Positions 1 through 64,000 of a DNA stretch of 64,000 bases are shown here, in pieces. Under the pieces are notes generated by a model. That model saw only the letters and a list, made by a program, of their open reading frames with translations. It was not told where the DNA came from and ran no database searches. Source of the DNA: an uncultured Thermoproteales archaeon (lineage in GTDB: Archaea > Thermoproteota > Thermoprotei > Thermofilales > B20-G17); NCBI GenBank assembly GCA_965368245.1, contig CBDUMD010000007.1, forward strand, positions 2,436-66,435, written 5' to 3'. A program made the position numbers and the translations under genes. Positions within the stretch are counted from its first letter, which is position 1. The number at the start of each line of letters is the position of its first letter.

Positions 1-411
1 ATAAGGGAAATTGCCCGCATTCTCGAGAAACGTTTTGGTCTCGAAAACCCGCAAATCGATGTTGTGCAGATCCCGAATCCTGAGCTCAACGCCAAGATAA
101 TGGCCTACTGGATTGCGAGAGCCATTGCGAGGGGGGTCAGGTTCCGACGTGCCGCATTCATAGCCCTTAGACGCATAATGTCGGCGGGGGCGCTGGGCGC
201 TGAAATAATCATCAGTGGTAAACTGACAAGTGAAAGGGCACGCACTGAGAAATTCCGTGACGGCATTGTATTTAAATCTGGGAGGCCACGGGAACTCCTT
301 GTAGATGAAGCTTCAGTACAGGTACTTTTGAAACTCGGGGTTTACGGCGTAAAAGTCAAGATAGCGAAACCCGTCGAAAGAATACCTGGTAGGGTTGAAA
401 TACTGAAATAA
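1..411 (+). CDS. rps3: 30S ribosomal protein uS3, C-terminal part (5' end outside window)
   Basis: The frame is open from nt 1 (IREIARILEKRFGLENPQIDVVQIPNPELNAKIMAYWIARAIARG...GAEIIISGKL), matching the uS3 KH and C-terminal domains. The order uS3-uL29 fits the conserved operon. Confidence 0.9.
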   Translation: MREIARILEKRFGLENPQIDVVQIPNPELNAKIMAYWIARAIARGVRFRRAAFIALRRIMSAGALGAEIIISGKLTSERARTEKFRDGIVFKSGRPRELLVDEASVQVLLKLGVYGVKVKIAKPVERIPGRVEILK

Positions 412-425
412 ATGGGGTGTAAAAT

Positions 426-635
426 ATGCCTAAGATGACTGCTAAAGAACTAAGAAAAATGAGTAGAGAAGAACGGGAAAAACTACTTTCAGAACTCAGA
501 TTCGAATTAATAAGACTCCGCGGTTTACTTGCATCAGGAAGCCCCATCGAGAATCCAGCACGACTACGGGAGGTAAAAAAGGCTATCGCACGAATTCTTA
601 CCATTAACCGTGAAGAATCCTTAAAATCCAGGTAA
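426..635 (+). CDS. rpl29: 50S ribosomal protein uL29
   Basis: 69 aa, MPKMTAKELRKMSREEREKLLSELRFELIRLRG. Typical uL29 sequence, and it lies directly after uS3. Confidence 0.9.
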   Translation: MPKMTAKELRKMSREEREKLLSELRFELIRLRGLLASGSPIENPARLREVKKAIARILTINREESLKSR

Positions 636-645
636 ATGTTTTCAC

Positions 646-942
646 TTGGCAGCCGATATGAAGATTACACCGCGTAACTTAATTAGACATGAAATTATAG
701 GCCTTGATGTAGAGGTTATCGAGTCGAAAAACCCATCTTTAAAGGGGCTTAAAGGACAGGTGATCTATGAAACAATGAAGTTACTAATAATTAGAGACTG
801 GAGCGGAAAGGTGAAAAAGATCCCTAAAGACGTCTGTATATTTAATTTTAAGCTTCCGGAAGGCTTTATTGTACGTGTTGACGGAAAAATATTAGTCGGT
901 AGACCAGAAGATCGGGTAAAGAAAAAGTTAAAATACTGGTAA
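646..942 (+). CDS. rnp1: RNase P protein component 1 (Rpp29/Pop4)
   Basis: IIGLDVEVIESKNPSLKGLKGQVIYETMKLLII...IPK...GRPEDRVKK matches the archaeal Rpp29 pattern, in its usual position between L29 and S17. The start is TTG 646 or ATG 658. Confidence 0.8.
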   Translation: MAADMKITPRNLIRHEIIGLDVEVIESKNPSLKGLKGQVIYETMKLLIIRDWSGKVKKIPKDVCIFNFKLPEGFIVRVDGKILVGRPEDRVKKKLKYW

Positions 943-987
943 TAGAGAGAAGTGTGCTGGATGTTAGAATGTAGAGCGGTGGAAACA

Positions 988-1320
988 ATGGCAAGAAATA
1001 TAGGCATACCCGGTGTAAAGGCTCCTGAAAGAGAATGTGATGACCCTTACTGTCCATTCCATGGTAAACTCCCTGTTAGGGGGCTTATACTTGAAGGGGT
1101 GGTGGTAAGTACACGTATGAGCAAAACTGTCGTTGTGAGACGTGATTACCTTCATTACGATAAAAAATATAAGCGATATGAAAGACGTAGAAGTAAGATT
1201 CATGCACACCTACCTCCATGCATAGATGTTAAAGAGGGGGATACAGTTATAATAGGGGAATGTCGTCCCATATCCAAAACAGTAGCCTTTGTGGTGATAG
1301 GTAAGAAGGAGGGTGGTTAA
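988..1320 (+). CDS. rps17: 30S ribosomal protein uS17
   Basis: [32 protein letters not shown]...[17 protein letters not shown] 988 chosen inside the longer ORF 952-1320. Confidence 0.9.
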
Positions 1321-1321
1321 C

Positions 1322-1750
1322 GTGGCTAAAAAGAGGATGCGAAAGGGTACAAGTATAGATAGGATACCTCATAGATCCCCCTCAGTTTTTACCAACACGT
1401 TAGTGAAAATAACTGATAATTCTGGAGGACGGATCGGAAGGGTTATCGGTGTAGTGAAAAAGAAAACTGTTAAAAGGAGGTTGCCTGGAGCAGCGGTGGG
1501 CGATGTTGTGGTGATCTCGATCAGGGAAGGGAAACCCGAGCTTAGACGCCAAATAATGCATGCAATAGTTGTTAGACAACGAAAACCATATAGAAGACCC
1601 GACGGAACCTGGATTCAATTCGAGGATAACGCTGTTGTATTAATAACTCCTGAAGGCGAGCCCAAAGCCACTGAAATACGTGGGCCGATAGCCAAGGAAG
1701 CCGCCGAGAAGTGGCCTAAGTTAGCTAACCTTGCTTCAATGATAATATAG
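1322..1750 (+). CDS. rpl14: 50S ribosomal protein uL14
   Basis: [18 protein letters not shown]...[28 protein letters not shown] is a uL14 signature. GTG 1322 lies just after a GGAGGGTGG Shine-Dalgarno-like run; GTG 1313 is also possible. Confidence 0.9.
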
Positions 1751-1824
1751 TTTTCTAAGGGAAGGAAACTAAGTTTTCTAGAGGGTAAAGGCAAAGAATA
1801 AGTACTTCTTTATATTTAAGGCTA

Positions 1825-2457
1825 ATGGAGATTTATATGGCTGAGTCCTTCACACCTGGAGCCACTGTTGTAGGCCTAGTATTTAAAAACGGTGTAGTGC
1901 TTGCAGCGGAGAAGAGGGTAACCTATGGGTTTATGCTTCTAAGTCGTGCAGGGAAAAAGATCTTTAAAATAACTGAAAGGATAGGCATAGCAGCTGCTGG
2001 TTTAATTTCAGATATGCAAACGGTCGCTAAGGTTACGGCGGCTGAGGTCAGGTTATATGAGCTTGAAAAAGGTAGAAGAATGTCGATTCGAAGCGTAGCA
2101 AAGCTAGTATCCTACATTCTTTCCAGCAACCGTTTGATGCCATACTATACTGAACTCCTGGTAGGTGGGGTTGACAATACAGGCCCCCATCTTTATGTAC
2201 TAGATCCTCTAGGTGCATTAATTGAAGACAAGTATGTTACGCTCGGCACTGGTGCAAAAATGGCCATAGGAATACTTGAATCAGAGTACCGTGAAGACCT
2301 AAGCAAGGAGGAGGCAGTAAACCTGGCTATTAAAGCCATAAAAATGGCGGTGAGCCGTGATGCTATAAGCGGGGATGGAATAGACCTGCTGGTGATTTCT
2401 ACCGACGAGGGTTTAGAGGAAAGGTTTATACCACTGAAGACAGCAGGTTCCGGATAA
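1825..2457 (+). CDS. psmB: proteasome subunit beta (propeptide, then catalytic Thr in GA|TVVGL)
   Basis: TVVGLVFKNGVVLAAEKRVTYG...GSGA-like core of the 20S beta family. ATG 1837 is an alternative start. Confidence 0.9.
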   Translation: MEIYMAESFTPGATVVGLVFKNGVVLAAEKRVTYGFMLLSRAGKKIFKITERIGIAAAGLISDMQTVAKVTAAEVRLYELEKGRRMSIRSVAKLVSYILSSNRLMPYYTELLVGGVDNTGPHLYVLDPLGALIEDKYVTLGTGAKMAIGILESEYREDLSKEEAVNLAIKAIKMAVSRDAISGDGIDLLVISTDEGLEERFIPLKTAGSG

Positions 2458-2468
2458 GGGGGTGCTGG

Positions 2469-3473
2469 TTGGAGCATACTGAAAAACTAAAAACCATGTG
2501 GAGTCTGGATAACCTAAGGTTAATTTACAGTAGGATGGGGTATCATTTTACAGGTATACAGGCTGTAGTAAAACCCTGTCACTGGCTTAAGGAATCCCTT
2601 CTCTCAGGGGGACTTAAATTCTGTTACAAACAGCTATGGTACGGCATCCCTTCCCATCGATGTTTACAGATGTCTCCTGTAATTGTATGCAATTATCAAT
2701 GCCTATACTGTTGGCGTGTCCATGAAGCCGACCTAAAAATCCCACCATTGACGCCAGACAAATACAGTTATCTGCCTTACGATCCTCCGGAAAGGATCGT
2801 GGAAGGGAGCCTGGAAGCCTGGAGGAACATTTTATCGGGATTTAAAGGCAACCCTCTTGTCGACGAAGAACTTCTTAGAGAAGCTTTTAAACCGATACAT
2901 GTTACGTTAAGCCTTACAGGTGAACCAACACTTTATCCTTTCATTAACGAGATTATAAAAGAATACTTTCAAAGGGGATTCAAAAGCGTATTTTTAGTGA
3001 CAAATGGGTCCAGGCCCGAGGTTTTACGTAATTTAAAGCCCCTGCCTTCACAACTTTATGTAACGTTACCAGCACCTGATAAAAGGACCTTTACGATGGT
3101 TACACGTCCACTTCAGGGCGGGTCTTGGAACAGAATACTGGAAACCCTTCGGCTACTAAAGGAGATTAAGTGTCCCACTGTTGTTAGGCTCACTATGGTC
3201 AAGGGTTTAAACATGATATCACCTGAAGGTTATGCTAGGCTTATAAGGAAGGCTGAGCCGACATATGTGGAGGTGAAAGCGGCGATGAGCGTAGGCTACT
3301 TTAGGAGAAGACTTTCACGGGAGTGCATGCCAAGGCACTCTGATATAGTAAAATTCGCCCAGAAACTTGCTTCCTATCTTAGGGAAGATGGGTATAAGAT
3401 TATTGGAGAGTATCTGCCATCGAGGGTTGTTCTTATATCTAAAATACCGGAGCCATTAAAAATTATAGAATAA
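2469..3473 (+). CDS. taw1: tRNA 4-demethylwyosine synthase Taw1 (radical SAM, TYW1 homologue)
   Basis: KPCHWLKESL...CNYQCLYCWR (CxxxCxxC) with an upstream Cys cluster and the SLTGEPTLYP motif. Confidence 0.8.
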   Translation: MEHTEKLKTMWSLDNLRLIYSRMGYHFTGIQAVVKPCHWLKESLLSGGLKFCYKQLWYGIPSHRCLQMSPVIVCNYQCLYCWRVHEADLKIPPLTPDKYSYLPYDPPERIVEGSLEAWRNILSGFKGNPLVDEELLREAFKPIHVTLSLTGEPTLYPFINEIIKEYFQRGFKSVFLVTNGSRPEVLRNLKPLPSQLYVTLPAPDKRTFTMVTRPLQGGSWNRILETLRLLKEIKCPTVVRLTMVKGLNMISPEGYARLIRKAEPTYVEVKAAMSVGYFRRRLSRECMPRHSDIVKFAQKLASYLREDGYKIIGEYLPSRVVLISKIPEPLKIIE

Positions 3474-3482
3474 AATACTCTT

Positions 3483-5750
3483 CTATCCGTTTGCGGCGGA
3501 GTAGTCTATTTCGTAGACCAGTACCCATCCATTAGGTTTAGACACGTAGATTAACTTGAAGTACTTTGGCGATGGTATGTTAACCACCGGACCTTCGTAT
3601 CCAGGCCATTTATCGCCAAACCAGCTGAAAACAGGTTTTTCGAAAACATAGTAGAACCTCTGGGATGTTCTAACGAATAACAGGTGGTAAAGGGTGGCGT
3701 TACGTGCTTCAGGAGTATCTGCTGGAACTATTATGTTTAGATACTGGTTGCCTGAAGATATGCGGGCAGTTGCAATATATTTTTCAGGGTCAAGGCCAGC
3801 TATCTTTGCCATCCAGTAGCTTTTTCCAAAATCACCTAACCCCTGTGGCTGAGGGAAGTAAAGCGATATTCCAAGCTGGGTTAACGGTAGGCCATTGGTG
3901 AAGGGGAAGGCGAATGGATCGAATACAACTACGTGGGTTACACCTAGTTGACGGAATATTTTAAGTGCTTCCTCTTCACTGGATAAAAAGGCTTTGGCAA
4001 CTAAGGCGATCTGAGTTGAGTTTAGTGTACCGTTGTCGCATACTGTTGAACGATTCGTGTTTACTGCAATCCAGTAGCCGTAATCCCACCATGAAGCCAC
4101 TACAGCGTCTTCAGGGAGGTTTTCGCTCATCCATTCCAGAGCCGATAGCCAGTCGGAAAATCTCATTATCTCGGTGTCTGGATAATAGGTGAAGAAGGCT
4201 TCGCTTACCGGTATGCTTGAAGTCACTATCAAGGAGGGTGTATGTGCGTACGCTATAGAATAAGTTAAATCATAGGCGCCGATAAATGCTATTAAGAGAA
4301 TAGTCAGTATGGTTATGGCATAATATTCTTTTTGAACGCTAGGCCTTGGCCTTTTGAAGGTCTTCTCACCGGTCTCCAATCCTTCAGCTAGCTTCTCTAG
4401 CAGGAATGCAAGGGAATATCCTGCAACTAAAAATAAGGGTGGGGCAAGCAACAGCGATAACCTAGCTAGGGACATTGCAGAGTAGAGTGCCGAAATAAAG
4501 AAGAGTCCTCCAAAAATACCTTTCGAATCCATTCTCTTAACTAGAAGGTAGACCCCTAAAAATGAGAAGAGAAGCCATACTTTATAGTCGCTATATATCA
4601 TAGCCCAGGTAGGGTAACGGTGTTCAGCCACCGACTCTATTAATGGGGAACGTTTATAGGGGATTACGACGCTGAGTATTCGGCCAGATATAGAAGATAT
4701 TATCCCTATCCGCCACAGTACTATACCGATTACGATAACCACTAATACAGCTATAACCCTCGTTCTTGTGCTTTGTAACGCATTTCTAATAGATGAGATG
4801 TTTATGCCTATGCTAAGTAGAAAGCAGACTGCAGCTGCAGAGGATGGAAGGAGGGCGGCGATCGATGTAAACGCGCCTCTAAGGCCATACCTAGGTATAA
4901 TGGATATTAGAATAGAGGAAACAATGCTTGTCAATCCTAGGGAAATATAATCTCCTTGGGATTTAACCTTATCAAGTAGTATTAAAATGAGGGTTGTAAG
5001 GGCTAGCAAGTTCCAAGGGTATAGGTAGCCTCCCCATGAGAGAGCAACAGACCATACCATTAAGGCTGAGGCTATCGAGTAGGAGATTTTAACAGTGAAT
5101 TTCTTGGATTCCATTATCTTCAGGTAAAAGTAGAATGCCAGCAACATTAACGGTATGGCAACGCTCTCATGTTTTCCTCCCATCATGGTACGTGAAAGGT
5201 AAGCTGAGTTAAACGATAAGAGAAAGGCTGCCACTATTCCTGTAAAATCGTCCTTAAGGCTTCTCCCGATCAAGTAGACTATTATTATGGCTAGGGGGGC
5301 CCAAATAACGGGGATAAAGGAGTGGACAGTGTATAAATCGATGTTCCATCCTAATGCTTTAAGAAACAAGTAAGTGTACGCTGAAATAAAGGATATTCCG
5401 GGGGGACTTGTAGCCCTAAGGTCCCTTCCCCAAGGATACCAGAAAAGTTTGTCAAATTCCCTTTCGCCAGTAAACCAGTTGAACCACCAGAGCGGCCCCT
5501 TTTCAACTATTTTAACGGCTAAATAGTATTCATAGTATGGGTCGAATTCCGTGAGGTATACTCCCCATCGTGCAGGCAGGGCTCTCAGGGTTAAGGAAGC
5601 CGTGTAGAAGAGTAATAGTAACGTTATAGTCAAGAAACCTTTGTGTTCGAATACACCGAACAACAGGTTTATGTATGTTAAACCTTTACTAAGCCTCCGT
5701 CTCAAACCCTTAATTTTCATGTACGCCCAGCTCCCAGAAATAAGGAGCAA
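3483..5750 (-). CDS. aglB: oligosaccharyltransferase AglB (STT3 family)
   Basis: 755 aa, polytopic N-terminal half, and the WWDYGYW catalytic motif (VASWWDYGYWIAV). An alternative start lies at 5720. Confidence 0.9.
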   Translation of the reverse strand: MLLISGSWAYMKIKGLRRRLSKGLTYINLLFGVFEHKGFLTITLLLLFYTASLTLRALPARWGVYLTEFDPYYEYYLAVKIVEKGPLWWFNWFTGEREFDKLFWYPWGRDLRATSPPGISFISAYTYLFLKALGWNIDLYTVHSFIPVIWAPLAIIIVYLIGRSLKDDFTGIVAAFLLSFNSAYLSRTMMGGKHESVAIPLMLLAFYFYLKIMESKKFTVKISYSIASALMVWSVALSWGGYLYPWNLLALTTLILILLDKVKSQGDYISLGLTSIVSSILISIIPRYGLRGAFTSIAALLPSSAAAVCFLLSIGINISSIRNALQSTRTRVIAVLVVIVIGIVLWRIGIISSISGRILSVVIPYKRSPLIESVAEHRYPTWAMIYSDYKVWLLFSFLGVYLLVKRMDSKGIFGGLFFISALYSAMSLARLSLLLAPPLFLVAGYSLAFLLEKLAEGLETGEKTFKRPRPSVQKEYYAITILTILLIAFIGAYDLTYSIAYAHTPSLIVTSSIPVSEAFFTYYPDTEIMRFSDWLSALEWMSENLPEDAVVASWWDYGYWIAVNTNRSTVCDNGTLNSTQIALVAKAFLSSEEEALKIFRQLGVTHVVVFDPFAFPFTNGLPLTQLGISLYFPQPQGLGDFGKSYWMAKIAGLDPEKYIATARISSGNQYLNIIVPADTPEARNATLYHLLFVRTSQRFYYVFEKPVFSWFGDKWPGYEGPVVNIPSPKYFKLIYVSKPNGWVLVYEIDYSAANG

Positions 5751-5785
5751 GCTATTTAATTTACTTTATCCTGAAACATTGTTCT

Positions 5786-6055
5786 CTAGAATAAAGGTAT
5801 TCTACGACGCACACGTCTGGCCAACGAACGTTTCTCTATAAGTATCTCGCGAGGGGTCTCTGAGAGGTGAGTTATACATTTCGGGCATCGGAACCCATAG
5901 CGTTTAAGAACCTCGTAGGGCGTTACTATCTCACTCCCTTTATAAAGGGTGAAACCACATCTATGGCATTTAATAATGAGCGTCATAGTATTCCATATAA
6001 TAGAATAATGGGTAATATAAATTATTTCCGTGCCCTCTCCCTTCCCTACGGACAC
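5786..6055 (-). CDS. small C4 zinc-ribbon protein, function unknown
   Basis: CHRCG...22 aa...CPKC. The real start is possibly MTLIIKCHRCG at 5986. Confidence 0.4.
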   Translation of the reverse strand: MSVGKGEGTEIIYITHYSIIWNTMTLIIKCHRCGFTLYKGSEIVTPYEVLKRYGFRCPKCITHLSETPREILIEKRSLARRVRRRIPLF

Positions 6056-6108
6056 ACTATAACCAATATAAAAAATATATTAACTCCCGGCATGCTAGTA
6101 AGAAGGGA

Positions 6109-6465
6109 GTGGACATGAACGTCAGAGAACTGTATAAAGAAATTATAAATATACTGCCATTGGCTGGATTAATTGCTTCGATAGCCTTGGCATCAGGAAT
6201 AATATACGTTTTTCTAAACATAAACAACCGAAGTGTAGTTGAATATCCCTTATCCTTGGATGTATCTTCGCAGTCGATAATAGAAACAATATTGATTGGC
6301 ATAGGATACCTCGGAGCCGCCGGTGGATTAATATTGATCTATAGGTCTCTTTCTAGGCCCATAAGGAGATTTTCTTCTACAACACAATTATCTCTAATAT
6401 TGGGCGTGGCGACTTTATTTCTAGCGTTTATTCTGCTAGAAATCATATTAGCAGTAAAAAGATAA
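6109..6465 (+). CDS. hypothetical membrane protein (about 3 TM segments)
   Basis: 118 aa with hydrophobic segments ILPLAGLIASIALASGIIYVFL, IETILIGIGYLGAAGGLILIY and LSLILGVATLFLAFILLEIILAV. Confidence 0.5.
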   Translation: MDMNVRELYKEIINILPLAGLIASIALASGIIYVFLNINNRSVVEYPLSLDVSSQSIIETILIGIGYLGAAGGLILIYRSLSRPIRRFSSTTQLSLILGVATLFLAFILLEIILAVKR

Positions 6466-6471
6466 ACAGAC

Positions 6472-7026
6472 ATGACAAAGGCGACTAGTAGACTTTCCAA
6501 GGAAATTCTTAGAAAGGGAGGCGTCATAATAGTTAATTCCAAGGGAGAATTAATAAAAAGTGAATTACTCTCGATAAAAATTCTATTTGAAGTACTCTCC
6601 ACCCTACGCGAAGAAAGGATGGTATGGTTCGTGGAGACGGTTTCTGAAAACGACTGTTATGCCAAATTTTTGTCGGAGAAGGCGGATTCCGTCACTTTTG
6701 TATATGTAAAAGATTTCCCAGGGTTGCTTGAATGGCTATTAAAATATGCTGGATCTATCGAAAAGTCAGTTATCTTGATTTCCGCGCTATATAGACTCTA
6801 TTTGATCGAAATGAGTTCATTAAGCAGACTTCATGGGGTAAGGAGACTATTTTTACTGACTTTATCAATCCTAAAGAAAATAGCGTGTGAGAAGGGGCAT
6901 CTTGTGTTGATTCCAGTAGCCTTTAAGAAGACAGAACACCTTAAACCACTGGTCCATAAGGTACTCGAGGTAGATAAAATAGAAGATGGTGAAAAATCGG
7001 ATGATTTCACTAGACAAGTTCCTTGA
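6472..7026 (+). CDS. hypothetical protein
   Basis: 184-aa ORF, tightly packed and overlapping the next gene by 41 nt. No motif recognised: there is a GGVIIVNSKGE segment but no P-loop. Confidence 0.45.
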   Translation: MTKATSRLSKEILRKGGVIIVNSKGELIKSELLSIKILFEVLSTLREERMVWFVETVSENDCYAKFLSEKADSVTFVYVKDFPGLLEWLLKYAGSIEKSVILISALYRLYLIEMSSLSRLHGVRRLFLLTLSILKKIACEKGHLVLIPVAFKKTEHLKPLVHKVLEVDKIEDGEKSDDFTRQVP

Positions 7027-7666
7027 GAAACACTCTATTTGTATATATAGATTCGAGGGAAGGGTTTACCACAAATTAGCTACACTTTTCAAGGCTAAGG
7101 GAAGAATCCCTCCACCATTATGTACTCCTAAAGGAGTATACGATCTAAAACTACTTTTTCCATCCAATTTTTCTGGAGTGAAGGTAATTGAAAACGAGCT
7201 TATCATCGGGGAAAAAGATTTCATGGAGATGAAGGAAGAAGTCTTTTTTTCGATTCTTGTAAGTGCATTAATAGAGTTTAAGCGTAAGCCCGTGATAACT
7301 ATAGGAATAGATCCGGGGAAAAATATAGGGTACGTTGTACTTGTTGCAGATGTAATAGTGGGTGGTGGACGCGCGCAAGGCGCCAATATACTTATAGAAC
7401 TTTTAGAGAGCATGCTGAAATACCTCTCTCCTCAAAGTTTCATAATTAAAATCGGGTCTAAAACTACCCTAGGATTCTTATTTCAGCTATTCTCGCTTAG
7501 AAAAAATCATCCATCTAAAAAGGTTGTTATAAAAATAGTGGATGAGGGTGAAAGTGTGTTTAAGCTAGGTTTTCTCAAGGATTTTCTGAAAACAAGAGAG
7601 AAGGATTTTTTGGCTGCATGCGCGATTGCACTTAGCGACGGCGAAGAAATAGAAGCAGCAGGATAA
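6986..7666 (+). CDS. hypothetical protein with RuvC/YqgF-like RNase H-fold motifs
   Basis: ITIGIDPGKNIGYVVLV (beta1 Asp), KIVDEGES, and the C-terminal KDFLAACAIALSDG, which resembles the RuvC D-x-x-A-A-x-x-I-A motif. Confidence 0.45.
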   Translation: MVKNRMISLDKFLEKHSICIYRFEGRVYHKLATLFKAKGRIPPPLCTPKGVYDLKLLFPSNFSGVKVIENELIIGEKDFMEMKEEVFFSILVSALIEFKRKPVITIGIDPGKNIGYVVLVADVIVGGGRAQGANILIELLESMLKYLSPQSFIIKIGSKTTLGFLFQLFSLRKNHPSKKVVIKIVDEGESVFKLGFLKDFLKTREKDFLAACAIALSDGEEIEAAG

Positions 7667-7756
7667 ATGGGCTGATAATTACAATATATTTTATCGGTAG
7701 CCACAATGTTTTTAAAACTAGATTTATAGTGTTAGCGGATTAGAGGAGGGAGAGAC

Positions 7757-8283
7757 ATGGGTAAGACGAAGACTTTGCAGTTCTTAGTGGAGGGTGGAAG
7801 GGCTAGCGCTGGCCCCCCCATAAAAGCTGGGGGAAAGGGCCGGCGCTCGGCCCTCTTGGAATAAATGTGATGGCAGTTGTAAATAAGATAAACGAGGTTA
7901 CCGCAGATTTCCGAGGTATGCGTGTACCGGTAAAGGTTACCGTAGATCTCGATACAAAAACATTTGAAGTTGAAGTAGGGGTTCCTACAACTGTCGCGCT
8001 TATTATAAAGGAACTTAAAGCAGAGAAGGGTGCCCACCAACCCGGCCGGGAGTCAATAGGCGATATTTCTCTCGAGAGCGTAGTTAAAATAGCGATAACA
8101 AAGAAAAGTGATTTGAGATCGCATTCTCTTAAAGGTGCTGTAAAACAGGTTCTTGGAACATGTGTAAGTATGGGTGTTCTGGTTAACGGGAAGAATCCTA
8201 AGGACGTTCAGCGTGAAATAGATGAAGGAGTATATGATGACCTTCTTCGAAAGTACGAAAAAGAGTGGGTGAGTGGACGATGA
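7757..8283 (+). CDS. rpl11: 50S ribosomal protein uL11, interrupted: two frames joined if 14 nt (7822-7835) are removed
   Basis: Exon 1 is MGKTKTLQFLVEGGRASAGPP(I) from ATG 7757 and meets TAA at 7862 if read through. Exon 2 is GPALGPLGINVMAVVNKINEVTADFRGMRVPV...EKEWVSGR, ending at TGA 8283. The ORF track shows only 7867-8283. Confidence 0.85.
7822..7835 (+). other. candidate 14-nt BHB/BHL-type intron inside the rpl11 mRNA
   Basis: Outer helix 7805-7815/7837-7847 (11 bp), central helix CCCC 7816-7819/GGGG 7830-7833, 3-nt bulge AAA 7834-7836, loop 7820-7829. Cutting 2 nt 3' of the central helix on each strand gives GPP-I-GPALGPLGINV. Confidence 0.6.
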
Positions 8284-8933
8284 GTGCTGTTATACAAAGG
8301 GAGGAGCTTATAAAGGCGATTCGCGAGATTAAGGCCAATAGTAAACGAAGAAACTTCGTTCAAAGCGTAGAACTCATAGTTAAACTTAGAGATATAGACC
8401 TCAAGAAGCCTGAAAACAGATTAATGACACCTGTACACTTACCCTATGTGCCGCCTGAAAAGCAGGCGAAAATCTGTGTTTTCGCTACAGGAGATCTGGC
8501 ATTAAGGGCAAAAAATGCGGGCGCTGACGCAGTTTTCTCTCGAGAGGATTTAGAAAACCTATCCGGTAGCAAAAAAGAAGCCAAGAAACTGGCCTCTGAA
8601 TACGATTTCTTCCTAGCGCAACCCGACTTGATGGCACATGTGGGTAGAGTTTTAGGTAGGTTTCTAGGCCCTCGGGGGAAGATACCGACGGTGCTACCGC
8701 CTAATGCAAACGTTGAAGCACTTGTAGCAAGGCTTAAGAATTCGAGAATGATACGTGTAAGAGACCAGCCTCAAGTCATGTGTTGGGTCGGCCTCGAAAC
8801 CCAGCCAGAGGAGGAAATAGCCGAAAATATTTTAAGAGTTTTAGAGGTCATTGCTACCAAATATACATTACCCCAGCAACTGGAAAAAATGTACCTTAAA
8901 TTAACTATGGGGCCCTCCGTACGGGTGAGGTAA
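8280..8933 (+). CDS. rpl1: 50S ribosomal protein uL1
   Basis: MSAVIQREELIKAIREIKANSKRRNFVQSVELIVKLRDIDLKKPENR. The ATG overlaps the rpl11 stop (ATGA). Confidence 0.9.
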   Translation: MSAVIQREELIKAIREIKANSKRRNFVQSVELIVKLRDIDLKKPENRLMTPVHLPYVPPEKQAKICVFATGDLALRAKNAGADAVFSREDLENLSGSKKEAKKLASEYDFFLAQPDLMAHVGRVLGRFLGPRGKIPTVLPPNANVEALVARLKNSRMIRVRDQPQVMCWVGLETQPEEEIAENILRVLEVIATKYTLPQQLEKMYLKLTMGPSVRVR

Positions 8934-8934
8934 T

Positions 8935-9807
8935 TTGGCGTTAAAGTATGTTAGAAAACGACCGGTACCAGAGTGGAAGAGAAGACAGGTAAAGGAGATA
9001 CGAAGCCTATTGACTAAGTATCCTACAATAGCCATAGCCGATATTAATTACGTGACAGCACCGGTGTTGCATGAAATACGTGCAAAGCTGAGGGAAAGAG
9101 GAGACATTCTTAGGGTCGTGAAAAACCGGCTAGTGGAAAAAGCCCTCAGAGAGTCGGGGTTACCGAACGCAAATAAACTCATACAGTATCTTAAAGGAAG
9201 CAACGCGTTGATCTTCACGACATTTAACCCCTTTGAGCTTAAACTATTTCTCGATAAGAATAAGATTGCAAGAGAAGCGAAGGCAGGCGATATAGCGCAA
9301 AACGATATAATAATACCGGCTGGCAACACCAATCTACCTCCAGGACCTGTCTTAAGCATTTTTAGTAAACTTAGGGTAGAAACCAGAATTAAAGAGGGAA
9401 GCATCTGGGTTGAAAAAGACACTGTTGTAGCTAGAAAGGGGGATGTCATATCAGGCGAGTTAGCTGAGCTGTTAAAGAAGCTTGATATAAAACCAATAGA
9501 GGTTGGTTTGCAGGTTAAGGCAGCCTATGTGGACGGATTGACGATAGCCGGCGAGGATCTAGAAATCGACCTAGAAAGCATGAAGTCCGAAATCGCTGAA
9601 GCCGTAAAGAACGCGTTAAATCTAGCCGTTAATGCAGCTATTCCTGTGAGAGAGGCGATACCATTAACTTTAACTAAAGCACAGACTGAGGCATTAAACC
9701 TGGCGTTGAATACGGTTATCCCTCTCAAGGAAAGCATTGAATATAACGTCTCGAAGGCGGTTCTCGTAGCTACAAATATCTACGAAAAGATCAAAGATAA
9801 ATTATAA
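8935..9807 (+). CDS. rpl10: 50S ribosomal stalk protein uL10 (P0), lacking the acidic C-terminal tail
   Basis: PEWKRRQVKEIRSLLTKYPTIAIADINYVTAPVLHEIRAKLRERGDILRVVKNRL. TTG start. The protein ends ...ATNIYEKIKDKL with no Glu/Asp-rich tail. Confidence 0.85.
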   Translation: MALKYVRKRPVPEWKRRQVKEIRSLLTKYPTIAIADINYVTAPVLHEIRAKLRERGDILRVVKNRLVEKALRESGLPNANKLIQYLKGSNALIFTTFNPFELKLFLDKNKIAREAKAGDIAQNDIIIPAGNTNLPPGPVLSIFSKLRVETRIKEGSIWVEKDTVVARKGDVISGELAELLKKLDIKPIEVGLQVKAAYVDGLTIAGEDLEIDLESMKSEIAEAVKNALNLAVNAAIPVREAIPLTLTKAQTEALNLALNTVIPLKESIEYNVSKAVLVATNIYEKIKDKL

Positions 9808-9961
9808 CAAAGTGTAATTTTACTAACTACTTACACGTGTGGGTTGGATCTTTAGAGAGTTTATAATAGTTTATCTTTGCCTGTGGAGTATGGGGCGGAA
9901 CAAAGTGGTATATGTTTAAATTACTCTATCGATAAAAGTACTTGTATTGGTGGTGGGATAA

Positions 9962-12694
9962 TTGAAGAGTTTCTTCGATGTAAAAGTCTTTCAGGAGGAG
10001 GGATTCACTAGGAAAAAATGTAAGAAGTGTGGACGATATTTTTGGACCGTTAACGAGGATCTCGAGATATGTACAGACCAACCTTGCGGAGAATACGAGT
10101 TTATTGGAAAGCGATTTAAAACCGGTTTAGAACTAAAGGATGTACGGGAAGCTTTTCTAGGTTTTTTCGAGAAAAACGGTCATTCCAGAATAAAACGGTA
10201 CCCTGTGGTTGCACGTTGGCGGGAAGACGTCTACCTGGTGGGTGCATCAATATATGATTTCCAGCCATGGGTTACTGAAGGAATAGTGCCGCCACCTGCA
10301 AATCCCCTTACAATATCTCAGCCCTGTATAAGGCTCACCGACGTCGAAAATGTCGGTAAAACTGGAAGACATTTAACAACTTTTGAAATGATGGCACATC
10401 ACGCATTCAACTTCGGCAAAATACACGTATACTGGAACGAGGAAACTGTTCGCTATAGTCTTGATTTCTTCGTAAAGGAGTTAGGTATACCTAAAGAAAA
10501 AATAGTCTACATTGAAGATCTTTGGAGTGGCGGTGGAAATGCTGGCGAAGACTTCGAGATTATAGTTGATGGACTAGAGGTAGCGACATTAGTTTTCATG
10601 CACTATAGGGTTATAAACGGCGATATGATTCCAATGAACAATTTTATCGTGGATACAGGCTATGGTCTCGAGAGAATATACTGGTTTCTTACAGGAGCGC
10701 CAACGATCTACGATGCGGTTTTCGGTAAACTGGTCGAAAAATTGAGACTGGAAACAGGGATCCCCCCGCTAGATCATAGGATTTTGGAGGATATTTCACG
10801 CTATGCAGGAAAGTTTAGTAGCGAAACACCTGAACTTGAGAAGAAGTTCAAGAGTATGCTTGCCGAAAAACACGGTTTTTCCATTATGGAACTAAATGAG
10901 GTTTTACGTCCATATGAGGTTATATTTCGTCTCCTAGATCACAGTAGAGCATTGATGTTCATGCTTGGTGACGGGATAGTGCCCTCTAATAGTGGTGAAG
11001 GATACCTAGCTAGACTTTTGATAAGGAGATCCTTGAAGGACATCTATATACAGAAACTACCTTTCGACCTCAGGTACATCGTTGATTTACAGTTGGAGTT
11101 CTGGAGAAAAGAGTTCCCGGAATACTTGGAACTAAGGGATCTAATAGATGATATCATCGATGTTGAAACTAAACGATTCCATGATCTTGTTAGGCGAGGT
11201 AAAGACATCGTTTTAAGGAAGCTATTGAAGAGGGGTAAGAAATCGATTAACGTAGCGGATCTCGTACAACTTTATGATTCTCAAGGTATTCCACCCGAAC
11301 TTGTCAAAGATTTCCTAAGAGACCGAGGAGTAGAAGTGGAGATACCGGGTGATTTCTATTCAAGGCTCGCTAAACTTCATGAATCTACACGTGTTTCATC
11401 GGAAAAAGCTGAAGAGATACCGATAAATGTTGAGGGTCTTCCCCAAACAAACCTCTTATATTATTCTGATCCAAAACTAGCCAGATGCACAGCAAAAGTA
11501 CTTAAAATAGCTGGGGAAGGCAAATACATTGTCCTTGACCAAACTATATTTTATCCAGAGGGCGGCGGGGCCGAAGCCGATAGAGGATGGATCTTATCTA
11601 AGAGATTCAAAGCTAAAGTCGTCGACGTAAAGAAAGTAAAAAACATAGTAGTCCATGTATGCGACCAGATTAAAGGAACCTTACTTGAGGGCGATGAGGT
11701 CGAATGTATTCTCGATGTGGAACGCCGCAACGCTATCTCTAGGGCGCATACAGCCACGCATATAATATTGGCAGCGGCACGAAAAATTTTAGGGAAACAT
11801 GTTTGGCAGGCGGGGGCGCATAAAACAGAAGACTATGCAAGACTCGACATAACGCACTATAAGAGACTTACTAGAAGAGAAATAGAGAAAATAGAGGAAT
11901 TAGCCAACAAGATAGTTCTCGAGAACCGGAAAATCAATGTCTATAATATGGACAGAAATCTAGCCGAAAAAAGATATGGCTTTACACTATATCAGGGAGG
12001 TGTAGTACCTGAGAACGTGTTACGTATCGTAGAAGTGGAAAACTGGGATGCTGAAGCCTGTGGTGGCATACACTGTACCAGAACAGGTGAAGTGGGTTTA
12101 ATAAAAATATTCCACACTGAGAGAATACAGGACGGCGTTGAACGACTAGAATACGCGACTGGCTTAAGGACATTAAAGCACATACAGGATCTTGAAAAAA
12201 TAATGGAGGATGTTTCAAGGGATCTAAATGTACCGTTACATGATTTGAGGAGGAAAGTTAACGAGCTCTTGGAGGAAAAAAGAAGGTTGTCTTCTAAGGT
12301 GGAGAAGCTTGAAGATAAAATTATTGAAATAGAAGTAGAGAAGATGGTTCGAAAAGCCGTATGCGTAAAAGAATTCCATGTGATAACAGACATAATCGAG
12401 GGGGATGATTTAAATAAGCTGAGGAAGACGGCGTTTTACATTAGAGACAATTATGCAGACGCCTTGGCTTTCCTAATACTAGTTAAAGAAAATAAAAAAT
12501 TCTTCATGTTAACTCTTGGAGAAAAAGTCATGAAAAGAATTACAGCTAACGCAGTGTTAAACATCTTAAAAGAGCATGGCTTTAGGTTGTCAGGTGGAGG
12601 AAGAAAGCATTTTGCACAGGGAATAATAGATGTCAGGGATCCAAGAGTATTTCTAGAGGAGGTAAAAACGGTGCTTTTAAATTGTTTGAAGTAG
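9962..12694 (+). CDS. alaS: alanine--tRNA ligase
   Basis: 910 aa. N-terminal FQEEGFTRKKCKKCGRYFWT, the editing-domain HTATHIL...CGGIHC motif, and an archaeal-type C-terminus. TTG start. Confidence 0.9.
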   Translation: MKSFFDVKVFQEEGFTRKKCKKCGRYFWTVNEDLEICTDQPCGEYEFIGKRFKTGLELKDVREAFLGFFEKNGHSRIKRYPVVARWREDVYLVGASIYDFQPWVTEGIVPPPANPLTISQPCIRLTDVENVGKTGRHLTTFEMMAHHAFNFGKIHVYWNEETVRYSLDFFVKELGIPKEKIVYIEDLWSGGGNAGEDFEIIVDGLEVATLVFMHYRVINGDMIPMNNFIVDTGYGLERIYWFLTGAPTIYDAVFGKLVEKLRLETGIPPLDHRILEDISRYAGKFSSETPELEKKFKSMLAEKHGFSIMELNEVLRPYEVIFRLLDHSRALMFMLGDGIVPSNSGEGYLARLLIRRSLKDIYIQKLPFDLRYIVDLQLEFWRKEFPEYLELRDLIDDIIDVETKRFHDLVRRGKDIVLRKLLKRGKKSINVADLVQLYDSQGIPPELVKDFLRDRGVEVEIPGDFYSRLAKLHESTRVSSEKAEEIPINVEGLPQTNLLYYSDPKLARCTAKVLKIAGEGKYIVLDQTIFYPEGGGAEADRGWILSKRFKAKVVDVKKVKNIVVHVCDQIKGTLLEGDEVECILDVERRNAISRAHTATHIILAAARKILGKHVWQAGAHKTEDYARLDITHYKRLTRREIEKIEELANKIVLENRKINVYNMDRNLAEKRYGFTLYQGGVVPENVLRIVEVENWDAEACGGIHCTRTGEVGLIKIFHTERIQDGVERLEYATGLRTLKHIQDLEKIMEDVSRDLNVPLHDLRRKVNELLEEKRRLSSKVEKLEDKIIEIEVEKMVRKAVCVKEFHVITDIIEGDDLNKLRKTAFYIRDNYADALAFLILVKENKKFFMLTLGEKVMKRITANAVLNILKEHGFRLSGGGRKHFAQGIIDVRDPRVFLEEVKTVLLNCLK

Positions 12695-13440
12695 TTAAAT
12701 CATTTTCTATAGATGATAGGATTCTAGATGCTATAATAGATTATAAATTTCTCTTGAATAGGGGTTACAATCGGGCGAGAGCTTTACGGATAGTGGAGGA
12801 ACGATACAAGTTGAACCCCATTGAAAGAATGTTTCTATTTCGATCCGTTTATTCAGAAAGAGAAATAGTGGAAAGGTTAAGTAAGAGGGTTTCTCTCAGG
12901 GAATTAAAAGGAAAAATATTGCTAGTTGATGGGTTTAATGTTCTAATAACAATACAAAGTGCATTAGACGAAGACCCTTTAATAATCTGCGACGACCTAT
13001 TTGTAAGAGACTTATCTTCAGCCTTCAGAAGGATAAAAATCGACGATAAAATGTACAATGCTTTGACAGTATTTCTAGAGGAGGTTAAAAAAATCATACC
13101 GTATATAAAGGAGATCATGATCTTCTATGATGCTCCGGTAAGCCGTAGTGGGGTATTTGCACAATATTCTAGAAGAAAGCTTAATGAAATGGGATTTAAG
13201 GGTACAGCCGTAGCCGTAAAGAGGACTGATAGAGCAGTATTAGACATGAAAGGCATAATATCTTCAAGCGACTCGTTCATAATTTCTAAAGCCACTAAAA
13301 TAGTGGATTTAGGAGGAGTCGTGGCTCTACGTAAGGCTGGTCTTAAGAAAAACATAATAAACGTACGTAGACTAATAGAGGAGGGGTTAAAGAGAATTGA
13401 TACGAAGGATTTCGCCAAGAGAATTAAAGAGATTATCTAA
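12682..13440 (+). CDS. conserved archaeal hypothetical protein (DUF434-like N-terminus, possible PIN/NYN-like C-terminal domain)
   Basis: DYKFLLNRGYNRARALRIVEERYKLNPIERMFLFRSV resembles my recollection of the DUF434 family. LLVDGFNVLI resembles a nuclease-fold beta1 strand. Confidence 0.45.
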   Translation: MFEVVKSFSIDDRILDAIIDYKFLLNRGYNRARALRIVEERYKLNPIERMFLFRSVYSEREIVERLSKRVSLRELKGKILLVDGFNVLITIQSALDEDPLIICDDLFVRDLSSAFRRIKIDDKMYNALTVFLEEVKKIIPYIKEIMIFYDAPVSRSGVFAQYSRRKLNEMGFKGTAVAVKRTDRAVLDMKGIISSSDSFIISKATKIVDLGGVVALRKAGLKKNIINVRRLIEEGLKRIDTKDFAKRIKEII

Positions 13441-13753
13441 GAGGCTGGGATTACAGATAGAGGAATTGAATGGGGTTAGAGAAGTAAGGATAATTCTCGA
13501 AGATAGGGACATTATAATTAGCGATCCTAAAGTTAGCATCTTGAAGGTGGGGAACGAGCAGATATTTCAGGTTATCGGTGAAGCTAAAGAAGTAACCCGT
13601 GAAGTGGAGGTTGAGATAAGTGATGAAGATGTAGAACTGGTAGCTATGCAGGCTGGTGTGTCAAGAGAAGAAGCTTTAAAGGCGCTTAAACAAACTGGAG
13701 GAGACCTAGCTAAAGCAATACTCCTACTTTCCTCAAGTAAAACTGTTGGTTAG
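13397..13753 (+). CDS. nac: nascent polypeptide-associated complex protein (NAC alpha homologue with UBA domain)
   Basis: ISPRELKRLSKRLGLQIEEL...QVIGEAKEV...DVELVAMQAGVSREEALKALKQTGGDLAKAILLL. TTG start. Confidence 0.85.
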   Translation: MIRRISPRELKRLSKRLGLQIEELNGVREVRIILEDRDIIISDPKVSILKVGNEQIFQVIGEAKEVTREVEVEISDEDVELVAMQAGVSREEALKALKQTGGDLAKAILLLSSSKTVG

Positions 13754-13760
13754 ATTGTAA

Positions 13761-14366
13761 ATGCTCACTAAAATTAAACCCTTATTAAACCAGTACATGT
13801 TTTTCCTCATAAAGGCCTTAGCTCAGATAGGTGTTACCCCAAATTTGCTTACAATCTCCTCATTGCTTCTAGCCTCACTGCTTTTTGTTGCTACCTTTAT
13901 TCTCGGAGGGTCGACGCCTCCCATTTTAGTGGCATCCCTGTTCGGAGTCTCAGGGTTATTCGATTTTCTGGATGGAGGTTTGGCACGCTATACTGGTAAA
14001 ACTTCTAAGGTAGGCGCGTTCTTGGATTCTACGGTGGATCGCATTAACGAGGCTTTGTTCATAGCGTCTTTTGCATATTGTGGGATGATCAGCTTCCAAG
14101 AAGCTTATCTAATAATTGTAGGATCTCTGTTGGTCAGCTACACTAGGGCTAGAGCTGAAGGTCTAAAACACAACGTTAAGCTTGAAGGGGTCGGGTTGAT
14201 GGAGAGGGCAGAGAGGCTAGTTATCTTATTTATAATATATATCTTATACGTATCTGGCTTTGCCCTACTTTCTAAAATAGTCTTTTACTTACTTGTGGTT
14301 GCAGTATATTTGACTGTGGTCCACAGAATTATGGCTATAATTACCTTTTTTGGAAAGAAACATTAG
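13761..14366 (+). CDS. CDP-alcohol phosphatidyltransferase family protein (archaeal polar-lipid head-group synthase)
   Basis: DFLDGGLARYTGKTSKVGAFLDSTVDRINE equals the motif D-G-x2-A-R-x8-G-x3-D-x3-D. Multiple TM segments. Confidence 0.8.
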   Translation: MLTKIKPLLNQYMFFLIKALAQIGVTPNLLTISSLLLASLLFVATFILGGSTPPILVASLFGVSGLFDFLDGGLARYTGKTSKVGAFLDSTVDRINEALFIASFAYCGMISFQEAYLIIVGSLLVSYTRARAEGLKHNVKLEGVGLMERAERLVILFIIYILYVSGFALLSKIVFYLLVVAVYLTVVHRIMAIITFFGKKH

Positions 14367-14368
14367 TT

Positions 14369-15451
14369 CTAATCGAATACCCCTCCTATACCCTTTACCC
14401 TTATTACTCCTGGTTTTCCTTCTTCACCTGTTAAATCGAATTTCACGTTAAGAAGCTTCTCTGTGATCATTATATTGGTTAAAGCATGCATAGTAAGTTT
14501 ACTAACACCTATGCTGGATGTTCCTTTAGCCATGGCAAGGTAAGGTATGAGCATATCTCCCATATGTTTATCAAATGCCATGTTGGTGGATAATTCCTCT
14601 AACAACTTTTCGGCGGCCTCTCTACCCACCTTTTCCGCAGGTTTACCTCTAGCACCCAGAGCATCTGCACCTAACCGTGTTTTATTGCTTGTGATGGCCC
14701 AGAGAACTATTCCGCTTCCTGGTCCTAAGTGCGGGTCTCGGCTTGGAGAATAAAATTCTTTCTCTATTTTTATTTCGACGCCAGGCAACCCTTGTTTTAG
14801 AAGGTTTAAAGCAGAATAGGCTTGTCTTTCGGCGACGTGGCTAGGTAAACGTACGGCATGGGATATCCCCTCTATTTTAAGTACACTTCCTCTTTTGATA
14901 ACGCTAAGGGGTTTAAGGATATTAGCTGGACGTGTTTTTATCCTTACCAATCCGCCACCCTTAGGGTAGTGGCCCCTTCGAATCACTTGGATATCTACGT
15001 CAACCCCTATGCTTCTCAGTATGGGAAGTAGTACGAAACGTATGTAGTCAATAGGTGGACTCCACTGAACATCAGTACCTCCTCTTATTGTGATGTCGCA
15101 GGGTTCAGGTAGTGCTGGTGCGACTATTAAAAGCGATTGTAGGACGAGGGGGATGCTACCGGCTGTTCCTATATCAAATTTGAAGACTCCTCCTCGATGC
15201 CTTGAAGGTATGAAGGTAACTTCACGCGAACCTACATCAAGCCCCTTTACCTTAGCATCACAGAGCTGCGCAACCGATTTAATGGCGACAACATGCTGTG
15301 GTCTAAGGCCCGGGTTTGAACGTTTAGCACGAATGTTGATGATCCTTACTGGTTTTAAGGTTAAGGCTGACAGAGCGACGCTGGTTCGAAGTACCTGTCC
15401 TCCACCTTCACCTAAACTTCCATCTATCACTTGGACCTTCAAGCCAACCAT
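14369..15451 (-). CDS. rtcA: RNA 3'-terminal phosphate cyclase
   Basis: IDGSLGEGGGQVLRTSVALSALTLKPVRIINIRAKRSNPGLRPQH, including the catalytic-His region. Confidence 0.9.
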   Translation of the reverse strand: MVGLKVQVIDGSLGEGGGQVLRTSVALSALTLKPVRIINIRAKRSNPGLRPQHVVAIKSVAQLCDAKVKGLDVGSREVTFIPSRHRGGVFKFDIGTAGSIPLVLQSLLIVAPALPEPCDITIRGGTDVQWSPPIDYIRFVLLPILRSIGVDVDIQVIRRGHYPKGGGLVRIKTRPANILKPLSVIKRGSVLKIEGISHAVRLPSHVAERQAYSALNLLKQGLPGVEIKIEKEFYSPSRDPHLGPGSGIVLWAITSNKTRLGADALGARGKPAEKVGREAAEKLLEELSTNMAFDKHMGDMLIPYLAMAKGTSSIGVSKLTMHALTNIMITEKLLNVKFDLTGEEGKPGVIRVKGIGGVFD

Positions 15452-15594
15452 TCTCCCTCCCCGTAGCTCTATACTTTAACTTATATTTTTGTCTGCCATG
15501 GAATTGCGGTTAGTTATATAGTGTTTTTACTCTCCTCTCGTAACGAGAGGCTCCACAGTGTTTAAAACATGTGTAAGAAAAGGTCCTCCAGCCC

Positions 15595-16392
15595 CTAAAT
15601 AACTTTTCTTACCGTTATTTTTTCTCCTTGCTTCACCTTCAGTGCGTTTGCAGCATTGCCCATGTTCATCGAGATTTCGAGGTGGTTAAAGCTATTTATA
15701 AGCAAAAGGAGGGATCCTGGCGGTGTTTCTCCATAGGCTTTATGTAACCGCAATTTCATGGGTCTTCTCCCACGTATGGTTACTTCCAGAAGGTCTCCGT
15801 ATCTTATTTCCTGTTTCCAGATTAGGTTAGAAGGTATATTTGTGACCAAGTTACCAAAGCCATCAATATATATGATTTCCCCGCTTATAGTTCCTTTCTC
15901 GACTATTGAGGGTCTAGAGTAGGGGGCGGGAAGATATTTTTCTGTGGGGTTTCCCAGCTTACTCGGTGGAATTCCTAAAGATAAGTATGCGGCGGTGGGG
16001 GCAAAGACATCGCGTCCATGAAAAGTATATGATATCTCTTTATAATTCTCTGTGTTGATGAAATATACTGCTTGTATTCCATTCTCTTCAGCAGCTGAGA
16101 TTAAAACCCCATTGTCCGGTCCCACAAAAAAGTATTTCTTGGTTTTAATTATCAGGCCTTTACGTGCTGTACCCACACCTGGGTCGACAACCACAACGTG
16201 TATAGTCCCTGGAGGAAAGTATTTGTAGGAGTATGCAAGGATGAAAGCGGCTTCCCTTACATTAAATTTTGATACTCCATGTGTTATATCCACAATTTTT
16301 ACGTTTGGATTAATTTTGTAAATGACTCCTTTCATTACCCCTACATAAGGGTCTTGAAGACCAAAGTCTGTTAACAAGGTGATTATAGGCAT
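15595..16392 (-). CDS. S-adenosyl-L-methionine hydroxide adenosyltransferase family protein (DUF62, fluorinase/chlorinase-like)
   Basis: MPIITLLTDFGLQDPYVGVMKGVIYKINP...VVVDPGVG. Confidence 0.8.
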   Translation of the reverse strand: MPIITLLTDFGLQDPYVGVMKGVIYKINPNVKIVDITHGVSKFNVREAAFILAYSYKYFPPGTIHVVVVDPGVGTARKGLIIKTKKYFFVGPDNGVLISAAEENGIQAVYFINTENYKEISYTFHGRDVFAPTAAYLSLGIPPSKLGNPTEKYLPAPYSRPSIVEKGTISGEIIYIDGFGNLVTNIPSNLIWKQEIRYGDLLEVTIRGRRPMKLRLHKAYGETPPGSLLLLINSFNHLEISMNMGNAANALKVKQGEKITVRKVI

Positions 16393-16468
16393 TTTTCTCC
16401 TAGAAATCTATTAAAAAGAGATTTTTTAAATTGACGGAAAAGGTAAATAATTTTAAGTTTTAAATCCC

Positions 16469-18139
16469 TTAGAATTCGCTTTCTCCTTCCTCGCCGAACT
16501 TTTCTTCTTTACCGCCTTTACCTTTTTCTTCTTCAAGTTTTGATGCGGCTATGATATCGTCTATCCTTAAAATCATCGATGCAGCTTCCACGGATGTTCT
16601 CAACGCATGTGTTTTAACAACCAAGGGCTCTATTACATTTCTATTATACATGTCCATGACTTTACCTTCAAATACATCTACACCGTATGAGTGTAATCCC
16701 TTGTCGTGAGCTGCTCTTAGCTCAGCTATTATGTCGATGGGATCAAGCCCAGAATTCTCTGCAAGCGTGCGTGGAATCGATTCAACAGCATTGGCAAATG
16801 CCTCGATAGCTAACTGCTCCTTGCCACCCACCTTAGCCGCGTATTCTCTTAGGCTCTTTGCTACAGCGGCTTCTGATGCACCGCCACCTGGAAGTATATA
16901 GGGTTCCTCTATTACGTCTGCAACGACGCTTAAGGCGTCTTCAAGGGATCTTTCAGCTTCGTCGATTATCTTCTCAAGCCCTCCTCTGATGAGTATACTT
17001 ACAGCCTTAGGGTTCTTACATCCCTCTACAAAGACCATTTTTTCGCCTGCTATCTCCCTCTCCTCCACAACCTCTGCGTAGCCTAGATCTTTTTCGCTCA
17101 AGTCTTCTATCTTTGTTACGATTCTCGCTCCTGTAGCACGGGCCAGCTTTTCCATGTCGGATTTCTTTACCCTCCGTACAGCCAGTATACCGGCTTTGGC
17201 TAGATAGTGTTGGGCCATGTCGTCGATTCCCTTCTGGCAGAAAACGACATTTGCCCCCACGCCTTTAATCTTCTCTACCATCTCTCGGAGCATTTTAACT
17301 TCTTCTTCCTTAAACAGCTCCATCTGCGTTGGATCGCTTATCCGTATTTCCGCATCTATCTCGGTTTTCTCGACTTCAAGAGGAGTGTTTAGAAGGGCTA
17401 TTTTCGCTTTCTCAACCTTTTTCGGCATACCTGGATGAACTACCTCCTTATCGATTATCACTCCGTAGACAAGCTTTGTGTCAAATAGGCTGCCGCCCTG
17501 CTTCTTTATTATTTGAATGTAATCAATATCTGCTACCCATTTGTCTCCAACCTTCTCGGCAACCTGTTTTACTGCGTCGACCGCTATCTCCGAGAAGAAG
17601 TCTTTCACGGCTGCAACTACTTTACCATGCATAGCTGTGCTGGCAACGTGTTTCAAGGTTTCTTTATCATTTATGTCTATCTTTTTGGACAGGTTCTTTA
17701 GTATCTCTACTGATTTTTCAAGGGCTTTCTTATAGCCACCAACGATAATTGTTGGGTGAATGTTCTTTGCGAGCAGTTTTTCAGCCTCCCTTAATAGCTC
17801 GCCTGCCAGCACAACAGCTGTTGTTGTACCATCTCCCACCTCATCGTCTTGGGCTTTAGAAACTTCTACAAGAAGTTTGGCTATTGGATGCTGGACATCC
17901 ATCTCATCTAAAATCGTTGCCCCATCGTTGCTTACAGTTATGTCTCCAAGACTGTCTATCAGCATCTTGTCCATTCCCTTTGGTCCGAGGGTAGTTTTTA
18001 CAGCTTCACTTATGGCGCGGGCAACCATTATGTTAAGTCGTATAGCCTCTCTACCGGTTCTCCTAGTGGTTCCCTCCTTCAATATAAGTACAGGTATCCC
18101 TCCCATTTGGGCTATCATAGGTTCGGACACTGGCATCAC
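16469..18139 (-). CDS. ths: thermosome subunit (group II chaperonin)
   Basis: 556 aa with [30 protein letters not shown]-like ILPGGGASE and a C-terminal charged tail. Confidence 0.95.
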
Positions 18140-18193
18140 CCCAAAATTATGCGGCTCAAACAGGGATACTTTACGCTTCTATTTAAATTTTTC

Positions 18194-18472
18194 CTAGGAG
18201 TACTCCCCCTCAGAAGCCCGTTCTTCTTCGCCTACTGTACTAAGATAGAGCAATCTAAATACCCTTTTAGATGAAAATCTTACATCATCTCCCTTAACTG
18301 TTCTTCTTTTTGAAAACTTTGCCAATTCAACGCTCTCCTTCGCTAATTCTAGGGCTATTTTTTCCAGCACCTTCTTAAGCTCTATTAAAGCTTCTCTGCT
18401 AACCCTCTCCGCCCCAACTCTACGAAAGAATCTCTCCATAACGCTTAACGGTATGCCCTTATCTTCCTTCAT
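18194..18472 (-). CDS. archaeal histone (HMf-type fold) with a roughly 20-aa C-terminal extension
   Basis: IPLSVMERFFRRVGAERVSREALIELKKVLEKIALELAKESVELAKFSKRRTVKGDDVRF follows the alpha1-L1-alpha2-L2-alpha3 histone-fold pattern. Confidence 0.7.
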   Translation of the reverse strand: MKEDKGIPLSVMERFFRRVGAERVSREALIELKKVLEKIALELAKESVELAKFSKRRTVKGDDVRFSSKRVFRLLYLSTVGEEERASEGEYS

Positions 18473-18561
18473 ACTAGAAATCCTCCTTCCACTTTAATTC
18501 AATGTAATTTAATATTATTCTATAGAGGCAAAAAACTTAAAATCCTTGTTAAACCATAAGC

Positions 18562-18789
18562 ATGGGGCTCAGCTTGGGTAAAGTCCGTCCAGCCTATATA
18601 AAACGCACAGCCAGGAAACTGTTGCAACTATATCCAGATAAATTTACAGATGACTTTGAGCACAACAAGAAAGTTGTAACCGAACTCACAATAGTCGACT
18701 CCAAGAGGGTTCGTAATAGGATAGCAGGTTATATAACGCGCTTAGTTAAAATAAAACATAGGGAAGAAACTGAAACCGTAAGCACTTAA
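18562..18789 (+). CDS. rps17e: 30S ribosomal protein eS17
   Basis: [34 protein letters not shown]...[13 protein letters not shown]. Confidence 0.9.
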
Positions 18790-18797
18790 GGGGGTGC

Positions 18798-19628
18798 ATG
18801 AATATGATCCGGGATGAAGAGACTGACCTGCACGGAGGAGTGAAGAAAAGTACCTCCGCTGACCAGACTCATGAACCCGTACAAATCAAAGAGGGCGACT
18901 TCATACTTGTAGACTATACTGTCGATTTACCAGCTGAAGGAAAAGTAATAGACACGACCATCGAGGAAATAGCAAGAGAAAACAAAATATATAATGAGAA
19001 TGAGCCTTATGAACCAGCCCTCGTGGTCGTGGGAAAGGGGTTCCTGCTTAAAGAAGTCGAAAAACAGCTCGTCGGGGTAAAGGTTGGTGAGGAAAAGGAA
19101 ATAGTTCTTCCTCCAGAAAAGGCTTTCGGTCCAAGGGATCCAGGTAAAATTAGGGTTATACCTGCAATCGAGTTAAGTCGAAGAGGAGTTATACCACGAG
19201 TAGGCATGCGGGTTGAAGTGAATGGTAACATAGCAATTGTAAGGAGCGTTGGTGGTGGAAGAGTACAATTAGACTTCAACCACCCACTTGCTGGAAAAAC
19301 CTTAAGATACCGCGTTAAAATCGTGAAAATACTCGCTTCGAATAAGGAGAAAATTAGGGCTATAATTGGACGAAGACTGCGTGGAATAGAGCCTAAAGAC
19401 ATCGAGATTACGGAGAGAAATAAAACTGTGTACATTAAGCTACCAGATAGTATCCTGGTGGTGGAGAGGCTAGGGATAATTTTGAGGGGGATAGCGCTGG
19501 ATATTAGAAATCTGTTACCTGAAGAATATGAATCTGTGGTATTTTCGGTGAAACTGAAGTTGAAGGAAAGGAAGCCTGAAGCTAAAACAGAGGCCGCTAA
19601 AACTGAGGCAAAAGAGAAACAAGGGTAA
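18798..19628 (+). CDS. FKBP-type peptidyl-prolyl cis-trans isomerase (long archaeal type)
   Basis: GDFILVDYTV...VVGKGFLLKEVEKQLVGVKVGEEKEIVLPPEKAFGPRD...DFNHPLAGKTLRYRVKIVKI. Confidence 0.85.
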   Translation: MNMIRDEETDLHGGVKKSTSADQTHEPVQIKEGDFILVDYTVDLPAEGKVIDTTIEEIARENKIYNENEPYEPALVVVGKGFLLKEVEKQLVGVKVGEEKEIVLPPEKAFGPRDPGKIRVIPAIELSRRGVIPRVGMRVEVNGNIAIVRSVGGGRVQLDFNHPLAGKTLRYRVKIVKILASNKEKIRAIIGRRLRGIEPKDIEITERNKTVYIKLPDSILVVERLGIILRGIALDIRNLLPEEYESVVFSVKLKLKERKPEAKTEAAKTEAKEKQG

Positions 19629-20112
19629 GCTCTAAACCATTATCACATTTAAAACCTTTACTTATAATACCCGTAATTACTACTTTATCTCCCTTCCTTA
19701 ACCCCTCTGGGATGCATAGCTGTTTAAGAGGGCATTTAATGTTGCAGGAGGGTGGAGCGAAGGTAATTACTGCACCGGGCATTGCCTTAGAAGCAGGTAA
19801 AAGAGCCTGAATTGGAGCATAGGTTACCTCTACGACCCGCATAATCGACCCGGTAAATGGGCAACGGTGGGTTTTACTACGTATGGAGGAGACTCTATAT
19901 TTTATTCCCTCACGTAAACCATCGACACAAATTTTCTTAAGGTAGCATTTACTACAATAGGGTTTCTTTTTAATGATGAACGTTGCACCTATTTTCGCGA
20001 GGTCTTCTGTCACCAGTGTAACTTGTAGTTTTTTCCTGCCTTCACTTTGCAATTTCTTCCTTGAAGGCACGTCTCTCACCGTGCTATTAACTAGATACGG
20101 TTTAGGCTCCAA
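19597..20112 (-). CDS. UPF0179-family Cys-rich protein
   Basis: VTLVTEDLAKIGATF...CSKCYLKKICVDGLREG...CPLKQLCIPEGLRKGDKVVI. The start is uncertain and the N-terminus may be shorter. Confidence 0.55.
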   Translation of the reverse strand: MEPKPYLVNSTVRDVPSRKKLQSEGRKKLQVTLVTEDLAKIGATFIIKKKPYCSKCYLKKICVDGLREGIKYRVSSIRSKTHRCPFTGSIMRVVEVTYAPIQALLPASKAMPGAVITFAPPSCNIKCPLKQLCIPEGLRKGDKVVITGIISKGFKCDNGLELTLVSLLPQF

Positions 20113-20193
20113 GTATATTAGTGATATTCTTCTCAGTAAGATAGATATTTATAAGCTTGGAAGAGTAAAAATCAATAGTTGGTGGTCTTTGTG

Positions 20194-20841
20194 ATGTCAA
20201 TTAATCCACGGGAACTCAAGTTACTGAAGACAGGTACGACGACAGTGGGCGTACAGTGTAGCGATGGAATAGTTTTGGCTACGGACAGACGAGTTACAAG
20301 TGGATATTATATTGCCCATAGAAGGGGTAAAAAAATCCATTTCATTGATAAACATGTGGCAGTAACTATCGCTGGCGCGGTTTCTGATGCCCAAAGAATA
20401 GTCGATAACCTTAAGGCAGAAGCCTCCCTCTATAGGCTTGAAAAAAGTAGAAACATTAGGATTGCATCGCTAGCATCGCTAGCATCTACTTTGCTCTTCG
20501 AGGCAAGACCCTTCATCTACATTGTTCAACTAATAATAGGAGGAGTGGATGATACGGGTCCAGCATTATATGCAGTCGACTGGTTTGGGTCGATAACAAA
20601 GGAGAAATATATAGCCACGGGCTCTGGCACCCACTTGGCGTTAGCTATTCTGGATTCAGGTTTTAGACCGGAGATGAGCGTTAAGGAGACGCTACCGCTT
20701 GCGTTAAAGGCTGTTGAGGCGGCAATGAGAATCGATCCTGGCAGTGGCGAGGGGATAGATTCAGTAATTATAACACGTGAGGAGTCTAGAATGCTCTCTG
20801 ACGAGGAGATAAAAAAGTATTTAAGTAAGACTGTGAAATGA
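20194..20841 (+). CDS. psmB: proteasome subunit beta, second paralogue
   Basis: LKTG|TTTVGVQCSDGIVLATDRRVTSG. ATG 20194 lies inside ORF 20179-20841. Confidence 0.9.
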   Translation: MSINPRELKLLKTGTTTVGVQCSDGIVLATDRRVTSGYYIAHRRGKKIHFIDKHVAVTIAGAVSDAQRIVDNLKAEASLYRLEKSRNIRIASLASLASTLLFEARPFIYIVQLIIGGVDDTGPALYAVDWFGSITKEKYIATGSGTHLALAILDSGFRPEMSVKETLPLALKAVEAAMRIDPGSGEGIDSVIITREESRMLSDEEIKKYLSKTVK

Positions 20842-20895
20842 GATTCTGTTTATTCTGGGTGCTTAACTGCGTCTTTTTCCAAAAGAGGGTAACTA

Positions 20896-22818
20896 GTGAT
20901 TAGAATGATCATGGATAAGACGATAGAGAAAATTAGGCAATCAATATTTGAGAACATACCCTTGGAGGCTAGAATCACCAAAATAGAGTTTGAGGGCCCT
21001 CTTATAGTAATCTATACAACAAGACCGGAAGTCCTGTTCACAGAAGATGGAAGTGGAGCGATAAAAAGAATAGTTAAAACCATCAAGAAGAGGATTGTAA
21101 TAAGGACGGATCCCGAGGCACGTAAAAGCGAGGAAGAGGCGAAACGGATCATAGAAGAACTTGTTCCGCCCGAAGCCGGTGTAACTAATATATATTTTGA
21201 TAGGGAGAAAGGAGAAGTAGAAATAGAGGCTAAACAACCCGGCTACGTGATAGGTAAGGACGGTAGCCTTCTTAACATGATTTTCCTCCGGACGCACTGG
21301 AAGGTCAGAGTGCTAAGGTCTCCTCCTCTAGTATCCCGTACAGTATCTGAGGTTAGGCAAATTTATCGAAGCCGTACAGTAGAGAGAAAAAGGTTCCTCC
21401 GTGAAACCGGCTTAAGTATACATAGGTCTCCGATATTTAAGCAGGGTAGAGTCAGAATAGTTGCGCTCGGAGGGTTCGGTGAAGTTGGAAGAAGTACAAT
21501 TCTAGTGCAGACATCGGAGAGTAACGTCCTCCTAGATGCCGGGATAAAACCTTCAAACGTGGCTGACGAGTATCCTTTCCTCGACATATTAGATTTAGAT
21601 CTAGAAAACCTTAATGCTGTAGTATTAACGCATGCCCACTTAGATCACCTCGGTTTCGTACCTTTTCTCTACAAGTATGGCTACAGGGGCCCCATATACA
21701 CGACCGAGCCGACAGCCTACTTAATGAAATTACTGCTTGAAGACTACATTGAAGTCAATAAAAAGGAGGGTAAACCACTACCTTTCTCCAAAAAAGATAT
21801 AGTAGAGGCTCTCGTAAGAACAATAACTCTGAAATACGATGAAGTTACTGACATTGCTCCAGATATACGTTTAACCCTACATAACGCCGGGCACGTGATA
21901 GGTTCATCTATGGTTCATCTACATATAGGTAATGGGCTTTGCAATGTTGTCTACACCGGAGACTTTAAGTTCGGTAGAACAAGGCTTCTCGACCCAGCTA
22001 CATACAAGTTTCCCCGAGTTGAAGTCCTAATAATGGAGAGTACCTATGGTGGAAGAGAAGACGTAATGCCTCCGAGAGAGGAGACCGAGAAGATGTTTTT
22101 AGAGGTGGTTAAAAAAACTATTGCAAGGGGCGGGAAAGTTCTTATACCAGTTCTTGCAGTGGGTAGAGCCCAAGAGATTTTACTCGTCTTAGTGGATGCT
22201 ATTAGACGAGGCTTACTGCCGGAGATACCGATATTTGTGGAAGGAATGATCAGTGAAGCAACGGCCATACATACAGCTTTTCCCGAATATCTCTCGCACA
22301 CTGTTAGGAATCAAATATACTATGAGGAGAATCCCTTTGTGGCAGATTTCATAGAGGTGGTTAAGGGACAAAATAAGCGTATGGAGATAGCTGAATTAGA
22401 TTCCGCGGTTATATTAGCTACATCCGGCATGCTTACAGGAGGCCCCGTCATGGATTATCTTCGCTTACTTGCCCCAGATGAACGTAACAGTATTATATTT
22501 GTTAGCTACCAGGTTGAAGGGACTCTCGGTAGAAGGATACTTCAGGGGCTACGTGAAATACCATTCACATCACCTAACGGGCGAGTCGAAATAATTAAAA
22601 TGAAGATGGAAGTACATCGTATCGAAGGATTCTCCGGGCACAGCGACAGACGGCAGTTATTGAGATATGCTGAGAGAATTACTCCAAGACCGCAAAGGAT
22701 AGTTCTTTGTCATGGTGAGAAAAGGAAGATAAGCGAACTAGCTACCCTAATTACAAAGAAACTGAACATACGTGTAGTAGAGTTAAATAACACGGAGGCT
22801 TTAGCTGCTAGGCTTTAA
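20896..22818 (+). CDS. beta-CASP ribonuclease aCPSF1 (KH + metallo-beta-lactamase + beta-CASP; transcription termination factor FttA family)
   Basis: 640 aa. N-terminal KH repeats (GYVIGKDGS) and VLTHAHLDHLGFVPFLYKYGYRGPIYTTEPT. The C-terminal GFSGHSD motif is present. Confidence 0.9.
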   Translation: MIRMIMDKTIEKIRQSIFENIPLEARITKIEFEGPLIVIYTTRPEVLFTEDGSGAIKRIVKTIKKRIVIRTDPEARKSEEEAKRIIEELVPPEAGVTNIYFDREKGEVEIEAKQPGYVIGKDGSLLNMIFLRTHWKVRVLRSPPLVSRTVSEVRQIYRSRTVERKRFLRETGLSIHRSPIFKQGRVRIVALGGFGEVGRSTILVQTSESNVLLDAGIKPSNVADEYPFLDILDLDLENLNAVVLTHAHLDHLGFVPFLYKYGYRGPIYTTEPTAYLMKLLLEDYIEVNKKEGKPLPFSKKDIVEALVRTITLKYDEVTDIAPDIRLTLHNAGHVIGSSMVHLHIGNGLCNVVYTGDFKFGRTRLLDPATYKFPRVEVLIMESTYGGREDVMPPREETEKMFLEVVKKTIARGGKVLIPVLAVGRAQEILLVLVDAIRRGLLPEIPIFVEGMISEATAIHTAFPEYLSHTVRNQIYYEENPFVADFIEVVKGQNKRMEIAELDSAVILATSGMLTGGPVMDYLRLLAPDERNSIIFVSYQVEGTLGRRILQGLREIPFTSPNGRVEIIKMKMEVHRIEGFSGHSDRRQLLRYAERITPRPQRIVLCHGEKRKISELATLITKKLNIRVVELNNTEALAARL

Positions 22819-22826
22819 AACATAAT

Positions 22827-23279
22827 TTACTTTAGCCGTGAATATTGTAGGATAAAATTCCATAGTTTATCTTTGAGATGATGGATGTTTTTCACTACTT
22901 TACCTCTAGACATCTTTCTCATATTATCCGACGAAAACAGTGCTATGCCTACTGCGATCGGTTTCCTGTATTTTTCTTCGTAGATGCATACTACATCCCC
23001 CTCTTCAAAATCATTTACCATGTCAACTATTCCCGGGCGCATTACGTCTGCTCCATTAAGAATATGCGGTACAGCACCCTCATCGACAAATATTCGTGGC
23101 ATCCTGTTTTCGTAGAGTAAGGGGACTAGAAGTGTAGGGTAAATTTGATCGTCCATACGCCATAGTAATCCCTTTTCCTCTACCAAGAATACATCTATAC
23201 CCTGCCTCGTCTTCAGTATTTCAACCCGTTTAGGTGTGGGAATATCGGTCGCTAGAAATTTTTTCAGCACCGTCAACAC
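22827..23279 (-). CDS. PUA-domain RNA-binding protein (MCT-1/Tma20-like)
   Basis: YPTL...VDEGAVPHILNGADVMRPGIVDMVNDFEEGDVVCIYEEKYRKPIAVGIALFSS...GKVVKNIHHLKDKLW. GTG start; see the finding about an upstream in-frame conserved segment. Confidence 0.65.
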   Translation of the reverse strand: MLTVLKKFLATDIPTPKRVEILKTRQGIDVFLVEEKGLLWRMDDQIYPTLLVPLLYENRMPRIFVDEGAVPHILNGADVMRPGIVDMVNDFEEGDVVCIYEEKYRKPIAVGIALFSSDNMRKMSRGKVVKNIHHLKDKLWNFILQYSRLK

Positions 23280-23521
23280 TACTTTCTTATCCTTGGAACT
23301 CAGGAAGTACCTTGAATAAACCTCATATGTCTTCGTAATATAATATCCCTCAAATTAAGTAGGCGTAGGGACAGCTACTTATATTTTTAGGTGCATCTCA
23401 ACAGGATTTCTCTAGGCTTGTTCGAGGGCTCGCTTTAAATACTTATATCGTTAAAGTAGACAGAAATTTTATAATAGGCTTTAGGATTTTAACCAGCGCA
23501 GAGCAAGAATACGGTGGAAAA

Positions 23522-23746
23522 ATGCCGGGACCTACAACTGCCCAAATATTATTGAAGTCTTTAGGAACCACTGTCTTAGTCAAGTTGAAAGGTGGAAGGG
23601 AGGTTAGGGGGATTTTACGAAGCTTCGATCAACATTTAAACCTGGTGCTCGATGAAGCAGAGGAAATAAAAAACAATAGAAGTAGAAGGCTCGGAACAAT
23701 AATCGTCCGCGGAGACAATGTTATATTAGTGAGTCCAACGGGATAA
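23522..23746 (+). CDS. Sm-like archaeal protein (LSm/SmAP)
   Basis: [32 protein letters not shown]...[15 protein letters not shown] (Sm1 and Sm2 motifs). Confidence 0.9.
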
Positions 23747-23760
23747 ACGGGGTGTAAACG

Positions 23761-23949
23761 ATGGTTAAGGGTACCACTTCAATGGGTAAAAGAAGTCGTG
23801 GAAAAACACATATTAGATGTAGAAGATGTGGTAGACACGCATACAACGTTAGAAAACACTATTGTGCCGCCTGCGGATTCGGTAGATCCAGGAGGATTAG
23901 AAGATACTCGTGGCAGAACAAGAAGGTTAACAGAATAAGAATAAAATAA
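23761..23949 (+). CDS. rpl37e: 50S ribosomal protein eL37
   Basis: [48 protein letters not shown] (C4 zinc ribbon). Confidence 0.9.
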
Positions 23950-24031
23950 CGTTATCTGTCGGATGAAAGTTTGCGGTCTCGTACGGAGTAGGAGAATATA
24001 TAAATCCCCTTTCATCAACAGTTTATTCGAG

Positions 24032-24104
24032 GGGCCGGTAGCTCAGGTGGGAGAGCGCCCGCTTGGCATGCGGGAGGTCGGGGGTTCGAGTCCCCCCCGG
24101 TCCA
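24032..24104 (+). tRNA. tRNA-Ala (anticodon GGC)
   Basis: Acceptor GGGCCGG/CCGGUCC with the G3:U70 alanine identity pair, anticodon arm CCCGC-UUGGCAU-GCGGG, T arm GGGGG-UUCGAGU-CCCCC, discriminator A. No encoded CCA. Confidence 0.9.
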
Positions 24105-24130
24105 TTTTAATAGCCTTTTAGAAATGTTCG

Positions 24131-24856
24131 GTGAAGTCTTATTCTGGAAAAATATATAAGTTTACTAGCAGAATATATCCGAAGATTAGTTGTTCGAAGG
24201 CGAGTTTCATGAGTAAAGAAAAAATAGGAACTTGGGAGATCGGTGAAATAAAACTGCCGTTTTCAGAGGCTTTTAAGATAAGTCTCGAAAACATTAGGAA
24301 ACGTTTCGTGAGGGCAGCCATAACCACAGCCTCAATAGTTCTAGGAATAGCTTTCATGGTTTCTATCCTCCTCATGGCTCAGATCCAGCAGGTAGCTAGA
24401 GGTACACCTGAAACTATAAAGGCATACCAATACTGGCTCTTATTCATCTCGCTCCTCGTAAGCGGTGTAGGTATAACCAACAGCATGTTAATAGCTGTCG
24501 CTGAACGCTACAAGGAGATCGGAACAATGAAATGTTTAGGGGCGTTGGATAGACATGTCTTAACGTTCTTCCTCCTAGAATCAATGATAATAGGTAGCGT
24601 TGGAGGCATAATGGGATATGTCATAGGATTAATCGCTGGCGTAGTATATGGTTACACTCAATTTAGGCCGGAGGACTTGATAGGAGCATTAACATCTCCT
24701 CTTGGGACCTTTGCATCTCTAACTATACCGGCAGCAGTAACCCTATTTCTACTATCTGTAGTTCTAGCAGTAGTGCTCACCATGGCGGCGTCACTGTATC
24801 CAGCATACTATGCGGCTAAACTTAACCCAGCAGAAGCCCTACGCTACGAGGTATAA
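24131..24856 (+). CDS. ABC transporter permease, FtsX/MacB-like
   Basis: FVRAAITTASIVLGIAFMVS...AERYKEIGTMKCLGA...YPAYYAAKLNPAEALRYE. The start may be internal (MSKEKIG). Confidence 0.75.
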   Translation: MKSYSGKIYKFTSRIYPKISCSKASFMSKEKIGTWEIGEIKLPFSEAFKISLENIRKRFVRAAITTASIVLGIAFMVSILLMAQIQQVARGTPETIKAYQYWLLFISLLVSGVGITNSMLIAVAERYKEIGTMKCLGALDRHVLTFFLLESMIIGSVGGIMGYVIGLIAGVVYGYTQFRPEDLIGALTSPLGTFASLTIPAAVTLFLLSVVLAVVLTMAASLYPAYYAAKLNPAEALRYEV

Positions 24857-24905
24857 TAATTTATATATCTTCTCATCCTCTAATGTTAGCAGTTAGCCTG
24901 GGTGT

Positions 24906-25631
24906 ATGGGAATGAGGTATGAATATACCGTTGAAACAGAGGATCTTGCTAAATATTATTATATGGGTAAATTCGTGGTTAAAGCCCTCGACGGAGTGAA
25001 CGTCAAAATCCGTAGAGGCGAATATGTTTCCATAATGGGTCCTTCAGGATCGGGTAAAACAACACTCTTCAACATGATCGGAGGTTTAGATAGACCTACG
25101 AGAGGCAAAGTCTACATTGATGAAGTGGATATAAGTAAACTAGATGCTTATGAACTTGCGTGGTTACGCTGTAGAAAAATAGGATACATTTTCCAAACCT
25201 TTAACCTAATCCCCGTGCTTACCGCCCTCGAAAACGTAATGCTACCCATGATCTTCGCTGGCGTCCCACGTGAAGAGAGGATTAAAAAGGCTACCGAACT
25301 GTTACAAAAGGTCGGTTTAGGCGATAGGCTGAGTCACAAGCCTACCGAGTTGAGCGGTGGACAGCAGCAGCGTGTAGCCATAGCTAGGGCCTTGGCAAAC
25401 GACCCGGCTATAGTACTTGCAGACGAGCCGACAGCAAACCTCGACCTCCATACAGGTTTAGAGATAATCAATTTACTTAGAACGTTAAACAAGGAAAAGG
25501 GGGTAACAATAGTTACTGCTACACACGACCTAAAAATGATAGACGTAAGTGACAGGATTATTTATCTACGTGACGGGAAGGTCCAGCGAATAGAAACGAG
25601 ATCTGAGGTAGCCGTCGAGTACGAGGGCTAA
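24906..25631 (+). CDS. ABC transporter ATP-binding protein (LolD/MacB-type)
   Basis: Walker A GPSGSGKTT, signature LSGGQQQRVAIARAL, Walker B IVLADEPT. Confidence 0.9.
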   Translation: MGMRYEYTVETEDLAKYYYMGKFVVKALDGVNVKIRRGEYVSIMGPSGSGKTTLFNMIGGLDRPTRGKVYIDEVDISKLDAYELAWLRCRKIGYIFQTFNLIPVLTALENVMLPMIFAGVPREERIKKATELLQKVGLGDRLSHKPTELSGGQQQRVAIARALANDPAIVLADEPTANLDLHTGLEIINLLRTLNKEKGVTIVTATHDLKMIDVSDRIIYLRDGKVQRIETRSEVAVEYEG

Positions 25632-25652
25632 AATTAAGCAAACTAATTTATT

Positions 25653-26015
25653 TTAATCAATGTATTTTAGGTTAATGTATAATTCTATGATGAACCTTTG
25701 AAGGGTTTTCTCGTCGAGATATCGAGTTTCATACATGCCGGTCATTTCGGCTAGTTTTCGGGCCAAAATATGGTAGCAGTAATCACGTTTTTTCCTTAAA
25801 ACTACGTTTAGATAGAAGTCGCGGCAGGTGCAGAATAGATCCGATACCACCAGATGAAACCTTCTTCTATACGGTGAATAAACGATCCAGAAGACTTGTT
25901 GAGCATCCTTATAAATTACTTTCATTACACGTTTCCTTTTTACAGCAGTATAGGCTTTAACGAAATCTTTACCATACTTTTTACGGAAATCTTCAAGGAT
26001 TCCTTTCTTATTCAA
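25653..26015 (-). CDS. SWIM-type zinc-finger protein
   Basis: FCTCRDFYLNVVLRKKRDYCYHILA fits CxCx(n)CxH. Confidence 0.5.
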   Translation of the reverse strand: MNKKGILEDFRKKYGKDFVKAYTAVKRKRVMKVIYKDAQQVFWIVYSPYRRRFHLVVSDLFCTCRDFYLNVVLRKKRDYCYHILARKLAEMTGMYETRYLDEKTLQRFIIELYINLKYID

Positions 26016-26135
26016 GATACTTCAATTCACGTAAATGAAACATTATTTAAATGTTGCCTATGCCCATAATAATCTGTGGCAATGGCTATACAACGATAAT
26101 ATAGTTAAGAGAGCCTGGGGGATGGAGAGCGGATC

Positions 26136-27023
26136 ATGGTGACACCCATATTTGGGAACAGGTCTCTGAAAATAGTCGATGAGAACAATGAAAACATAGT
26201 GGTTGTTGCGGATACTCACATCGGTTTTGAACAAGAGTTAAAGGAGAAGGGATTGAGGCTACCCTTTCAGACTAGAAGGCTTGCCAAACAGCTAACTGAC
26301 ATAGGGAGACGGGAAAAAGCCGATAAACTAATCATACTTGGAGACCTAAAGCATGGTATCCTAGGCATTGGTAGGGAAGAGTTAAACGAAGTTTCCCTAT
26401 TTCTCGAGGAACTATCGAAAACCTATCCCCAAATAGAGGTGATCATAGGTAATCATGACGGAGGACTTATAGGAACCTTAGAGGAAGACAACATAAAGTT
26501 TCATTCATCTAGGGGAATATTGGTTAGAGAATCCTCGGGGAGGGTTATAGGATTATTCCATGGCCATGCATGGCCTTCCCCCGAACTTTTCAAAGCACAG
26601 TTACTGGTCATGGGACACATTCACCCTTCAATAGAGGTAGCCGATGAAATGGGTTTCAGAATAGTGGAGCCAGTATGGTTGCATATACCGCTCGACAAAA
26701 AAATGGTTCTGCAAAAATTCCTTAGATATCACCTTAAAAAACCTATATACGGGTCGGAAACGGATATACTACACGTCTTTACCGACGTCTTCGGATTTAC
26801 ACCAAGATTTCATCTACTCGTCGTTATGCCAGCCTTTAACCATTTTCTTAAAGGACTAGCAGTAAACAAGTACAGTATTGGAGAATCGATAAGCCCTATT
26901 CTTAACGCTATAGGAGCTGGAGTACTTAGGGCTGAAGTTTTCCTACTCGACGGAGTTTTTCTGGGACAGCTGAAAATGCTTACTACCGAGGAAATCACAG
27001 TTCTTGAAGGAATAGAACCTTAA
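26136..27023 (+). CDS. metallophosphoesterase (calcineurin-like, ICC-type)
   Basis: VVVADTHIG, ILGDLKH, GNHDG, GHAWP and GHIHP metal-ligand motifs, in the canonical order. Confidence 0.75.
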   Translation: MVTPIFGNRSLKIVDENNENIVVVADTHIGFEQELKEKGLRLPFQTRRLAKQLTDIGRREKADKLIILGDLKHGILGIGREELNEVSLFLEELSKTYPQIEVIIGNHDGGLIGTLEEDNIKFHSSRGILVRESSGRVIGLFHGHAWPSPELFKAQLLVMGHIHPSIEVADEMGFRIVEPVWLHIPLDKKMVLQKFLRYHLKKPIYGSETDILHVFTDVFGFTPRFHLLVVMPAFNHFLKGLAVNKYSIGESISPILNAIGAGVLRAEVFLLDGVFLGQLKMLTTEEITVLEGIEP

Positions 27024-27038
27024 TGAAAATATTGGTTA

Positions 27039-27112
27039 TGGGGCCGCCGGGATTTGAACCCGGGGCCACGCGGGCCCGAGCCGCGCATCATACCAGGCTA
27101 GACTACGGCCCC
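27039..27112 (-). tRNA. tRNA-Pro (anticodon CGG)
   Basis: The reverse complement folds as GGGGCCG...CGCGG-CUCGGGC-CCGCG...CCGGG-UUCAAAU-CCCGG-CGGCCCC-A. Confidence 0.9.
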
Positions 27113-27195
27113 TCCCCTAGTAAATTACAATCGAATATTAATATTCTATCTCATCGATATACTTAATTATTTGTTTCCAATAGAGTAGTGATGGA

Positions 27196-27281
27196 GCCGG
27201 GGTCGCCTAGCCTGGTTAGGGCGGCGGGTTGCTAACCCGCTGGGTGTAAAGCCCGCGCGGGTTCAAATCCCGCCCCCGGCG
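27196..27281 (+). tRNA. tRNA-Ser (anticodon GCU), type II with long variable arm
   Basis: GCCGGGG...GCGGG-UUGCUAA-CCCGC, long variable arm, T arm GCGGG-UUCAAAU-CCCGC, acceptor CCCCGGC, discriminator G. Confidence 0.9.
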
Positions 27282-27328
27282 TACTCGTCGCGAAATTATA
27301 TAAACATCTTCCACAAGGTAATCTTGTA

Positions 27329-27441
27329 GCCGGGGTGCCCGAGTGGACTAAGGGGTTGGGCTCGAGATCCATGTAAAGAGGGCTAGATGAGAAACCCAAT
27401 GCCCCTTCTGGGGCGCGTGGGTTCGAATCCCACCCCCGGCG
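27329..27441 (+). tRNA. tRNA-Ser (anticodon CGA) with a 27-nt intron at canonical position 37/38
   Basis: Anticodon stem UUGGG/CCCAA, loop CU-CGA-G|intron|A, type II variable arm, discriminator G. Confidence 0.85.
27367..27393 (+). other. tRNA-Ser(CGA) intron, canonical 37/38 BHB
   Basis: Central helix CUCG 27361-27364 pairs with UGAG 27388-27391. The 3' bulge is AA|A (27392-27394) and the 5' bulge is AG|A (27365-27367). Confidence 0.75.
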
Positions 27442-27669
27442 TCATACCTTAAACTAAAACCGTTTATTCCCTTAATGTAGCTAAAACCTATCTCCATGAA
27501 TCTTGTCGAACTTTTCAGAGTCTTACTTTTGGAACTAGTTGGGATGATATTCCAGAAGGTTATTGAAATTATCTTAAGAATCTTAAGAATATTTTATGAC
27601 GGTAAAATTATATTATCATGAGCTACCTAATGCTGGTGTATTTAAAGATAAAATAGTGGGGCATCGTAG

Positions 27670-28143
27670 ATGACATATTATCCTCAAGTGCCCTTTGTAC
27701 CAACTCCCTATTCTGTAGCTAGGAGGATGCTTGAATTAGCTGAAGTAAAGCCCGGTGACGTAGTCTACGATCTTGGATGCGGGGACGGTAGGATAATAAT
27801 AATGGCGGCAAAGGAGTTTGGTGCCCGTGCCGTGGGTATAGAAATTAGAAAAGACTTGGTGGAACAGTGTCTTCGTGAAATACTTAGGTTGGGGCTACAG
27901 GATAAAGTGAAGATCATTCATGGAGATTTCTTCGAGGTTGATCTAAGCGAGGCGGATGTGGTGACATTATATCTATTGACGAGTGTAAATGAGAGGCTTA
28001 AACCAAAGCTCGATAGGGAGCTTAGGCCTGGAACCCGTGTGGTTTCCCATGATTTTGAGATAAAGGGTTGGGTTCCTAAAAAGATAGAAAATATTTACAA
28101 TCAATGGCGTACACATAAAATCTATCTCTATGTTGTGGAATAA
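27670..28143 (+). CDS. class I SAM-dependent methyltransferase
   Basis: VVYDLGCGDGRIIIMAA (motif I) and AVGIEI (motif II acidic residue). Confidence 0.7.
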   Translation: MTYYPQVPFVPTPYSVARRMLELAEVKPGDVVYDLGCGDGRIIIMAAKEFGARAVGIEIRKDLVEQCLREILRLGLQDKVKIIHGDFFEVDLSEADVVTLYLLTSVNERLKPKLDRELRPGTRVVSHDFEIKGWVPKKIENIYNQWRTHKIYLYVVE

Positions 28144-28159
28144 AAGCAGGGTGGATATT

Positions 28160-29170
28160 ATGACGAAATCTACTGTTGGAAACCCTAGAATATGGAATCT
28201 AGAGAAAGTACACGAGCTCTATGAAATGTATCGGGATATTGGAGGATTTACAGCTAACCTGTTAGTCAAAGCGGTCGACTATGCCCTAGACATGTACCTT
28301 GACGAAGACTCCACAGTCTTCTTCGCGTTTACAGCAAATTTAATTGCCACGGGCTTAAGAACCGTTATTTCCGAGTTCGTTTACAAAGGTTTTGTGGACG
28401 TAATTTTTACTACTGGAGGTACAATTGATCATGACATAGCTAGGAGTATCGGCGGGAGATACTATAAAGGAGATTTCGATGTCGACGATGTGGCGCTCAG
28501 CGAACAGGGGCTACATAGACTTGGAAATATATTTATACCTAAAGAGGACTATGGCCCCCTAATAGAAAAGTTTACCCATAGTGTTTTCGATGAATTTTTA
28601 AATGTTAACGAACGGTCCATAACACTGGGAATTCGTGAAAGCTTATGGCATGTAGGCTCAAAAATAAATGACCCTAACTCCATTTTACGGGCCGCATACG
28701 AGAAAAAAATTCCGATATATTCTCCGGGAGTTGTGGATTCAGCTTTCGGGACGGCTTTATTTACTTTCAGGGAACTTGCTCGCACCAGAGGTAAAAAACT
28801 GATACTCGATGTCCTAAAGGATATGAAAGAGTTATCAGAGATAGTATATTCGCTCAAGACTGTAGGGGGATTAGTTTTAGGAGGGGGAATCAGTAAACAT
28901 CATTTAATCTGGTGGGCCCAGTTTACCGGGGGATTGAAATACGCCATTTATATAACCACGGCGTACGAGTGGGATGGAAGCCTCAGCGGCGCTAGAACCA
29001 GGGAGGCTATAACCTGGGGGAAAATAAAGCCAAGGGCGAAGCACGTTACAGTTTACGGAGATGCCACCGTAATATTCCCGCTTTTTCTCTTAATGTTATA
29101 CGATAAGCTCAAGGATGCAGGCATAAAAGAGAGGAAAAACAAATGTTTTAGACATATCATTAACTACTAG
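28160..29170 (+). CDS. dys: deoxyhypusine synthase
   Basis: FTANLIATGLRTVISEFVYKGFVDVIFTTGGTIDHDI...GGGISKHH...WGKI. ATG 28160 lies inside ORF 28130-29170. Confidence 0.85.
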   Translation: MTKSTVGNPRIWNLEKVHELYEMYRDIGGFTANLLVKAVDYALDMYLDEDSTVFFAFTANLIATGLRTVISEFVYKGFVDVIFTTGGTIDHDIARSIGGRYYKGDFDVDDVALSEQGLHRLGNIFIPKEDYGPLIEKFTHSVFDEFLNVNERSITLGIRESLWHVGSKINDPNSILRAAYEKKIPIYSPGVVDSAFGTALFTFRELARTRGKKLILDVLKDMKELSEIVYSLKTVGGLVLGGGISKHHLIWWAQFTGGLKYAIYITTAYEWDGSLSGARTREAITWGKIKPRAKHVTVYGDATVIFPLFLLMLYDKLKDAGIKERKNKCFRHIINY

Positions 29171-29516
29171 GCGTACTATATTCGACCTTCCATCCGCCCT
29201 TGGGTTTAAGAAACTCCAATCGTCTTTTAACGGTTTCCAGCTCCCGTTCAACCCCTCGAAGCTTTTTCTCCAGCTCTTTCAGCTCCCGTTCTATGTTTTT
29301 CCTCTTTTCCTGTAGTTTATAGTAGATAACTTCGAGCCTAGCATAGGTCATGTAATCTCTAGTGGCGTTTAATTTCTCGTATACGTTATCCTCTTTCTCC
29401 TTAATTTTATTGTATTCGCTAAGTATTTTTTCGCGGTCCTGTACTAGTTTTGTATGTAGGGCTTCCAGTTCCTCTTTCCTTTTTTGTAGGGCTTCTAGAC
29501 TAAGTTCCTTAGCCAC
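29160..29516 (-). CDS. hypothetical coiled-coil protein
   Basis: 118 aa, heptad-rich and Lys/Glu-rich (KRKEELEALHTKLVQDREKILSEYNKIKEKE...). No family recognised. Confidence 0.4.
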   Translation of the reverse strand: MAKELSLEALQKRKEELEALHTKLVQDREKILSEYNKIKEKEDNVYEKLNATRDYMTYARLEVIYYKLQEKRKNIERELKELEKKLRGVERELETVKRRLEFLKPKGGWKVEYSTPSS

Positions 29517-29651
29517 GGCAATTCACCACCAGCTTTTCACATAAAACCTTTATTTTAAATTTTTGTTCACCATTTTTCTAGCCTAACGTGTAATTTTAAA
29601 TCAAAATTATTTTTATACTACGTTTCTAAGAAAATATTTGAGGTAAAAACA

Positions 29652-30098
29652 ATGATTTACTACGAGGATCCCCTACAAGCAATGTTAGAGCTGAAAAAGC
29701 AGATAGACAGGCTTTTCGGAGAACTAGTATCCAGCTTCCACGAAACCATTGAAGCTAAAGGATATTACGAACCCCCGTACGATTTAGAGGAAACAGATAA
29801 TGAATATATAATTCGTGTAGATTTGCCGGGTTTCAATAAGGAGGAAATCAAGGTAAAACTCACAGAAGATACTGTGGAGGTTAAAGCTGAAAAAAGTGAG
29901 GCATGGAAAGCTGAAGATAAGGAAAAGAAGTATATTGTAAAGCAGAGGATATACGACAGTTATAAGAGGATTATTAAACTACCTGAAAAGGTTGAACCCG
30001 ATCCCTCTAAAATCAAGTACACGTTCACTAATGGTGTGCTCGAATTAGTGGTTCCTAAAGCTGCTGCTAAAAAGGAGATTGAACTGAGGCTAGAATAA
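29652..30098 (+). CDS. hsp20: small heat-shock protein (Hsp20/alpha-crystallin)
   Basis: DLEETDNEYIIRVDLPGFNKEEIKVKLTEDTVEVKAEK...FTNGVLELVVPK. Confidence 0.9.
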   Translation: MIYYEDPLQAMLELKKQIDRLFGELVSSFHETIEAKGYYEPPYDLEETDNEYIIRVDLPGFNKEEIKVKLTEDTVEVKAEKSEAWKAEDKEKKYIVKQRIYDSYKRIIKLPEKVEPDPSKIKYTFTNGVLELVVPKAAAKKEIELRLE

Positions 30099-30200
30099 AA
30101 TATCTGCTCATAATACTAATATAATAGAATTTTTTGCAGGTAAAGCATTTTAATGATGATTCTTTAAAGCTATTAGCTGTTACATTAGCAGGGAACCCGC

Positions 30201-32627
30201 ATGAAATTTGAACCCCTACTTAAAGAGAAGATATGGAGCCCTAAGCGGGAACTCGATTTAGTTGATGAATGGTCTAGAGAACAGGTTTATGACTTCGATC
30301 CCAAAGACGATACCCGCCCGGTCTTTGTGATAGATACTCCGCCACCATACCCCTCGGGTAAATGGCATATAGGTGCTGTAGCTCACTACACGCAAATAGA
30401 TATGATCGCTAGAGCCTATAGAATGCTCGGTTACAACGTTTTGGTCCCGTTCTACACCGATAGAAACGGGCTTCCAGTGGAAGTACAGGTAGAAAAGAGG
30501 TTGAACATAAATCCTCGGAAAGTTCCACGGGAAATTTTCCTAAGATACTGTGAAAAATTTTTGGACGAGGTGGAGAAGGAACTAAAAGACATCGTTAAGA
30601 GGTTTGGCATGAGCTTTATAATCTGGAAACATGGAACAGACAGTCCCGAATATAGAAAAATAACACAAGCTACGTTCATAGAACTCTATAAGAAAGGGTT
30701 AATTTACGAGGCTGAGAGACCGGTCAATTACTGTCCCAGATGTAGGACGACATTGGCTGAAGCCGAGCTCGAAGATAAGGTCGAGGAGACAACATTATAC
30801 TATGTGGATTTCACGGTAAAAGATACTGGCGAAAAAATAACGATAGCGACAACTCGGCCGGAGCTCCTTTGTACGTGTAACCTGGTAATCTTCAATCCGG
30901 AGGATAAACGCTATAAACATTTAGAAGGAAAATCGGCCATAGTTCCTATCTATGGACATGAAGTGAAGATAATATCCCATCCCTACGCTAAAATGGGGTT
31001 TGGTACAGGGCTCGTGATGATATGTTCATTTGGCGATAAAAACGATGTAGAAATACATCGTGAACTCAAAATACCATTCAAGGTGGCTATCAATCCCGAT
31101 GGAACAATGAATGAGATAGCTGGTAAATATTCCGGTTTAAGCGTAGTTGAGGCAAGAAAAAGTATAGTGAAGGATCTAGAGAAGATGGGTCTTATAAGTA
31201 AGAAAGAGAGAATAGAGCATACGGTCCCAGTATGCTGGCGCTGTAAAACACCTATAGAATACATTTCCATGAAGGAATTTTATCTAAAGCAACTCGAGTA
31301 CAGGGATGATATTCTTAAAATAATTGAAAAAATAAACTTTCATCCGCCTGAGCACAAGCAACTGCTGATAGATTGGATTAATTCAATAACAATGGACTGG
31401 CCTATAAGCCGCGAACGCTACTACGGAACCGAGGTTCCAGTGTGGTACTGTAAAAAATGCGGGCACATCCACCTACCTCCTCCTGGAAAATATTATAGAC
31501 CTTGGAAGGATCCACCCCCCTTCGAAAAATGTGAGAAATGTGGACATAAAGAGTTTCAAGGAGAAACCAGAGTGTTTGATACGTGGATGGATTCAAGTAT
31601 ATCGGCACTATATGTGTCCGGATACATGCGTGACAAACAGCTGTTTGGGAGGGCTTTCCCTGTATCCCTTAGACCCCAAGGTAAAGACATAATTCGGACA
31701 TGGCTTTACTACTCCATCCTACGGATATACCAGCTGACAGGGAAACCTGCTTTCCAACATGTAAGGATTACCGGGATGGGTTTGGATGAGAAGGGCGAAG
31801 CAATGCATAAATCGAAAGGTAACGTCATCGATCCAACACCTTTCGTCGAAAAGTACGGAGCCGATGCCATAAGATTCTGGGCTGCAAGCGAAGTTAAACT
31901 TGGAAGCGACTACAGGTTCTCCGAACAACGATTGAAAACTGGATTATCCTTTGCAATTAAACTATGGAACATTGCTAGGTTTATATCTATGTTCCCTCAG
32001 GTTGATTTTAAGGAGGTAAAGTTACGTGAGCTCGACCGCGCCCTATTGTCGCGGTTAAACACCGTGATAAATACCGTTATCCATGCATACAGGAACATGG
32101 ACGTCTATGTCCCTGCACACGAAATATACAAATTTACATGGGACATATTTGCAGCCCACTACGTTGAAGCAGTGAAAGCGCGTGCATACAATAGAGACGG
32201 TGGTTTTCCGGTCGCCGAACAGAGGGGAGCATGGTACACTTTGCATGAGGTTTTGAAGTCTGTGCTAAAGCTTCTTGCACCTATAATGCCCTTCGTGACC
32301 GATGCCATATGGCGTAAACTATATGGCGATGGTAAAAGCATACATGTAGAGCAGTTTCCTGAACCCTTTACGTTCATAAAAGAGGACTATAGTAAACTGC
32401 TAGAAGCTTTCATGAAGTTCAATAGTTGCATTTGGAACTATAAGCGCGGTCATGGTCTCTCTTTAAAAGACCCTCTAAACGTCAAGGTTTACGCGCCACC
32501 AATACTCGAGCCCGTTAAAAGAGATCTTGAGGCCATGCATAAGATACCGCAAATAAAGTTCACAGCCCCGCCATCAGGAATAAAGACCTTGAAGTTAAGC
32601 GAAGACATATACATTGAGATAGCATGA
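30201..32627 (+). CDS. valS: class I aminoacyl-tRNA ligase, most likely valine--tRNA ligase
   Basis: 808 aa with PPPYPSGKWHIGA (HIGH region), TTRPELL (CP1 editing domain), Cys pairs CPRC/CWRC/CKKC/CEKC, MHKSKGNVIDP (KMSKS region) and YGADAIRFW. Confidence 0.65.
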   Translation: MKFEPLLKEKIWSPKRELDLVDEWSREQVYDFDPKDDTRPVFVIDTPPPYPSGKWHIGAVAHYTQIDMIARAYRMLGYNVLVPFYTDRNGLPVEVQVEKRLNINPRKVPREIFLRYCEKFLDEVEKELKDIVKRFGMSFIIWKHGTDSPEYRKITQATFIELYKKGLIYEAERPVNYCPRCRTTLAEAELEDKVEETTLYYVDFTVKDTGEKITIATTRPELLCTCNLVIFNPEDKRYKHLEGKSAIVPIYGHEVKIISHPYAKMGFGTGLVMICSFGDKNDVEIHRELKIPFKVAINPDGTMNEIAGKYSGLSVVEARKSIVKDLEKMGLISKKERIEHTVPVCWRCKTPIEYISMKEFYLKQLEYRDDILKIIEKINFHPPEHKQLLIDWINSITMDWPISRERYYGTEVPVWYCKKCGHIHLPPPGKYYRPWKDPPPFEKCEKCGHKEFQGETRVFDTWMDSSISALYVSGYMRDKQLFGRAFPVSLRPQGKDIIRTWLYYSILRIYQLTGKPAFQHVRITGMGLDEKGEAMHKSKGNVIDPTPFVEKYGADAIRFWAASEVKLGSDYRFSEQRLKTGLSFAIKLWNIARFISMFPQVDFKEVKLRELDRALLSRLNTVINTVIHAYRNMDVYVPAHEIYKFTWDIFAAHYVEAVKARAYNRDGGFPVAEQRGAWYTLHEVLKSVLKLLAPIMPFVTDAIWRKLYGDGKSIHVEQFPEPFTFIKEDYSKLLEAFMKFNSCIWNYKRGHGLSLKDPLNVKVYAPPILEPVKRDLEAMHKIPQIKFTAPPSGIKTLKLSEDIYIEIA

Positions 32628-32656
32628 TATTCTGAACCCCACGAACGGTTATATTA

Positions 32657-33133
32657 ATGTCGTCCAGGAAATTCGCTCTAGTTGCCCTTGGAGGAACTTT
32701 TAGTATACTACATAAAGGACATAAAAGTCTCTTATTGACTGCATTCAAGGTAGCAGATGAGGTCATCATCGGACTTTCAACTGATTATCTGGTTAAAAAA
32801 ATAGTGAAAAAACACTATGTTCCCCCATACGAGATACGTTTTAGAAATCTATGTCGCTTCCTGGCCGAAAAGAATCTAATCCACAGAGCGCGCATTGTTC
32901 CATTAATAGACCCCTATGGTCCAAGTATCGACGAGGATAAACTTGAAGCTATAGTTGTTAGCGAAGAGGGCTATAAAAGAGCGCTGGAAATAAATGACAT
33001 TAGGATATGCTGTAACTTGCCACCCTTAAAGATAATCCGCATTGAAATGATTATGGCAGACGACGGCAAGCCCTTATCATGTACACGCATTCTACATGGT
33101 GAAATAAACTCTGAGGGACACGTTATAACCTGA
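32657..33133 (+). CDS. phosphopantetheine adenylyltransferase, archaeal type (cytidylyltransferase fold)
   Basis: ALGGTFSILHKGHKSLL matches the GGTFDxLHxGH motif. Confidence 0.7.
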   Translation: MSSRKFALVALGGTFSILHKGHKSLLLTAFKVADEVIIGLSTDYLVKKIVKKHYVPPYEIRFRNLCRFLAEKNLIHRARIVPLIDPYGPSIDEDKLEAIVVSEEGYKRALEINDIRICCNLPPLKIIRIEMIMADDGKPLSCTRILHGEINSEGHVIT

Positions 33134-34193
33134 AGATTCTCGTTAAATTACGTATCGATACGTCAGCTCCCATAGCCTTTAATCTGCGTTCAAGGTGTAA
33201 CAGGGAGCCTTTTACCTTACTTGAAGGGCAGTAAACTCCCCTCAGATTTCCCACCGATTCAGTTGCAACAAGATGTATATAGTACATTTTTGAGGATTCG
33301 ACTTCACATGCTTCACCTACAATGTTGATACTACCATATGATGGTAAGAGACCTCTAACTGATATCCTAGGTCTCGAAAAAACACATCTATTTATGAAGG
33401 AAAAGTCCCCTACAATAGTTTTTTCTAAGACGCTATCCTTTATCTCAACATAGTCACCTATTATACTGTCTTTAATAACACTGTTCTCGATCGATGACCC
33501 ATACCCTATAGTGGAATTCTCTATTACCGAGTCTTTTATAATGCATTTCTCTCTCAATAATACTCTACCTTTAATCGAAAACTTGCCCACCGTCTCCACG
33601 TGTTTACCTTTTATTGTCAACTGTTCAACATTTTTCTGAAAAGTATATGGGATATTGAGGTTTTTTTCATCGAGTAGTACGTCTTCATCTGGAACTATCT
33701 CTTCTACGAGAAGGTCTCTGAAGGGCAACAACAGTTCAATATGTATCCTACCCTGTAGAAAACGAGTTAAATATCTTGATATATTTTTTCCAACTCTTAA
33801 AGCTACAATATCGAGCCTCGGGGTCAACAAAATATTGTTTCCACGGGTGTCTTCAAGAACATTTAAAATTTTTTCCGCAGCTGAAACCCGTAGCCTAGAG
33901 TTCAGTAATATTAAATCCTCCTGAAGGTTTAATGGATTAACGAGGATCTCTGATAGATAAGTTTCACCAATAAGCCATTTCAACACTGTTTTACTATAAA
34001 TTTTCAAGAAAACATCTTTAAGTGCAGGCCGCATAAACAGAGCTAGCTTTTTGCTTTCAGTATTTTCTGCAAGCTTTTCCACGAGACTCAGGCCCTCAAA
34101 GGGATAGAAACATAGAGGCTTCAGAAACCCTAGACTCTTCCAAAAAGTTGACACTTGGTCTTCGAAGAAGCCTATTACAGGTCTTTTGTACAT
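33123..34193 (-). CDS. hypothetical protein with a left-handed beta-helix (hexapeptide repeat) domain and a degenerate nucleotidyltransferase-like N-terminus
   Basis: IKDSVIENSTIGYGSSIENSVIKDSIIGDYVEIKDSVLEKTIVGD hexapeptide repeats. The N-terminus has no GxGxR motif. Confidence 0.45.
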   Translation of the reverse strand: MYKRPVIGFFEDQVSTFWKSLGFLKPLCFYPFEGLSLVEKLAENTESKKLALFMRPALKDVFLKIYSKTVLKWLIGETYLSEILVNPLNLQEDLILLNSRLRVSAAEKILNVLEDTRGNNILLTPRLDIVALRVGKNISRYLTRFLQGRIHIELLLPFRDLLVEEIVPDEDVLLDEKNLNIPYTFQKNVEQLTIKGKHVETVGKFSIKGRVLLREKCIIKDSVIENSTIGYGSSIENSVIKDSIIGDYVEIKDSVLEKTIVGDFSFINRCVFSRPRISVRGLLPSYGSINIVGEACEVESSKMYYIHLVATESVGNLRGVYCPSSKVKGSLLHLERRLKAMGADVSIRNLTRIFRL

Positions 34194-34227
34194 TCAATAC
34201 TACACCTTTTACACTTTAAGATAATTA

Positions 34228-34300
34228 AGCCGGGGGTGGGAGTTGAACCCACACAAAGCCGGTCTGCAGCCGGCCCCCTTGGCCGCTCGGGCACCCCGGC
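34228..34300 (-). tRNA. tRNA-Cys (anticodon GCA)
   Basis: Reverse complement: GCCGGGG...GCCGG-CUGCAGA-CCGGC, 5-nt variable loop, T arm GUGGG-UUCAACU-CCCAC, discriminator U73. Confidence 0.85.
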
Positions 34301-34476
34301 TCCTAAAAATGAGTAAGCATGCTCACAGTAATAAGCCTAGCGGTCGAAAACCGGTTGGTTGACGCAACTTATTTTCAGTAGTTGAGGTACGCCACATGCT
34401 GGAACACTTACCTAGCTGTTGGAAAAGGAAAGAGATATATTTTTCATCTGGAAGCTTTTATGCTGGCGTATGGGAG

Positions 34477-35055
34477 ATGAAAGAAGTTTACGCTCGACTT
34501 GAAGTACCGATAATGTCAGGTGTTGAGGTAAGCCTAAAGGGAAAAAATATAACCGTAAAGGGGCCTCTAGGCGAGCTTACCAAAGACTTTTCCTACGCAA
34601 AAACCATAGATATTAAGAAGGAGGAAGATAAGATAATAATTGAAGGATATTTTCTCAGAAAGAGGGAAAAAGCCCTTCTAAGGATGATTGCCTCTAAGAT
34701 CCAAAACATGATGATAGGGGTGCTGAAGGGCTACAGGTATAGGATGTACATCGTTTATGCACATTTCCCGATGAACGTGAAAGTTGAAGGAAGAAAAGTG
34801 GTTATAGAAAACTTTCTAGGTAGCAAGGATAAACGAGTTGCAAAAATAATAGGTAGCGACACTAAGGTTTCTGTGACTAAGGACGAGGTTATAGTTGAAG
34901 GAATAGACTTGGAGTCGGTCGGTCAGACGGCGGCTAACATCCACTTAACTGCCCGACTCAGAGGCAAAAACAAGCTTAGCCCCCACGGACGGGCAGGCGG
35001 TCCAGGAGTTTTAGACGGAATCTACCTATATGCTAAAGAACACATAAAGGAATAG
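34477..35055 (+). CDS. rpl6: 50S ribosomal protein uL6
   Basis: GVEVSLKGKNITVKGPLGELTKDFS...ENFLGSKDKRVAKI...RAGGPGVLDGIY. ATG 34477 lies inside ORF 34396-35055. Confidence 0.85.
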   Translation: MKEVYARLEVPIMSGVEVSLKGKNITVKGPLGELTKDFSYAKTIDIKKEEDKIIIEGYFLRKREKALLRMIASKIQNMMIGVLKGYRYRMYIVYAHFPMNVKVEGRKVVIENFLGSKDKRVAKIIGSDTKVSVTKDEVIVEGIDLESVGQTAANIHLTARLRGKNKLSPHGRAGGPGVLDGIYLYAKEHIKE

Positions 35056-35099
35056 AAGCATTTTAACCTTGTTAATTAAAATAAAATATATAACTCCAA

Positions 35100-35255
35100 C
35101 TACTTTCTATACCTCTTTGGACGTAGATCACGTCTCCTACAGCGGCGACACCTTTCGGCGCTCCATGGATTTCTTGCACCGCAACGTCGGCATATTTTAA
35201 CCCGAAATGTTCTATCTAACGCTACCTGTAATTTTACGGGATCAGTTATCGGCAT
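35100..35255 (-). CDS. rpl40e: 50S ribosomal protein eL40 (51 aa; below the ORF-track cutoff)
   Basis: My own translation of the minus strand gives [51 protein letters not shown]. The C4 zinc ribbon and N-terminus are typical of archaeal L40e. An upstream ATG at 35267 is also possible. Confidence 0.8.
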
Positions 35256-35453
35256 CCTAAACCCCATTTTCTTCTTTTGCTCCTATTTTAAAATATTACT
35301 CTTAGGTTGGCGTCATCAAGGATGCCCGACACCAGTTCAGAGATAGTTGACAAAAGGTATAGTCGGTGAATACAAGTTACAGCGAGTTTTAAGCTATTAT
35401 TGTTTAGAAACATATATCATAGATAATTATAATTAACTTCTGAGGTATTAGGG

Positions 35454-36377
35454 TTGAAAGGAAGGATAAAGGATTTCGGGTGGAGAGGTTTTCTATTGAA
35501 AATACCTGAAACATGGGATCTCACTCGTGAACAAATCAAGAAGAAGAACGGTTTCCTGCAGATAGAAGACGAGTACGGTGTAAGAATTGAAGTGAACTGG
35601 GAAAAAATTCCGTTTGAGAAAATGCCCGATGTAAAAAATACTATGAAAAAAATCATAGAAAATTTAAAAAAGAAGAATCCTAAGCTGAAAGCCATCGGGC
35701 GCGTTAACGTTAAAGTAATGAACCACGATGCGATCCTCTCAAGGATAAATTTAGATGAGGAAAACTGTTCAGATGTGTTACATTGGTATTGCGAGAACAG
35801 TGAAAGGCTTTGCACGTTATTCCTGTATTCAACTACAAAGGATTACGAAAAATACCATTCATTTCTGTCAAAAACCATCCTACCTTCACTTAAATGTCAT
35901 GGAGAGAAGTATTTCTGGAACTTTTACGGTATAAAATTAACCCTCCCTAGCACATTCGACTTAACATACTACAAGGTGACTACTGGACTATCGCTAGCCA
36001 GGTTTTATAGAAGAAAGGACAACGCCTACATTTTATTAGCATACAACAGCATGGCCAACATCATTCTAAAGGAATACTATAATAACCTGGAAGACTGGTA
36101 CGATGCTACGCTTAGGAAAGACGTCGACAAATTTTTCGGGAAATTTGGTAAAATAAAGAGAGAAGACGCTATAGTCTCAGGGCATAAAGCTATTCAACTG
36201 GTGAGCCAGAGAGGCATTCCCCTACCTTTTATTAAAAAGACTAAGAGGATGAGGATTTTCCTTTGGCACTGTGAAAAATCCAATAGACTATACGCTATAA
36301 TAACGGTTTTCAGCGAAGAAAAAGCCAGTGAAAGATACGAGGCTCAGAATATTATAAGGAATCTCAAATGCCATTAA
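35454..36377 (+). CDS. hypothetical protein with an internal duplication
   Basis: 307 aa. The W-x-C-E-x-S-x-R-L module occurs twice (LHWYCENSERLCTLFLYS and IFLWHCEKSNRLYAIITVFS). Confidence 0.5.
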   Translation: MKGRIKDFGWRGFLLKIPETWDLTREQIKKKNGFLQIEDEYGVRIEVNWEKIPFEKMPDVKNTMKKIIENLKKKNPKLKAIGRVNVKVMNHDAILSRINLDEENCSDVLHWYCENSERLCTLFLYSTTKDYEKYHSFLSKTILPSLKCHGEKYFWNFYGIKLTLPSTFDLTYYKVTTGLSLARFYRRKDNAYILLAYNSMANIILKEYYNNLEDWYDATLRKDVDKFFGKFGKIKREDAIVSGHKAIQLVSQRGIPLPFIKKTKRMRIFLWHCEKSNRLYAIITVFSEEKASERYEAQNIIRNLKCH

Positions 36378-36395
36378 ATTAATGCGTAAGATGGC

Positions 36396-36893
36396 TTAAC
36401 GTGCTGGGCGTGCCATAAGGTAGGCATCTTCCCCATCGGAATAGTATCCTTTAAGTAGCCGCACTATCTTGAATCCGAGTTTTTCGTATAGACGTATTGC
36501 TGAAAGATTGGAGGCCCGGACCTCGAGATAATACTCATGTACATCGTAGACTTTTTTCATGGCCTCCATGGCCTTAAGCATAAGCGTCTTACCTATACCT
36601 ATCCCCCTAGCTTCGGGTAAAACGGCTATAGATATAACATGGCCGAGACGGGTAGGTAGATGACGGAAAAACGATCTCCCCCACTCTATTCTACACATAA
36701 TGTATCCTACAACGTCGTTTTCTTTCTCTGCAACGAGAAATGCCTGTGGATAGTTTCTATAATGTTCCATGAAAAAGAAGGAGGGATAGTTTTCGGGGAG
36801 ACATTTTCTATTAATATATATTACTTTCCCCAAGTCTTCAGGCTGAAAATTACGTATAGTATACCCGTTTTTCAATACATTTCCTGTCTCCAT
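36396..36893 (-). CDS. N-alpha-acetyltransferase (RimI/Ard1-type GNAT)
   Basis: HVISIAVLPEARGIGIGKTLM (acetyl-CoA motif A) and YLEVRASNLSAIRLYEKLGF. Confidence 0.8.
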   Translation of the reverse strand: METGNVLKNGYTIRNFQPEDLGKVIYINRKCLPENYPSFFFMEHYRNYPQAFLVAEKENDVVGYIMCRIEWGRSFFRHLPTRLGHVISIAVLPEARGIGIGKTLMLKAMEAMKKVYDVHEYYLEVRASNLSAIRLYEKLGFKIVRLLKGYYSDGEDAYLMARPAR

Positions 36894-36929
36894 GGTTTAC
36901 CGCAGAAAATGAAAAGTTAATTCAATAAT

Positions 36930-37439
36930 TTAGGTTTTGTTTTCGGTGTGGTTTGAAGAATTCTTTTTGGATTTTTCCTCGGCTAGGTAATCTGAGAGGA
37001 AGATTATAGAGATCAGTATAAGGAAATAAAATATAACAAGTATTGGTGATTTATTGAATATGAGAGAAAGGGAGCCCATGTAGGGGATGACCATGTAAAC
37101 TTTACCCTTTATCTGTTCACGTGTTACCGGTCTTGAATCGGGTAGAGAGTTCGCATCCCCCTTGGTTATGTAAGTGTCCATGTTAACTGTCTTTATTACC
37201 CTATGAACTATATAGTCGTTCCCACGTGAGTAAACAACTATGTCGCCGATGTTTATGTCCCCAGCTTGTACGGTCACTATTATATCCCCTACATGGAGGA
37301 CCGGGTCCATACTATAGCTGGAGACAACGGCCACTGGGATGGAGCTGCCTGTAACAAAGCTAAGAATATTGTTGAACTGAAGCATTAATAATGCTAAGAA
37401 TATTACCGCTATAATTTCCGCTATATCGCTAAGCTTCAT
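36930..37439 (-). CDS. signal peptidase I (archaeal/Sec11 type)
   Basis: N-terminal TM segment, VVSSYSMDPVLHVGDIIV (catalytic Ser), YIVHRVI (catalytic His) and GDAN. Confidence 0.7.
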   Translation of the reverse strand: MKLSDIAEIIAVIFLALLMLQFNNILSFVTGSSIPVAVVSSYSMDPVLHVGDIIVTVQAGDINIGDIVVYSRGNDYIVHRVIKTVNMDTYITKGDANSLPDSRPVTREQIKGKVYMVIPYMGSLSLIFNKSPILVIFYFLILISIIFLSDYLAEEKSKKNSSNHTENKT

Positions 37440-37529
37440 TTACCAGTTCCCCATGCAAGATGCTTAGTTATGGTCTTTTACTTATAAAAATACCGAGAAG
37501 AATGCGAGAAAAGTATATATAGAAGCGTA

Positions 37530-39206
37530 ATGTTGAAATTACGACGCGGTGAGATTATGTCACTACAAACCAGTAAAGGGACTATGAAAGGGACTATACC
37601 CGCGTTAATTCTAAAGGAAGGGACCTCTAGGACTGTTGGAGAGGAGGCTCGACGCACCAATATACTTGCCGCACGAATAATTGCTGAAACTTTAGCTTCC
37701 TCTCTGGGTCCAAGGGGAATGGATAAACTGCTTGTAGACGCTTTCGGGAGTGCAACTATAACAGGTGACGGTGCAACCATACTAAAGGAAATGGATGTAC
37801 AGCATCCTGCCGCAAAAATGTTAGTAGAGGTTGCTAAAGCCCAGGATGAAGAGGTAGGTGACGGTACTACAAGCGTAGTTGTATTGGCCGGAGAATTGTT
37901 GAAGAATGCCGGCGAGCTATTGGACGAAAATATTCACTCTACCCTTGTTATAAGCGGTTTTAAGAAAGCATTAGAAGAAGCCTTAAAGACCGTTGATGAA
38001 ATAGCAGTAAAAGTCGACCCACTAGATAAACAAGTTCTCAAACAAGTTGCTGCCACAGCACTGGCCAGCAAAGTAGTTGCAGAGTTCAGGGACTTTCTCG
38101 CCGAATTGGCCGTAGAAGCAGCCCTTAACGTCGTCCAAAAGACATCTGATGGAAAATTCAAAGTCGATTTAAACGACATTAAAGTAGAGAAGAAGAAGGG
38201 TGAATCCATTGAGGACACCGAGCTGGTTAAAGGAATAGTGCTAGACAAGGAAGTGGTACACCCAGATATGCCTAAAAGGATAGAAAACGCAAAAATCGCC
38301 CTCCTCGATACTCCCTTGGAAATAGAGAAACCGGAGTGGAGCGCCAAAATCCGCGTAACAAGCCCCGAGCAATTAAAAGCCTTCCTCGAACAGGAAGCTG
38401 AAATACTCAAGAAGATGGTTGATAAAATAGCATCCATTGGCACCAATGTTGTCATAACCCAGAAGGGAATCGACGACCTAGCCCAACACTATTTAGCAAA
38501 GAAGGGAATAATGGCAATACGCAGGGTTAAAAGATCCGATATCGAGCGACTAGCTAAGGCCACCGGAGCTAAAATCATCACGAATATTGAAGACTTAACT
38601 GAAAAAGACCTAGGAACTGCGGGAATGGTGGAGGAGCGTAAAATCGGAGAAGATAAAATGGTCTTCATTGAGAAGTGCCCCAACCCGAGGGCAGTAACAA
38701 TACTTGTAAGGGGAGGGGCTGAACACATCGTCGACGAGGTTGAAAGAGCCGTACACGACGCGTTATGTGTTGTAAGGAACGTGATAGAAGAACCGAAAAT
38801 ACTCGCAGGCGGTGGTGCACCAGAAATAGAGATCGCCCGAAGACTACGGGAGTTCGCAACCACATTAGGTAGTAAAGAACAGTTAGCAGTATTAAAGTAT
38901 GCGGAGGCATTAGAATCCATTCCAGCAATCTTAGCCCACAACGCCGGTATGGAGCCGATCGACGCTGTAGTGGAACTCCGCAACAGACACGAGAAGGGAG
39001 AGGTGTGGGCTGGAGTCGACGTATTAAACAGTAGAATCGCAGATATGTTCAAGGCTAATGTGATTGAGCCATCAAGGGTTGTAAAGCAGAAGCTTAAATC
39101 CGCCACCGAGGCAGCCGAAATGATCCTAAGAATAGATGATATAATAGCAGCCGCTCCACCGAAGGAAAAAGGTAAAGAAGGAGAACGTAAAGAGGAATTT
39201 GAGTAG
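37530..39206 (+). CDS. ths: thermosome subunit, second paralogue
   Basis: [34 protein letters not shown] likely start is ATG 37557. Confidence 0.95.
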
Positions 39207-39475
39207 TGAAAATAATGGTAATGCAAACAAAATTTGACATCAAGATCGGCCCCCGAAAATTAACGAGATACGAGAAGGCAAGAATAGTCGGCGCACGGGC
39301 TTTACAAATAACTCTAGGGGCGCCAGTACTTCTTAAAATACCGCCACATGTAAAGGATCCTATAGAAATAGCGTTAATGGAGCTTAAAGCAAAAGTCTTA
39401 CCTATAATCGTTAGAAGAAGGCTGCCGAACAATAAATACCAGGACATCCCGTTAAAATACCTCGAAATAGAATAA
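39206..39475 (+). CDS. rpoK: DNA-directed RNA polymerase subunit K (Rpo6)
   Basis: [26 protein letters not shown]...[21 protein letters not shown]. Confidence 0.9.
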
Positions 39476-39499
39476 GTTTATTTTAATAATAAGGTGTTT

Positions 39500-39847
39500 T
39501 TAAAGCGATATTATTTTAATTGAAAGTTCACCTTTTTCTTCATGGATTACAACTTCTACTTCCTCTCCTATCTCAGGTTTTCTCGATATCATATCCCATT
39601 CTTCTTCCGTTAAAAACAGGGTTAAGCGGGGTATAGTGATTCTGGCTTTCGGGGTCAGAGATCGTACAACTTGGTTTACTATCGGCATTATCTCCCGCAT
39701 TAAATCACCGTCTCTACTTTGAGAGGCGATGATTGGTCCGGGTAGCTCCCTTTCCTCCACTAGCTCCAGTTTAACTAGATGTTCTCCCAGAGGATTTGAA
39801 ATTAGAGTCTTTGAAGATATGACTGCTTTAAATTTCAATTCTCCCAT
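39500..39847 (-). CDS. hypothetical protein
   Basis: 115-aa ORF with coding-like composition. No motif recognised. Confidence 0.4.
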   Translation of the reverse strand: MGELKFKAVISSKTLISNPLGEHLVKLELVEERELPGPIIASQSRDGDLMREIMPIVNQVVRSLTPKARITIPRLTLFLTEEEWDMISRKPEIGEEVEVVIHEEKGELSIKIISL

Positions 39848-39970
39848 AATTACATCTACCTTATGGTATTACTGCCACTGCACTATAAAATAGATTTTCA
39901 TATCGATGCCGTTTCAGGAGCGCTCCATGTTTTCATTAGAAAATATTAAGTAAAAGCGGGAAATAATCTC

Positions 39971-41776
39971 TTGGGGCATGTAATGGGAGAGTGGGTTAGA
40001 TCACCTATTGTCGTTGTCCTAGGGCATGTTGATGTAGGTAAGACTACACTCCTAGATAAGATAAGGGGAACAGCTGTTGCTCTCAAAGAGCCTGGAACGA
40101 TGACACAGCATATAGGAGCATCCTTCCTGCCCTGGAGTGCCCTAGAGAAAGTTTGCGGACCATTATTGAAACGTATTAAAGCCAGGGTTAGGATCCCAGG
40201 CCTATTAGTCATAGACACGCCGGGGCATGAGGCTTTCGTCAACCTTAGAAAGAGGGGCGGTAGCATCGCCGACATAGCTATCCTAGTGATAGATATAAAC
40301 CGTGGTTTCGAGAAACAAACGTATGAAAGCGTGGAAATATTAAAGGCACGTAGGACGCCTTTCCTAGTGGTTGCAAACAAGATAGATAAAATACCTGGTT
40401 GGCGGCCAACTCCCGGGGCAAGTTTCTTAGAGACCGTTAAAAAACAACAAGAAGCCGTCGTAATAAAACTTGAGGAATTGCTATACAAGATAATAGGTGA
40501 ATTCAAAAACCTAGGATTCAGAGCAGATCGCTACGATAGAATAAGCGATTTCTCTAAAATTGTAGCTATAATACCGACTAGCGCGACGACAGGGGAAGGG
40601 ATCCCCGATCTCCTTATGGTCTTGGCGGGACTAGCTCAAAGATTCATGTTAGATCACCTAAAGACCGTGGAGGAGCCTGCCAGAGGCGTAGTCTTAGAGG
40701 TTAAAGAGGAGCCAGGATTAGGGACAACAATCGACACGATAATCTACGATGGCATACTTCGGAAGGGAGATATCATAGTGGTAGGCGGGATGACGAAACC
40801 CATAGTCACCAAGGTTAGAGCTATTTTGGTTCCTAAACCCCTCGATGAAATAAGGTCGCCTGAGGATCGCTTCAAGCAGGTGGAACAGATAGCCGCTGCA
40901 GCAGGGGTCAAGATAGCGGCTCCCAAGCTCGAGGATGCTTTAGCTGGCGCACCAGTAGTAGCCATATGGGAAGGCGAAAAATTACAGCAAATAATAGATT
41001 CCATAGCAGAAGAGATTGCAAGCATAAGGCTTCGCAGAGAAATTCTAGGGGTTATCATTAAGGCAGACACCCTAGGCTCTCTTGAAGCCCTAGTAGACTA
41101 TGTAAAGCGGTACAATGTGCCTGTCAGATATGCAGATATAGGTCCAGTAGCCAAGCGGGATGTAATTGAGGCTTCGCTTGTAAAGAAGGAGGATAAATAT
41201 CTTGGTGTTATACTGGCATTCAATGTTAAAATACCCCCAGAAATAGAATTCGAGGCCCAGAAAACAGGGGTCAAGATATTTAGCAGTAGGATCATCTATA
41301 GGCTCGTGGAAGATTACCTCCAATGGGTTGAAGAAGCCAAGCATAGGGATGCAACCCTAACCCTCTCGAAACTAATATACCCAGCCAAGATACAGATTCT
41401 ACCAGGCTACGTATTTAGACGACGCGACCCAGTCATAGTTGGCATAAAGGTTTTAGGTGGGATTCTAAAGCCAGGAGCCCCCCTCATGAGGAGCGACGGG
41501 AAACAAGTGGGCAGGATAATGCAGATACAGGATAAAGGCAATGCAATTAGGGAGGCAAAAACGGGCATGGAGGTTGCAGTCTCCATACGCGGAAACGTCA
41601 TGGTTGGCAGACAGATAAAGGAAGGGGATACCTTATATGTGGATGTACCATTCGAGCACGTAGAGGCTTTAAAAAATCTTCCCGAACCGATACCAGATGA
41701 AGATCTAAAAGTACTCGAGGAAATAGAGCGAATTAAAATCAATAAAATACGAAGGAAGATAATGGAAGAAGAGTGA
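39971..41776 (+). CDS. infB: translation initiation factor aIF5B
   Basis: RSPIVVVLGHVDVGKTTLLDKIRGT, DTPGHEAF, ANKIDK. 601 aa. Start at TTG 39971 or ATG 39983. Confidence 0.95.
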   Translation: MGHVMGEWVRSPIVVVLGHVDVGKTTLLDKIRGTAVALKEPGTMTQHIGASFLPWSALEKVCGPLLKRIKARVRIPGLLVIDTPGHEAFVNLRKRGGSIADIAILVIDINRGFEKQTYESVEILKARRTPFLVVANKIDKIPGWRPTPGASFLETVKKQQEAVVIKLEELLYKIIGEFKNLGFRADRYDRISDFSKIVAIIPTSATTGEGIPDLLMVLAGLAQRFMLDHLKTVEEPARGVVLEVKEEPGLGTTIDTIIYDGILRKGDIIVVGGMTKPIVTKVRAILVPKPLDEIRSPEDRFKQVEQIAAAAGVKIAAPKLEDALAGAPVVAIWEGEKLQQIIDSIAEEIASIRLRREILGVIIKADTLGSLEALVDYVKRYNVPVRYADIGPVAKRDVIEASLVKKEDKYLGVILAFNVKIPPEIEFEAQKTGVKIFSSRIIYRLVEDYLQWVEEAKHRDATLTLSKLIYPAKIQILPGYVFRRRDPVIVGIKVLGGILKPGAPLMRSDGKQVGRIMQIQDKGNAIREAKTGMEVAVSIRGNVMVGRQIKEGDTLYVDVPFEHVEALKNLPEPIPDEDLKVLEEIERIKINKIRRKIMEEE

Positions 41777-42014
41777 TATTGGGCGAGGAACAAAGCACAT
41801 TAAAGGACTACACCATTTTGACGGGCGCAATCCTTTTATAAACTATCAAGGGTTTTCGATATGAATGAAGAAGGTCATAGAGCGCGGAGGAAAACCGATG
41901 AAGATCAGGCTAGGCTCTGATACGAAAATTATCCCTTGGTAAAGTATGGTTGAGTCTTCCCAGCCCATTATCTGCATCCAGAAATAATTTAAATTTATTA
42001 GTTAATGGACATTA

Positions 42015-42305
42015 ATGAGAGAGGTGGGGCTTTTGACTCAGGCTAGGATAGAGAAAAGAATGAGACTACGGAGAAGAAGTGATGTACAGAAAGGTACGGC
42101 GAAGATGAATCCTAAGGCCATTAAATACCTGAAAATCGAAAATGAGCTTGAGGCCGTAGTAGCCGGTAAAAAGAAGCTAAGATTTAGGGTTCTAGCATGG
42201 GATGAAACACCGGAGAACGAAGTTTGGTGTAATGAAGAGGAACTCCAGATGCACGGTGTAGCCGATAGAACAATAGCTACATGTCGGGCTCCATTAAACA
42301 AGTAA
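42015..42305 (+). CDS. hypothetical protein (possibly only the 66-aa part from MNPKAIKYL)
   Basis: ORF only. It lies in a low-density region and no motif was recognised. Confidence 0.3.
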   Translation: MREVGLLTQARIEKRMRLRRRSDVQKGTAKMNPKAIKYLKIENELEAVVAGKKKLRFRVLAWDETPENEVWCNEEELQMHGVADRTIATCRAPLNK

Positions 42306-42340
42306 GCGAAATCCCTATATTTTCCTTATGGTGAAAAGAC

Positions 42341-43027
42341 TTGGAGAAATACATGGCTTTCATGAATGAAGGATACCCTGTGCAAGGTAGTATTGCACAG
42401 AAGAAGATAGTTGAATTATCTCTTAAGGAAAATATTCTCCTCATAGAGATGTTAAAGGAAGTCATCAACGCCACCTATAATATTCAGTCCTTAACCCGAG
42501 AAGATTTCCAGAAAAACATCGATGAAATAAAGAGGCTTAAACTTGAAGCAGAAGCCGTGAAAAAAGATTTCCTAAATTATATTTCTAAGACATCGCCCTC
42601 CCTGCTTTACAAGGACGAGTGGATAAGGCTCTTCTTTAAAATCAGAGGTCTGGCAGATAAGATCGTTGGAGTAGCTTATAGGTTAGAGCATATATTAAAT
42701 GAGGGTGTAGGGGTCTCTAAAGACATGATCTCCCTACTTGAAAAGCTGACTGACGAAGTTTTAGGTATACTTGAAAGCCTGAAAGCCGCATTAAACTATA
42801 CAATGGTAAACGCTGTTAGAGCCTTAAAGGCCTGCGATGAAATCGAAGCAAAGGAAAACAAAATAGATGAACTATATAGGAAGATAAGCTTCAGTATACT
42901 GGAAGAAGATCTTTCCCTTAGAAACATGCTCATACTTAAAGAAGCCGTAGAAATGCTGGAAACCATAGCCGATACAATCGAATACGCCAGCGACGATCTA
43001 CGCATAATCTTGCTAAACATGATGTAG
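42341..43027 (+). CDS. DUF47/PhoU-like helical protein (putative phosphate-transport regulator family)
   Basis: All-helical, 228 aa. The C-terminal LILKEAVEMLETIADTIEYASDDLRIILL resembles the DUF47 terminal motif. No Pit transporter gene is adjacent. Confidence 0.45.
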   Translation: MEKYMAFMNEGYPVQGSIAQKKIVELSLKENILLIEMLKEVINATYNIQSLTREDFQKNIDEIKRLKLEAEAVKKDFLNYISKTSPSLLYKDEWIRLFFKIRGLADKIVGVAYRLEHILNEGVGVSKDMISLLEKLTDEVLGILESLKAALNYTMVNAVRALKACDEIEAKENKIDELYRKISFSILEEDLSLRNMLILKEAVEMLETIADTIEYASDDLRIILLNMM

Positions 43028-43364
43028 CTGTTTCCACTGCTCTGTGATTTTTACATGGAATATACTGCTATAGAATTTTGTTCTGAACATGGCTTAAGGT
43101 CGGATTCCGTTAAAAACTCAAGTATTGAGTCTTGCATCTTCCATCTTCATCCTTATTGAAGACGGCAAACCCAAATACAAGTTCAATAATACTACCGTCG
43201 ACACCATTTCTTTAAAACAATCGTGTTCCCCGAAAACATCTAAACAAGGGAATGGCCCCCTGAACTGTTTCTCTTTCTTCATCTTTGTCGGTGTTTTCTA
43301 AAATATTTAAAAGAGATTTACATGTGAAGTTATAAGAATGTAACATAATGTATTAAGAGAGTGG

Positions 43365-43937
43365 ATGAGGGAGAGGATGTTCGAAGCCTTCGGCTTAGAA
43401 GCATCTTCCAGGATCTCTGGGCGGAGAAAACTAAAAGAAGGAAGAATAGATACTAGAAAAATACTGGCCGCTATAAGTATTATAAGTTTAGTGGGAGTTG
43501 CTGTCTACTTTTTATCCCAGGACATGCAACCCCCAACCATAAAAATAATAGAAAAATCTCAACAGGACAAGAAACTTTTCCTAAAAGCAAGAATCCGAGA
43601 TCAATCCGGGATAGACGGAGCCTACATTCTAGTTAAGTATCCTTCCAGTAAGACCCTAAATATAACATTATTTTCTTCGGACGGCGTTTATTCTCTACTA
43701 TCTCCATTAAACTTAAGTGAAGAAGGTGTCTACTATATTCAGATTTTCGCAAGAGATGGTAAGGGTAATCTTGAATGTATGACGACGAGCTTCACTCTCT
43801 ACGATAACCCTAAGATCGTTAACATGAGCTATCTTTATGTCCCTAATACGCTGAGATTCAACGTAACGGCGAAGGATTCGACCGGAATTTCCAAAGTCCT
43901 ACTTGATGGTGGTTCGAGAATTACAAGAAAGATGTGA
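43365..43937 (+). CDS. hypothetical N-terminally anchored extracellular protein, probably the 5' part of a disrupted larger gene
   Basis: TM anchor ILAAISIISLVGVAVYFL followed by beta-rich repeats. The ORF stops where a protein-like reading continues in another frame. Confidence 0.4.
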   Translation: MRERMFEAFGLEASSRISGRRKLKEGRIDTRKILAAISIISLVGVAVYFLSQDMQPPTIKIIEKSQQDKKLFLKARIRDQSGIDGAYILVKYPSSKTLNITLFSSDGVYSLLSPLNLSEEGVYYIQIFARDGKGNLECMTTSFTLYDNPKIVNMSYLYVPNTLRFNVTAKDSTGISKVLLDGGSRITRKM

Positions 43938-44483
43938 TTGAGGGTAAAAAAGTTAAATCGCTTGCTTACAAGATTTCACATAATAACATTTTCTTTGGGC
44001 CCGGAAAAACTGGCCAAATAGTTTTGTTGCTTATCAGGGAGGTACCGAATTACAACAAGGTTCGTGGATATATCCGAGGGGAGGAATCCTCAAAGCAATT
44101 TACAACGAAACGGATTGTGTTGTGCCGATAGATATCGGGTACGCTATATGGGCCGGAGGAAAGAAAAGTCCTTTGCCATTCGTCACGGAAGCAAATCTTG
44201 GCTTGGCAGCGGCTGTTGTTGATTGGATTAAAGGTATGCCTGCTACACGAATATTTGCAGATTATCCGGGATCTAACACTGCTCATGATCATGTTGCCAG
44301 GTTTGTGAATCACTATCTTCAGAAAAAATCATAGAATTTGGTTTAAAACATGGTTATGGTCAACCTATCAAGATAGACGGAGTTGTAGCTTTTCACCCAT
44401 GGTTATACGAAAACCCCTATCTAAGGATTATGCTCGTAGAAATGATAAGCCGGAGTTATCATACACACCAGCGGGTCTTATAG
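43934..44483 (+). pseudogene. frameshifted gene remnants (at least three consecutive protein-like reading segments in different frames)
   Basis: Segments 43934-44131, 44122-44334 and 44334-44483 (EFGLKHGYGQPIKIDGVVAFHPWLYENPYLR...) follow each other in frames 2, 1 and 0. Confidence 0.4.
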
Positions 44484-44697
44484 GACGTGGTTGAAGTTTT
44501 AAAAATAAAATGGAAATTCAAACTCATTGATAAATTAAAGATAGTTGAAGGTCTAGAAGGTTGAGGAAATTCTTGGATGGAGGATCACGTATCCATGGAT
44601 TCTCAAGTTTCTTACCAACTCTGCATGCACATTTTCTAGGATTGTGGAAGGGTAGATGGTTTTGATGTGTAAGAATTTTTCTATAACGTATTCGAAA

Positions 44698-44772
44698 CGG
44701 GCCCGCCGGGATTCGAACCCGGGACCTGCGGCTCCGAAGGCCGCCGCTCTATCCTAGCTGAGCTACGGGCCC
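44698..44772 (-). tRNA. tRNA-Arg (anticodon UCG)
   Basis: Reverse complement: GGGCCCG-UA-GCUC...GAGC-G-GCGGC-CUUCGGA-GCCGC-AGGUC-CCGGG-UUCGAAU-CCCGG-CGGGCCC-G. Confidence 0.9.
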
Positions 44773-44790
44773 TTGGCTTATTCTGGAGGA

Positions 44791-45477
44791 TTAGTCGCTA
44801 AAAACTATTTCTGTTCCGATGTGTTCTCCAGCTAGTATTCTTAAAATGTTTTTGGGTGGGTTTCCGTTGAAGACTATGGTTTTGATTTTGGATCGCTTTA
44901 TCAGTTTTATGGCGAAGCTGTCTAGGAGGGGGTAGGTTCCAGCAGATATTTTCTGTACGATGTATTTTTCGGCTTCTTCTATGTGGAGACGGGGCAAGAG
45001 TTTTGCGTTTGGGTCTGTTTTCGGGTCCGAGGTGTAAACCCCGTCAACGGTTGTAGCCAAAAGCAGTAGGTTGGCTTTGATAGCTTCGGCGCAGAGGGCT
45101 GCTACGGTCGTGGTCGACTGGCCTGGTTCGAAGCCGCCTGTAACTATTATCTTGGCATAAGGTAGATGGCTTTCCAAGTCGTCTATGGATGATGGAATGT
45201 ACTTGAGTGAATTATCGATGAAGTATGCTAGTATTAGGGCATGGATTCTGGAGACCTCTATTCCTATACGGTCTTTTTGAAGCTCCGTGAAGCCCAGCTT
45301 CCTTCCTACGTGAATGTAATGTCTAGCTGTTTCGCCGCCACCTGCAACTATTACTATTTTCTCTGTTTTCTCGGAAATTTGGGCTAGAACATCTTTTAGA
45401 CTTGAAATATATTTGCAGTCTATGTGCCCCGGCTTAGGTGATAGTAGATGTCCACTTATCTTCAACACTATCCTCAT
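44791..45477 (-). CDS. pyrH: uridylate kinase (archaeal PyrH)
   Basis: MRIVLKISGHLL...IVIVAGGGETARHYI...VTGGFEPGQSTTTVAALCAE...VDGVYTSDP. ATG 45477 lies inside the longer ORF. Confidence 0.85.
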   Translation of the reverse strand: MRIVLKISGHLLSPKPGHIDCKYISSLKDVLAQISEKTEKIVIVAGGGETARHYIHVGRKLGFTELQKDRIGIEVSRIHALILAYFIDNSLKYIPSSIDDLESHLPYAKIIVTGGFEPGQSTTTVAALCAEAIKANLLLLATTVDGVYTSDPKTDPNAKLLPRLHIEEAEKYIVQKISAGTYPLLDSFAIKLIKRSKIKTIVFNGNPPKNILRILAGEHIGTEIVFSD

Positions 45478-45583
45478 TTTACCCCCCTGTCTCAAAATAA
45501 ACATCCCCCAATATAAGTACTTGGAAATTTTCATGGAAACCCATTTTTGGGAATAACTTAAATTAAAGAAACGTAAAACCTTC

Positions 45584-46843
45584 GTGGGGTATGTAATGAA
45601 AAAAGGTCACAATGAAATGAGTGAAGTAGAGAAATACAAATTGAAAAGGTTGATAGAGGAACTTAAAAGTAAGAGGGGTAGAGGCACCGAGCTCATCTCT
45701 TTATATATTCCAGCCGGTAGACCATTGGCAGATATAATGAATATCCTTAGACAGGAGTACTCTACCGCTACGAACATAAAGGATAGAACTACGAGACACC
45801 ATGTTTTAGATGCACTTACAAGCGTTATGCAACGGCTTAAATTGTTTAGGACTACTCCTCCAAACGGGCTGATAATATTCTGTGGGTACGTTGTCAGGGG
45901 GGCTCCGGGAGACGAGAAGCTGGAAATCCACGTACTTGAACCCCCATACAGGTTAAAGGTGTACCTGTACCGATGTGACTCTGTGTTTCATACGGAGATC
46001 CTTGAAGACATGTTGGAAGAAGAGGAGGTCTATGGCTTTATAGCTGTGGATAGAAGCGAGGCTGCCTTTGCTATTCTGAGAGGCAAAAACCTGGAGATAG
46101 TAGAGAAGATAACTTCAGGGGTGCCCGGTAAACATAGGGCTGGAGGGCAGTCGGCCAGACGCTTTGAAAGAGTTATAGAACAGTTGGCCCATGAATTTTA
46201 TAAACGAATAGGGGAATACGCTGAAAAAATATTCCTCAATGTAGCTGGGTTAAAGGGTATAGTTATAGGTGGGCCTGGCTTCACTAAAAACGAGTTTGTG
46301 GAAGGCGATTACCTACACTATGAATTGAAAAATAAGGTTCTAGCTGTCTTAGATATAGGGTACAGCGGTGAGGAGGGGATCTATGAGCTACTTAGAAGAT
46401 CCCAGGAGATACTTACTGACGCTAAGTTCTTCAGGGAACGCCAGCTAATGCAGGAGTTCCTCGACCATATTGTGAGAGATACGGGTTTAGCGGTCTACGG
46501 CTACAAGGAAATTCTCAAGGCTCTTCAAATGGGGGTAGTAAAAGTCCTTCTCGTCTCCGAAAAAGTCAACCTACTGTTCATGCGGCTAGTTTGTCCCCGC
46601 TGTGGACATGTAGTCGAGGAGGTAGCTAAAGAGGACGCCCCTTCCATAGACAAGAAATGTCCGAAATGCGGCTCAATTATGGCGGTTGAGGAGGAGAAAC
46701 AGTTAATAGATAAACTCCTTGAGCTTGCTGAACAAACAGGGGCAGAGGTGGAGATAGTTTCTTCGAGAACGGAGGAGGGTGAGGCCCTTAGAAGATCTTT
46801 TGGAGGTGTAGCAGCAATACTCCGTTTCAGGATGGAACTTTAG
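45584..46843 (+). CDS. prf1: peptide chain release factor aRF1
   Basis: YKLKRLIEELKSKRGRGTELISLYIP, NIKDRTTR (NIKS-like), KHRAGGQSARRFER (GGQ). The true start may be ATG 45617. Confidence 0.9.
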   Translation: MGYVMKKGHNEMSEVEKYKLKRLIEELKSKRGRGTELISLYIPAGRPLADIMNILRQEYSTATNIKDRTTRHHVLDALTSVMQRLKLFRTTPPNGLIIFCGYVVRGAPGDEKLEIHVLEPPYRLKVYLYRCDSVFHTEILEDMLEEEEVYGFIAVDRSEAAFAILRGKNLEIVEKITSGVPGKHRAGGQSARRFERVIEQLAHEFYKRIGEYAEKIFLNVAGLKGIVIGGPGFTKNEFVEGDYLHYELKNKVLAVLDIGYSGEEGIYELLRRSQEILTDAKFFRERQLMQEFLDHIVRDTGLAVYGYKEILKALQMGVVKVLLVSEKVNLLFMRLVCPRCGHVVEEVAKEDAPSIDKKCPKCGSIMAVEEEKQLIDKLLELAEQTGAEVEIVSSRTEEGEALRRSFGGVAAILRFRMEL

Positions 46844-46850
46844 TGGAAAA

Positions 46851-47486
46851 ATGTATAGAAATAAGTTTCTCAAGAAAAGAAATCTGGAGTTATTTCTGGA
46901 AAGAATACCGGAGGCTGTTGAACCCAAGCTTAAATTCGAGCAATACACTATACCCTCCGATCTTGCCGCTACTATACTCTGGATAATAGCGTTTGGGGAA
47001 AAGAGGATCGAAGGCAAGAAAGTGTTGGATCTGGGATGCGGTACAGGTAGACTAGGTTTAGGCGCCGCCGTACTGGGCGCCCAATTGGTGGTGGGTGTGG
47101 ACATAGATTATCGTCTCGTCTCCATAGCACATGAATCTGCAAAAAAACTGGGTTTAGTCGGGTCGTTTGAAGCGGTATGTGCTGACGTATCTCTGCCTCC
47201 TTTTCGCTGTAAAGTCGATGTTGTAATACAGAATCCTCCTTTCGGAGTGTATCATAAAGGCTACGACTTAAAGTTCCTTAAGTCCGCTTTCCAGCTCTCA
47301 AGTATAGTGTACTCCCTACATAAGTCGACGACAGTAGACTATATAAGGGATGTTGCAAGAAAGGAAGGTTGGGAAAGTAGGATACTTATGAGAGACTACT
47401 TTAGGATAAAGCAGAGTTACTGGTTTCATAGGAAGAAAAGCCACCTAGTTAAAGTGGCTTTAATAGCTTTCGAAAAGGTGGCGTAA
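46851..47486 (+). CDS. METTL5-like RNA (m6A) methyltransferase (COG2263-type)
   Basis: FEQYTIPSDLAA...VLDLGCGTGRLGLGAAVLGA..VVGVDID...VIQNPPFG. Confidence 0.7.
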   Translation: MYRNKFLKKRNLELFLERIPEAVEPKLKFEQYTIPSDLAATILWIIAFGEKRIEGKKVLDLGCGTGRLGLGAAVLGAQLVVGVDIDYRLVSIAHESAKKLGLVGSFEAVCADVSLPPFRCKVDVVIQNPPFGVYHKGYDLKFLKSAFQLSSIVYSLHKSTTVDYIRDVARKEGWESRILMRDYFRIKQSYWFHRKKSHLVKVALIAFEKVA

Positions 47487-47487
47487 C

Positions 47488-48066
47488 GTGAAGGAAGGTA
47501 GTATAAAAAGGGATATAGTAACTCCAGGGGAAACCCTCGCGGTTATAGAAGAGTTTTTCCCGGGGGAAAACACGCTGGAGAAGAAGGGTGAAATTAGGTC
47601 GCTCATAGTGGGTCTAATACAAGCAGACTTTAATAGGAGGGTAATTTCGGTTAGAAAGGCCCGGAAGAATCGTCCTCTCCTGCCGGAACCCGGAGACGTT
47701 ATCTATGCTCTGGTGCAGACGGTTAAAGACGGGGTTATCGCGATAAATGATATAATTGAAATAGAAAACAAGGGGGTATTATCCGTACCCTTCACAGGTA
47801 TACTTCATGTTTCGGAAAGCAGTAGTAGCTACGTGAAAAGCTTATATGAGATTCTAAGGCCCGGAGACTTTATCCGCGCAGTAGTTGTTGGACGTATGAA
47901 GGGCCCTCCCTACAGGCTGTCTATAAAGGGACGAGACTTCGGGGTCATACTTGCTCGCTGTAACTTCTGTCTCAGGTATCTGAGGCTTAAGGGAGGCCAG
48001 CTATACTGCGGCAGATGTAAGACGACTTTACGTAGGAAAATTTCACTCTACTACCTGTTTAAATAA
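47488..48066 (+). CDS. csl4: exosome complex RNA-binding protein Csl4
   Basis: VTPGETLAVIEEFFPGENT, an S1-like core, and a C-terminal zinc ribbon CNFC...CGRC. Confidence 0.8.
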   Translation: MKEGSIKRDIVTPGETLAVIEEFFPGENTLEKKGEIRSLIVGLIQADFNRRVISVRKARKNRPLLPEPGDVIYALVQTVKDGVIAINDIIEIENKGVLSVPFTGILHVSESSSSYVKSLYEILRPGDFIRAVVVGRMKGPPYRLSIKGRDFGVILARCNFCLRYLRLKGGQLYCGRCKTTLRRKISLYYLFK

Positions 48067-48081
48067 AAGGAGGTTTGTACC

Positions 48082-48717
48082 GTGGTTAGGTTGAAAATGT
48101 TTGAACAGTCGCTGACGTTGAGGATCGAGGATGAAGAGCTGCTTAAAAGCTTTCTGGATCTGCTTTCAAAGAGGATTCGAGGAGTACAACTACATGTTTT
48201 CACCAGACAAAAATGGGTCAAAATAAAATTCTATGGGGGTTTAGACGAGGTAAAGTATTCTGTAGAAGCTGCGCGAAGACTGTATAGGGAGCTTCTTCGG
48301 TCAAAGTATCCCGATAAGGCAGGCTACTATAACTATAATTTAGCAACCCTATTGAGCGAAGCCAACCTACAGATAGCCATACCTCCAACCCTGTTGGTGA
48401 GAATCCTACATTACAATGGCTATAGGTCGGAGGTTGATGGAACTCTTTTAAGGACACGCGCACCACGTGAGGTCGTGATAAAGTATGCCGAAAAGCTATC
48501 CCAAGTTTACTATGAAAGCCTGCGAATACCGTTAACACCTACTGCACGTAGAGCCGTAGCATATTATAGTGTGGTTAAGGGCGTCGAGCCCGGGAACTCT
48601 GTAGAAAACCTGTTAAAGAAAGGTATTCTTTCGGAAAGAAGGGGGGTCCTCCATTTGACCCGTAATATTAATGAAGTACTTGAAGAAATAGATAAAGACG
48701 TTGGGGGAGAGTGTTAA
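48082..48717 (+). CDS. conserved hypothetical protein between csl4 and rpoL
   Basis: 211-aa ORF, tightly packed in the operon: its TAA stop (48715-48717) directly abuts the rpoL ATG at 48718. No motif recognised. Confidence 0.5.
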   Translation: MVRLKMFEQSLTLRIEDEELLKSFLDLLSKRIRGVQLHVFTRQKWVKIKFYGGLDEVKYSVEAARRLYRELLRSKYPDKAGYYNYNLATLLSEANLQIAIPPTLLVRILHYNGYRSEVDGTLLRTRAPREVVIKYAEKLSQVYYESLRIPLTPTARRAVAYYSVVKGVEPGNSVENLLKKGILSERRGVLHLTRNINEVLEEIDKDVGGEC

Positions 48718-49017
48718 ATGGTTTTTGAGCCTTTAGAGATAAGGGTGCTTGAAAAGACCGGGTGTTCTCTCGAACTGGAGGTAAAAGGCGAAGGACATAC
48801 ATTACTCAACATGCTGGTGGATTTTCTAAACAGAAGACCTGACGTAGAGTATGCTAGCTACGTAATTGAACATCCCTTAGTGGGTACACCTAGGCTTTTA
48901 ATTAGAACTAAAAACAGGGATCCAGTTGAGGTCTTGGATGAAGCGCTAGATGAAATTGAGAAGCTGTTAAACACTTTTTACCTTGAGGTCGAGAAGACAC
49001 TCCATGCTAAAAGATAA
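48718..49017 (+). CDS. rpoL: DNA-directed RNA polymerase subunit L (Rpo11)
   Basis: LELEVKGEGHTLLNMLVDFLNRRPDVEYASYVIEHPLVGTPRLLIRTK. Confidence 0.9.
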   Translation: MVFEPLEIRVLEKTGCSLELEVKGEGHTLLNMLVDFLNRRPDVEYASYVIEHPLVGTPRLLIRTKNRDPVEVLDEALDEIEKLLNTFYLEVEKTLHAKR

Positions 49018-49387
49018 TTTAAAAGAAGATACTTTTGCAGAGAAGGATCTAGCCAGGTTAGGCGATGCCATAGTAAATTTAATTGCAAGCGCTATCCTAA
49101 CCCTATATGCCGGTCTACCTAGGGGTGTAAAGGTCTCCAACAAAGTTTTAACACGGGTTTACAATAATATTTTTAAGGGAAAGGCTCCGCCTAACAGGGA
49201 TAAAGCCACCTTCATAGAATATTGTTTTGCATATATATGGCTTAAACGAGATGTATCTATCGATGACATGATAAAAAATGCATTTCACTACATCAAAGAG
49301 AAGATGCATGCAAAGCCAACTGAAAAAGAGGAGTATATCTTAGTAGAAGCGTTAACCCATCTACTCGAACGATACCTAGGAGAATAG
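49004..49387 (+). CDS. hypothetical protein with a Mini-RNase III-like signature
   Basis: DLARLGDAIVNLIASAIL resembles the RNase III/Mini-III LA-x-LGDA-V motif, and FIEYCFAYIWL resembles the second acidic helix. The assignment is weak. Confidence 0.4.
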   Translation: MLKDNLKEDTFAEKDLARLGDAIVNLIASAILTLYAGLPRGVKVSNKVLTRVYNNIFKGKAPPNRDKATFIEYCFAYIWLKRDVSIDDMIKNAFHYIKEKMHAKPTEKEEYILVEALTHLLERYLGE

Positions 49388-49398
49388 GATGGAGGATG

Positions 49399-49466
49399 TG
49401 GGGCCTCGGGGATACCCCTTTTCATCGACGGCGATAGCCTTCTCTGGGAGCGACCGTGAGGCCCCA
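49399..49466. ncRNA. candidate structured RNA element (class and strand unknown)
   Basis: Perfect 9-bp closing helix UGGGGCCUC 49399-49407 / GAGGCCCCA 49458-49466. Nested hairpin GGGG-AUA-CCCC at 49408-49418. Helix ACGG 49428-49431 / CCGU 49454-49457. It forms a GC-rich island in an AT-rich spacer. Confidence 0.3.
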
Positions 49467-49812
49467 AATACATTACCATTAAAAATCTTATGAATTTTCC
49501 GTTTGCCCCACTGTTTTATTTATCCCATTTGAAACTATAGCATTCACATATCTGTGATAGGACCTCCATTCACCCATAAGGAGATCAACAAACCTCAATA
49601 TCACCTACTATGACCCTGCACAGCCTTCACGTAAAGTATTTTTCTATAAGTGCGATCTATTGACCCGTCTTCCACTATTCAAAGTGAGTTTTAAGTACTC
49701 CAGTATACTAGTTTTTTCAAATATTCTATTTTCAAAATATTCCTTGATTTTCGCCCCCAAGTTTTAGTGTATTTATTTTAAATAAAACCTTATTTTCGGA
49801 ACATTCCTAACA

Positions 49813-49888
49813 CGCCCCGGCCGGGATTTGAACCCGGGTTCTGGCGGGTGACAGCCGCCCATACTAGACCTGGCTATACGACCGGGGC
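49813..49888 (-). tRNA. tRNA-Asp (anticodon GUC)
   Basis: Reverse complement: GCCCCGG...GGCGG-CUGUCAC-CCGCC...CCGGG-UUCAAAU-CCCGG-CCGGGGC-G. Confidence 0.85.
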
Positions 49889-50034
49889 TACTAGTTAGGC
49901 TTTATAGCAGATTTATTAATTTTTCTCTCCTATTTTACAGCTGTGTATAATATATTAGTTTCATAGGTCTCTGAACAGGCTTTTTTGGAGTGTTATGTAA
50001 CTTAATATCCTTAGCGAAAGAGTGTGGCTTACCT

Positions 50035-51954
50035 ATGGCTAAGGCTAAAGAAGTAAGAAGAGAAGAGTCCATACCTGTGTTTGAGGAAGATTACCTCAGG
50101 GAGAGGGATTGGGAGGTTAAGGAGAACGCTAATACGAACTTCTCGTATAGTAACTTTAGGAATTTCCTTTTCGAAAAAATAGTTAAACAACCTGAGGTTC
50201 TAAAGAATTATTTACCTGCGGATGCTATTGACTCGCATTTCAATGGATGGATTCATATCCACAAGCTACCTGATAGCTTGTGGATACCATATTGTATAGG
50301 ATGGAGTTACAGAAGGATACTTAAGCTGGGTCTAAAGACTCCGGGCATCATATCGAGGCCCGCCAGACACTTCGATACCGCTGTAACACATTTAACGAAC
50401 TTCTTTTTCATGACGGCGCAAGAGTATACAGGCGCCCAAGCTGTAAGTGCATTTGACCTTTATGTGGCACCTTTCGTACTGAAAGACGGTTTAGACTACA
50501 GGAGAATAAAACAGGTTTTGCAGGGGATGCTTTTCGAACTGAATTATCCTGCAAGAGCGGGTTACCAAAGCCCCTTCACCAACATTACCCTGGTCCTCGA
50601 TACAAGTAGCGATATGCTTGAAGGAGAAGCCTACATAGGCGGCAAACCGGTAGGGAGGCTAGGTGATTACGTTGATGAGGCTATAATGGTGAACAAAGCG
50701 CTTTTCGAATTATATCTCGAAGGCGACGCATTTGGACAACCCTTTACATTTCCCATCCCGACTCTGATGTTAACCAAAAATTTCGATTGGAATGGTAGAC
50801 GATGGGGGGAGCTTTCGGATCTAATATTTGAGGCTCTAGCGGAAAAAGGTACAGCATACCTGTTAAACGGATATGCGAGCAACGTCGAGGCCTTATACGC
50901 CATGTGCTGCAGGCTTACAGCCGACATAAACCACGTTTTAAACCACTCCTCTGACAAGTTATTCTCCCTGAAGCTGGATTATAGGAAAGAAGAAGACGCC
51001 ATGGAGATGTTTCTAAAGAAAAGGGGACGGGCTTACGGTATATGGGCTCTACCTGATGCAACGGGAAGCATAGGCGTAGTAACAATAAACATGCCTAGAC
51101 TTGCAGCCTTGAGTAAGGGAGAATGGGAGGTTTTCGAGGAGCTATTGTACAGTAGGTTGGAGACTGCTAGAAAAACCCTGTTAACGTGGCGCAAACGCTA
51201 TGAAAGGAACCTTAAAGTAGGATTAATGCCGATGTCGAAAATCTATCTAGGACACTTCAACCACCACTTTAACACCTTCGGTATCATAGGTCTTCCGGAG
51301 GCTGCTGCAAACTTCATGAGGAATCCGAAGGTATGGTTTGAAGGATCTGAAAATGAAATGCGTGAAGCCGTGGACATCGAGAAGCGTATGGTTTCGCTTG
51401 TCCGACGCTACGCGGAGGAATACGAGCATCTAGACGGATATTTGTATAACGTCGAGGAGATTCCAGGAGAAAGTACTGGATATAGGCTTGCGAGAATAGA
51501 CATGCAGATGTTCAAGGAGGAGTATGAGAAGGGTGAAATATGTATACCTAGCGACGGGATAGCGGTTTTCTACAGTAACTCGGTTGTGCCCTATTACGCG
51601 GATATACCTATTTATCAGCGGGCTATATGGGAGGGTGAAGTGCAACAGGAGTTTACTGGAGGGGTTATGATGCACCTCTTTCTTGGAGAACGCCCTGACC
51701 CGAAGTCTCTCAAAAACCTTATTCATCGTATTGTAACAAACACTAAAGTTACGTACTTCAGCATAACACCTACGCTGACCGTTTGTCAGAAATGTGGATG
51801 GAGGGCTGTAGGTAGCTTTGAGAAGTGTCCAAAATGTGGCAACGAGCATGTTGACGTTTGGAGCCGTATAGTTGGCTACTATAGGCCGTTAAGAAACTGG
51901 AATCTAGGGAAAAAGGCTGAATATAAGTTACGTGTACAATATTCAATGAGGTAG
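50035..51954 (+). CDS. nrdD: anaerobic ribonucleoside-triphosphate reductase (class III)
   Basis: C-terminal zinc site CQKCG...CPKCG followed by the glycyl-radical motif SRIVGYYRP. ATG 50035 lies inside ORF 49990-51954. Confidence 0.85.
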   Translation: MAKAKEVRREESIPVFEEDYLRERDWEVKENANTNFSYSNFRNFLFEKIVKQPEVLKNYLPADAIDSHFNGWIHIHKLPDSLWIPYCIGWSYRRILKLGLKTPGIISRPARHFDTAVTHLTNFFFMTAQEYTGAQAVSAFDLYVAPFVLKDGLDYRRIKQVLQGMLFELNYPARAGYQSPFTNITLVLDTSSDMLEGEAYIGGKPVGRLGDYVDEAIMVNKALFELYLEGDAFGQPFTFPIPTLMLTKNFDWNGRRWGELSDLIFEALAEKGTAYLLNGYASNVEALYAMCCRLTADINHVLNHSSDKLFSLKLDYRKEEDAMEMFLKKRGRAYGIWALPDATGSIGVVTINMPRLAALSKGEWEVFEELLYSRLETARKTLLTWRKRYERNLKVGLMPMSKIYLGHFNHHFNTFGIIGLPEAAANFMRNPKVWFEGSENEMREAVDIEKRMVSLVRRYAEEYEHLDGYLYNVEEIPGESTGYRLARIDMQMFKEEYEKGEICIPSDGIAVFYSNSVVPYYADIPIYQRAIWEGEVQQEFTGGVMMHLFLGERPDPKSLKNLIHRIVTNTKVTYFSITPTLTVCQKCGWRAVGSFEKCPKCGNEHVDVWSRIVGYYRPLRNWNLGKKAEYKLRVQYSMR

Positions 51955-51956
51955 TA

Positions 51957-52739
51957 TTGAAACTGTGGATGCTCGTTGGAGGCTGGGTTGAAACAAGCCT
52001 TGTAGATGTACTTGAACACGTTTCTTTTACTCTTTGGCTCAGCCACTGCAATTTCAAATGTCCATGGTGTTCTAACTGGGCTATGGCCCGTGGATTAAAG
52101 AAAAATATAGTTTCCCTTGATACGATTTTGAAGAAGGTGGTGAACGCAGCACCTTTCATCGACTATTTTCATGTAACAGGAGGGGAGCCTACACTACAGT
52201 ATAAGACTCTTTACGAGCTCTTTAAGAAAATCAGGCGATCGACTGGGGTTTTATTGAGTCTCGACACAAATGGTTCGCTTCCCTACGCCCTTAGAAAACT
52301 ATTACCCTTGTTAGACCATGTTGCCATGGACGTCAAAGCGCCTTTAGGAGACATCATGAAATACAGTAGGGTGGTAGGGTTATCTCCCTCCCTTACACGA
52401 AAAATCATTCCACTTATACGCGAAAGCCTGAAAATAATCGAAACCGTTCCCTTCCTGGAGATACGCACAACGATAGTTCCAGGCCTTGTGGAGGAAAAAG
52501 AGGTTGTCGAGGTCGCCAGATTTCTACATAAAGAGCTTAAGTTGAAGCCTAGGGGTGAAAGAGCGGTTTTCGTGGTACAGCAATTTATACCATATGAAGG
52601 TGTCCCAAAAGAATATTCGTTGAAGCCCAGGACACCGCCTAGCATTGTCAGAGAAATAGCGTTAAAAGTGGCTGAAGTGTTAGAGGAATTCGAGGTATAT
52701 TATAGGACCTTGGAGGACGGCTCTAGGAAAATTAAATGA
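51957..52739 (+). CDS. nrdG: anaerobic ribonucleotide reductase activating protein (radical SAM)
   Basis: CNFKCPWC (CxxxCxxC) and GGEPTLQ, directly downstream of nrdD. Confidence 0.8.
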   Translation: MKLWMLVGGWVETSLVDVLEHVSFTLWLSHCNFKCPWCSNWAMARGLKKNIVSLDTILKKVVNAAPFIDYFHVTGGEPTLQYKTLYELFKKIRRSTGVLLSLDTNGSLPYALRKLLPLLDHVAMDVKAPLGDIMKYSRVVGLSPSLTRKIIPLIRESLKIIETVPFLEIRTTIVPGLVEEKEVVEVARFLHKELKLKPRGERAVFVVQQFIPYEGVPKEYSLKPRTPPSIVREIALKVAEVLEEFEVYYRTLEDGSRKIK

Positions 52740-52828
52740 CATAGCTGGGAAGTAAAATTATTTATTTAGGAATATAATGTCCCTGCATAAGGTTTAAAAC
52801 TGGGAAATATAGGAAAAATAAGGAAGTG

Positions 52829-52902
52829 GGGCCCGTCGTCTAGTGGACTAGGATGCCGCTCTGACGAGGCGGAGATCCGGGGTTCGAATCCCCGCGGGCC
52901 CA
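52829..52902 (+). tRNA. tRNA-Val (anticodon GAC)
   Basis: GGGCCCG...CCGCU-CUGACGA-GGCGG...CCGGGG-UUCGAAU-CCCCG-CGGGCCC-A. Confidence 0.8.
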
Positions 52903-52983
52903 TCCTATTTTCATCGCTCTCTCCCGCGAAATTTATATAGTAGATGAAAGCATTTTTTCGAGAAATCAGGAGGTGTATAGGAA

Positions 52984-54282
52984 GTGTCATCTAAAAAACC
53001 ACACATAAATCTGGTGGTAATAGGTCACGTAGACCATGGGAAATCGACGACCATGGGCCATCTGCTCTATCTCTTAGGGCAAGTAGACGAAAGAAAAATG
53101 AGGGAAATAGAGGAGACGGCTAAGAAAACCGGGAAAGAAACCTGGAAATGGGCATGGATCCTAGATAAATACAAGGAAGAGCGGGAACGAGGCTTAACAA
53201 TAGACCTCGCCTACCTCAAATTTGAGACCAAGAAATACGAGTTCACTTTAATTGACGCTCCAGGCCACAGGGACTTCATAAAGAACATGATCACGGGTGC
53301 TTCGCAGGCCGACGCAGCCCTACTTGTTGTTTCAGCTAAAACCGGCGAATACGAGGCTGGAGTAAGTGCGGCTGGACAAACAAGGGAACACATTTTCCTT
53401 GCGAAAACCATGGGTATAAACCAGATAGTTGTCGCCATAAATAAGATGGATGAAGTTGAATGGAATAAAAACCGTTACGAGGAGGTTAAAGCCGGAATTC
53501 AGAAGCTTCTTAGAATGGTTGGCTACAACGTAAACAAGATACCGTTCGTACCTATCTCAGGCTTCCTCGGAGACAATTTAACTGAGAAGAGTGCTAACAT
53601 GCCATGGTATGACGGTCCAACTTTATCAGAAGCCCTAGACACGTTTGAACCACCGCCCAGACCCATAGACAAGCCCCTCAGAATACCCATCCAAGACGTC
53701 TATACAATTACAGGTGTCGGAACAGTGCCTGTAGGTAGGGTTGAAACAGGAAAACTTAAAGTTGGAGACGTGGTTGTCTTCATGCCTGCAAACAAGTCCG
53801 GCGAGGTACGTTCAATCGAAACCCACCACACAAGGATATCTGAAGCAATTCCAGGCGACAACATCGGATTTAACGTTAAAGGCATTTCAAGAAGCGATGT
53901 AAGGAGAGGAGACGTAGCCGGGCATACCACCACACCCCCCACCGTTGCAGAAGAGTTCGTAGGCCGTGTTATCATACTATATCATCCAACAGCCATAGCA
54001 CCTGGCTACACTCCAGTACTCCACGTGCATACAGCCACCATCCCGGTTAGATTTGTAGAAATACAGAAGAAACTTGACCCAAGGACAGGCGCCACAATGG
54101 AGGAGAACCCGCCATACATAAAGCAGGGAGACGTAGCTATAGTAAAGTTTAAGCCACTTAAACCCGTGGTGATCGAAAAGTACTCCGACTTCCCGCCACT
54201 AGGAAGATTTGCTATAAGAGATTCAGGTAGAACTGTAGCAGCCGGAGTGGTCATCGACGTCAAGAAGGCGGAGTTAAAGTAA
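52984..54282 (+). CDS. tuf: translation elongation factor 1-alpha
   Basis: GHVDHGKST, DAPGHRDF, NKMD. 432 aa. GTG start. Confidence 0.95.
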   Translation: MSSKKPHINLVVIGHVDHGKSTTMGHLLYLLGQVDERKMREIEETAKKTGKETWKWAWILDKYKEERERGLTIDLAYLKFETKKYEFTLIDAPGHRDFIKNMITGASQADAALLVVSAKTGEYEAGVSAAGQTREHIFLAKTMGINQIVVAINKMDEVEWNKNRYEEVKAGIQKLLRMVGYNVNKIPFVPISGFLGDNLTEKSANMPWYDGPTLSEALDTFEPPPRPIDKPLRIPIQDVYTITGVGTVPVGRVETGKLKVGDVVVFMPANKSGEVRSIETHHTRISEAIPGDNIGFNVKGISRSDVRRGDVAGHTTTPPTVAEEFVGRVIILYHPTAIAPGYTPVLHVHTATIPVRFVEIQKKLDPRTGATMEENPPYIKQGDVAIVKFKPLKPVVIEKYSDFPPLGRFAIRDSGRTVAAGVVIDVKKAELK

Positions 54283-54326
54283 TCTAATAGCATTTTCAGC
54301 AAAATTTTCACCGGAGATGTACCGCC

Positions 54327-54641
54327 ATGCCTCGCTTCGTTAGAATAAGACTCTCAAGCACGTCAGTAGAAAGCATAACACAGGTTTCCAACGAGATACG
54401 TAGAATGTGTGAAAGAACAGGGGTTAAAATGAGGGGGCCCATATTCCTCCCCACAGAGAGGATAGTAGTAACCGTCCGTAAGGCTCCTTCAGGGGAAGGA
54501 ACACACACCTTCGACCACTGGGAAATGAGGGTTCATAAACGCGTAATAGACATGGAGGCTGATGAACGAGCTATACGGGAGCTCATGAGGATAAGAGTAC
54601 CCCCCGACGTTAAAATCGAAATAAAGCTGGAAACCCGATAA
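54327..54641 (+). CDS. rps10: 30S ribosomal protein uS10
   Basis: RIRLSSTSVESITQVSNEIRRMCERTGVKMRGPIFLPT...HKRVIDM. tuf-rps10 is conserved synteny. Confidence 0.9.
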   Translation: MPRFVRIRLSSTSVESITQVSNEIRRMCERTGVKMRGPIFLPTERIVVTVRKAPSGEGTHTFDHWEMRVHKRVIDMEADERAIRELMRIRVPPDVKIEIKLETR

Positions 54642-54685
54642 GGTTTTTAAATAATATAAATGAGTTTTTACTATTCTCCATTGTA

Positions 54686-54788
54686 GCCGGGGTGCCCGAG
54701 AGGACTAAGGGGTCGGACACCCTTATGGGCCGGAGTTGAGATCCGATGCCTCTTTCGAGGCGCGTGGGTTCGAATCCCACCCCCGGCG
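54686..54788 (+). tRNA. tRNA-Ser (anticodon UGA) with a 17-nt intron at non-canonical position 32/33
   Basis: The exons are nearly identical to tRNA-Ser(CGA) at 27329. Anticodon stem UCGGA/UCCGA. After removing 54719-54735 the loop reads C-U-UGA-G-A. Discriminator G. Confidence 0.8.
54719..54735 (+). other. tRNA-Ser(UGA) intron, position 32/33, relaxed BHB
   Basis: Central helix UCGG 54713-54716 / CCGG 54730-54733 (one G-U). Bulges AC|A 54717-54719 and AG|U 54734-54736. Inner helix CCC 54720-54722 / GGG 54727-54729. Confidence 0.65.
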
Positions 54789-54803
54789 TATAGGTTTCCC
54801 TGG

Positions 54804-55244
54804 GTGAATAGCTTGAAGGATAAAGGTTTTCGTTTTCTGGAACATGTAGCCGACGTGTATGTGGAGGCCTACGGTTCCTCCCTCGAGGAGGCGTTCGAGC
54901 ATGCGGCCACTGCTCTATTCGAGGTAATGACGGATACGAGTAAAGTTAAGCCTGAGGTTGTTAAACGGGTTAAGGTAACGGGCTTCGACGAGTATTCACT
55001 GCTGTACAATTGGCTAGAAGAGTTACTTTATCTCTACGAGGTCGAAAATATTCTGTTTTCAAAGTTTAAGGTGCACATAACCAAGGTTAACGAGGATTTC
55101 TCGTTGGAGGGGGAGGCGTGGGGCGAACAATTTGACGATAAGAGACACGAGAAGCGCACCGAAGTTAAGGCCGTGACCTATTCGCAGATGGAGATATTAA
55201 GGAAGGAGGGGAAGGTCGTAGTCAGGTTTGTTTTAGACATATAG
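54804..55244 (+). CDS. archease (RtcB activator)
   Basis: FRFLEHVADVYVEAYGSSLEEAFEHAATALFEVMTD...VKAVTYSQMEI. Confidence 0.85.
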   Translation: MNSLKDKGFRFLEHVADVYVEAYGSSLEEAFEHAATALFEVMTDTSKVKPEVVKRVKVTGFDEYSLLYNWLEELLYLYEVENILFSKFKVHITKVNEDFSLEGEAWGEQFDDKRHEKRTEVKAVTYSQMEILRKEGKVVVRFVLDI

Positions 55245-55303
55245 TAATATTAGTGGCGGAAGAATTATAATTCATGGGAAAATGTCTTTAAAAGGGGAGT
55301 TTC

Positions 55304-56755
55304 ATGAGTAGTGTACCGTTAAAAAAGATTAGTGATGTAATATGGGAGATACCTAAAAGCTTCAGGCCGGGAATGAGGGTGCCGGTCAGGATTTTTGCAG
55401 ACAAGAATCTACTGGAAAAAATGAAGAGCGATAGAACGCTTATACAGGCCTCTAATATAGCTCATCTACCTGGAATATACAAGTACTCCATAGTTCTACC
55501 CGACGGCCATGAAGGATACGGTTTTCCTATAGGAGGAGTAGCCGCATTCGACGTGGAGGAGGGTGTACTAAGTCCAGGAGGCGTAGGCTATGATATAAAC
55601 TGTGGAGTGAGATTAATCAGGACGGATCTCACGGTTGATGAGGTTCGACCTCATCTACGCAGGCTATTGGATACACTATTTAGGTACATTCCCTCAGGTG
55701 TAGGGTCGACGGGCAGGCTTTCCCTAAGTATCGGAGAGCTGGACAAAGTGTTGGCGGAGGGCGTGGAATGGGCTATCTCCAAGGGATACGGTTGGAGCGA
55801 AGACAGCGAATATATCGAGGAAAACGGTTCAATGGACACAGCGGATCCAGACAAGGTATCGGCGAGAGCTAAATCAAGGGGTAGGGCGCAACTAGGAACC
55901 CTGGGTAGCGGAAACCACTTCCTCGAAATACAAGTTGTAGACAAGATATACAACCCGGAGGTAGCTAAAATCCTTGGAATATATGAGGAAGGTCAAATTA
56001 CCGTCATGATACATACTGGGAGCCGTGGATTCGGCCACCAGGTTTGTAGCGACTATTTAAGGGTAATGGAGAGGGCTATGAGGAAGTACGGGATCAGGGT
56101 CCCCGACAGAGAGCTAGCCGCCGTACCCGCCAACAGTAGGGAGGCTGAAGACTACTTTGCTGCAATGTCGGCTGCAGCCAACTTCGCCTGGACCAATAGA
56201 CAGCTTATACTACATTGGACTAGACAGGTCTTCCAGAACATTTTTCACAGGTCGGCCGACGAACTCGGCATGAAGATAGTATACGATGTAGCACACAATA
56301 TCGCCAAGCGTGAAAGACATAAGGTCAACGGAGAATACAAAACAGTCTACGTTCACCGGAAAGGCGCTACCAGAGCTTTTCCACCCGGACACCCAGATAT
56401 ACCATCGAAATACAGGTCCATTGGACAACCTGTACTCATACCAGGTTCCATGGGGTCGGCATCCTACGTGCTTATAGGTACTTCTAAAGCCATGGAGATT
56501 TCCTTCGGTTCCACCGCCCACGGGGCTGGAAGACTCCTCAGTAGATCGAAGGCCATTAGAACATATAAGCCCCGAGAAGTGGAGGGTGCTTTAGCTAAGA
56601 AGGGAATACTCATACGTGCGGCAACCCTTAGAGTGATATCAGAGGAGGCTCCCGGAGCCTACAAAGATGTGGACCGGGTGGCTGATGTAAGCCACCGTGT
56701 CGGCATAGCGACAAAGGTGGTAAGGCTCGTTCCAATAGGTGTTACCAAGGGATAA
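55304..56755 (+). CDS. rtcB: RNA-splicing ligase RtcB
   Basis: [52 protein letters not shown]. Confidence 0.95.
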
Positions 56756-56783
56756 AGGTTATAAGTGGATTACGAAAAAGGCT

Positions 56784-57431
56784 ATGGGAAATGGTATGGC
56801 AGAAGAAGGCGATATAGAGGTACAGGAAGAGTTAATGGAAGAATATCCAACAACCACGCTCGACGGAGAAGAAATAAAGTTATTTGGGAAATGGCCGCTT
56901 AAAGGCGTAGAGATAAAGGATCCTGGATTAAGAAGATATATCAGCCTAAAACCGGTCTTCCTTCCCCACAGCGAAGGAAGACACGAAAAGAGAAGGTTCG
57001 CCAAATCCAAGGTACCCATAGTAGAGAGGCTCATAAATCAAATGATGCGGCCAGGTAGGAACGCTGGAAAGAAACACCTAGCCACCAATATTGTAAGAAG
57101 AGCTTTTGAAATAATACACCTTAAAACCGATGAGAACCCAATCCAAGTTCTTGTAAGGGCCATAGAGAACTCTGCACCACGGGAGGAAACTACACGCATA
57201 ATGTACGGCGGGATACTGTACTATGTTTCGGTGGATGTCGCTCCTCAACGTAGAGTAGACTTGGCTCTACGCTTCATAGCCGAAGGTGCAAGGCTGGCGG
57301 CATTTAATAATCCCAAACCGATAGAAGAGGCTTTAGCGGATGAAATAATTGCAGCCGCCAACAACGATCCAAACAGTTATGCCGTAAGGAGAAAAGAGGA
57401 GATCGAAAGAATAGCTTTATCGGCACGGTAG
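56784..57431 (+). CDS. rps7: 30S ribosomal protein uS7
   Basis: [24 protein letters not shown]...[22 protein letters not shown]...[10 protein letters not shown]. The start is ATG 56784 or 56796 inside ORF 56739-57431. Confidence 0.85.
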
Positions 57432-57535
57432 GTAGTTACATTAATTTTATTATTTTATCATAATTTACCAGTTACCGTTATTTTAGCAAGCGATTGTCTT
57501 AATACCATCTCCGTTAAAATACTATGGGGTTTAAA

Positions 57536-59599
57536 ATGAGTGAAGCCTTATGGGTGGAAAAGTATAGGCCAAGGGTTCTCGACGAGGTAATAAACCAAGA
57601 TGAAATCATAAGACGACTCAAATACTTCGTTGCAAACAGGAGTTTACCTCACCTCCTTTTCGCAGGCCCCCCGGGAACGGGGAAAACCACAGCTGCCCTG
57701 GCCCTAGCCCACGAGCTTTACGGTAAAATATGGCGAGAAAACGTGTTAGAGCTAAATGCATCGGTGACGCCGGACACCCCCATAATGGTTAGGGTTCTAG
57801 GAACAGTTATCATGACCAACTTTCACGAACTTGACAAAATGGTTTTCGGGGACGACGAGGAGTCCGAGTATGCTATCCCAGTAGGGCTTGAAGTACTCTC
57901 GTTCGACCCCGTTAGCTATAAAGTCTGTTTTAAGCCAATCTCAGCTGTTGCACGACACAGGGCCACTACTGTTATTAAAATTAGGTATGAGGGAGGTGAA
58001 GTAAGAGCCACACCAGATCATTCAATAATGGTGTTGGACGAGGACGGTAACATCGTGTCTAGGCGAGCCGACGACCTCAAGCCTGGAGACTTTCTTCTAT
58101 CATTTAAAACTAAGCTGAATGTCAGTAACGACCATAAACTTCCTGGATTTTACTCAGCTGAGGTAGCGGTCGGCTCTGGGAACGGTGTATCGAAACAGAT
58201 GGTCCTGACTCTTAAATATCCAGGTGAATATTCTTTAATCGAAACGGCAACGGCGGCCGCTGAACCCCTACGAATAGGATTTGTATTTAATCTGCCCCTC
58301 GAAGCTAGAGTAGCCTTCCTAAAAAGATTTACGGGCAATGTATGTGGTAAATGGGGTGAAATTGCCAAATTCTCCTCCACCTCCCAAAAACTTTTAGTAG
58401 AGTTAGCCTGGCTGGCTAGAATAAGCGGTGTAGAAAGCTTGGTGTTCCACGGCGAAACACAGCTGATGCGGAGCAACACAATAAAACAGGGGAAAGCCGG
58501 TCTCCTGCCGGCAAAGCCTTTCATCAAGTTCTTCGAGGAAGTAGCGGATCATATAAGCGTTAACTGGAAGTATACACTGAGGCGTCAACTGTACGAGGGA
58601 GAAGAAATGGTCTCAAAGGAACTCCTCACAAAGATAATGGATGTGATCAATGTAGAGGAGCTCGACGACGATTTAATAGAAAAGTATTATCGGCTTAAAG
58701 GACTAGCCTCCTCCGACATCTATGCTGTTAAAGTAGAGTCCATAAAGCTGGAAAAATACGATGGATGGGTATACGATGTAGGTGTACCGGGTTCTGAAGT
58801 ATTTTGGGGAGGGACTACACCACTCCTGCTTCACAACTCCGATGAAAGGGGCATTCAAACTATACGTGAACGCGTAAAGGATTTCGCTAGAACCATGCCC
58901 TTAGGGGAAGTGCCCTTCAAAATGATAATACTTGATGAGGCAGATAACATGACGAGCGATGCTCAACAGGCGTTAAGACGCATAATGGAGATGTTCTCTA
59001 GAACCACACGCTTCTGCCTGATAGCCAATTATCCGTCGAAGATCATCGAGCCCATTCAATCACGCTGTGCTATCTTCAGGTTCCAGCCCCTAAGGAAGGA
59101 GGATGTTATAAAACGGCTTAAGTACATAGCTTCACAGGAGAACGTAAAGGTCACAGAAGACGCATTCGAGGCAATATGGGAGATTTCCGGAGGAGACATG
59201 AGGAGGGCTATAAACACCCTTCAAGCCGCAGCAGCCATGGGGGGAGTTGTAGACGAAAAGGCGGTATACAGGGTTGTAGGAAAAGTTACTCCCACCGAGA
59301 TACAGGAAATGTTGAAATATGCCCTTGAAGGCAATTTTATAAAGGCCCGTGAAACGCTTAGAGAACTCATGATCGAATACGGTGTCTCAGGGGTGGATAT
59401 CATAAAGTTGATTCACAGGGAGCTTCTCAACCCTAAATCTAGCCTTCCTATACCCGAGGAAGCCAGAATAGAGTTAGCGGATCTAGCAGGGGAAATCAAT
59501 TTCAGACTCATAGAGGGTGCCGACGAGGAAATACAGTTGAGCGCGTTTCTAGCTAAAATCGCACTCGTCGGCAAAAAGTATCTGTCCGGGAGGGTTTAG
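57536..59599 (+). CDS. rfcS: replication factor C small subunit, interrupted by one intein
   Basis: Exteins: LWVEKYRPRVLDEV...GPPGTGKTTAALALAHEL...LELNA | SDERGIQTIRERV...ILDEADNMT...SRC. Confidence 0.9.
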   Translation: MSEALWVEKYRPRVLDEVINQDEIIRRLKYFVANRSLPHLLFAGPPGTGKTTAALALAHELYGKIWRENVLELNASVTPDTPIMVRVLGTVIMTNFHELDKMVFGDDEESEYAIPVGLEVLSFDPVSYKVCFKPISAVARHRATTVIKIRYEGGEVRATPDHSIMVLDEDGNIVSRRADDLKPGDFLLSFKTKLNVSNDHKLPGFYSAEVAVGSGNGVSKQMVLTLKYPGEYSLIETATAAAEPLRIGFVFNLPLEARVAFLKRFTGNVCGKWGEIAKFSSTSQKLLVELAWLARISGVESLVFHGETQLMRSNTIKQGKAGLLPAKPFIKFFEEVADHISVNWKYTLRRQLYEGEEMVSKELLTKIMDVINVEELDDDLIEKYYRLKGLASSDIYAVKVESIKLEKYDGWVYDVGVPGSEVFWGGTTPLLLHNSDERGIQTIRERVKDFARTMPLGEVPFKMIILDEADNMTSDAQQALRRIMEMFSRTTRFCLIANYPSKIIEPIQSRCAIFRFQPLRKEDVIKRLKYIASQENVKVTEDAFEAIWEISGGDMRRAINTLQAAAAMGGVVDEKAVYRVVGKVTPTEIQEMLKYALEGNFIKARETLRELMIEYGVSGVDIIKLIHRELLNPKSSLPIPEEARIELADLAGEINFRLIEGADEEIQLSAFLAKIALVGKKYLSGRV
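57761..58837 (+). mobile_element. intein (359 aa) in RFC-S, Ser1 ... His-Asn / +1 Ser, with a degenerate LAGLIDADG-like middle domain
   Basis: Block A SVTPDTPIMV, block B TPDHSIMV, blocks F/G WVYDVGVPGSEVFWGGTTPLLLHN|S. The middle region (VAFLKRFTGNVCG; LLVELAWLARISGVES) lacks the usual acidic residues. Confidence 0.85.
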
Positions 59600-59607
59600 A
59601 CTAGAGG

Positions 59608-60846
59608 ATGCCGAAAAATATAGCTTTACCCTGGGTTGAAAAATACCGTCCTAAGAGAATTGCTGATGTGGTTGGAAACCCTGAGGCAAAAAACAAGTTT
59701 ATAGCTTGGCTCAGAACATGGCTTACAGGAAAACCGAGCAAAAAGGCGGCCCTGCTTTACGGTCCCCCGGGCACCGGTAAAACAACCCTCGTCCATGCAG
59801 CTGCAAACGAGTATAGACTTGAAGTTCTCGAAGCAAACGCAAGCGATGTTCGAACCTCCGAGGCTCTTAGACGTAGGGTAATGTCCGCTATACGTGAGGT
59901 GTCGTTACTTGGATATAGGGGTAAAATCATACTGCTTGACGAGGTTGATGGAATAAACCCTGCGCAGGATAGAGGAGGCCTAGAAATGATCTTGCGGATA
60001 ATTAGAGAATCAAGGCACCCCATCGTATTAACAGCTAATGATCCATGGGATCCAAGGCTCCGTACGCTTCGCCAAAATGTTGTTTTAATAGAATTCAAGA
60101 AAATACATCAACGAGATATAATAAAAGTGTTAGACAAGATTTGTAAACAGGAGGGCATTGAAGCCGATGCCAGAGTCTTGAAGGAGATAGCTAGAAAGGC
60201 TCAAGGGGACCTTCGAGCAGCCATAAACGACCTTCAGGCAGTAGCCTTCGGGAAGAGGAGGATAACGCTCAAGGATCTCGAGGTGGTCTGGGAAAGGGAC
60301 GCTCAACAAAATATCTTTAGCCTGGTACGTTCAATCTTCTTGGCCAAAAGCATAGCCCAAGCCAGAATGGTTTTAATGCAACCTGACCTAGACTATGAGA
60401 TGCTACTTCACTGGGTTTCCGAAAACATTCCATACCAGTATAGCGAAAGCATCGAGGCTATTGCAGAAGCCTACGATGCCCTATCCCGCGCAGACGTATA
60501 TATGGGAAGAATCAAGAGGCTACAGAACTGGAGTCTTTTACCATACATGCTGGAGCTTTTAACCGCTGGTGTCGCATTGGTGAAACATAAGCCCAGGTTC
60601 AGGTTCACAAAATATAGCTTCCCTCAAAGGCTGAAACTATTGTCGATGACTAAAGAAAAAAGGAACCTTAGAGAAAGGATTTTAGAGGCTATAGCTAGAA
60701 AATGTCATGTATCCAAGCACGATGCAAACCTAGAATACCTACCCTACATAAAAATAATTTATGAAGAAAATCCAAAGGAAGGTAGGAAAATCCTTAAATG
60801 GCTTGGGGTAAGCGAAAGAAGCTTTAAAATGGTGACCAAACTCTAA
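59608..60846 (+). CDS. rfcL: replication factor C large subunit
   Basis: LPWVEKYRPKRIADVVGNPEAK...LLYGPPGTGKTTLVHAAANEY...LLDEVDG. Confidence 0.9.
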   Translation: MPKNIALPWVEKYRPKRIADVVGNPEAKNKFIAWLRTWLTGKPSKKAALLYGPPGTGKTTLVHAAANEYRLEVLEANASDVRTSEALRRRVMSAIREVSLLGYRGKIILLDEVDGINPAQDRGGLEMILRIIRESRHPIVLTANDPWDPRLRTLRQNVVLIEFKKIHQRDIIKVLDKICKQEGIEADARVLKEIARKAQGDLRAAINDLQAVAFGKRRITLKDLEVVWERDAQQNIFSLVRSIFLAKSIAQARMVLMQPDLDYEMLLHWVSENIPYQYSESIEAIAEAYDALSRADVYMGRIKRLQNWSLLPYMLELLTAGVALVKHKPRFRFTKYSFPQRLKLLSMTKEKRNLRERILEAIARKCHVSKHDANLEYLPYIKIIYEENPKEGRKILKWLGVSERSFKMVTKL

Positions 60847-60981
60847 GCATCCAACACTAAATCCTAGTCTCCCTAGAGAAACGGTAAGCTATAACTCTCT
60901 CAACCTTCTTGGCCGCATTTTAGGATTTTCGCTCAGCTACTATTGTTAACGATAAAGTGGAGGCGCTAAATAGATCCTATG

Positions 60982-61248
60982 CTAAGACATTTTTCTTGAA
61001 ACTTCTAGCAGGTTTTTTAACGCGATAACTAGGCTGTTTCTCTCCTCTAGAAGGAAAATTCTGAGTTTACCATAACGTATCTCCTTTACTATACCCACCT
61101 TTTTAAGGTACTCGAGGTGTCTGACCACAGAGGTGTAGCTTAAACCGCTTTTTCTCATGATCTCTGTTAAGTTCAGAGCCCCATACTCCAACATTATATT
61201 TAAAACCTTTACTCTACCCTTCGACGAAAGCAGCTCTTCTAGGATCAA
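60982..61248 (-). CDS. winged-helix (ArsR-like) transcriptional regulator
   Basis: KVLNIMLEYGALNLTEIMRKSGLSYTSVVRHLEYLKKVGIVKE. Confidence 0.65.
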   Translation of the reverse strand: MILEELLSSKGRVKVLNIMLEYGALNLTEIMRKSGLSYTSVVRHLEYLKKVGIVKEIRYGKLRIFLLEERNSLVIALKNLLEVSRKMS

Positions 61249-61254
61249 GGAGGG

Positions 61255-62487
61255 CTAGTCCTCCCACCGTTTTTTCTCGAGCACGACTTTAATGTACTTT
61301 TTAAGCTCTCTTTCAAGGTTCTCGAGGGGGATGCCTGGTATCTCTATTAGCGTGCTCTTTCCTCTAAAGCCTTTTCCGGAGAGTCTTGCCACGATAACTC
61401 CCATGTTCTTCAGGTTTTGGACGTACTCCCAGATCTTTGTATGTTTCCTTGGTTCAAGTCCATATTCTTCACAGAGCATGGAGTAGACTTCCTCCACCTG
61501 TCCAAGCCTAACATGCTTAACAGTCTTCATCCTCTTTAGAAGCTTAATAGCCGCTAACAATATCAAGGCCTCGTGGAGTTTAAGTGAACTTACATCCACA
61601 TGGGATACAACCAGACTGCTGCTAAATGCCCGACGTACATCCTCCAGTGAAATGTATTTTCTACCCTCCATTTCAGCCAGTTTTCCAGCACGCCATAGGG
61701 TTTCTAGGGCGAGCCTAGCGTCGCCCTTACCCCCTTTATCCACACCTACAAGCTCACTTATCGTCAAGAGTACTTCTTCGCTTACAGCACTCGGATAAAT
61801 GGCCTCCTCCACCTCTATCCTCTCCAACAATATATCGTATATTTGATCGGATGTGTAGGGGTTGAACCTTATTATATTGTGCATTAACGAGCTTCTAGCA
61901 CTCTCCTCGAGTAAATGTAAAGCTGTTAAATCACGCATTATAAAGATGAAGCTGACCCTGTGTTTACCGCTTATCTCCTCGTCTGAAACCCTCGTCAAAT
62001 CATATACGGCGTCGCTGCCGGAAGTATTGATCAAGTAGTCTACCTCATCCAGTGCTAAAATAAGGTACTGGTCTTTGTCCGCCAGCATGTTGGTTATTAT
62101 TCCTATAAGCTCCTGGGATGAAAAACCCCTTGGAGGGATGGGTAGGTTAAGCATTTGAGACGTCTTCTTAAGTACCAGGAAGAGGGTTCTATCTTTATGG
62201 CAGTTCACGTGAATATAATGTATTCCCAGCCCCTTCCTCCTACAATACTCCTTAAGTTTAAGGCCGAAACGCTTGGCAACAGCCGTCTTCCCCGTTCCCA
62301 CAGGGCCAGTAAGTATAACCTTCTGTGAAAAAGAGCCCGGGGTTCTTATAATGGGGGTAAACATTCCAGCAAGAGTTTCCAGGTGTTTTTTACGGTGAGG
62401 CAGATGGACGGGAACATAATCGATCGACAACTTTTCCTCATATTTGAAAATAGGGGATTCCCTCTCCCAAAGTTCCTCGAAGTCCAT
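61255..62487 (-). CDS. cdc6: Orc1/Cdc6 replication initiator
   Basis: ILTGPVGTGKTAVAKRF (Walker A), LALDEVDYL (Walker B), and a C-terminal winged helix. Confidence 0.9.
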   Translation of the reverse strand: MDFEELWERESPIFKYEEKLSIDYVPVHLPHRKKHLETLAGMFTPIIRTPGSFSQKVILTGPVGTGKTAVAKRFGLKLKEYCRRKGLGIHYIHVNCHKDRTLFLVLKKTSQMLNLPIPPRGFSSQELIGIITNMLADKDQYLILALDEVDYLINTSGSDAVYDLTRVSDEEISGKHRVSFIFIMRDLTALHLLEESARSSLMHNIIRFNPYTSDQIYDILLERIEVEEAIYPSAVSEEVLLTISELVGVDKGGKGDARLALETLWRAGKLAEMEGRKYISLEDVRRAFSSSLVVSHVDVSSLKLHEALILLAAIKLLKRMKTVKHVRLGQVEEVYSMLCEEYGLEPRKHTKIWEYVQNLKNMGVIVARLSGKGFRGKSTLIEIPGIPLENLERELKKYIKVVLEKKRWED

Positions 62488-62837
62488 TCCCTCCCACTAC
62501 CTTCAAAATATGATTAACCATAGACGATAATATACTTTTTCTTTAGTAATACATTACAATACAGTGATATATGAAAGTATTATTTATAACCCAGAAAAAC
62601 AACTTTAACATGAACATGATGACTCTAGCCCTGTTGACCCCCAAAAGGGGGGTATGAAATAGATCTTGAGTGCTGAGCCTTCTTTTATAAACCCATACGG
62701 GTAGACCATAACCTCTCCACAATAAAATTACATTGATGTAATTTAAATGCATTCGGTTAACTCTATTCATGTGTAGATGTAGCCTTAGGTAAACTTAATA
62801 TTTAGTTTTACCTAGCCATACCATAGGTGGCCCCGGT
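62488..62837. promoter_or_regulatory. candidate replication-origin / cdc6 upstream region
   Basis: AT-rich 350-nt non-coding spacer 5' of orc1/cdc6. It holds a perfect 9-bp-arm palindrome at 62725-62744, an inverted repeat at 62786-62814, a C5-A4-G5 hairpin at 62638-62651, and one ORB-core-like UCUCCACAA at 62714-62722. Confidence 0.35.
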
Positions 62838-63018
62838 TTGCTTCTTAGAATAAAGGTTGGAAGAAAAGGCTATTCGCGAAGCTGTTGGTATTGATGAAGA
62901 CGATGAAGTTATTATTGAAGTTAGAGGTGGAATCATATTTAAGCCAGCTAAAAAGAAAGTTGATATAGAAAAGCTTAGAGAGTCTCTAAGAAAGCATGTC
63001 GAGACTTTAAAAAGATAA
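62838..63018 (+). pseudogene. AbrB/SpoVT-type antitoxin (VapB-like) remnant, frameshifted
   Basis: (M)LLRIKVGRKG is in one frame and KAIREAVGIDEDDEVIIEVRGGIIFKPAKKK in another. The G-x-[IV]-x-[IV]-P core between them is missing. Confidence 0.5.
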
Positions 63019-63082
63019 CTGGTAGAGTAGAGCCTAAACCCGGTGAATTAGCTCAAGCATTCCCTGAAGAGGAGTTTGAACG

Positions 63083-63242
63083 GTGAAAGTATTCATAGAT
63101 GCACCTCTTCTCATATATTTCAATACATTAGCGAATTCTAGAGATAAAATCTTATATGAGAACTTCTACATAAAGGTCTCACACAGATTTCTTAACCGTC
63201 AAAAACTAAATCTGATGCTTAGTTATATGTTATCGATGAGAA
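63083..63242 (+). pseudogene. PIN-domain (VapC-like) N-terminal remnant
   Basis: MKVFIDAPLLIYF matches the PIN beta1 strand with its conserved Asp. The ORF then loses similarity and is overrun by the radical-SAM gene that starts at 63243. Confidence 0.4.
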
Positions 63243-64000
63243 ATGAGAGTGCTGTTAGCACTTCCCCCGAATATACATACTTTAGAAATTTACAAAATAA
63301 CAGGTATGAACGCACCGCCGTTAGGTTTAGCCTACATAGCTTCTGTGCTTGAAAAGGCAGGGCATAAGGTTAAGATTATAGATGCCCCTACCCTTAAAAT
63401 GTCAACAAAAGAGTTTTTACATGAAGTTAAGTCATGGAAACCTGACGTAATAGGGTTGTCTTTAATAACACCAACAGCACCTAGTGGGTATAGGGTGATA
63501 AAGAAGCTTAAGAGAGAATTCCATGAATTACCCATAATTGTTGGAGGACCCCATCCAACATTTATGTTTAAGGAAGCCTTAAACGAAGGCGCTGACATCG
63601 TAGTTAGGTTTGAAGGCGAATACACGACATTAGAGCTAGTTAATACAATGGAGAAACATGGCGTAAACTACAGTGTGCTAAGGAAAATTAAAGGTATTGC
63701 TTTTAAAGATTCAAATGGGAAGTACATAGTAACAGAGAATAGGCCTTTCCTAGCAAATCTTGACGAGCTTCCATGGCCTGCAAGACACTTGCTACCCATG
63801 GATAAATACACTGTATTTAACAAACCAATAAGGATAGCTCATGTATTGGCAAGTAGAGGATGCCCCTACGGCTGCATGTACTGTAGTACATCATACTTTT
63901 GGGGTAGAGCTGTAAGGTTTAGGTCAGCTAAAAACGTTGTAAATGAAATAGAAAATCTAGTTGAAAACTACGGTATAAAATCCGTAGTTTTCGCAGATGA
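63243..64000 (+). CDS. B12-binding-domain radical SAM protein (3' end outside window)
   Basis: My own translation gives MRVLLALPPNIHTLEIYKITGMNAPPLGLAYIASVLEKAGHKVKIIDAP...GLSLITPTA...IIVGGPHPT...ASRGCPYGCMYCS (CxxxCxxC). It is absent from the ORF track because it runs off the window. Confidence 0.8.
   Translation, partial: MRVLLALPPNIHTLEIYKITGMNAPPLGLAYIASVLEKAGHKVKIIDAPTLKMSTKEFLHEVKSWKPDVIGLSLITPTAPSGYRVIKKLKREFHELPIIVGGPHPTFMFKEALNEGADIVVRFEGEYTTLELVNTMEKHGVNYSVLRKIKGIAFKDSNGKYIVTENRPFLANLDELPWPARHLLPMDKYTVFNKPIRIAHVLASRGCPYGCMYCSTSYFWGRAVRFRSAKNVVNEIENLVENYGIKSVVFAD

Follow-up and report, generated by a model that had tools for sequence, protein, structure and literature searches.

A candidate 14-nt splicing-endonuclease intron in the ribosomal protein uL11 gene of a Thermoproteales archaeon, with counterparts in its relatives

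Introduction

The closest described counterpart of the element reported here is the intron of the archaeal cbf5 pre-mRNA, a short intron of the bulge-helix-bulge (BHB) type known from Desulfurococcales and Sulfolobales (Watanabe 2002; Yokobori 2009, PMC2738675). The cbf5 introns are 16–44 bp long and mostly of relaxed BHB type, and their cleavage takes place between the second and third bulge nucleotide; their interiors are variable and they have undergone lineage-specific loss (PMC2738675). In a first-pass annotation of the DNA analysed here, cbf5 was named as the only documented protein-coding case, and the literature searchable through 2025 agrees (PMC7714728, PMC12397907, PMC2738675). In Haloferax volcanii, a BHB intron resides in the 5' UTR of the HVO_1309 mRNA (PMC7714728). 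Archaeal tRNA introns range from 11 to 175 nt (PMC2738675). Those of Thermoproteota include non-canonical and mini-introns, which have either the BHB motif or its relaxed forms hBH, HBh' and BHL (bulge-helix-loop). Outside the archaea, the HAC1 and XBP1 mRNAs undergo unconventional cytoplasmic splicing by the IRE1 endonuclease and a tRNA ligase (RtcB in metazoa). An intron in an L11 gene was not reported in the literature searched, in which subscription journals are thinly covered and an earlier description is possible.

Results

The interrupted uL11 gene

The window, a 64,000-nucleotide stretch from an uncultured Thermoproteales archaeon, carries a conserved L11–L1–L10 operon with one L11 gene. 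The gene starts at ATG 7757 and encodes MGKTKTLQFLVEGGRASAGPPIKAGGKGRRSALLE up to the TAA stop at 7862–7864 (ORF 7757..7864), and the remainder of uL11 is open to 8283 in the −1/+2 frame. The first-pass annotation had described uL11 as broken at this TAA with the rest in another frame and had placed two helices, a bulge and a loop around the break; every coordinate agrees on direct reading. The sequence points to 7822–7835 being a 14-nt archaeal splicing-endonuclease intron within the uL11 coding sequence, its BHB motif relaxed to a bulge-helix-loop, a reading to which we assign a probability of roughly 0.88. The gene would then be divided as follows.

7745..7749, plus strand: Shine-Dalgarno-like GGAGG, 7 nt 5' of the L11 start codon (by eye only)
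7757..7821, plus strand: uL11 exon 1, from ATG through AU, the first two bases of the split Ile-22 codon
7822..7835, plus strand: predicted 14-nt intron AAAAGCUGGGGGAA of the bulge-helix-loop type, the removal of which repairs the frame and the GPPIGPALG consensus
7836..8283, plus strand: uL11 exon 2, from A, the third base of Ile-22, through the TGA stop

The exon 1 product, MGKTKTLQFLVEGGRASAGPPI, agrees with intact homologues (tblastn HSP over residues 1–22 in one frame), and exon 2 matches residues 23–170 with 100% identity; the homologues carry the Pfam domains Ribosomal_L11_N and Ribosomal_L11. Deletion of 7822–7835, which the earlier annotation had claimed would fix both the frame and the consensus, yields GPPIGPALGPLGINV, identical to four intact homologues (P0002, P0003, P0004 and P0006). 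In the predicted spliced RNA, which lacks 7822–7835, GGCCCCCCCAU would be joined directly to AGGGCCGGCG, giving the junction peptide ASAGPPIGPALGPLGINVMAVVNK. Upstream of the L11 start, a TTTTAAAA box is visible by eye at 7710–7717.

The C7 and G5 homopolymers that flank the break raise the question of whether a 1-nt indel, introduced in sequencing or assembly or fixed in a decaying pseudogene, broke the frame. Low-coverage assemblies do hold such errors, and one of them, L108 (ENA, SPAdes assembly), has a 1-nt deletion in its L1 gene, which is sporadic and absent from the other assemblies. The uL11 interruption, however, recurs together with its C7 and G5 runs in both L108, where the insert is identical to that of the window, and L006 (JGI), which differs from the window by 38 SNPs and 1 indel over 6.4 kb, including one SNP in the insert (7828 T>C). 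Its presence in three independent assemblies of the species means that it is no sequencing error, and a related species shows it in at least six contigs from at least five samples. Moreover, a 1-nt repair leaves five foreign residues in the conserved motif, as had been anticipated and as comparison with the intact homologues bears out. The exons of this sole operon copy show clear purifying selection across 62–99% identity. The artefact or pseudogene reading is effectively refuted.

Gene callers treat the C-terminal part as a protein of its own (P0001, 137 aa; P0005, 151 aa), as would fit a split gene, in which an N-terminal peptide of 22–35 aa and a C-terminal fragment started at 7867/7870 assemble into a functional L11. 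Such a start would lose the conserved GPALGPLGINV segment, and exon 2 is preceded by neither a Shine-Dalgarno sequence nor a conserved start codon; by eye, no GGAGG-like motif lies 5' of the internal GTG/ATG at 7867/7870. The P0005 start sits inside the insert and is missing from other variants. A two-piece L11 is thus highly improbable.

A hairpin at the break

The RNA around the predicted intron can form a long hairpin made up of the following elements.

7796..7856, plus strand: full extended hairpin, in which an extra stem (7796–7804 with 7849–7856) stacks on the outer helix; RNAfold minimum-energy structure
7805..7815, plus strand: 5' arm of the outer helix, with a conserved 8-bp core GCUGGCCC (7808–7815) formed by the Ala-Gly-Pro codons, whose synonymous positions covary
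7837..7847, plus strand: 3' arm of the outer helix, with the core GGGCCGGC (7837–7844) formed by the Gly-Pro-Ala codons
7816..7819, plus strand: 5' strand CCCC of the central 4-bp helix, the third base of Pro-20 and the Pro-21 codon
7830..7833, plus strand: 3' strand GGGG of the central helix, within the intron
7820..7829, plus strand: 10-nt loop with the 5' splice site (cut after 7821), standing where a canonical BHB has a 5' bulge and an inner helix
7834..7836, plus strand: 3-nt 3' bulge AAA with the 3' splice site (cut after 7835), read from sequence

The outer helix has 11 bp, one of which is G-U. Together with the central helix and the 3' bulge it makes up the BHB/BHL structure in its relaxed form, and the window version has no 5' bulge and no inner helix. 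The folding energy was a check proposed in the first-pass annotation; the segment 7795–7857 folds at −42.9 kcal/mol (RNAfold, z = −3.8), and none of 200 shuffled sequences is equally stable. When both strands are folded in sliding 60-nt segments, the L11 hairpin is the most stable local fold of the entire 64 kb (−42.4 kcal/mol vs −27 to −35 for tRNAs). In the minimum-energy register of the window, 5 bp pair and the bulge has 4 nt; the BHL register lies 1.1 kcal/mol higher.

The geometry alone, defined as an outer helix paired 8/8, a central helix paired 4/4 and a 3-nt 3' bulge, occurs at chance frequency, with 128 matches in the window vs 85–126 in dinucleotide shuffles. The significance of the L11 element therefore rests on stability, frame repair and comparative data. 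A scan of the window for further mini-introns, i.e. BHL removals that join ORFs, returned 452 matches and was dropped as too noisy.

Inserts at the same site in relatives

GTDB genomes and metagenomes contain 17 distinct inserts at the identical L11 codon in 21 distinct loci, and the records of the intron-bearing relatives are labelled Thermofilaceae, Thermoproteales or Thermoprotei archaeon. The inserts are 11, 12, 13, 14, 15, 16, 18, 22, 24 or 29 nt long and thus include all three residues (0, 1 and 2) modulo 3. Their interiors, 4 to 22 nt, are unrelated in sequence and unalignable between groups. Internal stop codons are present in 12 of the 17, including all four in-frame inserts. The first-pass annotation had proposed such a comparison and had held that the same 14 nt, if found as coding sequence in relatives, would argue against an intron. 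Instead, the variation in length and interior, with all three length residues and stops in the in-frame inserts, favours an intron. Five other loci (L018, L056, L065, L066 and L069) were rejected as cases of in-frame introns: the extra length comes from tblastn matches that run past the stop codon, and the genes are intact. Group I or II introns and inteins were also dismissed, as the inserts measure 11–29 nt and not hundreds of nucleotides and the Rfam matches in the window are tRNAs only.

The 3-nt 3' bulge is present in 21/21 variants (AAA, AGA, UAA, UGA or AUA), and the BHB/BHL fold is either the minimum or at most 3.7 kcal/mol above it in all of them. In three loci (L012, L017 and L088), the minimum-free-energy structure is a canonical hBHBh' with an AUA bulge and an inner helix where the window has its loop, and the other inserts, that of the window included, have the relaxed bulge-helix-loop form.

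Across the variants, 99.6% of helix cells are paired, and covariation is seen at each of the four variable pairs, which take 3 to 5 pair types apiece. This covariation score was reached in none of 500 shuffles, and slid registers fall to 27–57% paired. All four pairs of the central helix form in 21/21 variants, and both of its variable pairs covary. Two variable pairs link synonymous codon positions, and both of these are complementary in 20 of 21 intron-bearing L11 genes vs 9 of the 65 that lack the intron (Fisher p = 1e-11, without phylogenetic correction). The helices are thus kept by compensatory change while the interior varies, as is characteristic of BHB/BHL introns.

These comparative data bear on two translational explanations. 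In the first, a programmed −1 frameshift, stimulated by the hairpin and taking place at C7 (C CCC CCC) or close to G5, would give an L11 with five additional residues (GPPHKSWGKGPALG or GPPIKAGGKGPALG). Such frameshifts are known from Crenarchaeota (Sulfolobus fucA1), a homopolymeric, slippery-like run does lie immediately 5' of a very stable hairpin, and the −1 frame is open from 7807 on. In the window and in the 29-nt variant this frame stays open across the insert, so that for these two a −1 shift is conceivable on sequence alone. Inserts of 13, 16 and 22 nt need a +1 shift, and those of 12, 15, 18 and 24 nt need none, yet each has one or two stops (L012 would read GPPIR-stop-TRG-stop-GPALG). 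With lengths of all three residues modulo 3 and stops in the in-frame inserts, no single recoding mechanism fits all loci. Neither a conserved slippery sequence nor a constant frame relation, both expected of a frameshift site, was found across the orthologues, and the C7 run is replaced by CCACCU in L017 and by CCGCCC in L012. The insert interiors evolve as non-coding RNA with covarying helices, and frameshifting would place 4–10 extra residues, different between variants, in a motif that is universally conserved. Frameshifting is therefore a very unlikely source of L11 here.

The second explanation is translational bypassing (hopping) of the kind seen in phage T4 gene 60, in which the ribosome would take off at the Ile or Pro codon, skip the insert and land before GGG CCG. 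A short gap within a stable hairpin and a stop codon after the take-off region in many variants are features that would suit it. The codons at the two ends are not matched, since AUA (AUG in L087) would be paired with AAA, AGA, UAA, UGA or AUA before exon 2. Bypassing does not need a conserved, covarying 4-bp helix and a 3-nt bulge, which are exactly what the splicing endonuclease requires, and we know of no archaeal precedent. It strikes us as an extremely improbable account of the locus.

Cleavage rule and splicing machinery

The cleavage rule put forward in the first-pass annotation places a cut 2 nt 3' of the central 4-bp helix on both strands, i.e. between bulge nucleotides 2 and 3. Applied in silico, it restores the frame and GPPIGPALGPLG in 21/21 variants, and the L087 sequence (AU/G...AU/A, cuts at the slashes) pins the cut at 2 nt. 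The same rule had been said to fit both tRNA-Ser introns of the window, and it does, producing an exact 86-nt tRNA-Ser(CGA) and tRNA-Ser(UGA). These internal controls and the ligation genes of the window are listed below.

27367..27393, plus strand: 27-nt intron of tRNA-Ser(CGA) at position 37/38, central helix CUCG/UGAG, 3' bulge AAA
54719..54735, plus strand: 17-nt intron of tRNA-Ser(UGA) at the non-canonical position 32/33, central helix UCGG/CCGG
54804..55244, plus strand: Archease, the RtcB ligase cofactor (Pfam PF01951, E = 1.2e-48)
55304..56755, plus strand: RtcB tRNA-splicing ligase (Pfam PF01139, E = 5.2e-179, full-length match)

The tRNA intron at 32/33 argues that the host processes relaxed motifs, for which an endonuclease of broad specificity, (alpha-beta)2 or epsilon2, would be needed. 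The RNA ligase expected for BHB/BHL introns, one for 2',3'-cyclic phosphate and 5'-OH ends, is encoded within the window itself. A Pfam scan of 40 window ORFs, which covers this part of the genome, turned up neither endA nor cbf5. A split cbf5 beside the PUA-domain ORF at 22827–23279 was considered and rejected: the PUA ORF stands alone, and its neighbours encode an Sm-like protein and an L37e-like ORF. When 10 spliced L11 proteins were matched exactly against ~15 billion proteins, none was present as a contiguous gene product, and hence neither a cDNA-derived or metatranscriptome contig nor an intronless allele came to light.

Discussion

The outer helix joins the Ala-Gly-Pro codons of the pre-mRNA (GCN GGN CC) to the Gly-Pro-Ala codons that lie 3' of them (GGN CCN GC). 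Next to it, the exon bases N CCN pair with NGGN of the intron in the central 4-bp helix, and the 3-nt bulge comes after this on the 3' strand. Under the splicing model, the tRNA-splicing endonuclease would cut after 7821 and after 7835, and RtcB with Archease would ligate the exons, creating an Ile codon (AU/A, ligated at the slash) and an open frame through GPPIGPALGPLGINV. Unspliced mRNA would yield only a 35-residue peptide, so that synthesis of functional L11 would depend on splicing.

The predicted L11 intron is most similar to that of cbf5. Both are short, of the BHB type and located in a conserved, critical motif of a protein gene; in both, most motifs are relaxed, the cut falls between bulge nucleotides 2 and 3, and the interior is variable while base-pairing to the exon is conserved. 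Both include in-frame lengths that still need removal and have a patchy distribution with lineage-specific loss. The cbf5 hosts are archaea with a hetero-oligomeric endonuclease, a type that we infer for the L11 host only from taxonomy and the 32/33 tRNA intron. Unlike the cbf5 intron, which sits at the codon of a catalytic residue, the L11 intron interrupts uL11, and its lineage is that of Thermofilaceae relatives. It is also shorter (11–29 nt vs 16–44 bp), and both arms of its outer helix come from a palindromic coding motif (AGP/GPA codons). L11 splicing is predicted, whereas that of cbf5 has cDNA and in vitro cleavage evidence.

The geometry and cleavage rule are also those of the non-canonical and mini-introns in Thermoproteota tRNAs, with insert sizes near the bottom of the 11–175 nt spanned by archaeal tRNA introns (PMC2738675) and with the 3' bulge AAA shared with tRNA-Ser(CGA) of the window. 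However, the L11 substrate is an mRNA without a tRNA body, and splicing would alter its reading frame, not an RNA fold. As in HVO_1309, an mRNA would be processed by the archaeal splicing endonuclease, but the HVO_1309 intron lies in an untranslated leader with the coding sequence uninterrupted, and its host is a euryarchaeon with a strict-BHB enzyme. HAC1 and XBP1 would offer a mechanistic analogy, in that a small, structure-defined mRNA intron is removed by a protein endonuclease and a tRNA ligase, with a frame shift leading to a functional protein. They differ in their use of IRE1 and twin stem-loops, and the process is eukaryotic, stress-regulated and non-essential.

The occurrence of the intron at the same site across a Thermofilaceae-related clade whose L11 proteins are 62–99% identical suggests that it is old. 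Its interior appears to turn over freely, and it has probably been lost (or regained) several times. Because the A-G-P and G-P-A codons are mutual reverse complements, the AGPPIGPA motif is a ready-made outer BHB helix, which suggests concretely how an intron could be born at a palindrome within coding sequence. A bolder view, speculative and rather unlikely at present, is that the intron is no neutral passenger but a maintained splice-dependent gate on how much of an essential ribosomal protein is made, and that the coding sequence itself was its seed. A micro-insertion of ~11 nt (loop, NGGN and 2 nt) would then suffice for a spliceable intron. In-frame stops are common just 3' of the 5' splice site, and the intron is kept down to 62% L11 identity; if the gate exists, both would reflect selection that couples L11 output tightly to EndA/RtcB/Archease activity. 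Unrecognised mini-introns could likewise explain many of the conserved genes that look 'frameshifted' in Thermoproteota MAGs.

For annotation, the consequence is that L11 calls are cut to 137 and 151 aa. Since gene callers shorten these genes, a ribosomal marker is mis-called or lost from the phylogenomic marker sets of the clade. The inserts also form a natural substrate series, 11 to 29 nt long and spanning canonical BHB through minimal BHL, with which the needs of the crenarchaeal-type endonuclease outside tRNA could be defined. In the host itself, L11 synthesis would depend on the tRNA-splicing machinery. On the comparative evidence, L11 would be the second archaeal protein-coding gene known to need RNA splicing, after cbf5, and such an addition, from another lineage and in a ribosomal protein that is both essential and universally conserved, would mean that cbf5 is no one-off.

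The uL11 locus and its hairpin

The window carries the gene row L11-L1-L10-AlaRS, in which uL11 starts at ATG 7757 with GGAGG 7 nt upstream. Its frame runs for 35 codons to a stop at TAA 7862–7864, and the other 148 residues of a normal uL11 lie in the −1/+2 frame, open as far as 8283; the break is located within the GPP(I)GPALGPLG motif. The first-pass annotation had proposed that a splicing-endonuclease intron splits the gene here. The interruption is confirmed and its reading as a predicted intron is supported, with a probability of about 0.88.

7757–7821, exon 1 of uL11
7822–7835, predicted 14-nt intron, splitting codon Ile-22
7836–8283, exon 2 of uL11

The RNA elements proposed for this site are borne out: an 11-bp helix (7805–7815 with 7837–7847, one G-U pair), CCCC 7816–7819 paired with GGGG 7830–7833, an AAA bulge (7834–7836) and a 10-nt loop (7820–7829). 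The hairpin (7795–7857) folds at −42.9 kcal/mol in RNAfold (z = −3.8; 0/200 shuffles equally stable), and when both strands of the whole window are folded in sliding 60-nt segments it ranks as the most stable local structure (−42.4), all tRNAs being weaker (−27 to −35). The thermodynamic optimum is off by one pair in register (5 bp and a 4-nt bulge); the bulge-helix-loop (BHL) register, a relaxed bulge-helix-bulge (BHB) motif, lies 1.1 kcal/mol above it.

The interruption is common to two further assemblies of the species. The first, of a near-identical strain (JGI, L006; 38 SNPs and one indel relative to the window over 6.4 kb), preserves both the C7 and the G5 run and carries the 14-nt insert with a single loop substitution (7828 T>C); the second, from a different sample (ENA, SPAdes, L108), is identical across the L11 region. 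An artefact is thus excluded. L108 illustrates how a true assembly error looks here: its L1 gene has a sporadic 1-nt deletion, absent from the other assemblies and probably an assembly error. It changes CTCAAG to CTT-AG at 833–834 (window 8402–8404), splits L1 and is seen solely in this 4x-coverage assembly. Upstream of L11, one T of the T-run at 7244 is missing in L006, so that the 226-aa hypothetical ORF at 6986–7666 is called there as 86-aa and 124-aa pieces; Pfam has no match for the three ORFs within 6109–7666.

Same-site insertions in related genomes

Comparison with the rpl11 loci of relatives, a check suggested in the first-pass annotation, also supports an intron, since these carry inserts of variable length at the same codon, with stops in the in-frame ones. 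P0005, the nearest relative at the protein level (82% identity; six contigs, five samples), is called as a truncated 151-aa protein beginning MGKGPALG; at its locus the same codon is interrupted by a 29-nt insert. Among the 80 L11 loci recovered by scanning 185,579 species-representative genomes, “Thermoproteales archaeon AUK141” (L017) and a “Thermofilaceae archaeon” (L012) have inserts of 22 and 18 nt at this codon; the others are intact except L009 (QMSC01000003.1, MAG B14_G17), whose contig ends at position 1 within L11, a few bases past the intron site; assembly may fail at a hairpin this strong and GC-rich. A metagenome pattern that demanded only GG, 4 unspecified bases and exon-2 codons for GPALGPLGxNV matched 21 contigs, all 21 of them L11 genes interrupted at the same site.

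Overall, 21 distinct loci carry 17 distinct inserts of 11, 12, 13, 14, 15, 16, 18, 22, 24 or 29 nt, which span every residue modulo 3. In-frame stops occur in 4/4 in-frame inserts, and 12 of the 17 inserts contain a stop. When the insert is deleted in silico, the frame of each gene continues through ...GPPIGPALGPLG... and yields a full-length uL11; pairwise identity among the spliced proteins is 62–99% (median 71%).

A −1 frameshift might in principle restore uL11 in the window and in the 29-nt variant, because the −1 frame of both is open across the insert, but in the orthologues rescue would take +1 shifts or read-through of two stops, and the C-run varies among them. Translational bypassing of the insert would have to proceed without matched take-off and landing codons, and a split gene yielding two polypeptides would have an exon 2 without a conserved start or Shine-Dalgarno sequence.

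Many intron interiors (L087–L107, L001–L017) have an in-frame stop, often UAG, at the second to fourth codon past the 5′ splice site (AUA CUG UAG, AUA CCC UAG, AUA CGG UAG, AUA UCU UAG, AUG CGC UAG). Such early stops may have been selected because they end translation of unspliced mRNA, or may be inherited from a common ancestor. Within the 29-nt intron, L001 differs from L002/L004 by two compensatory substitutions, at positions 6 (U>C) and 22 (A>G), which turn a mini-helix adjoining the central helix from GUG/CAU into GCG/CGU.

Conserved structure and covariation

The outer helix core of all variants pairs Ala-Gly-Pro codons (GCN GGN CC) with Gly-Pro-Ala codons (GGN CCN GC), strings that are mutual reverse complements as a property of the genetic code. 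Again in all variants, the central helix pairs exon N CCN (Pro-21 preceded by the third base of Pro-20) with intron NGGN; the 3′ strand next carries a 3-nt bulge (AAA, AGA, UAA, UGA or AUA), and the 5′ strand continues as AU|A, or AU|G in L087. An extra inner helix of 3–5 bp makes the minimum-energy fold of L012, L017 and L088 a textbook hBHBh′, and shorter inserts, the window's included, are BHL forms. In every variant the BHB/BHL fold either has the lowest energy or lies at most 3.7 kcal/mol above the lowest.

In an alignment of 42 structural positions (interior removed, 19 distinct rows), standard pairs fill 99.6% of cells. All four variable helix pairs covary: 9:34 (UA, GC, CG, UG, AU), 12:31 (CG, UA, UG, AU), 15:25 (CG, AU, GU) and 18:22 (UA, CG, UG). 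The covariation score is matched by 0 of 500 shuffles, and sliding the 3′ partners by 1–3 columns lowers pairing to 27–57%. Two covarying pairs link synonymous third positions of exon codons, so intronless genes can serve as a control: 20/21 intron-bearing but only 9/65 intronless L11 genes have complementary bases at both (Fisher p = 1e-11, uncorrected for phylogeny), which indicates RNA-level constraint on the exons only where the insert is present. Neither frameshifting, bypassing, a split gene nor an artefact accounts for the conserved 4-bp helix, the 3-nt bulge and the covariation.

Cleavage rule and splicing machinery

The splice sites of the predicted intron are set by cutting each strand 2 nt beyond the 3′ end of its part of the central helix; this equals the published BHB rule, which places cleavage between bulge residues 2 and 3 (PMC2738675). 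As first claimed, this rule reproduces both tRNA-Ser introns of the window, ARAGORN reading clean 86-nt tRNA-Ser(CGA) and tRNA-Ser(UGA) after splicing.

27367–27393, tRNA-Ser(CGA) intron, 27 nt, position 37/38
54719–54735, tRNA-Ser(UGA) intron, 17 nt, non-canonical position 32/33
54804–55244, Archease (Pfam, E = 1e-48)
55304–56755, RtcB (Pfam, E = 5e-179)

Both tRNA-Ser genes are missed by ARAGORN without intron mode and found by Rfam; intron mode miscalls 27329–27441 as a tRNA-Leu(gag) whose intron has 25 nt, and BHB-rule splicing gives tRNA-Ser(CGA).

The motif of the 32/33 intron is relaxed, which implies a host endonuclease of broad specificity, as is expected of the (αβ)2 endonucleases of Crenarchaeota-type archaea (PMC5829648, PMC2738675). 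Archease and RtcB lie directly downstream of tRNA-Ser(UGA), which puts a splicing substrate in one cluster with the ligase module (54686–56755); no endA was found among the 40 window ORFs scanned. Further along, the replication factor C small-subunit ORF (57524–59599, 691 aa) has an intein, its Pfam Intein_splicing domain (residues 131–438) lying between AAA+ segments, and is followed by the large subunit (59608–60846).

Distribution and relation to known introns

A neighbour-joining tree of this short protein, of low resolution, places all intron-bearing sequences inside one clade. The clade also holds Thermofilum pendens (P0088), Thermofilaceae MAGs (P0035, P0043) and several intronless sequences (P0002, P0004, P0017, P0022 and others); the sequences of Nezhaarchaeota, Bathyarchaeia and Methanomethylicota, all of them intronless, lie outside the clade. 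This distribution is consistent with a single ancient gain and several precise losses thereafter, a history likewise proposed for the cbf5 intron, and recurrent gain at the built-in palindrome is a conceivable alternative. L007 and L008 are the nearest genome loci to lack the intron (L11 at 2501–2995 in each), and in them the Ala-Gly-Pro and Gly-Pro-Ala codons are fully complementary (GCAGGTCC...GGACCTGC and GCAGGACC...GGTCCTGC); this complementarity may be what a recent intron loss left behind, or a hairpin that existed already.

In agreement with the precedent cited by the first-pass annotation, the searchable literature through 2025 gives no archaeal protein-coding gene with an intron of this kind other than cbf5 of Desulfurococcales and Sulfolobales (PMC7714728, PMC12397907, PMC2738675, PMC3326292). 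It also records a single BHB intron in a Haloferax mRNA, within the 5′ UTR (PMC7714728), and searches of it turned up no L11 intron. The L11 and cbf5 introns are alike in every testable respect, but they differ in host gene, lineage, length (11–29 nt versus 16–44 bp) and in the exon arms, which in L11 are formed from a coding palindrome. The shortest L11 introns reach the lower limit reported for archaeal tRNA introns, 11 nt. The predicted L11 intron should clearly interest those who specialise in archaeal RNA processing, and annotators as well; the genes that bear it are at present truncated by gene callers.
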